Below are positions 1 through 64,000 of a stretch of DNA of 64,000 nucleotides, piece after piece. The first letter of the stretch is position 1. Each line of letters starts with the position of its first letter. A program made the position numbers and the translations under genes. Source of the stretch: Bugula neritina (lineage: Eukaryota > Animalia > Bryozoa); assembly GCA_964035545.1 (NCBI GenBank), contig OZ037766.1:29886640-29950639 (forward strand), read 5' to 3'. The notes under the pieces were generated by a model. The model ran no database searches, was not told the origin of the DNA, and saw only the letters and a program-made list of their open reading frames with translations.

Positions 1-538
1 ACTAAATACCACAGATATAAATAGACTTCAGATCAAATAGAGTAAAAGTAAAATGGATTTGGAAACAAGGTGAAGGTCAAGTTAAGGTGATAGATGGGTC
101 ACATAATCCAACACTATTAACTTTATGACATTTTCTAAAATCACGTTAATTAAGTTGAACAAACTGTGTTCATAGCACATGTATATATTTAGTTCAGAAG
201 ATTTAATTGCTGTTGAGGACAAAAGTATTCTTAGTATAGGCTAACTTAGTATGCTGTATATTTTATTGCTATATCAGATATAGTGTTAGGGTGTTGTTAA
301 TGTTATTATAAGTTCAGGTGGAATATAATTATCGTTAAGCTTAACTTAATTCGAAACAAGATAATATGTAAGTTATTAGGTTAGAACTAAAAGATCAGAA
401 TGAGTTAAATGATAAATGTGAAGCCGAATGAAAAGCTAAGATAAAAGTAATAAAAACACAACACAAAAATGTGACCAAAATTAAACATAAAGAGGTAGTT
501 TGAAAGTTATGACATGATAACGGTAGTGTGAGGGTCAC

Positions 539-3500
539 CTGAACAGCTCCTACGAGGCACCATCCTGTCGTAGGGTCTTTGGAGAGGGGTGAGACCAGCT
601 AGGGACAGTTGGTAAGATTTAGCTTCATCTACGTAATCTCTACACTCCATGTCTGCATGTATTAAATCATCTACTTCTACCTCCTAAAACGAGAGTGAGA
701 TGGTTTCGTTTCACATCAAGACAAATCGGGAGAGAGAAAGCAGAGTAGTTTCACTTTAACTTAGATGTATGGAGGCAGGAAGTAGAGCAAGTTTTACTTT
801 AACTTACTTGAGTGAGATAGGAGGCAGGAAGTAGAGGTAGTTTCACTTTGGCAAGAAGTGGTGCTAGAGTCTGTTTACGTTTTTCGATATCATCATGTTT
901 CACCCACCTCATGACAGCTTGGTAAACCTAAATCAAGAGGTATAATACAAGAAATGATCCATATGTATAAACAGTTATAGAAAATTAAAATTTCCAGTCT
1001 TTCTAAGTTGGACAAAAAATGGCAAAATAATCTTTTCAACATCAACAAATCAGCTATCAAACTATTAAGAAAATGAATTTAGTAAAGTCAAGATCAGTAG
1101 GCAGTATTACAGTTTCTGAAAGCTTTATCAGGAAGAGAAAATATAATTCATTAACATATTGTTTTCAACCCGCATTACTTTATGTATCATCAAATGGCAT
1201 TTTAATGTTCTCTCTTTATTTATTGCATTTATAAAATAATAGGTTTACTGTATTCATTTGTTGTAAACACAGCTACAAGAAAGTGGATGCCAAGACAATA
1301 GCATGAAAAGTTGTCTCCTGAAATAGAGTACCCACAATGTAAACAGTTACTCTAAGCCCGAGTTTTCCCCTTTCCTTACTTGTATTTCAGAGTCCACGTT
1401 GAGATCGTCGTTTCCGATGATATCGGCTAAATGCTGGGCCGAGATAGTGAAGAATTCGTCACAGTCGACTACTTCGTTGAAGTGATCTGAGATGTAGGAA
1501 TCGGCCAACTCCTGTAGGTCTGTGCGGCTAAAGAATGTAGCACATGGAAGGATATAGAATCATCAAAGAGTATAACAAAAATACTATCAATAAAACTAAT
1601 GGAAAATATATCGCAGTACCGTCTGAAAATTAACAGGATTGGAATTTACTAAATCATAATTGTTGCACGACTACAATAGGAAGTATGGTTAAATATGAGT
1701 CATTTTTGTAGTGTTATATTTATTACTCAGGAAAACGAAAATATGAGATGGGGAAAAGGTGGTTGAGATGATTGCTAAAATTAAAAACGTCAAGACAACA
1801 CAACTTTTTTAGATTTTATATGTATTTTGAGAGGTGAACATTAGTCTATTTTAGGAACATGACAGTGAAAAGTGACAAAAATAGACAAGTGAGCTAAGCA
1901 AGAGAACATAAACCCAAGGCAATGTTCCAAATAGGCAGTACATAGGTCTATATAGAGCTTGGAATGGCCAATCAAGCTAGTAGTAAGGTAATATGAGTTT
2001 AAAATAGCAATTGAGGAAACTTGACCTGTTTTCTCAAATAGCCATAGTTTCCTAAGTTAAATGACAAATATACGACCTAAAGCTACCAGAACAAAGCCCC
2101 CAGTTAAAGTTCACCAAGTAGAAAGCAAATGAGTGCTGATGAGGCATACAATCTTTAGCTAGTACAAAGTTAATGGCTATACATGACCTGCACAGTGACA
2201 GTAACATTAATTAGGTTGACACTAATTACACAAAGTAGGGTATTTTGTTCCCCATTAGTCTTACTTTCTTTGCAAACTTTGCTCATTGTTCACAGCAAAA
2301 ACACACATATTGACAAGCAAGTGTGCAGAGCAGTAGTAAAGGACATGAGGACCAAAATGTATGCATACTTTCTACTCTTGTGAAGCGGTACAATTATTCA
2401 CTTAATAAGGTGGTATTAGGCTTTAGAACTCACCCAAAGGGGGTTACGTTACAGGAATTTCCTTTTCTATACATTTACATAAATTACACACTTTTACATG
2501 ACTCATAGCACATCACTTATATAGGTTGATTAATTGGAAGTGTATGTGTGTGAGTGTGTGTGTGTGAGTGTGTGTGAGTGTGTGTGCGTGAGTGTGTTTA
2601 TATAACCAACTCACCCATGCTGCTCTGCAAACTTTCTCATCTCAATGCAGTTGCTGGGGTGAAGCTGCTGCTTCATGAAGTCACTGCAGCTCTGCACAAC
2701 CAAATCAAACTGCAGAAAAGAGGCTGCGTCAAGCACCTGCTGCACATTGTCAATGTTAAGCGTGATTCGCCCAGTATAAGCAAACTGTAGGAGCAGGTCC
2801 ACTGCCTTGTGGTCTAAATCGTGAAGTTCGACAGAAGGTGCTCGCGTCTCTTTCATCTGACTGGCAAACATTCCTCTGAAATATCCACTAGTGCAGCTCA
2901 GCACCACTTTGTGACAGGCAAACGACCTTGTGCCCAGCTTGAGTTCAAGGTCACACATGTGACCTTTAAGTCTGAAGTCATTGAGGGTAGCGAAACTGTC
3001 TCTAAACATCTGATTGCTGACATCCACAGACCTGGTGGTGTCGAAGTCAAGCTGGTCCGTAGAGTTTCTAGCTGATTTGTTAGAGGACAGGTTTACTAGA
3101 GACCTGAAAGGTCTGTGGGCGGACCTTGGGCCGGCATATCTCTTAAAGTGGGGGCGGCTGTCAGGAGGGGAGGAGTCTATTGACGTCTCCAGGACATTTC
3201 CTGTACTTCCACCTCCATTGTATCTCGAACTCCCTTTCATAACTGAAACAAAGTTTTCATTCAAATGTAGACATGAACATCATTAGCTAAGCTCTAAGCA
3301 CAGCATAACATGTTTATCCTAATACAGTTTTCTCATTATACAAGAAATGAAATTCCAAGAACTTCTATTTTAAACATTTGGATGTTGATACTAGAAGAAA
3401 CAAAACTTGAGCTTTCAATATTGTGTTAAGACATTGTAGTGGTTTGTAGAAATTGTTGTGCTACAAAGTTAATTGACAAGAAGGATGATAAGATTAGGGT

Positions 3501-4484
3501 AGTTTTGGAATGATATATACTATGACACACTATATCTTACCATCAATAAAGCACACTACAATTCACTCCTGATTCATGGATGACAATCTACTTGAGCTCA
3601 AACTTGTTACCCATTTAGATTCACTTCAATGGGAGAATGTAGTAGTAAATGAGTATAGATACAGCCTAACCTACTTCAATTACCAACTGCTTGTTAAAAA
3701 CAATGGAGTTGATGAATCAGGGATGAGTTTTTCCAAACATTTATTTGTAAACAGAACAAAAGTGATAACAGAGGCATATATCTAGCTGTGTGACCTACAT
3801 ATTGAAAGTGTATAATGTACAACATGCAGCTAAGGCAGCCTGGTAAAGTCGGGCAGTGGTAGCAGAAACCCTCCGCCACTCTGTAGCTAGTTTTGGTGAT
3901 TCGGCTTATAATGGTTTAAGAGTCTAACTGAAGCAAATTCTAAATGATACAATTTGAATTAATTAGACTTTTTGCTTTATTTAATCTTGCACAATAAAAG
4001 TTGCTACACAACACCCTTTCATTAGCATGTGCTTTAATCAGTATGCAATCAGCCGTCAAAAAGCCAACAAAACTTGAAGTTAAACTAAAAACTAAGCAAG
4101 GCTTGCGTACTGGGTGCTGCTCAGATATAGTGGGAGGCATTTACACTCATTAATCATAAAGCATAGGAGCTTATAGAGTTTTTTTGTAAGGTACTAGATA
4201 GATAGATCGACCATGTATATTTCAACTCATAGTCTTACGCCCACCATTTTAAGTATATCCCTTAATAAGTAGGTTAACCTAAGCAATAGTGAAACTCGCA
4301 AAGTAACATAAGAAGCAAGACTATATTTTGAGCATCTCAATACTACCTGTCACACCAGCTGTCACACTAATGCTGCCGTCCACTCACCTCTTTGACCCCG
4401 AAATACTCGACTACGACTAGGCACACAGAATTCTTCAGCTCTTGTAAAGTCGCTGGCCTCACAACGATTCAGTCTATCACTCAT
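539..4484 (-). CDS. KLHL8: Kelch-like BTB-BACK protein, KLHL8-like (5' part; Kelch repeats lie beyond the left edge)
   Basis: Phase-consistent GT-AG exons 4484-4388, 3242-2615, 1527-1380, 927-808, 683-539. BTB: 'HMCDLELKLGTRSFACHKVVLSCTSGYFRGMF...LLQFAYTG'. BACK: 'LHPSNCIEMRKFAEQHGRTDLQELADSYISDHFNEVVDCDEF...VYQAVMRWVKHD...VKLPLL...CRDYVDEAKSYQL'. The KLHL8 assignment is by recalled similarity; exon 1 is the least certain. Confidence 0.8.
2541..2597. repeat. (TG)n/(TGAG) microsatellite
   Basis: Direct reading; lies just inside the intron next to the KLHL donor at 2614. Confidence 0.9.
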
Positions 4485-6199
4485 TGAGACATCAAATATG
4501 GCTGCCGCACAGATTTCTATCCCCTTCTATGAATTCGGATTTAGTTTTCTGTTGTTTATGCTTTACGCTAGAGCTGGAAATGAATAGTCCAAGCAGTTTA
4601 TTTGGTTGAAGACTTACTTGCGAGGTCAGTAGGTTAGTAATCTAACTACTCTTCTGTTTAAAACTGCAATTAAAAAAGCTATTTACTATTCCAATCACAA
4701 AGCATCAGTAGAATATTATACTATGGCAATCTAAGCACTCTAGTAGATGGTAGTAAGGAGTTAAAGACTGCGGTCAGTGAACACTCGCAGCACAATGAAG
4801 GTTTCAATTTTCAAACAAACATACTATGTATTCAACCAATCACATTACTACAAAGGGTGACTCACTGCAAGCGTGACCATATAATAAATTAGCTATTGAT
4901 CTTATTATAGGTACTCCATTGATACATCTAGTGATAAGCATTGTCTTTACCTGTGCTGAGTCATAAGAGCACGCAAACGAATAACCTTTTTGTTGCAATG
5001 CATGTTATTCTTAGGATAAATTATTTATACAGATCTGCCTCTGAATACTTATTTTGAAAGAAAATCTAAAGACAACGCTTGATCTGAAAAAGCTAATAAT
5101 TAATTAAGTGAAAAGGCATAATGCATGAGTTCTGAGTCATATCGTGAAATTGGGGGGAATTATTAGAAAAAAAATGTCTATCAATTTCAACAAAGTTACG
5201 ATTAAAATCAATAATAAATAATAACAAATCGTAATTATCAATATATTTTAGAAATCAATTAAAAGGACATCAGAATTCTACGCCTCAACGAGTTAATTTA
5301 CCAGTTAAAGGAATATTTCCTTTTCTTGAAATAAAATATCCAAGCTATATTATTTACAAACTAAAATTATATAAAGTGTAAATAAACAAACATATTTTCT
5401 GAATAAAACTCTTTAACACTTATCAAAATATGATTATGATAGATGATGATCTTGGATGTTTTTACTAGAATGAAAACAGTGTTATTGCATAGAGCAGAAA
5501 ACAGTTTTTCAAGAGCTAAATTGTTTATGAACATAAAAGAATATCTACTAAAAGTAGAGTAGAAGCCTATTGATGTTGCTATTTTATACTTGAGTCTTAA
5601 AATATTAGCGTTATTTTAATAAGACTGAATAAAAATGTATTTATCTATCTAAAAAACAATATTAAGCAGAAACATGTTACTGATACAAAATTTTGTCATA
5701 TTGATATGATTGTTATATTATGACCACTTTTGTTGTTATCCATGATTATCATTATTAGAATTAGAATTACCATTGTGACTTAATACTAAACATTAAAATA
5801 ATCACTATAAGCATGTTAACACAACTCTTCATCAGGACTACTAAATAAGTATTTAATGAATATTCTGTTTACAAAACTAACTTATTGATAGTAATACAAC
5901 AATTTTAAATATCATTAATAAACAACAAACTAATAATGAGCTGAGGTATGACCTAATTCAACCAAATTTAAATATTTCTGAAGTTACAAAACAGAAAACT
6001 TCACAAAGATATTGTTACTATGTTATTGTTACAAAGTTATTATGGATAGATACTCTGAATCCGAATATAAAATGTAAATCACTCAACGCTAATTGTTTAT
6101 TAATTATAAGCAGATTTCAACTTTAATACTGAGTAAAAAATAATATTGAAAATCACAGACAAAAATTATAAAATATGGTAGCTATAACAACTGGAACTA

Positions 6200-7420
6200 T
6201 AATTATCACTATGAGTATGAGAGTCAATTATTATTAGTAGTTAAAATCAACCCTTCATGATTTTACTTATAGTGAAAGTTCTAGTATAAGTATTACTTAA
6301 ATTAAATTTACTTCAATACATATAGTTATACTTTTACTAGTCTCAGTGACTGTGAGTTAATACTAATAAGTAATACCTATACATATAGTTATACTAATAG
6401 CAATACTATTAGTATTTTATAAGCACAAGTATTACTAAGACTAATACTTAAAATTAGAATTTTACTGTTATTATCAATATCCATTAGAGTTTAACCTGCC
6501 TATAACTGTGCCCTATAAGTGTGACTATCTCAATGCCTATAGCATTAACTATGAATTATCAATATTAATATGGTACTACCATCTCCTGTTGAACTTCAAC
6601 TTGAAGATGATAACCATGTTAGTATCAATTAATTCAGTATAACAGCTAGCATTACTTAAAAATTGATGCAAGTACAAACCTTAGTTTTACTAATTACTTA
6701 CAATTATACTAATATTTGTAGTAATACTAATAGTTAGGCTATACCTATACTAGAAAGTAAGATTATACTTATACTCAATAAGTATAACTCATGCATATAC
6801 TTACTACTAGTTCTTAGTCTTATAGTAATTATTGACTTATTAAAAATTATTATTACTTATACTTATAGTTTAAGTTATTAAATTTGGTAATTACTAATAT
6901 TTGTACTTATACTGATAGTAATACAAATAGTAGTATTACTACTAGTAATAGCAATACTATAACTAATAGTAATATGTTACTGAGTAATAGTAATAATAAT
7001 ACTATAACTATTATTAACACTAATAGTAATACTAATCCTAATGACTCAGTAATTAGTAATACTAATTAGTAATTTAAACTACTAAGTCTAATAGGCTACT
7101 AATAGTAATACTCATATTATAAGTATTACTATTAGTATTAGACTTAATAATTATACTCACTGTAAGTGTATAAGCATAACTATAAGTTATAGTTATACTT
7201 ATACAGTGAGTTATACTTATACTTATGGTTATAGTATTACTATTACTATTAGTTATACTAAAAGTAAAAGTAAAAGTAAAAGTAAAAATTATTAACATAA
7301 TAGTTTAGACTTTAGGTTATAGTATTACTTTAGTATTACAACCTTGACCATTACTATTTACAATCAACATTATAAATGCAGTACTCATTACTGATTAGTG
7401 ATTACAGTTACTGTTACAAT
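6200..7420. repeat. Low-complexity AT-rich degenerate trinucleotide tract (TAA/TAG/TAC)
   Basis: Runs such as tagtaatactaatagt and ttatacttatagttata; the ORFs here are N/S/T/I-rich artefacts. Confidence 0.75.
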
Positions 7421-8845
7421 ATCAATAAAACATTAGTCTTTGAACCTCAACGAGCGTTTTATTTTTTGTAAGCAAAGCTAGTGCCACAGACAAAATCAAT
7501 GTGTCTCTTATTCCTAATGATAATACCTTAAAATCACTGTAAAACTTGAACATAACATTAATGATAAGTTTCAAAAACAAAAGCGTTACTGAGATATGCC
7601 ATTCTAAGAACAGGCAACATGTTGTTAAATTTATTCTCTTCTAGCTGTACCTTTTGTCATTGCGATTGTGTCTGTGATGAAACTTGTTCTTTAGTCGGAA
7701 ACTTCTAAACAGGACTAAGTTGGAACCGTCGATAATGAATAAGCTAAGCAGCCGTCTATTACTTAAATTCGATTGAGCGTTTCTGGTGATTTGCCTCAGC
7801 TCATTGCTTTCTAAAAGAAAAAACTTGAACTTATCGCATGCTATCTACCTTTTAACAAGCAACTACAATGACCTTTGGACTAAAGTCTCAGGCTACAAAA
7901 TTTGGAAAATTCCCCGTCAATGGACAGGTTGGTTGAATCAGTTTCAGTTTATATTTCCAGGTTCGATTCGAAGTAAACTGCAATAACTTCTGTTCCCTTA
8001 AAAGGCAAAGAGCAAATTGAAACTGAGTGTGTAATAATATATATTTTTTAATATAGTGACAATGCTAATATCCGTGATACTCACATGCTGAGCGTAAACT
8101 CAAATTCAATAAGTCAATTATGAATTAATGATTAATCATTATCATTATGATTATTTTAAGGGAATGACATCGTCTATTATTAACACATTAATCATTATCA
8201 TTAAATTTAAGCTTAACAATTACTTTTACACCTGCAGTAAAACTTTTAGTTTTACTCGATGTTTGCAGTTATTGTTAAAATATGACTGTTTACTAGGATT
8301 AGGAATGTCATTTCGATCATCATTATCATTATAAATAATGATATCATTATGAAGATAAAATTGAATGTGGTTTTTGTGGCTGTTAGTGTTACACTTACAG
8401 TTATTTCATTATTTGTATTATATATTTTTAATTATTGTATTTGTTATTGAAATTATACGTGAGCGATAAAATCAGTCAAAGTTAGAGTAACCCAATCGCA
8501 CTATATTAGCTAGTGTATATAACTTAAACTACAATCCAATTTTATTCAGCAATTCACGAATCATAAGTAATTGGTGGATTGATAAAATTAGTTACCCTTT
8601 TTAAATAATATTATCTATTTCTTGAACTATTTGTAACCGAAGTAATGCTATGAGCACTAGTATGTTATTGTTATCTATGTTTATATTTTTTATAACGATG
8701 AAATTCAAGTATAAATTTAACATTATTAAAGGTTTTGTTTTTTTGTTACTATTGAGTATTTAACCCACTATATAAAGTGCACAGCTAATAAAATTTATAA
8801 TATGCTTGACGCAATATTAAGTGCTTTGTTGTAAACTGAATGGTT

Positions 8846-8965
8846 CTATAAGCAGCTCCGGGTAGGGGGTGAATAAGTTTGAAATTAAGAGTTTTCATAA
8901 ACCCTAACTTCAAACCTGAGAACCACAAACTACTGCAGTCACCCCCAACTTGAAGCTGCTTATAG
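8846..8965. repeat. ~120 bp inverted repeat / MITE-like hairpin
   Basis: Left arm CTATAAGCAGCTCCGGGTAGGGGGTGA; reverse complement of right arm CTATAAGCAGCTTCAAGTTGGGGGTGA. Confidence 0.7.
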
Positions 8966-9200
8966 GGTATTAATTTTGTAGTCTCACCTAAAAATTACAA
9001 TAAATAATACGGTAACGGTATGTCTAGTAGTTTGTATATATTGCATCGAGATCTCTCTTATTTATACTGAAATAGAACATAACACTGTTTGTATTATTAG
9101 CAATTCAAATTTTAAATTATATGTGCAAGTAAGGTTTCCACAATGTGAATATGAAATTGCATTTGGTTGATTTACTTGTGTTTTTACAGAAATAGGAAAA

Positions 9201-12200
9201 ATGGATAAATACAAAGAAGTTGCTCTCCTTGGAGGGGGAATGTTTGGCAAAGCATACCTATATGAGTATGAAACAAATGGGAAAAAAAGTCAATGTGCTA
9301 TCAAGGTTTCTAATTACTGTTTAAAGTCATATATATCTGTTGTGCTCACTTTCCTTCAAGATTGACAAGACATGCCTAAATTATAGCTATAGTGTGTGTT
9401 TATTAAAAAGATAAATCACATGAGATATTATGAAGATAGAAAATCAAACTAAAAATTCCTTGAGTAATGGTTTAGATATTTCTGTTTCTTTGTGCTGTAA
9501 AAGATAATTTGCAGTGCAATAAGTTTTAAAAGAATGCCCATGCTTTGAGCACAGATGCTGCAAAATCACAATTCTCAATTTTTTTCCAATAAATTAAAAG
9601 TTCTGTGCATCTTTATACAAAAGAAAATTTATGAGTTAAATAAATGCAGCTAAATTTTCCTTCTCCACTTCTTTAGCTGCACTAACTCATACCATGACAT
9701 TGATAGCTAACAAGTCAACAAGCTATTACCAAAAGGCTTTCACCAAACATATTTCAGCAAAAAGCTCCTGTTACCGTATAGGTTTTCATCTTTTTACCGA
9801 TACAAACACTGTAGTTGACATAAAGCCTTTAATTTTTGTTGATTTATTCAAGATTTTTAAGACATTTAAATTATATTCAATTTTTTTTTATAAAAACTTG
9901 ATTTGATATAACAATTAAGTGCATTGGTAAAGCAAGTTAGTATGTTTAAAAGCTGAACAGAGTTTTTATAAATTATATAATAATATTGTACTAAAACAGC
10001 ATGTGACTGACTTTAATACACTATGGAATTCTTTTTACCTTCCTTAGAAATCAATGTGCACATCTGCTGTAATTTAACATGTTAACTTATTAATGAAATG
10101 CTGGTATGAAGTTGTTTCGTTTATTACTGTTTAGTCTATGGTTTTAGAAAATCCCAGTTCCAAGTGTCAAACCAGAGTTACAAGCTAGTGCTGTCAGAGA
10201 AATCGACGTGTTGAGGAAGTTGCATCACCCTGGCATTGTAAAGTATATTGAATCCTTTAAACGTAAGTAATCTTGTTTGACTCAAATGTCATTGCACTAA
10301 AATAATAGATATTCTTTGCAGTTGTGACTAAATTACTCATTTTTTTAATTATGCAGGAAATCTCTGATTTTCTGTAGTTATTAAAGTAAACGATTTAATG
10401 AATACTGCGTACAACATTTGACAGATGCTGGAGATATCTGTATCGTCATGGAGTACTGTGATTCTGGTGACTTGGAGAAGAAAATACATGCTCAGCAAAG
10501 CGTTCAGTTTTCGGAAGAGCAGGTCTTTATTTCACTTGTCATTGAGTACATCATTTAGAGCTGAAAAATTTTGCTACATGTTTATGCTATGTTTGCTTTA
10601 TTTGATTCAGAGACTGGTTAAAGAGTTGATGATAGTTTATTGTTTTAGATATTAAAGGTCCAATCTGGATAGATCTAAAAACACAAACTGATTATTATTA
10701 ATAACACCAATAACATGGTATAAACATTAACAAAAAAAAGCTTATTTAGCATATATTATATTTTGTTTTATGCTTGCTTTTCAATGTCTTTAATTTTAGC
10801 CCAGCTTATTGTGATGTATATATTTCTAGGTATGGGACTGGTTTATTCAGCTGTGCTTGGCTATAAAGTACTTGCACGGAAAACGAGTTATGCACCGAGA
10901 CCTGAAGCCAAACAACATCTTCCTTACTAAGGACAACACTCTTAAAGTTGGAGACTTTGGTCTTTCTAAAGTTTCAGAGTGGTGAGATTTCATTACAACA
11001 TAACTTTTATTAAACATTCAGTAATTTGCTTTTTACTGTACAATACATATATAATATAATATTTTAATAGAAATGTATTAGCTATTTTATAGTCAACAAT
11101 ACATAAATGCATTGCATAGTTACGGTCCATGAACAGTACATGAGTGTTTTGCATAGTTACGGTGCGATGGAGCAAACCCTTGCCGGAGCCATTGGATACT
11201 GTGCTCCTGAGGTGATGGCCGGAGAGCCGTACTCTAGCAAGTGTGACATGTTCTCTCTTGGCTGTGTGCTCTACAACATCCTGATGCTGAGACAACCAGT
11301 GAGTCTATGGTTTACTGACCATGTAACGTGGTTACTTTTTTGCTTTCTCAATTATAGAATTTTATGACTTATCTGTATACTGGTGCTGAGCTAATATTAG
11401 AAATAGGCTACCACACTGCATGTTTTATCTTATTTTAAAATTTTCATTAAATATATATCAGATGTCTGTATAAAATTTAAGATCATGGTTTTTTAGGTAT
11501 TATAATAACTTTGCTGTAAACTTATGATACATGTATATGTTCTAGTTTTAGGCTATTTATATTAAAAGATTACATTTTTATTGCAATTTTAACATAACAT
11601 TTATAACAAGTTTTTAAATTTTAAATGCTTTCTAAATTTTACAAATTATTGTTTGCTGTTTTTTGAGTTTGCTCTACAATTTGATCAAATAAACAGTTGT
11701 AATGGAATAGCTACATTTTATAGAATCAAAGCATTTTGATTTTATCAAATCTAAGGTGGCATTGTGATTGTGTATTTGTTGTAGTTTGAGGGGCCCAATG
11801 TCTTCGCTATAATGAATCTAGTAAAGGAAGGGAGGTATACCCAGGTCTCTCCAAATTATGGCCAGCCTTTAAGAAGCATGGTAACTAGGCTACTAAATGT
11901 AGATCAAAGGTTAGCAATCGTTCTGAGATTAAATGTTGTTTTCTGATGAATTTTCCACAAAGAAAAAATAATGATATGAGAATTTAATGAGAAACAATAA
12001 ATAAAAGTGATTTCTATTTTTGTAAGTTTTTTTATAAAGTTTGTTATGTTGTGAATTTATATTTATATATACATTTGTAAAGCAGTTTTCTACAGGAAAA
12101 GTCATTATATTTTCAGTTCTAAGCTGCAATAACTTAGATAATGTAAAACACACTTTCTTTGCAGTCAAGTAGTTCTAAGACTAACTTATTGTATAACGGT

Positions 12201-15200
12201 TTCAACAAAGATAAGTATAGGCAACTCCGAAATGCCCAAATATGTACGTAGACTCACTAAAATGTGGCGCTTATTTTGCAGAGAGAGACCATCTATAACT
12301 CAAGTAATGAATGACGATACTGTAAGAGCCAAAGCTAAACCTGAAGAACGCCTGCGTAGAGTTTACCAGCATCAGTTAAACAGTAAGTCCCGCCTCTTTA
12401 GTGCAATTAGCCCCGCCTCTTTAGTCCTGTTAGTCCCGCCTCTCTAATACAATACTGTCTGCCCCTTTGAAACAAAAGGCCATGTTTATGTTACTCAGAT
12501 TCTTAACTATAACAAATTGTTTTGTCTCCACAAATATTTTCCCGCGCATTTTTAAAAATCTAAATCTGAAATATTCAAGTCTCTGCTACTAACATTGATA
12601 TTGATATTAAATATTCCAATTGCCTCGATAACAAGTAGGCACTATAAATATTGTAAATATACGTACTAACGGTATGTCACACATTATACACTAACTTGAT
12701 CAATTGTTATGCGATATAAAAATATGAAATTTGTTAGTTAATGCTTCGATAGTAGTTTATCATTATAGATGCCATTGCTATTTCCTAGTACACTTATGAA
12801 TGTAGATGGTGTACTGTTGGACAACCAAGGGAATGGATTCGTCTTTGATCACTATCTTAACAGCCTTCGAGACAACAATTGGAGATTTGACGGTTTGGCT
12901 GAGGTATACAATTTTCTAAAGGAACATTTTTTACATCCATCTGAAAATTTAAATGATTCTGAAAAACGTACAATGAAATACAGTTTTATTCTACAATATA
13001 CTCAATGCGCGCTTCTGTACTGTAAAAGCATAACTTTCTAAATTTTTGCATTTTATTATTTTACTGTTCGGAGGTGATAAACTTAGAGAATGGTGCATGT
13101 TATTTATGTTTAAAGCACTTGAATTAAACACTTTATTGTTCTCTTGTTGACTTTTTCCGTAAAAGTTGGTTTCTGTTTCATATAAAATATTGCCTCTATG
13201 CTGATTTGGATTATTATTCATAATATATGTTGGAAAACCGCATAGAGGCAATATTTTGTACGAGTTTGCTTCGTTTTTTAAATTAAACTAAAAAAATGCT
13301 ACCTTCTACTATTTAGATATTTGAAGCTTTTCTATACGATGAGATGATGAACATGGGTCTTATAAAGCTTCCTGTCCCCGTTGAAGTAAGTACTCTGTCA
13401 CTCATTGTCCGTGGGGACATAGTACTACCTTTGACTAAATACTCACTGTGACTCATTACTCACTGTGACTCATTACTCAGTGTAACTCATTACTCACTGT
13501 GACTCATTACTCACTGTGACTCAGTACTCACTGTGCTGTGACTTGTTCACTGTGACGCCATACTTACTGTGACTCAATAATCACTGTGACTCATAACTCT
13601 GTGTGACTCAATACTCACTGTGACTCAATGCTCACTTGACTCATTACTCACTGGGAGTTTGTAGTGGATATTGACTCTGTTAAAGTTCTATGACTTCAGA
13701 ATTGAGTTGATCTTTTGAACAATTTACACGGTGTTAATCTATAGTCTTTATTTTGTATATCAAATGTTTTATTATTATATATATTACATTACGTCACATC
13801 TAATAATATATAATTGTATATGTGTGGGTGTGCGTGTGCATGCATCCCAATGCTACTCAGCTTTATAGATCCAGTTAGCTTAGTCAGCAAACTGCTAATG
13901 TTAAAAACTACATCATATTCCACATTATATCACAATACATGAGACTGTTAACGACTCTAGTCCACTGGGAACCCTGATTACGACTCACCAGGCTCATTCA
14001 TATTTGCGACGGAAAACTGGCGATATTGTGAGAGACTTTTGATACTGATTCATGGTTCGGGAAATGTCAGAGCTGGCCAATGGACTCAAAGGTGAATGTT
14101 TTAAATTTTAGGTCATTTCGAGCTAGAACGCAAAAGTAAAAGTAATATTGAAAAAAATTCACTTGCATTTTTTAAGTTATATCTTAAGCTTGCATTAAAA
14201 TACCTATATTAATTTTCAAGACTTTTATACTAATTAAATCCCCCTTTGTCTACCTTGATTTAACAAATTTACGAAACAATGTACTTTGGGATTTTAAATA
14301 TGAAATTCCATTTCATAACCCTAGACATTTCATAGCTGAATGTTTTGCATTACCCTGCATGTATAATGTTGTAAATGTGTAATATTAGATTGTACTGTGA
14401 AAATGAAAGTAAATTTTTCATCAGCCACTGTTAGTGTGCTGAAAAAAGTAGTACATAACTGTAATATGCCAGCTTTGCTGTCAGTGTTTATGCTATTGTT
14501 CTTTGTGGTGTTGAACCAATAGACTGATGATAGGCGGATCACTGGACCAGGGAACACAACTTCCATATATACGGAAAGCCAGGGAATGCAACTACGAAGT
14601 GATGGTACTTAATACCAACGATAATCAAAGTGACACAGCGGTAGGATTTTTTTATTTTAATAAACAGAAAAAACTATGCTGCCAATGTAGATTTTTAAAA
14701 TTTTTGTTAAAGCAAAATGTGCTATTATAGTATTATAATTTTAAAATTTGTCATAATCTACAGCTTTCTACTTTAATTACCACTACTACTACTACCACTA
14801 CTACTACTGCCACTGCTACTACTACTACTACTACCACCGCTGCTACCACCTCAATCTTTATGATTATCTCTTTGCATGGTACTAAAGTTGTACTCAACAT
14901 ACCACACTAGCTATGGCATCGTTAGGAATTGCTTTTGTGATAATCTTGGAAATGATAACTTGTATGCAAAATAATTTAGTGGCAGACTGGCTAGAGTGTG
15001 TGCTTGCTTTGTGTGCATAGCTTTAACTAAATATTTACAGCTTTTACAATAATTTATCATCACTAATTTATATTAGTAGAATATTTTATTTTCTGCTAGC
15101 TTAATTAAAACAAAACACTGGCTCACGTTTAACTACAAGATCTTCTGAAAAACCTGATTTAAGTTAATGGACTCTTCTAGGGTTGCCGGTCACCTCGGGA

Positions 15201-15814
15201 CCACGGGGAATACGTTTGGACTCACTACATTACAAAGTGTACAGCCAAGCAAATTGCTATCAAGTCACACAGCGCCGGGGGTTCTGTTGTGGCTCATTTG
15301 CTCTCCAAGTTTGAAGATGATTTTCGGAACAGAGTCAAAGCGAATGCATTCACTGGTGATTGTTGCTTATTCGGGAAGAAAATGCAACCTTTTGTTCACA
15401 GTGTAAGTCTTTTGTGCGGAAATATTTTCATTTTTATAATAAGGTCGATTGTGAACATAAGCAGACAACTTCTTGTATTTGATTATTCCCAGCATTTGGT
15501 TGACCATGGGTTACTTAGTAGCTATATAAGTGCAGCAAAACATTATAGTTAAAAGAATCAATTTATTTTACAGCTTTAAATATTTGATTAATTAACGGTA
15601 TATAAAAATTATTAATGTATTTCATCAACTTGCGTTATTGTTTCAACAGGCAACCAAGAGTTGGATAGTAAGTGACAAGAACTTGGGAACGCCCCTGCCT
15701 TCTAACGGCTGTGAATGCGCGTCTGCTGGCACACCAGAACATCGGGAAACGCCTCACAAAGCATTTGAACCTGTTTTCAAGTTCATTGCCGAGAAATTTG
15801 GTGATAGTGTTTAA
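9201..15814 (+). CDS. NEK/NIMA-like Ser/Thr kinase fused to a C-terminal FAM172A/ARB2A-like (Arb2, alpha/beta-hydrolase fold) domain, ~546 aa
   Basis: 13 GT-AG exons, all phases compatible: 9201-9305, 10148-10262, 10425-10522, 10830-10981, 11157-11298, 11785-11909, 12282-12382, 12806-12903, 13317-13385, 13961-14091, 14523-14640, 15181-15402, 15650-15814 (1641 nt including TAA). Kinase motifs: [95 protein letters not shown]. Arb2 motifs: [53 protein letters not shown]. Confidence 0.85.
12385..12447. repeat. ~23 bp tandem repeat x3 starting at the exon 7 donor
   Basis: agtcccgcctctttagt / agccccgcctctttagt / agtcccgcctctctaat immediately after the GT at 12383. Confidence 0.7.
13437..13652. repeat. 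17 bp minisatellite (ACTCACTGTGACTCATT), ~12 copies
   Basis: Direct reading; begins ~50 bp after the exon 9 donor of the kinase-Arb2 gene. Confidence 0.85.
14778..14850. repeat. (CTA/CCA)n microsatellite
   Basis: Direct reading. Confidence 0.8.
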
Positions 15815-16885
15815 AATCAAACCGTTAATTTTATTACAAACCTGCAACATTATCGCTAATCAAGTTCTGTCTAGTTCACCACATGCTATAACCATTATTG
15901 AAACCATGACATATGTGATGATTGGTGCTTGACATTTGCGGACCACTGCCTGCTAATTATACTGTTTTGTTTTCAGTCAACGTTGTATAATAATTTTAAA
16001 ATTATTTCTTCTAATGTGTTTAATTACTATCAAGTATTCCAATGCACACAGCTTCAAGCGTAGGCAACTCCAGAGTTATATGTTGGAGCACTCGTATGCA
16101 AGGATGACTTTCTTTGGTGGACTTGAGTTGCAGGGCATTATTTTACTATTGATAAATTATATTCAATTTTCATCAACTACTTCTCATGTTGTTAGTTGAT
16201 TGACTAAACTTTTACAAAATAAGTTTTTTGTTGTCACCAAATTGTTCTAGTTTGTTGACTTAGTATTAAATTCTAAAACCTAGACTATATTTTTGATTTT
16301 TATTTTAAACACAATGGATTATTTCACATATATTTTTATTTTATTATTTGTCATACATTTTAGGAGATAATTTTGCTATATTAAAGTAGAAAAAATCCTT
16401 TACAGTATTTTTATTATGATTTCTCTAGTAACGTAGGAACAGTGATTTGTCAAATTGCCCCATAAAGGTTAGCACTAGAGATACTGCTACAGCAGTTTAT
16501 ATTTCAAGTCATCGAAAAGACAACTCCTGAGCTAAGAGTGTGTAGTGTAAAATTCCTAGAGAAATGGGAGATCAATGATCATCTAGAGCTTTTAGACATC
16601 AGGAGATGACAGTATAAATAAAATACTAATAAATAACATAATTCATAAGTGGTTATAAAACTAGAAAAATAATTTAATTAAAATGTGAGTCGCCTGATAA
16701 ACATAAAATATCAAACTAACAAGATAAGAAAAAGGATATCCAAGAAAAAATGATGACAAAATAATAACTCGAATTATGGAAGTACTCGGTTAGAAAATAT
16801 CAATAAGAAAACATTTTTGAAGTAAGTGCCTACAGTGGCATATCGCATTCCGCAATCGATACATCTCATAGAAGACATACTGAGG

Positions 16886-23608
<6,723 letters not shown>

Positions 23609-23619
23609 TCTCAGTATTT

Positions 23620-23745
23620 CTTATATCACAGTGACATGCTACAAGCAGAGACAGGTGCACTTATATCACAGTGACATGCTACAAGCAGGCACAGGTGCTC
23701 TTATATAACAGTGACATGCTACAAGCAGGCACAGGTGCTTTTATA
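23620..23745. repeat. 40 bp tandem repeat x3 containing the probable UGDH 5'UTR splice acceptor
   Basis: Unit CTTATATCACAGTGACATGCTACAAGCAG(A/G)(G/C)ACAGGTGC; on the - strand each copy reads tgcttgtAG|catgtcactg. Confidence 0.85.
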
Positions 23746-25899
23746 TATCTAATGCACTATTCAACCAATACAATATGATAAACATAAGGTGAGTAACGAC
23801 ATATGGTGAACACTTGAGCAGTTCAACTTTATAAAATAATTTTGGAACATCAGGTAAATATTATAATAAAGTTTGATTGACAAGTGATAACATTGATGTA
23901 TCTGGATTTATACAGACAGTTTACGATTCTATAACTCATCTATACCATACCGATACTGTCTAACTGAATTCATAATAAAGGTATTATTTAAAAATATATG
24001 GGTATACAATAATTTTTAGCTTTTTTAATACACTATAAATATATTAGTTATATTTTAATAGGCTAATCTGGAAATAAGGTTTTTAGATATATTATAGGCC
24101 TATATACTTTGATGTGCATGATATAAAGTACATCAGCATCTAGGGCCGCCACCTTACGATGCAACATACACCATAGCTATCTAAATTCCTTTAATTGGAT
24201 TGCAAACAGAAACTATTATACAAATTTCCAAATATTTCACAAGTTAGCTGAAACAGCTGGAGCAAATAATAGCACTGAGAGCATCTGAAGCATGGCATTA
24301 ACAATCAAGGATAATTTTTACTTCAAGTGTTATAGTAATTTACAAAAGCAAAACAAAAATGAGGATATATTGGTTATATGTTTTAATACTGAGCAAACAC
24401 TGAGCCGAAACTTTGCATTCCTTACAAACAACATCTATTTAAACTATGGAATTTCACATAAAACAAACATAATGAAAGCATAAATAAAATTGTGCTAAGA
24501 AAAAATAATTCACTAGAAGATTGTTAGAATTGTTGTGAACTGGTCAATGAATATAAAACTCTAAGAGCCTCCAGCAACCATTAGTTACTACCTATTACAG
24601 TTACTGCTGCATGACTTAAGTCAGATACTGAAATAGTGTGATGTACTCACCAATAAATGCCTCAATTGTTAATAACAGTAACCAAACACGTAGTGCTACT
24701 TATATAGGAGGTAATTGCAAGCATATAGGTAAACGCATGGTCACCTGATACTCCCACAGAAGTTACTGTAGTACAATGAGTATAAGCTTAATCATTAATG
24801 TCGTAATTCATATTTTATTGTTTGTTATATGTTCAAATAGAAGAATGGTTGTCAGTGGCACATTAATTTATTCAGACTATTCCAATACATTATATCATTA
24901 TTTGTGTTTTAAAGCTGTATTATGCATAGTCTAAATTTACTATAGGCATAATATTATTGAACAATAAAGTGATGGTTATAGCACAAATTTGTGTATTTGT
25001 AGTCACAGTGCTGAGTTAAAGTTTCCAGTTGAATGAACAGATCGAGATTTTGAGAAGGAGATATAGTTATTCCGTCATTGTGTGTAGACAAAGCATTTTT
25101 CTTTTGTTCATATATCATAAATGTTATCAATAGATACTTGCACAACTCTACTGACTACTAAAGTCACGTTAATGAAAACAAATACTGATCGTGAGGTAAA
25201 AGTGACACACCCAAATAGTATATAATTTCTATTAAGTTATACACTGATACATTATATACCCATAAAGGTTTTAAAAATATGTTGACTACATTTACAGTTG
25301 AATCACACTTGCCAACATGGAAGTTAAAAAAAAACTAACAACTACTAATCATTCAATGCTATTTGAACACATCAGTAACAATGCCTAAAATAAAATATTA
25401 CAACTTAAAAATGGAATAAGGTCTGAAATTGTAAATTTGATTATAATTATAAGTGCAGCTATCATAAGCACATTTATAAGGACTTTGGCTGTAATGTTTT
25501 TGCCAACTGTTCATTGAACCTCATAGAACTTTACAAAATATACTGAATTACTTGCTTTTAGTCAAAAGTAAACATTCTGTTTTATAAAGCTTTTTTCAAG
25601 TTTGTGGTTAAGTTGCACTAAGGTCTCCTACTTACCAATCTGTTATATTAAAGAAGTTTGCAACATGATCAGAATCAACATGATATTATGGTTACCAAAT
25701 GCTCAATGTGACTGCAATAGTGTAACATTGGAGCATAATATTATTAGTAATAAAAATATTAAATTTTAGGTTACACTTTCAACAGCATCCTTTTAGTATT
25801 TAAGTATTAGAAAAACCTTGAAATTAAAATTATGTAAATATTAGCATTATTATTTAATATGCATTATACTTACTTTAAATCTAAGTGTAACAGCATATA

Positions 25900-26910
25900 C
25901 CATTTAGTAGCCACTAACACTATACTATAACTATAACTGATACTGGTTAGTATGACTTTCAGTATAAATTATATAAAAAATTACCGTTAATAATATCATT
26001 GTATCAATACAAATAAAAATTGCTACCATCAACATATTATATGGATATCAATATTCATGTAAATAATAGCAAGTACTATTATATTAAACTTAGTGTCAGT
26101 ATAAGTATGAGTGTTATTGTTAGTGTTACTAATAATAATACTACATTAGACTAAGTTAGTTACTGCCAGTAGTGTTAGCAAAAAACTCCTAAGGCTAACA
26201 GTAACACCAAGAAACAGTAGTAGTAGTTATAATACAAATAGTAATACTCTGAGTCTAATAATAGCAGTGCTACTACTAGTACTACTACTACTGATACTTA
26301 TAGTTATTATTATTACTCATTATTAGTACTCCTATTATTATTAGTACTGAGTATTAGTATTACTATTACAGTATTACTATTAATACAAGTTAAACTGTTA
26401 GTTCAACTTAAAGTTTTACCTTAAGCTTACAGCTCATCAGTTTACTAAATTTGCATTATAATTATGATTAGCAGAATATCAATATTGTTACTACTTATAT
26501 TCAGTTTCATAATCATACTAACACTAACAGTTACAGTAACTAATTCTTAATCTTATACTAATACTGATACTAATAGTTATAATAATACTAATGATAACAC
26601 CTCATTTTTTTTAATATTATTATTTACTGTATTACTATTACTATTAGTATTAGTATTAGTATTAGTATTACTATTACTATTAGTATTAGTATTACTATTA
26701 CTATTATTATTAGTCATTGTTATGATATTGTAATTATTATCACTATTTAATTTGATATTCGAGTTTACATTCATTCAAATTGTAAAACAATAACATTAAA
26801 CAGATTTGATTGATTTTGAACTACAACTTGATCTTGAACTAGTACTTATACTTATAGTTATACTTATAGTTATACTACAAGTTGAAGTACAACTTGAACT
26901 ACAAGTACGA
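25900..26910. repeat. Low-complexity (TAC/TAT/TAG)n tract
   Basis: Direct reading, e.g. (TATTAG)n at 26640-26710; ORF 26577-26774 is an N/S/T artefact. Confidence 0.75.
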
Positions 26911-27349
26911 GAAAATCAAAATAACGTAAAAATAATTTTCTTACTTTGACACTTGAATTTTAGTCTTAAGTTCAATTTTAATTTATTTTAGTATAATTTT
27001 GACATTCAGGATAAGTTTATCATTATTGCAATTTGGAATCAATAATTATTTTGGGTGCAAATGACTTAGACTATTCCCAATGCTTAAAGATCTGAGGCTA
27101 TAATTCCAGATTTGATGGGAAATCCTTTTAAATCGAACGCCATTGATGTGTCAAAGAGGAATAACTCTCTTATCTAGCAACAATCAAGATGATGGGATCA
27201 AATATAATTGATATATTTTATTAACTTCTTTTATACAAATTTTTTTTTTTAATTCCTGTAAAAGCTGACAGAATATTAGAAAAAGAATAGAACACTAAAG
27301 AATAAAATTAAAAATAACAGTTTCTAATCTCTTTACCGCAGAATTCAAG

Positions 27350-30300
27350 ATGTCTGCCCCCGTAGAAAGTAAAAAAGTGACACCAAAATCAGCTTCTGGG
27401 GATGTATTGGTTGAAAAAGAGCCATTTCTTGCTGTAATCATAGCTGATAGCTACAACAAATCTTTACAGCCGTGTACACTAGATAGATCTAGGGTATGGT
27501 ACTAATACTTTTTACTTGTAATACTAGCAGTAGCACTGCCACTATTTTATTTTTAGTGATAGTCAGACTTAGACTAACATTTATTAGTAACAATAACTAC
27601 CACTAGTTGAGAGCTAGACGTTCTTCTACTCGTATAAGTAGTACTTAGTAGTAGTAGTACTAGCCACTGGCACTAGGTCTCAAAGTAGTACTTAACCACT
27701 GGCAGTCTAGACCAGTATCAGCACGACTCTATGAGTATCAGTATGAGCCTCAGTATGAGCCTCAGTATAAGTACTAGTAGTAGTAGACGTAGTAGTACTC
27801 ACTAGTAGTAGTACTAGTAGTGTACACTACTAGTACTAGTATTACGGTTACTAGTAGTACTACTACAGTGCAGTAGTAACAGGACTAGCCCTAGGAGTAG
27901 TAGTAATATTGCTGATACTAGTAGTAGCAGTGCTAGTGCTAGTCTGTGCAGTGTGAGCGTGCTACTAGTAGGCCTACTACTACTAAAAGTAAGTCTTATA
28001 GTATTAAGTTGCCTTTATACCTTTACGATTTTCGGTCAAAAATTCAATTTTGGCCGGGTTGAAATTTTTTCCAAGTTGCACCGTAAAAATTTTTGTACTG
28101 TGATAACTTAATCGGCCGATTTCAGAATAATACTTAAAAGGAGTAATAAATCCTTGTAAACATCGTTATTTAGTTATGACTTTGGTGATAAAATGGCGTA
28201 CTTATATGTTAATAATTATATCACCTACGCCTTCTCAATTGTCGCTTTTATGCTGTCAACTTTACTAATTCACGATGTTTACAAAGGGCTTCAATTAGCG
28301 ATTAGGCGAGTCAAATTTCAACTTTAGAAAGTGAGCTTCCGTATCAATATGATTTCAACGATTTAAAGTTATACTATAAAGGCTTGGCCCACGATCGTGA
28401 GAATCACACAAAATCGTCTATTTGACACGAAAAATTATTCGTACGAGAAAATTTGAGAGAATTCAAACAAAATCGTCATCGTTGGGTGTACACAACGATG
28501 ACGATGATTGAAAAATCACAATCGACGATAAGTACCATTTGATTGGTCAATAGAATTTTAGCAACAGTAATTATTTCATTTCTACCACGTTTCTCTATTT
28601 GACAATTTTCTGCTGTTTGTACCTCGTGCAGGACTCATTCACGAACTATTTATTATGTGTTTCGTCGAGTGTGTGGCTGGTCAAAACAAGAGGATAACTC
28701 ACGAAAATCGTCACACGATTTCGTGTAATTCTCACGATCGTGAGGCCAGGCCTTTAAAGGGGTACCCGGACAAGCATTATCAACTTAAACTCGGTAATTT
28801 TTGTCAGCAGAGGTATAAACGCAACTTTAGTATTACTATTACTATTAAGTTTAACTATTAGTGGCACTTAGGCTTGACTATTTTTTTAATAAATTATAAA
28901 TGGGATGTGGTGATTATTAATATTATGATTATGATAATCATAATGTGTTAAGAACATTTTGCAAGTCGTAGTCTAAATATAAGATATAAATAAAAATTTA
29001 GGCCAATAAATTGCAATTGGAATGCGAAGCCTTTTGGTAATGTTATAAACTGAATGCCGGGTTTTTGCTTTAGGTGTTGCTGCCTCTAGCCAATAAACGT
29101 CTAATAGATTACACGCTTGCCTTCCTTTCATTGGCTGAAATAGAGGAGGTCATATTGTACTGTACATCTTACCCACAGCTTATTCGGTCACACGTAGAGT
29201 AAGTCATGCCATTTACTTAGTTCAAATTAAACATGCCCATACTGTACATACGGTACTCAAAATAGTATTAGTTTTTCGGCACAGTTGAGTTCAACATGCG
29301 AAACTGTGCAATTGATTAATTCGAAGCACACAACAACTTAAATTAAACTAGAAACTACAATAAAACCTTGCAAGTTGCATAACAAAATATACAAATTATA
29401 AACCATGTACTCATGACACTGATCTATCTACGATTTTACCTTTATTTTAAAGAAAGTCAAAATGGTCTACTCTCATGAACATCAAGGTGATTGTGAACGA
29501 AGATGCTCGGAGTGTTGGCGACGCACTTCGTGATCTTGATGACAAGCAATTGATCTCTACGGACTTTGTTCTCTTGCAGGGAGATCTGGTAGCCAATTTA
29601 GATCTCAAGTCATGCATGGAAATTCACAAGTAATCAACATTTCTATAAATTTTTGTGATGACTAGTTAATTGCTGTTACACTTAATCAGTGACATATCTA
29701 TGTTTTTATTTGTATTGTTACTTTTTAGTTGGCTATTCATACATGTAGCGGCTGTACATGTGAAATGAATGCTATCATTTCTATAATTGTTTTTATAATG
29801 TTTTTGTCACTGTTTGTTTAGAGGAATTAATGTAAGTAATGCCCTAATTCTATAGCCGCGGTTACTGCTGCAGCAGAGTATCACATAATATCATTTTATG
29901 GTATTATGTTAGGTATATCCAAGGTTACATGCTGTATATCTATAACGGTCAATTCAATTTGATGATATCAAGATCAATCATACCTTAAATTCTCTCCTTT
30001 CCAATAATTGAGGTTTCGCCTTTAATAATTTGTTGATTATTTTGGTATGAGATTGTTATGAGTTTCATTCAGGAATAATGCTCGTGGGAACTAGTGGTGT
30101 GGTGATGTTTACCACTTAATTTCTAAACTTACTAGATAATATAGCATATAGATCGCATTCTGTTCTCTACGATATTTTTTGAGATTGTTGTAGACTACTA
30201 CAAATGGAAAATATTTATAATTAGGTGCATTTAATCATCTGGCTAATTTGTTAATTTGCTGATAGTCTGAATATAACTGTTAATTACAATGAGATAAATT

Positions 30301-33300
30301 TAGAAATAATTTTTAGAACATTCATCTGTTAGCTTGTTGTCTATAAAAGTAACTTCTCATATTCCAAAAGGAATTACACACTAATGCTGTCAAGTAAAAT
30401 ATTGTGACAGATAAATGTAGAAATTATTCTCGTGTTATTTCAAACAGGAAATACATGCCGATGCTGTAAAATAAAAAGTTGTAAACTAACTCGTGTTTGT
30501 AGGACTACGAGAGAGTCTGATAAAGACGCTATACTGACCAGGGTGATGAAGAATTGTCCTCCCGGCCACAGAACCCGTTCACCCAACACCTCATCACTTT
30601 ACGCACTCAACAGATCAACCAATCAGATATTAGCACATCAGATTGTGTTGGATACTAAAAAAGTCAAACTGCCCACTGTAAGTTAGACTAATCACTAAGG
30701 TAGACTAATCACTGTAAGTCAGACTACCCACTGAAAGTTGAACTACTGTATACTACACTTTCTACTGTCAGGTTCTTTTCTGTCAGTTAGACGTTCTATT
30801 GTGAATTAGACTCTCTACTGTTAGGTAGACTCTGTACTGTCAGTTAGACTCTCTAAGGCTCCTACTGCTTTGAATATGTTGTATAAGTATATTATATTGA
30901 AGGAGTTGATACGTGAAGCCAAAGAGTTAGAGTTGAGATATGATCTACTAGACTGCCACATAACACTCTGTGCTGCTATGGTTCCCAGTCTATTCACTGA
31001 GAACTTCGACTACCAAACTGTTGATGATTTGGTACACGGAGTTCTCGGCAACCAGGAGGTATGTTAGCGGTGGTCTCTTTCACCTAAATTTGTAAAATAT
31101 CATGAACAAACCTTACGTTTTTGTTTAAAAATAAAACTAACTTCAAAAAAGTCTTTCAACGAATTTGTTGCCATCAGTTGCCAGATAATGGTGAGATATA
31201 GGTTCAAACTCAACTGGATTTTTTTAAAAAACCTATTTCCAATGAAACTATCAACTTTGCACACATTTTTCTTCTTTTCTGTATTTTTTTTTGCATATTT
31301 TTATAGGTTTAGCATGTTTTTGAAATACCCATCATGTAATTCAGATTTTAGGCAACACAATGCATGTGCACGTGGTGGAAGATGGGTATGCGGCTAGAGT
31401 TACAGATTTCTTCACATATAAAGCCGTGTCAACCGATGTCCTCGAGAAGTGGGCGTATCCCTTCTCTCCTGATACAGAGTGGTCTAATGAGAACGGCATT
31501 TCACTCGTTAGTTTTGGAAATAAATATGCTGTCAGCTCTAAATTATTTAGCAAGTAAGTTATTTTCATTGTGTACCACATCATCAAAAATTGTGTATTGC
31601 AAAGTCGGTTGTAGTGTATGATACTTTAAGGTGCTGAGTATTGTCTACTTAACCATGTTGCATGACATAATCAGATACTGGGTAGCGAGTTGCGGTCTAT
31701 GTTGTATATGATGTCATCAGATTATGTGTACTTTCTGTTTATACGATTATATTCTCTGTATTAATTGAATAATTTGATGATTTGTTTTTATTTTGTTTCA
31801 CTAAATTAAGCAATCGTTTCTATAGCTCACCAATTACTGTAGTTTTTAGAAACTTATTTCCATCATCGGGTGTTATTCTGCATGACATTGTGTTTGTGTC
31901 TTTTTTAAACTTTAGTCAGTTACTACGAGATTCTTGTTATTGAAATTGTTATGGCAATCCTGAATAATAAAACATACAATGAGAAACACATATCCTTGTC
32001 TGCTTTTATGGAGCATTTTGGAAATTTTATTAACATTGTCCCTTTGAGGAAGTTGCATCCCTTTCTCATGACTTTTTCTGATTACAGGAAATGTAGCCTG
32101 GGCAGCAATGTGGTGATTGGTGATAACACAGCTATCAAATACGGTGCTTCAATATCCAACAGTGTTATTGGCAATAACTGCATAATAGGTGAGTCATTCC
32201 ATCATACAGGGGTGGAGAAATAACTTTTCTTTATTAGGGGTCAAGCCCTTGCAGCACCTGCTTGGCTAGTACTGTTGAGCGAACATTTATATACTGTGCT
32301 ATCGGACCAACGATTAAAAGGAAAAATTTATCATGAGGTCATTTCACACTGTAAGGAGCAACCTTAGACTCGTACACAGTCATTCAACAAAAACTGTAAA
32401 AAGTGTTACTTTTTATTCTTATATAAGGCTTTTCTGTTTTAGCGTGAACTTCTGCTTGAGAAATAATAGACTATTTCTTATATGCGAGAAGCTGCATTTC
32501 CTATCCTTTACAGGTGCGAATGTTTCCATACGAAACTGCTATGTTTGGGACAACACAGTGATTGAGGATGACTGTAGCCTGACTAACACTATAATATGTG
32601 AGCAAGTACGGCTGTATAAGAACACCAAACTACTTGCCACAGCTAAAGACACTATGGCTATGCAGAATATTGACTATGTCCTTGGTAAAGGAGTGAGTAC
32701 TGCATAGATGTATCATGCTGTGTGGGGGTACATGGAATTGTGCTTAAAGTTTAATTGCTGTGAGGAGAGATGATGAAATTGAGCAACTCTAAAGTCCTAG
32801 TTATAGGTCTAAATGTTTAATGTGTTGCTGAGAGGAATGGCATGTGTTACAGGTACATCTGGGCCCAAATGTCACCTTAGACCAGCCTGTGCTGCTCACT
32901 GCTGCCGCCATGAAAGATGACTGGGGTGAACCTTTTTCTGGTAATTGCTAATATTTACTTTATGGGGGACGGTTTCATTCATAAGCAATGTTATGGGTTG
33001 TGGGTTGTACACTGAGCAGCTCTAATCTTGGAGTTTGCCCAAAACACTGTTTAGTTTTGTGAGAAATGGAATTATTGTATTTATATTGTTCAGAGATAAT
33101 GCAGCTGGTGTGATCTAAATTATAGCTTGGTGCAAACATTGTAATATATACTGAGTTCGTGACCTTCTCATACATGTATTGTTACTGTAATCCTCAATTT
33201 TGTAAAGATAAAGCAACTCCAACCGAGTACAATTAATATGAAGCCTGATATGTTAGTGAGCAGATAAATGATGAAGTTAGAGAATTGTTTACAACTTTTT

Positions 33301-36300
33301 CATCTGACTTTTACTTTCCAATTTCTTCTGTTTCTGTTGCATTTCTTTTTTGCAGCTTCGCAACATTTGATGTCAATTTTTGTCCCGCAAAATTTTGTCA
33401 TCGGTCAATAAATGTTCCAGTAATTGATGGCATGCTGTAGCAGTTGCTTGTTTTAGTTGTCATGTATTCTGCATTGCCCTGCGTGTGTTGCAGCTTATGA
33501 ATCTAAAGGCGAGAGTGGGCGGGCTTTTAACTTTGTGCAACCAACCGAGGAGAGTTCGGATGACGAGGGGGAGGACACGTCTGAAGAGGAAGACGACTCC
33601 GAGGACGACGCTGTCATACCTGACACAGAGTGTAAGTATCACCTGACACAGAGTGTAAGTATCACCTGACACAGAGTGTAAGTATCACCTGACACAGAGT
33701 GTAAGTATCACCTGACACAGAGTGTAAGTATCACCTGACACAGAGTGTAAGTATCACCTGACACTGAGTGTAAGTATCACCTGACACTGAGTGTAAGTAT
33801 CACCTGACACTGAGTGTAAGTATCACCTGACACTGAGTGTAAGTATCACCTGACACAGAGTGTAAGTATCACCTGACACAGAGTGTAAGTATCATCATTA
33901 GAACAATTATATAAATCAGAGTTATATATCGTATATACTGAGTCTGTACCAGAGCTCACCTAGTAAGTTACTCTACCATATTTCCAGTGTTCTATAATGA
34001 AGTACTGGATACTCTCCAAAGAGCTGAGAAAGAAAACATCAGTGCAGATAACATTATTCTGGATATCAACTCCCTCAAGTAAGTGAATCCTTTGCAAGTC
34101 TCCGGACATTGTTATTTACTTAGGCTACTTACTGTTGATTTACCTTATAATATTGCATTAAACCATGTGGTTGTTGTTTCCAATTTTAAAACAGTTAGCT
34201 TATATAAAATATGCCTGCTATGATTTTTGGCAAATCTGTAGTTAGACCTCAGCTAAAACCACAGATTTCATCTTCTAAGGTGCTGAAATGTAGAAATATC
34301 ACTTCTAATCTATAGCATGGGTCTAGTTCCCTAGTCTATTATATTATTCTATTTTATTGATATATCATTCCATTGTAATGGTCTAATCTATTCTATTTAT
34401 CTATTCTAATGCTCTGGCTGTCTATATTTTATTACTCTATTTAACAGTCGATGGCATAGTTTATATACAGTACACTACACTATATATCCTAGAATATTTG
34501 TTATACTAAGAGCTAATAGATGATAATACATTGCATTAGATTACACATTATATTGTAGTATTGCCTACTCCATAATGCTGGACATGTGAGACTTGGTATT
34601 CTATAATATATTTCAGACATGCATACAACATACAGATCAATGAAGTGAATCATATGGTCATACAAGCAGTCCTACAAAGACCTCTTCAAGATATTTCTGA
34701 TACTACAACGTCTTCTCAGCTGCTCACTAACCTTAAGCCAGTAAGTTACTTAAATTGTAAGACTGAAAATATGCAGTAATTATTGGTGACTGTGATCCGG
34801 GAAATGTCTGACCTATATGGCAAGAAAATTTCCCTCCATCTTTTACATTGTTTTTATAACTTAGGGCATCTGCTTACGATAATATACTCTGTGTATTAGT
34901 ATGATTGTTTCAAAATTTACAAAGGAATTATCGTTCCATGGATGCTTCATGCTAGCTTGCTCAAAACACAAACAGTAAAATTCCTTCCTTTACTATAAGT
35001 TTACTATGAAATGCATTTATAGTGCTTACAAGTTAAACAGAAACCTGGTCACTTTTGTTAAGAAGTTACCCTTCAATTTTGAACTGGTATGCTAGAATAA
35101 ATTGCGAATATGCTGTATTTATTCCCAGATTGTTTCCACATTCCCTAATATCTAGTCATAAGGTTATTTCTTCATGTCTACTATATTATCCTTATTGTAG
35201 CATTTGTACTAATGATTTACTTTATAAGTCTTAGAGAAGAAAGCTTTTTTATGCTGTACAGTTTTGTTAGGTTACTATAGTCACTTGCTAGGGTTATCAA
35301 TGTTTCTGAATTTTTAGTAGAGCACTACTTTCAAGAAAGGTTGTTTAGGATTGCATGAGTAAACTTTCTATGTGTTGTAATCACTCTGCAGCTTTATTTC
35401 TTTTTCTGCGTCTGCAGCTACTGAAGTTGTGCGTTCATGTCTTCAAGAACTACTATCGAAGTGACAAATCTCAACACGAATGTCTCCTCGCTATCAAGGT
35501 AAGCTCTCATTTCACTATACTATGAGTGCTGAAGACATCATGTTAGCTAGACCCATGTAATCTTACGTACTAAGTATCTCTCAAAGCCAGTTGAACTACT
35601 AAAGGCTAGCGATCGATAAAATAATAATATGAATAAAATAAATATATGGCATAAAATATTCTATGATGTTTTTTTTTAAACGAAAATAATTTTAAGATTT
35701 TTTTGCAAATTTCAAAGGTGTTTTCATCTTTTCAAAAAATGTATCGCATATTTTTTTCAGGAATTTGTGTGTGACCAGTCCCACGATCTCTACACTGCAA
35801 TAATAGGCCAGGTGCTCATGTTCTTTTATCAGAACGATATTCTAGACGAAGACGTCATTGTGAAGTGGTATGAAACTTCACTGCAGCCGGGAAAATTCAA
35901 AACACAGGTTTGTTTGATGACTTCATTTCCTTGAGTACATGCTCGGTAGAAATAATTAATATATGGAAGTCTATTCATGAGAGAAAACTTCCCCTTGTCT
36001 ATTGTGTTCTGTTGAGAATTAATGGGTTGTGAGAAGTAAGAAGGCTGTAGTAAATGATGAACAGCATTGTCATCTGAATCACCAAATATAAGTTTTTTGC
36101 TAACCAGTTAGTATAGTCTCCCTGCTTTACCTTGTTTCTCAGAAATTTGTTTTCAATTTACTGCAATCACACTGTACAGAAAAAAGTGAAAATGTTTCAG
36201 TAAAGGCAGCAGTAGTGTGTTAATCTAATTCTAATGTAGGTTAAATATTTTGTTGTTAAAATTGGAATTGCTGTACATGCTCCTAATTATAATCTGACTT

Positions 36301-36744
36301 CGTGTGTTTCAATTTATCACAGGTGCGCACACTTTTATTTATCTTGACCGAATTCTGGAGTGATTTTGATGCTTCTTCTTGACCTCTTACAATTTTCTTG
36401 AAATTTTGTGTTGCATTTACAATGAGTATTAAACTTGGTCAACTTTATCATAAAGTTTTTGTGCACGCTTTTATTTTATCCTGGCTTGACCGAATTTTGC
36501 AGTGGTTGTGATGCTTATTTTTTGTTTTTTTTTACCTCTACCAACTTTCTTAGAAGTTTTTGTTGCATTCACAATGTGTAATATATTTTATCCAAGTGCA
36601 TTTAAACTTGGTCAACTTTATCATTTATAGCGTTTTTGTCTTTTTATGCGGATATTGCTTTAATCCTCTGTTGTGTTCATATGGCAGGTCAGCAAGCTGG
36701 TTGAGTGGTTCAACGAGGCCGAATCTGACAGTGAGTCTGACTAA
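27350..36744 (+). CDS. EIF2B5: Translation initiation factor eIF2B epsilon subunit, ~663 aa
   Basis: 15 phase-consistent exons: 27350-27493, 29074-29198, 29453-29629, 30503-30677, 30903-31058, 31345-31553, 32088-32188, 32514-32692, 32853-32940, 33494-33631, 33988-34078, 34617-34740, 35418-35498, 35761-35907, 36688-36744. Motifs: [64 protein letters not shown], hexapeptide I-G repeats, FYNEV...DINSLKHAYN, W2 domain [15 protein letters not shown] and [15 protein letters not shown]. Confidence 0.93.
27600..27990. repeat. Degenerate (TAG/TAC)n tract in EIF2B5 intron 1
   Basis: Direct reading. Confidence 0.75.
28006..28827. mobile_element. Outer non-autonomous DNA transposon (MITE-like)
   Basis: Terminal inverted repeats: AAGTTGCCTTTATACCT (28006-28022) and AGGTATAAACGCAACTT (28811-28827; reverse complement AAGTTGCGTTTATACCT). 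No transposase ORF. Confidence 0.55.
28379..28754. mobile_element. Inner MITE with ~30 bp TIRs, nested in the outer element
   Basis: Left AAGGCTTGGCCCACGATCGTGAGAATCACAC; reverse complement of right end AAGGCCTGGCCTCACGATCGTGAGAATTACAC; flanked by TA/TAA. Confidence 0.75.
30668..30855. repeat. Degenerate ~20 bp repeat seeded at the EIF2B5 exon 4 donor
   Basis: cccact|GTAAGTTAGACT followed by cactgtaagtcagact, ccactgaaagttgaact, tactgtcagttagact and similar. Confidence 0.65.
33618..33893. repeat. 23 bp minisatellite x12, each copy carrying the EIF2B5 exon 10 donor
   Basis: Unit ACCTGACACAGAGT|GTAAGTATC; the first copy spans the exon/intron junction at 33631/33632. Confidence 0.95.
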
Positions 36745-37667
36745 CACACACCTGCAGTTGGTGTCACTCTTACCCCACCTGCTCTTCCATGTCAAAACTT
36801 CTACTGACACAATATATTACTGTAAGCTCATGGGCTTCCCAACAGTTCCCAACAACTTTCTGTTGAAAGTGAAGGATATTCTACTCACTATCTAAAAGTA
36901 TGGTTAAAGATATTTCTATGACTGCTTTTGTATGAAGACTAGTTTTGGGACACGGATAGTTTTCTAGTCACTAATAACGGCATCTATTAATTTTTTATCT
37001 CTAGCAATGTTACAGCTGTGGTCATCAGCAATGATTGTGTTTGCTATTTTGGCTGAGGCTTAGCTCTGAATTTACAGTTTTTTTGAAGAAGTTGAAGTAT
37101 AATGACTTTATTTATAATAAATAAAATAACAAATATATGCAATTCTGCTAATTATTATATACATGAAATTGTTTTACAATAACCTGTTTAAGTTACTTCC
37201 AATCAAATAATATGACTGGGTTAAAAGGCCCAAAATACTTCTTGGTTGTACTGCACTGTAACATTAGTAATTTAAAAATGTACACAATATTCTAGAAAAC
37301 ATAGCATTAATAAAAGGCTATTAAGTATGTACATTGAAATAACATGTGGTAATATAGAAAATTTTCTGATTTATTTCACCTGTTCTTATTCTAAAGTGGC
37401 TGTAAATTGATTCCAAAATTTCAGTAGACTAATATTTGCCTCTATATTGAAGTTTAAGCAATTTATTGAAAACATTTATTTCTTCAATTCATAAATTAGT
37501 TGATCGCAGCTGGTCCCCAGTCTATTATTTTTGGTCAATTCTTATTCTAGCAATTACAGCCAGTTTTCAGTCTATTCTTGCAGTCGGTTCATTAGTCTAC
37601 TGTAATAGTTGCCTTTCATATGCTGACTATCTGATTCTGAACTGGTCTGCTGGTAATTTAAGCAGTC

Positions 37668-47306
<9,639 letters not shown>

Positions 47307-48624
47307 CTTTTACAAAGAAATCAAATAAAAGAAAATTACACTGGATACTGGAAAAAATTTTAGCAGAAAAAACAATGCTTTCCTCTTTACACACTACTAT
47401 ACGATAACTGCTCTTTAAGCTTGTCTGATGATGTGAATTACTGTGTGACCCTATTATATAATGGGCCAGATAACCCTGTAAAAAGTGAATAAATGCTACA
47501 TTGTTTCATAGAAATTCCAGCCCCTTTATTGCACAAAGCTTGGCCCTAATTATATGCAAAGTAGCAGTTATAAAGTGCATCCAGCTGTTGAACTGCAGAG
47601 TACTACAAACTTCCAGAGAGGAATTCCTTGTGCTGATTGGCTTATTTAATATAGGTCAGGCAGGCATGCAGCAAGCAAGCTTTTACTTTCATACTCTTCA
47701 TGCAATACGCAGACAGCATGCAGTGTATATGTCTGCCAAAAAGGAATGTCAATAAACCATCCTAATACTTTACAAATGTAGTCTTAACATCAGTTTGGTG
47801 GGTCATACTATTACATATCCTATTTTGAGTGACATATCGTTAATTCTATTTCACCTGTTACAGTGTGACAATCTAGATCACCGAAAAGTGACTCTAGAAA
47901 TTCTTTTATAAAGTTTTAGTTTGAAAATATTTTTGCTGAATTTCAAACTTCAATTATTTTTATTCAAAGTTTAATATTTTCGTTTACATATCAAACATTG
48001 CAACAATTTTATGATAACAGAGGTTGTTTAAACTAGTGTGAAACTCTGCTGGACAATAAAATGAAACCTGTTTGGGCATCAAACTTGCAGAAATACATCA
48101 ACTATATTCTAAAAGAGTCAACCAATGGGTAGATAACTCTACTAGTATATGCACCGCATTATATTTATTGTTGCAAAATATTATTGCATAATACTATTAT
48201 AATTATATGATATCGAATCTTGCAGAAATCAAAACGTTTATTTTTATAGAAAAATAATTAAATCTGCATGGATAATTAATAAGTATTTTAGAGTATGCAT
48301 GGTCTTTTGCTAACTCCAGTGTTATATGTAAATATAGAAGTTTGCTTTGAAATTTTAAATTATTGCATTTGTTTATTCTGGTTAGTTTAGAAAAAATATT
48401 ATTTGAACCAATATAATTTTATTTAATGATAACTATTTCAACAGCTAACTGCATGATTTATCATAGACTAACATAGGTAGGACAACTTCCAAACATTAAA
48501 ACAAAATTTCTAAATACAAAAGTGACTGAAGCTCTACTTATAAAACTCAGAAATAATGCATCTATGATTAGAGAACATATATTTTACAAATAAAATTTTA
48601 TCCTTGAATTTTGTTCATGCTTTT

Positions 48625-50258
48625 TTAAAAGTAATGCTTTTCGCACATAAACAGTGCTGCCTTGGTGCACATGTCATCATTCCACTGGAAGTTCGTGCTG
48701 TCTCCACACATGCCCAGACAGTTCTGGTTGCCGCCATAGTTGTCTGGTTGGTGAAGGGACCAGTCCTCAACAACAATGTCCTTCAGAAGAAGGCCATCCC
48801 ATGCCCAAACTCCATGAATATTCCTTCCGCCAATCCAAAGGAAGTTATTTTTGCACGGAGTCCAATCTGTATTTAAGCATTTTATTTGATTTAAGTTATA
48901 CAATGAGTAAAACATTTTAGGTGACTGCTAAAAGCATAGGGAATTTCAGCTAAATGGAGCCAAATGTTGAATAATTGCACAAAAGTAAGTTTTCATGGGT
49001 TGTAAATAAACAAGCTAAGTAAAGGTTCACATTCCCTCCAAGTCTATGTTATGCAGGCTTTCTGCTATAAATAGCACAAAGGTGTTTAATTAGACTGAGA
49101 CCTTATAAGCAGCAGTTGAAGCAATCATGTCCATGGCCAAGTTTACTTGATGAGAGTTTCGATTCATTACCTGGGTGGGTTTTTCTCATGTGCTTAACCC
49201 AAGATATAGACTCTAGAGTGTCAAACACTGCAAGCCTGTCTCCTTTACTCTCGCAGAATGATTTGGCGGTGTACCAAGTTTCAGAGAAAGGAACTATAGT
49301 TATACAGGTTCTAGAGTGAGGATTGAAGAGGTAGCTGCGGGGACAGGTAGTCAAACCTACAAAATGTAAAGATCTTAAGCTATGATAAATGTAGTACTTA
49401 TTGGGTATTACACAAAATGTGTTGTGCAATATGTGTACATAATTATGCATTGATTTGCAATATCTATATATAGCTATGAAATATCTTTGGTATATTATTT
49501 TTTATAAAATTCACATACAAATATTTTTAAAATACTTAGCAAATAAACTAAAATTTCTACACACCAGCTACGCATATACGCTAGTCAAAACTACATAATA
49601 CTAAGATAATAATATGAATACTCATTACATGCCGTATTGAAATAATAATTGTGCTTTTTAGTAATTACCGTTTCAAGAAATAAAATTGTTAAGCCTTTCT
49701 TGGCTGATAAAACTTTTTTTTAATTTTTTTGACACATAAAATCATAATCGGCTAATTGTAATTTTTTTTGTGTCATAATGTTTATAGAATTATAGCACAA
49801 TTAAGTAATTAGTGTCAACCACATGCAATGATATTATATGATCTCGAAAAGACACTATAAATCTAACAATACATTTAACATTTTTGTAAATATTTAAACA
49901 AATTAGCTTTTGTTTAAAACAAAACTATAATTTAATCAGAATATTTAACTGCTCAAATGATCTATGACATCTGATAAACAAATTTACCTGTGTCCAGCTC
50001 TCTACGATCTCTTTGAGATTCTGGGTCTTGATTTTCGTCTGTTTCATTGGCTAGTTGGGTTGCTGGAGCCATTGAAAAGTTTTGGGTCAGTTCAGACATC
50101 AGCAGTGGCTCAAACGTTTGCACGGGTTGAACTGGCTGAGAAGGCTCAGCTGGTTTGATTGTCTGGTTGGTGGGATCCGTGAAGTTAGCTCCACCTACAC
50201 CAATGTAGGCAGCTAGAACTACCAAAACGAGGCTTCTTATATTACTTCCTTTCATCAT
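48625..50258 (-). CDS. Secreted C-type lectin A (extended pro-region, QPD/WND)
   Basis: Exons 50258-49988, 49356-49171, 48866-48625. Signal peptide; CPRSYLFNPHSRTC, WYTAKSFC, LAVF, WIGG, QPDN, CLGM, WNDDMC, FMCEK. Confidence 0.88.
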
Positions 50259-50988
50259 GGCAGTAGTAAAACACTAAACACAAGTTTGCAGCTGCCTAAA
50301 CTACTTGTGATGAGTTTACCACCAGTCTCTTGTTATATATGATTTTATTAATCAGATTAGCTTTATTTTTAGTTTATCATTTATAATGTAAGTTATAAAT
50401 AAATGTTTACACAACAAGCCATTAATATTGCAATTTGTTATCAAGATTGTTGGGTAGATTACTGAAGGGTGTGCCTGTAAATTATATTTAAAAAAAGTTA
50501 TGTTAAAAAATGACATTTCAAAAGTTGTTTGTTGCAACTATTATATTGATTTGTCGTTGTTCATTGCATGTTAATCAGCAAACCTTTTGGAATATAAATA
50601 TTTTTTACTAGATCTATAGTAGCCATGCTATACTGATACTTGATCAGATTCGGCAAAGAATATTATTAGCCAAATATATCACAGGTCTATAACCTATGGT
50701 TTATTTCACACCACATTGTATAGTAACGTGTTTTACTACTACTCAAAAAACACTGATTTATTGAGTTCTTTTTTTTGTAAAGTGCTGGTTTTGCTATATA
50801 CACTTGCTTACTGCAGGCAGTTTAAATGGACACAGCTTACATGTAGTTAAGTTGTTGAATATTTCAGTTTTGTTATAAAAACCACACATCAAACAAACAG
50901 GATTTTATTTATATATTCTTGTGGATGCAGTTTTGAAAGCAATAACAATTTAATCCTATTTAAACAAATAGTATGAAAGTACATACTA

Positions 50989-51060
50989 AGGGCGCAGCAT
51001 GGTCCAAGGGTTAAAGCTTAGACTTAGTAAACATGAAATTATTGGTTCAAATCCTAGTGA
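50989..51060 (+). mobile_element. Possible tRNA-derived SINE head (degenerate)
   Basis: A-box-like TGGTCCAAGGG and B-box GGTTCAAATCC at tRNA-like spacing; no intact cloverleaf. Confidence 0.35.
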
Positions 51061-52200
51061 TAAAGGTCATTAGTAATGTTAAAAAGAGCATTTAGTCATG
51101 ATTGCTCCTGTGCCACTTATTACGAATTAAGCCCTTTCTATCAGATTTTTTCACAGGGAAATGATGACTATAAACTTGCGTCAGTATGACAGTAAATAAT
51201 ATATTTTTGACTAACAATGAGCCTAGTAGAGATGAGATAATGCTAACCAGAATAGAAAAACAACTGATTAAACAGTGAACTATCAAATAACTATTGTTGT
51301 GATCAACACAAATAAAACTGAAATAAATATAAATATAGTTTCTTATCACTATATCACTACACTAAATATTTTCAAGTGCTGTATCATTCTAAATATATCG
51401 AAAAAAACAATTTTTAAAGCAAGTTTAATCACATTTAATATATTCCAAAAATTTTTTTACAGTTATATAAACTGCAATGTGTTGCAAAACTCAATTCATA
51501 ACTGTTTACAGAGTATTCCTACAACATCAACTGTTTGCATTACTGTAACATACATGGCGTACAGCAAAAACATAGTTAGGCAAGACATATTCATGCTATG
51601 CTATGATTATATAAACATGCTCTCTATATCCCTATAGCATTGAATGCAGAAAGCAATTGTCTTATCTTTTACTAAGCAAATTTTAAGCCGAAGTATATAC
51701 AATTAATACATTACAGTTAGAAATACTGTTAATAGAGTAAAACATTTTTAAATATATGGTAACAGCCTTTCCTACAGCTTCAAAAATTTAAGAAAAGTAG
51801 CAAATTGCCTTCTTAATTTTTTTAAATGCAGTAGTTTATCTTAGGTTCTTCTCACAGTAAGAAACATAGCAGGGTATGACATATCTATCATTGGTTGCAA
51901 GTATTAGCAGTTTACCAAATATTACATGACGATTATTTTGTTAGTTTCAATGTTGAAAATTTCAACTCAAGTAACCCAAACAATGTTTTATCAAAAGATA
52001 TTTTATAAATTTAAAATAAAAAACTAGTAGAAATAATTGACCAATCAGATTAGATCTTTCAATTACGCAGTCCAGTTAAAAATTCCTACACACAAAAGAG
52101 ATAATATAATGGATATAATCATTCAAGCACATTCATTTGATAACACAGCTTATAATCAACAGACTGAGAAGCAGCTTTAAATCTTACAGTGAAAACAAGA

Positions 52201-53400
52201 ATGCTGACTTTGATAGTCATAGCGCTCTTCTCCTATGTTGGTAAATCGGCAGCAGTATGTGGGTGTAAGTGTCAGCTGAGTTATCTTGAAACCGTTATTG
52301 TATTTGAAAAAAAGAATAAAGCAAACAATTAGCACTTTTAAATAAGTAAGACTCTGGCATTAAACCTAGTTAAGTAAATTTATGCCTTATTGTTTTGCGA
52401 ACAAATGATATTAAAGTTCTGTTGTTTTCCTGACGTAACACGAATACCATGAAAAGTATATACAGTAATTAATATCAATATATACATGCTTTCTAGCCTG
52501 TATATAAATACTTCTTTTTTAGTATAAAATGTTGAATTTGATTACATTATATGTTACGTAGAATTTCTTGTTCACATTTGTAGATGAAGTAGAGTGTCCC
52601 GGTGGCTATCTCTACAACCCACACTCCAGCACCTGTTACAGAGTTGTCAATCAGACAAAGACATGGGATGATGCCAAAGCCTACTGTGAAGGGGCTGGAG
52701 AGAGACTGGCTGTGTTTGACAGCCTTGAATCTATATCTTGGGGAAGGCATATGAGAAAAACTCGCTCAGGTTAGGTCATTTACATTTCAGCAACTCTTAA
52801 AATTACTTGAACTGTCTAGTTTATATTCATGCACCTTTCGAACATGCTGTATAGTAAACACATAAGCTACTTCCATTGCAGTAAAAGTGTGAGCCATGGT
52901 GCTCTGTTCTGTGTTAATGATGAGGGGACAAACCCTAAAACGATTGCTGTGCTCAAATCAAATTGTATTGTAATTTTATCATAATAATGGTTATTCATTT
53001 AAGACAATTTATTCATTTAGGGTACAATTTTTATTCCAAAAATTAATGACAGTCCAAATATTGAACTAATAAGCTGTTTTTTAACTTTAATAATTGTCTA
53101 TAGATTGTAAAGTGTACCTATATGTCAAGCATGCTATTTGTAACAGACAGACTATTTATAGAGTGGACTCCATACATTAACAAAGACGTGTGGATTGGTG
53201 GAAGAAAGTATCCAGGCGGTTGGCGGTGGATGAACAACTTTGGAAGGCTAGTGGTTGTAGAGGATTGGTTTATTGGACAACCAGACAACAGAGAGGGATT
53301 TGAGGATTGTCTAGCTTTCAGTGCCAGTTATAACCAAGACCTTCGTTGGAGCGATCAGACCTGCACCTATTCCTACTATTCTATTTGCGAAAAATACTAG
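52201..53400 (+). CDS. Secreted C-type lectin B (QPD/WSD), inverted relative to the other copies
   Basis: Exons 52201-52264, 52584-52769, 53162-53400. MLTLIVIALFSYVGKSAAVCG; CPGGYLYNPHSSTCY, WDDAKAYC, WIGG, QPDN, WSDQTC, ICEKY. Confidence 0.88.
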
Positions 53401-54849
53401 ACTAAACAATGAAGAGCTCTATAAGATATTGTATCTTAACAACAAAACGATAAATAAACAAACTTTAATTAACTTCAAAAAACACATATAGCTAATTATT
53501 ATTGCCTCTATATATGCTTAAATTAAGCATCTCAACTTTTAATTTCAATGATGAGTTTTGCAAAGCATGTCATCGATAATTTTTACAAAACATATAATAA
53601 TATTCTGCTGACTTGTACCTTTTTGTAAACAAGTGAGCATTTTTATACTGATAGAATAAAAAAAATAAATGAATAAAATGCAGTTTAGGGGCTATTTTAG
53701 GTTCTAATCAGCAATTATATTATTCTATACCTATTCAACCTTTGATGGTGGGATCTTACATCAGACTTAGGTAAAACCAGCCTAAAAATATCTGCTATAT
53801 AAGAAAATTGTAGCAACGAGTTCAATATTGCATTATTTATTTATTATTTATTACTAAAGATGAAACAGTGACTTCCACCAAAAAAATGATGAAATATATA
53901 GCAAGCTGGTGCCGAAAGACTATAAATAAAAATGATGAAAGACTATAAATTACTGTAGCAATTCTGTAATTATAAGCCATGTAATGACTTTGTAGCCGAA
54001 AGGATATTTTGTTTCCCATTAAAGGTGCTAATGATTCATGAATGATAGTCAACAATTTGCTGCCGTGAGAGTGTTGAGTAGAGCCTTTCTTTTACGAAAT
54101 GAAACACTCAACAAGTTTGATAATTTATTTTAAATAGAAAAAGCTCCAAAGTTTTCACACACTGTAGTTACTTGTTCATGAGCGTTAAGCATTTTATCTT
54201 AAAGTTCTTGGAATATTAGCGTAAGCTAGAAAATATTCAGCTATATATGCATATTAATAAGATATATATAAATGTTGTAAGCTTTAGTTATTTTATCACT
54301 GAGTTTAAGCACTCTTGACATATCATTAAGTTATACCCATGAGAGCTTTATAGTAAATAAAGCTCTTATTACTGATTTTGAAATTATTTTATAGCATGCA
54401 ACATATAATAATTTAGATAACCATAATAAAGGAAATATGATTGAAGATATGCATGGCACCTCCATAAGTACTTAAGTGATTTATTAAAGGTTAAAGTACA
54501 ACATTGGTTGGTGTAAACAACTTTTTATTAGGTAAAATATGACCTAGCTGGTTTTTGAAATGAATTATCATGTTGACAATGAATTTTGTCAAACTAAAAC
54601 CTAAAAAGTTATAATAATATTTTTCGCTAAAAATATTTTTAAAAAGTGCATGTATATAATGACAGATACTGCGAAGCTTTTTATCATGTAAAATTACTTA
54701 CATAAATTTATTATTTTTGATAAACTTATACAAGATTCTTTATTGTGATTCTTAGTGAGTAAAGTTAATCTTCATGTGAAAAAAACTCATTAGAGTTTGT
54801 GCATTAACAATGCCGATATCAAAATACAGCTTTTGATCCATATTACAGG

Positions 54850-55719
54850 TCAAACTTGTTCACACATGAAATACTGGGCGGAGGTGCAAGTTCCATCATC
54901 CCACTGTAGCCTTTGGTTCATAGCAAACAGACCGAGACATTCCTGGGCGCCGCCGTTGTTATTAGGGCATTGCGGATACCAGTCCTCAACTACAATATCT
55001 CTTTTGAGTTTTCCACTCCATTGCCAAGTTCCATTATACTCTCTACCTCCAATCCAAATGTAGTGGTCAATATAGGGTGTCCAGGCTAAGAAAATATATA
55101 TAGTAGGGTTTCAAATACTTGTCACATTTTGGTTTGCTTCCCCTTATTTATAAACATGCAGGTGAAAGTCAAAAGTTATTTTACTTTAGCTCAGAATTTT
55201 ATATTCTTACAGAAGTTTGCAGATATATATATTATATATTGCAGACCCTAACAAGATTTACCTGGGTTTGTCTTTCTCATCTGCTTAGCCCAAGATATAG
55301 ACTTTAGATTTTCAAATACAGCGAGTCTATCTCCGTCATTTTCACAGTAGGCTTGAGCATCATCCCAATTTTTTCTAATTGGAACTATTCTGTAACACGT
55401 TTGTGAATGTGGATTGTAGATATAATCACCTGAACATTCTACTCCATCTAAACTATATTAAAAGCTATTACATTCTTTCATTGTTTTATTCCATTTTTTA
55501 TTGTCTTTATTTATAATCATTTGAATGTTTAATTACAAGGTCGTGATTTTATTGATAAAAGCAATATGAATGGTTTCATTTTAGTTGACATATGCTTAGA
55601 AACATTGAAAGATTTATAATACGTAAACAAGTATTGTACTCACGTCCACATGTGGCAGCACTTACACCAACACATGCAGCAATGGCTGCTGCCATAAAAA
55701 GACTTCTCATTATGCTCAT
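54850..55719 (-). CDS. Secreted C-type lectin C (CPN/WDD)
   Basis: Exons 55719-55644, 55447-55262, 55085-54850. Signal peptide ending ATCG; CSGDYIYNPHSQTCY, WDDAQAYC, WIGG, DWYPQCPNNNGGAQECL, WDDGTC, FMCEQV. Not in the supplied ORF track as such. Confidence 0.87.
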
Positions 55720-56772
55720 TTTCAATGTGTAGCTATACACCAAAACTTATAACAGCTAAGCTTATAAGACTTTTTATGCCTTGTTTTGTATTAAATGAGG
55801 TACAAAAACGATGTAAGTTAGCATTCAACAGTTTGATTGGTTTATGACTTGTCCTACTTCAATCAATTGCTAAGCTACACAATTACACCTTGTATTTTGT
55901 GGACAGGCAACTCCTTGTTTAGCTACAGAAGAGTCATGTTTGGCCCTAAAACTCTGTATCAAGTCACTTCAACACATTTTAATTGTTTCGATATTATTCA
56001 CCATGCATATGAAATTAAATAGGCTCATATCATTACTTAAGTTATTTGATCAATTAGCTATCTGTCTTGTGAAATATAAGTTTATAATATCTAAAAAAAT
56101 TAGATATGCACTATAAAGTAATAAAATATAGTACCTCTATATACTTTTGGTACGTTTTGCTAAATATAAATTAAGATATAAGTTTAAAAAAAACCTAAAA
56201 TGAAAGCAAATTTTATGTAAAAGATTATAATATTATGCATTATAGAGCTTCATTTATATAACCTAAACCTCCTCACTTAACTTTTCACAATTTGGCGAGC
56301 ACGCAATTTTTTAGATACATCACATTTCAATAGGCAATAGACAAATTTTCATCTATCACAGGTAAAACTATATAACAAGTATATTTGTTTCAATAAAGAT
56401 TTAACAAATAGCAGTGCAGCATCTAATAATATTGAATTTATTTAAATGCAATAAATTGTTTGCAAAGTTTGTAATTAAATTGATCAATTGGAGCACAAAT
56501 TATGTTTTACACGATATTAATTGAAAGCAATTATTACAAAAACAATTTGAATATGTTTAAAGAGTTTAACCTATTTCAAAATATTTTTGAAAAACTGCAT
56601 ATAAATGCTTTTTATCTTACAATATTTTTTATATAAGCAAGAAGTATATTATAGCACTTGTTTTTTTGTTTTTAGCAAAGTAAGCAACTTTAGAAATAAA
56701 AAATTCGTATTCCAACCTCTTGATCAATATCGGGACAAAATGGAAATACAAACGGTTGATTTGCAACTTAGT

Positions 56773-57961
56773 TTAGTATTTTTCACACAAAAAGCTTTGA
56801 GAAGAAGTGCAAGTTCCATCATCCCACTGCAAGCCTTTGTCTCTTCTGCTGTCAAACAGGGCAAGACAACTCTGATTACCACCGAAGTTGTCTGGCTGAT
56901 GAGAATTCCAGTCCTCCACTACAATGTTCTTTCTACGGCGGCCATGCCATTGCCAGACGCCATTATAAATTCTTCCACCAATCCAAAGGTATCTGCCAAT
57001 GTGTTGTTTCCAAGCTGTGCAGAAAATTACAAATGTTAAAAACACAAGAGATTGACAATTCATCTTATAGTTTTATTTAGATGATATTTTTATATCATTT
57101 TTACTAGATAAATCTGCTTGTAACCTTTTCTATAATTGCCATGACTTTAAAACATCATGTGAGTAAAATTATGGTTTGCATTCTGCACCTTCTTTAGCCA
57201 TTTAAAATATGACTTATGCAAAAAGAATTTTTATTCTAGTTGCTTTTTGTTAAAATCGGATTCAACTATAAAAATAAATGCTGTAGTTACAGAGCTAACA
57301 CAACAACAAAAAAGCTGTTTACTTGTATGCTATACCTGAATTCGTTTTTCTCATATGCTTTACCCAAGATATTTTCTCCAGACTGTTGAGTACAGCTAAT
57401 CTCTCTCCAAATTGTTCACAGTAGGCTTGAGCATCGTACCAATTCTTTGGCGATGTAACTATTCGGAAACAAGTGCCGGAATGGGGGTTGAGAAGATATC
57501 CACCTAGAATATATATGAGTTGGCCTGAACAGATTAAAATGTTTATACACCATATAGTAATTTACACTGTAGACGTAGTGTAGTATATGAAGGTGAGGCC
57601 TCATTGTTCTTATTTTTAGTTTGTGACTCATTGCTTCATTATTTGTAATAATGTAGACATTTATAGCACCAATTAACAGTCCTCGATTGCCCTATAATGA
57701 ATTAACTTCATAGTGATTGTAAAATAATTGCCACCACTGGGAATCGAAACCGAGTCCTCTGGCTTGCAAGCAAGTGTGCTACCATTACACCACGGAGGCC
57801 ACAGGGTAAACTCAACACTACAGTGATGGCAATAGCTATACACTTATATTTATTGCTATAATAAATAGGATATACTTACTTCGGCAGCTTGTTGCAGCCA
57901 TGCAGGTACTGACAGCAAATATTGCTGCTACCAGCAGACAAAAAGCTGTACCTCCTTTCAT
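56773..57961 (-). CDS. Secreted C-type lectin D (QPD/WDD)
   Basis: Exons 57961-57880, ~57524-57336, 57014-56773. MKGGTAFCLLVAAIFAV signal; GGYLLNPHSGTCF, WYDAQAYC, WIGG, QPDN, WDDGTC, FLCEKY. The exon 2 acceptor is ambiguous (57524 vs 57503). Confidence 0.85.
57729..57800 (-). pseudogene. Degenerate tRNA-like sequence / tRNA-derived SINE head in lectin D intron 1
   Basis: GCCTCCGTGGTGTAATGGTAGCACACTTGCTTGCAAGCCAGAGGACTCGGTTTCGATTCCCAGTGGTGGCA. A and B boxes and the D-stem are present; the acceptor, anticodon and T stems are mismatched. Confidence 0.6.
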
Positions 57962-58021
57962 GTTGAGTTTTGAGTGCTTGAGGAATCACTTTATAATGAA
58001 TATGTATCGGCAACTTTCTAC

Positions 58022-58072
58022 TTTTATACTAGTTCCACTAGTTCTAATCTTGAGCCAACCACTTTGATTGGT
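58022..58072 (-). promoter_or_regulatory. Candidate CCAAT + TATA core promoter of lectin D
   Basis: - strand CCAATCA at ~58065-58071 and TATAAAA at 58022-58028, ~60 bp before the ATG; the same layout occurs upstream of lectin E. Confidence 0.45.
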
Positions 58073-60143
58073 TTACCATGCAATTATTCTTGATGTAAAG
58101 TTAACAATTCAAGAATGAAGTATATCAGCTCAACAATTATGTTTGATAATAGTTCTATAAGAATAGAAACATTCACTAGAATTATGTAATAATCCGTGCC
58201 AGCTGGAGCATATCGCGTCACTATCATGTTATAGTTGGCATACTCTGCTACGCTTGTTAAACAAGGAGAATGAGACAACAATGTTTAACCACTTGAAAAT
58301 CAATTCACTGAATTTTTATCAGCCAGTACAGAACTGGTTCTAGAAGTGCTACAAGGAAGTATTTCGAAACATACAATTAAAAAACGTTCAAACAATGAAG
58401 ATTTTTGATTATAATTTTGTACTAACAAAACCTGGCAGATCTATAATCTTCTGCAAGATTGTATATACAGTATAGAGTGAGCACAGAGAGTTTATATTAA
58501 ACAACATGCAACAAAAAATTGTCTAAATAGCAATAAGAAATTGCTTTTTACGTTTTCAAGCACTGTTTTATTTGATTTGATATGATTCTATTTAAAATAG
58601 CAAAAATTTTTGACAGAAAGTTGGGTAATTATTATTCATCATTAACTGTTATTAATTTTTATTGAATTGATGGCTTAACACTTCTAATGTGTAACATTTG
58701 TCTATTGCATGTGGTGCACTTGTTGAAAGTAAAATAGCTTTCAAGTAAATAAGTATAACATAACATAGGTGAGATGCCACAAGCTTTACTTTCTAGCAGT
58801 CCCACAATTTTACACTTTATTATGAAAGCATGGAGACACAATTATTCCAGTTATTGTTTAATATATATAGCCAGGCCATAGGCCTTCAAATGTAAAACCC
58901 AAAATTATTATATTGTAGTCTGCATGGTACGTACAGTGCAATTAGGTACATTGTGCTATTCCTCAGTATTCACAATATTGTATTATTTTGCTATTGTCTT
59001 GCAATATTATAGTTGCTATAAAAGGCAATTGAAATGTAATTTTTATCATTTTTAACAAAAAGTTTATGTATATTTTTAACTTGATAAAAATTATATTGCA
59101 ATTGCTTTTAGCAAATATAATTTATCTCTATAACTGCACCCAAATTAGAGCATGTAGTTCACCTGTTAGCTGCAGCTCTTACATATTGTCTCCATGGTTT
59201 CCAGGAAACTATAAACTCAATATTCCATCATATAAGTAATCCACTTTATTCTAATTTCTGGATCAGATGTACTATACTTTAAAGTCAACAATTAGTTTTT
59301 TTCTATTGGACAAAAATTTACTTATTGTTAATAAGAGTATATATAGAATCATTATTTTATTAATGGTTCAATTATTTATACAAAGTTGCGATATAAAACG
59401 TAAATGTGTTAATTTAAAAGTGCTCAACAAATAACAATCACAAGTATCAAACTTTGCTTTTTGAATTGCGACCCCAATTCATACTTGCATAGAAATAATG
59501 TCCACCAATTGAGATATATATGGGAAGCCTTTCTTGGTTACTTCATTTATCTAAATAAATAAAATAAACTCTGATATTTGCCATATTATTCAAAGTTAAT
59601 TGAATCAAATTTAAAAGTTATAGAATAATACGTTAGACTGTACGTATGACACATGTTGTATCACACCTTGTGTCGTGCATACAGTTTAACAAACATTCTT
59701 ACTTTCAAATTTCATTCAGTCAACACTCAACTCTGAAAATGGGTGCAGTGGTGTCTGAAATATAAGTCTAATTTGTTTATTTAGATAAATAAAGTAATAA
59801 AAACAATTTCCTCTTTATTTATTGTTTATTTTTAATAAATTTACTAATCTGTAAATTAAGATGTATTTAAAGTTTTTGTGCTGCTCTTTTTAAAAGAAAA
59901 TTTTTATAATTCAACTATGAATTACAATTATGTGCGTTCTGTCAATGCAAAATTATGCAAATTTGGTCTAACTTTAGTTTTGCAAAAACACAAATAAATG
60001 AATATACTTTGCATGAATATATTTATTTTTAAAACAATGCATAAATTTATCATTTGTCAGAAGAAAACTTTGGTCATTACTGAAAGTACATACATGCTAT
60101 TGTGATGTGACAAACAGAAAGAGTGTTTGAATTAATCTATTTG

Positions 60144-61229
60144 TTAATATTTTTCACACATAAAATATTCCGCAGAAGTGCAGGTTCCATCATCCCACTT
60201 GAGGTCATTACTGTCAGCAAATAGACCGAGACAGTCTTGAGGACCTCCTAGATTGTTGGGGCGTTGGGGGTACCAGTCCTCTACAACTATGTCTTTCTCG
60301 AGTTTCCCATCCCATTGCCAGACCCCTTGATAGTTTTTTCCGCCAATCCAGATGTATTTGTTGATATGCCCTTTCCATGCTGCATATAAGATAAGATAAA
60401 ATATAGATGTATTTCACTAGCAGCTTTGTGCAATCCTAAATGCAAGACTATAATATTATTGTTATTTTGCTGATGTTATTTGCCATAATCTAGACTAAAG
60501 CTCGTTTCAAGAAGCATAATATATATAACTATTCCAATATGATTGTGCACTCAAATCCACAATATATCTTTAAAAATTATGAGAATTCACCTGAGTGAGT
60601 TTTCCTCATATGTTTAGCCCAGGATATAGAGTCAGTACTATCAAACACAGCCAGTCTGTCTCCATTTCCTTCACAGTAGGCTTTGGCATCATTCCATTTC
60701 TTTGACAACGTAACAATTTTGTAGCAGGTGCTAGAATGTGGATTGTAGATATAGCCACTGGGGCAGTTTACTCCATCTGAAAAAAATATATATTTAGAAT
60801 GAGCCAAAAATTTTAAACTCAAAATATCAAGTCATGTAAGATACAAGTATTATCTTTTATGTGTGACAACATTTTGTGTCAATTATAACAAGCGTTTGAT
60901 GATTTTTGCAATAGTCAAAAACCATTAATAATTAATACAACTATTGCTTTTTTAATTTTCCACATTTCTGCTAATCCGTTCATTAAAATTGTAAAAAAAT
61001 AATTAGTTCTAATACGTTTATTTATTTCAAGAGCAATGCAAGAACTTATTAAATTTGGTAAATTCTCAACAGTTTAGTTTTACATCTATTAACATTTTAT
61101 TTGCAATTCTAAACTTGAACCCTATATAAGAACTTTGCTTTACTTACGTCCACATGTTGCATCACTCAGATCAAAACAGACAGCAATAATTGCTGCCAAT
61201 AGTAGACCACAGGCTATGCTCTTCTTCAT
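60144..61229 (-). CDS. Secreted C-type lectin E (RPN/WDD)
   Basis: Exons 61229-61148, 60776-60591, 60379-60144. Signal ending ATCG; CPSGYIYNPHSSTCY, WNDAKAYC, WIGG, DWYPQRPNNLGGPQDCL, WDDGTC, FMCEKY. Confidence 0.88.
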
Positions 61230-61307
61230 AGTAATAGTTTTAGTTTCTCTTGTAGTGTATAACTGATTTTCAGTACTGATGTGCTTATCACATCTCAACA
61301 CTCTCCC

Positions 61308-61360
61308 TTATATACCAAATCTCAATGTGATTACCAAGTAACTTAGCTACCTGATTGGTT
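61308..61360 (-). promoter_or_regulatory. Candidate CCAAT + TATA core promoter of lectin E
   Basis: - strand CCAATCA at ~61352-61358 and TATATAA at ~61307-61313. Confidence 0.45.
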
Positions 61361-62135
61361 GTTTTTTGTCCAGTAAACCGTAAATATATTGCAAAACCAT
61401 CACTAAACATTATTTTTTATATATGACTAAATAAATTATGTCTCTTATACGTATGTAGTTATGACAATTTTCTAGGTCTTGTTTTTTTAAATTAGCATCA
61501 GAAATTATCTTTCAAAAATTGTACATTGCATGAAAGCCCAACAAAAAATTAATTATAATATTTCATTGCATTATATTCTAGTAAACAACATCTGTTAGAT
61601 TTATAATTGAGTGTAAAAGACATTGTTAAAATTATTAGCTTAAAATTTCTGCTAATACAAAAGCTAGACTAGACACTGCTTCTTGCTACTTGAAGAATCT
61701 CTGACAGACTCCATTAATGCATTGCTAAGATGTTGATATAGATTTAAGCTGTCATGTCTATAAACTGTTTATTTGAAGGCTTTATGCTCAATAAAAAGTT
61801 TTAATGTAGACTTTGTGTAGAAATATATATATATATTATCAAGAAAAAGAGCAATTTAATTAGATATTATTTTATTGTGCTACTAATTACTATTAGTTTC
61901 ATTCCTCTGCAGCACTCTTCAGGCACAATATTGAATTCAAATTTTACATTAAGAAAATCAACATGCTAAACGTACAATGTAAAACATAACACAAACATAG
62001 CAGTGGCTTTGGTGTTATATAGGTTTGTAAGTGTTTTTAAATATATAAAAAACATAATGTAAAAACACAATTGATAGTAGATGAAGTTGTTGTTGGGTGA
62101 CTATGCTCTGTGGGTATTTGGATATTATTTAATTG

Positions 62136-62822
62136 CTACAGTACATATAATATAAATACAGAGTCTCTATAGGTTTTATGGTTGCACAGTAAGAGTTTTT
62201 TTGAGTGTCGGCAGGTTGATAAGAGTTCGTTTCGCTTGTTTAGAGTACACATGGTAGGTTTGTATAAAATAAAAAAACATTCCCACAGGCATAAATTACA
62301 CCTTTTGGTAATTGTGTTGTATGGTTTTGCTTTCCTCAACATTTTCCAACTTATATTGCGTTTAATGTTTTTGTTAGTTAGTTGCCAAGTGTATTTGCTA
62401 AGTTCTGTTTGATTTGCTTTTTCTTTGTTTTTAAATGATGATTTGTGGTTTGCGTATCTTAGTTTGAACGGTCCTTCACTCAGGCCAATGTATGTTGCAG
62501 GCTCGTTTTCGGTAGTTTCTACAGTTGCTTGGTATATTACTCTGCTCTCCTGACAGTTTTCTTCCAGTGTACAACTTTCTTTTTCTCTGCAGTTGCAGTT
62601 TTTTCTGGGGGTTTTGTTTTGTTGCTTCTGTTTCTCTGTTTTTCTGATATTCTGTTTTTGTGGGCGTCTAAATTATGGTCTGTTTTATGTTTGGCATGCA
62701 GCTGTAGCTAACTTTTATATTGTTTTTGTTGATTATTTTATAGAGTGGATGTTCAGATTTTAAAGAAGTTTTTTTGCAATTTTTGTGGTTACATATTGGC
62801 TGTGTGTTGGATTGTACCAATC
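62136..62822 (-). mobile_element. Decayed Penelope-like retroelement 3' fragment (GIY-YIG endonuclease)
   Basis: Translates, with stops and frameshifts, to WYNP..., HPLYKIINKNNIKVSYSCMPNIK, VIYQATV...TYIGLSEGPFKLRYANHKSSF, TELSKYTW, CNLCLWE, LNKRNELLSTCRH. These are typical of the C-terminus of Penelope-like elements. Confidence 0.8.
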
Positions 62823-64000
62823 TACTTTTTTATATTATATATATGTTCAACCATTCAACCACTGAGCATTATAACCTATGAAATCTCAAAATGGTAATAA
62901 AGTCTGCTTTGTCCTTTCTTCGACCATAAAAATTAATCTTTTTAACCTAAAAGGTGAACCCTAAGCTTTGCATATACATTTTATATTTATTCAAACATAT
63001 TATACAACGTGCCCATAAATTTTTTGTCAAAATTTCATCTGCTCCTACAAAATAAAAATCGGAGATGCATTTTATGTGGTGGTGACACATTTAGAACTTT
63101 GTTTACCAGATTAATTTGTCTGCAATTTTATTGGCTAATATGTTCTCACAAGGCTAATACTAATTGGCTTGCACAGCAGAGTTTTATTGATGATGAAGTT
63201 TTCCTTAAATTAAGGTGATGCAATCAAATACCAAATAGCTAAACGATCATGATAATGACATGGTATACATAATATTAATGGCCTGCGAGATATACTTAAT
63301 ATATGCAAATCGTTCATTACACTAAAAACCATTAGAACAGGATTCTACATGGTTTAATGTCAAAAAGTCATGCCATTAATTATCTTGTCACTGAGTAATT
63401 GTTGACAATAAAACACAAGCTATCTTTTAGCCAATAAAATAGCTGGTTTATATGATATATTGAGTAACAGGTTGCTCAACTATAGTGATGATGCATGACA
63501 AAAATGAATTTTTTCGTGATGACATCAGTAATATTATGTATATTATAAATTACTAGTGAAAAGCTATAATTTATACTTTCATCATTTAGTCTCAGTGCAG
63601 CTGCTCTAATTATTGGTATTAATAAAATTATATTGTAAGCACTAAGAGATGACGCATATATATATGCTTCAAATCAGAAAATAAAATTCTAATTTTCTTC
63701 TCCCATATATAGTACTTAAGGTATTTAGAAATTTTTTTTGAACGGCATCTTTAAAACAATTCATTTTTTCAGTCTAACTTTTAATAGCCATATCAGCTAC
63801 TGTGTAATCAATTAGGTGGTAGAATGCGTAGAATCAACTCTCTTGCATTGAAAATAAATATTATATTATAGACCTTCAATTAATGCTTTCTTTTAACTTT
63901 AACTACAATTAAATTTGTATACATATTCTCCTTATAATACTAAATAATTCAAGTGATCAATAATACCAATGAAGTATTTTGATCTTATATTTAATTTTAC

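Follow-up and report, generated by a model that had tools for sequence, protein, structure and literature searches.

The question raised by this locus is whether a NEK-like kinase and a FAM172A/Arb2 domain are encoded by one gene in the bryozoan Bugula neritina and, if so, how that gene arose and what its product might do. FAM172A/ARB2A has been linked to disease, but its biochemistry is poorly understood. In the window (the whole 64,000-nt stretch of DNA analyzed here), the initial annotation had described one 13-exon open frame passing from kinase into Arb2, and its coordinates, splice sites, phases, and 546-aa length were all reproduced. The coding sequence runs from the ATG at 9201 to the TAA at 15814 (13 exons; 1641 nt, that is, 546 aa plus TAA), with GT-AG at 12/12 introns, phases that close, and no internal stops. 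Its exons are as follows, P0203, P0151, and P0013 being Watersipora subatra proteins described below.

9201..9305, + strand, exon 1: ATG, Gly-rich loop (GGGMFG), and beta-3 Lys; 49% identity with the start of P0203
10148..10262, + strand, exon 2: alpha-C Glu; 115 nt, the Watersipora length; Pkinase match
10425..10522, + strand, exon 3: kinase hinge
10830..10981, + strand, exon 4: HRDLKPNN and DFG; Pkinase E 4.5e-16; 152 nt in every co-orthologue
11157..11298, + strand, exon 5: activation loop (Thr kept), P+1 loop GAIGY for GTPYY, APE; Pkinase match
11785..11909, + strand, exon 6: kinase C-lobe
12282..12382, + strand, exon 7, the fusion exon: 101 nt, phase 2 in and phase 1 out, as in all five Watersipora genes
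12806..12903, + strand, exon 8: N-terminal part of Arb2, equivalent to unfused FAM172A exon 3; 62% to P0203; 98 nt, as in P0013 exon 3
13317..13385, + strand, exon 9: Arb2; 69 nt in every co-orthologue
13961..14091, + strand, exon 10: Arb2, IHGSG...GQW block; Pfam match; 131 nt, as in P0203 and P0151
14523..14640, + strand, exon 11: Arb2, Pfam match; the vertebrate FAM172A CK2-NLS loop is missing after this exon
15181..15402, + strand, exon 12: nucleophile elbow HSAGG; TG(D) in place of TD at the acid position; Arb2 Pfam match above cut-off
15650..15814, + strand, exon 13: conserved His (HRETP) and TAA

Since an acceptor sits just upstream of exon 1, a 5'-UTR intron is implied; an upstream coding exon was considered and rejected because P0203 and P0151 begin at the matching Met. 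Profile and database searches of the fusion gene were run with single exons, and folding and Atlas searches used P0203 as a stand-in. The expected pair of Pfam domains was recovered exon by exon, with Pkinase on exons 2, 4, and 5 (best E 4.5e-16) and Arb2 (PF22749) on exons 10, 11, and 12 (best E 2.1e-8). In a DNA run, one gapless contig covers 12101-13469 (exons 7-9), with 11 differences from the window plus indels, all intronic among those listed. This contig argues against a local misassembly of exons 7-9, and the Watersipora genes do so more strongly; because the run may come from the assembly's own source sample, the contig does not count as independent support. The same run shows small deletions in another allele at 11110-11160, where the exon 5 acceptor is also short-duplicated 37 nt upstream (11120), the use of which would shift the frame. 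Neighboring features lie at 2611-3264 (-), 20419-20757 (-), 32333-32707 (+), 45252-45611 (-), and 49103-49450 (-); Pfam identified a BTB (kelch-like) gene, UDP-glucose dehydrogenase, and eIF2B-epsilon, and SRCR-like and C-type-lectin-like exons were recognized by eye, none with an evident link to the fusion.

The strongest evidence comes from a second bryozoan family. When related genomes were checked for the same pairing, five Watersipora subatra RefSeq proteins of 488-613 aa proved to be Pkinase plus Arb2 (P0203, P0151, P0150, P0004, and P0007; accessions XP_067941953.1, XP_067943980.1, XP_067943983.1, and XP_067944113.1, plus P0203, 547 aa), in line with the proposal of a lineage-specific chimera. 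They were first met in a search of the 50% library with exon 12 and then in two Arb2-region searches; in these word-based, non-exhaustive searches, a kinase was also present in only 5/206 Arb2-matching proteins, all from Watersipora. Mapped on the Watersipora genome, P0203, P0151, and P0004 agree with the window gene in having 13 coding exons and in all 12 intron phases; in P0150 there is an additional exon at the 5' end, and the P0007 model is missing the first two exons and has no N-lobe. All six genes have a fusion exon of 101 nt, exons 2, 4, and 9 are also equal in length where present, and P0203 aligns with the window gene without gaps over exon 7. In local trees, for which the exon peptides of the fusion gene were strung together with X between exons, the Arb2 halves of the six fusions form one clade (support 100/100), as do the kinase halves (100/98, mixture model, PLK/Aurora left out). 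With PLK/Aurora as root, an earlier kinase tree had broken up the fused clade, long-branch pull being the probable cause, and was redone without those outgroups. Because architecture, introns, and fusion exon are shared and each half forms a clade, the fusion is one event that predates the Bugula/Watersipora split and later expanded to five copies in Watersipora. Additionally, ENA metagenome contigs (L046-L051) from at least two unidentified species carry exons with the fused-type Arb2 signature (IKxHS, AFTG, ETP); these contigs were too short to reach a kinase.

The main objection would be that two adjacent genes or isoforms are involved, the kinase ending in intron 7 and Arb2 having its own start, so that the fusion is an annotation artifact. 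In-frame stops are indeed present in intron 7, through a read-through TAA at 12445-12447 or through the acceptor at 12769, which leads to a stop after six codons, and the Watersipora records are predicted (XP_) models. However, these routes, which the initial annotation had singled out as the way its model could fail, exist as sequence and are not conserved: read-through past the Watersipora fusion exon adds 2-12 aa that are not conserved, and there is no conserved internal start either. Furthermore, kinase and Arb2 sequence share one exon of equal length and phases across the six genes. The two-gene explanation is thus very improbable, and we are highly confident that the NEK-Arb2 fusion is real; from this conservation, we infer a single 546-aa two-domain product. 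The proposed dN/dS comparison with Watersipora was informative in part, since dS is saturated and only dN could be compared; the junction exons 7-9 (0.50) evolve at a dN like that of the kinase (0.51) and the Arb2 core (0.43).

Where the two halves came from can be read from their introns. On the Arb2 side, introns 7-12 of the window gene are those of FAM172A, and the 3' half of exon 7 corresponds to the end of FAM172A exon 2. On the kinase side, the window exons match the genome's own NEK1-like gene at C2:26.54 Mb, which shares 5/6 kinase introns (1, 2, 4, 5, and 6) as judged from exon borders. Intron matches on both sides therefore place the junction inside exon 7, as had been claimed, near 12340; the exon holds the last kinase helix and then, from about that position, the first Arb2 helix. 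P0203 also had NEK1 as its best PDB match (E 6e-60), followed by NEK7, and its other database matches were mostly NEKs; the kinase tree leaves an open fork where the fused clade would join NEK1/3/5. The separate FAM172A whose existence was to be checked is present at C4:9.225-9.236 Mb, has a first exon of its own, and groups with Watersipora P0013; no kinase was found within 48 kb upstream of it. A transmembrane anchor in its exon 1 was considered and is not claimed, being weak (hydropathy 0.99, against 2.7 in P0013). Intron positions and trees together show the predicted gene to be a cheilostome bryozoan chimera, in which a tail-less NEK1-like kinase copy was joined in frame to a FAM172A copy from exon 2 onward.

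Two further predicted kinase-Arb2 genes lie on the same chromosome, at least one of which appears to come from a separate fusion. A tandem cluster at C2:25281230-25326509 holds three related NEK kinases, A, B, and C. In predicted models, the reading frames of A and B run on across a phase-1 intron into Arb2 exons; the sequence past C yielded no Arb2 as far as 25.36 Mb. The Arb2 halves of A and B group with unfused FAM172A genes (97/82), and an AU test rejected a clade of A, B, and the window gene (p 0.004) but did not reject A alone with the window gene (p 0.17). The Arb2 of B is a copy of the C4 FAM172A from intron 1 onward, at 72-82% identity with introns included (dN/dS of B Arb2 against C4 FAM172A, 0.40; of B kinase against C, 0.12). 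Because of this grouping, the AU test, and the near-copy of the C4 gene, B is best explained as a separate, younger fusion or as a replacement of the Arb2 half. Each of A and B has an LTR retroelement in an intron, with LTR pairs 99.7% identical, and the last exon of A is present as an extra copy in B. Downstream of C (C2:25328074-25330100), open frames of acidic composition may represent either tail exons of C itself or the gene that follows. Elsewhere in the assembly, small contigs (C33-C314, e.g., C105:80888-81619) gave many kinase matches with in-frame TAA/TAG, and very short introns in C105; they are probably ciliate cobiont DNA.

The Gly loop, the beta-3 Lys, and the alpha-C Glu are all retained in the kinase half of the window protein, as are HRDLKxxN, DFG, the activation-loop Thr, and APE. 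Its P+1 loop, in contrast, departs from the NEK consensus in exon 5 (GTPYY to GAIGY) and is altered in 5/5 Watersipora copies; at three of the four Thr-Pro-Tyr-Tyr positions lost in the fusions, 39-40 of 40 other kinases retain the residue. The HRDLK Lys is Thr (HRDLT) in 4/5 Watersipora copies, and P0203 retains both this Lys and the activation-loop Thr. With the P+1 Thr lost here and the HRDLK Lys lost in four Watersipora copies, kinase activity may be low.

In the Arb2 half, the nucleophile-elbow Ser and the His of an alpha/beta serine hydrolase are present, as is the fold, and both residues are kept in 6/6 fusions. The universal Arb2 Asp, found in 67/67 unfused homologues, is Gly in 6/6 fusions, with an Asp near the lost acid position at +1 in five of the six and at +2 in the sixth. 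Other residues near the site are specific to the clade, namely Val to Lys before HS and Ser to Pro after His. Among solved folds, the Arb2 half of P0203 came nearest to Clr3 (Z 20.4), with Hda1 second (Z 19.2) and esterases following at Z values up to 13.5. AlphaFold2 of P0203 (pLDDT 89.9, pTM 0.87) gave an ordered helical junction and suggested that the two domains may pack tightly, although domain packing is unsure because the Atlas model reached a pTM of 0.54. The CK2-NLS loop region spans 15 residues in the window gene versus 71 in frog ARB2A, and the loop is likewise absent from the invertebrate unfused FAM172A homologues measured.

What the fused protein does is less settled. We tentatively favor, at somewhat short of an even chance, a reading in which the kinase is the output and Arb2 replaces the NEK1 tail as a dimerizing and docking module, as in Hda1/Clr3. 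Dimerizing tails commonly activate NEK kinases. This reading draws on the similar layout of Hda1, on NEK tail dimerization, and on the homodimerization of FAM172A (PMC10205598); the Hda1 ARB2 domain also dimerizes and binds histones (PMC5036196). Also in its favor are the retained kinase motifs (Lys, HRD, Asn, DFG, and APE), the closeness of the Arb2 fold to Clr3 and Hda1, and the Gly that replaces the universal Arb2 Asp in all six fusions. Dimerization through Arb2 would let the kinase autophosphorylate in trans at the activation-loop Thr that it retains, and docking through Arb2 would keep substrates tethered to a kinase whose substrate recognition would be altered, in agreement with the lost GTPYY consensus. 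Chromatin or another FAM172A-type partner would be a likelier docking target than Argonaute via the mammalian loop. Against the docking reading, a live hydrolase site would fit equally well the Ser and His kept in 6/6 fusions and the Asp lying one or two positions past the Gly. Arb2 might instead be the output enzyme, a serine hydrolase with a Ser-His pair and shifted Asp that is switched by the kinase or by nucleotide binding. Mouse FAM172A reportedly has serine hydrolase activity, and the two residues persist despite saturated dS, amid clade-specific changes around the site and in a fold with Z 12-13.5 to esterases. On the other side are the Gly at the otherwise universal Asp and the missing catalytic triad of Hda1/Clr3-type Arb2 (PMC11878206), and we consider a kinase-gated hydrolase rather unlikely.

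The initial annotation had proposed an Argonaute partner, with Arb2 bringing the kinase to Argonaute or small-RNA complexes. The family name invites this idea, repeated kinase-Arb2 fusion hints at a phosphorylation link, and FAM172A binds AGO2 directly via the CK2-NLS loop with E228/E229, regulated by CK2 phosphorylation (PMC10205598). However, that loop, the sole mapped AGO2-binding element of FAM172A, is the one absent here. Since the invertebrate unfused homologues measured also lack it, invertebrate FAM172A would have to bind AGO through a different surface, and we know of none. The Argonaute reading is accordingly improbable. Equally doubtful is a pseudokinase or low-activity scaffold in which both halves act solely by binding: the lost P+1 consensus, HRDLT in four Watersipora copies, the Arb2 Gly, and long branches in the kinase tree speak for it, but the window protein has its catalytic set intact from the Gly loop through APE and P0203 retains both Lys and Thr. 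The dimerizing and docking tail stays our tentative preference, and a fused, selected kinase-Arb2 protein offers a single-chain system for deciding between two roles of Arb2, that of a docking/dimer module and that of a regulated hydrolase.

The claim of novelty holds in part. Literature searches found no description of a NEK-Arb2 fusion or of any animal kinase-Arb2 fusion; nevertheless, a kinase-plus-Arb2 protein was described from oomycetes in 2010, PITG_06776, an AGC kinase with N-terminal Arb2 (Judelson and Ah-Fong, PMC3019232). The fusion is apparently undescribed in animals and bryozoan-only so far, the pairing itself being known from oomycetes. More speculatively, and with a low probability in our estimation, kinase-Arb2 proteins may have had three or more origins (the AGC type of oomycetes, the NEK clade of bryozoans, and the second C2 event) because FAM172A/Arb2 generally works with a kinase, the bryozoan protein then being a one-chain phosphorylation-gated serine hydrolase or a chromatin-docking kinase. 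If true, it would reveal the biochemistry of FAM172A, a CHARGE-syndrome protein. As an example of exon shuffling, the case is both clean and datable: the old fusion is marked by one chimeric exon, and in the younger fusion the donor intron can still be recognized at 72-82% DNA identity. Arb2 is also joined to Syntaxin-18_N in arthropods (P0157/Atlas rows) and to ATG29_N in ascomycetes, two pairings that could be genuine fusions or the result of merged gene models.

Among known systems, the Watersipora co-orthologues share the architecture, intron phases, 101-nt fusion exon, and clade-specific Arb2 residues; they differ in being five copies, four with HRDLT for HRDLK, and are known from automatic annotation only ("Nek5-like," "uncharacterized," "FAM172 family"). 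NEK1/3/5 kinases provide the best PDB sequence match, the catalytic motifs, and five intron positions common with the genome's NEK1-like gene, whereas the fusion lacks their coiled-coil tail and has a remodeled P+1 loop. With FAM172A/ARB2A (PF22749), the gene shares the whole Arb2 domain, six introns common with unfused bryozoan FAM172A, and the Ser and His; unlike it, the fusion has a kinase in place of the first exon, no CK2-NLS loop, and TG for TD. The class II deacetylases Hda1 and Clr3 likewise place the enzyme first and Arb2 last and are the closest solved folds (Z 19-20), but their enzyme is another one and their Arb2 (PF09757) lacks the triad and is 14% identical. Finally, the oomycete proteins also combine a eukaryotic protein kinase and Arb2 in one chain; the best ESM Atlas match to P0203 was a 245-member, mostly oomycete Arb2/kinase cluster (score 0.97), and the Arb2 halves superpose (TM 0.82 over P0203 residues 263-541). 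In the oomycetes, Arb2 is N-terminal and the kinase is AGC, according to the paper's description, whereas the bryozoan fusion, an animal gene, starts with the NEK kinase and carries the introns of NEK1 and FAM172A. With its domains in another order and its kinase from another family, the bryozoan gene has converged on this pairing from an independent origin.
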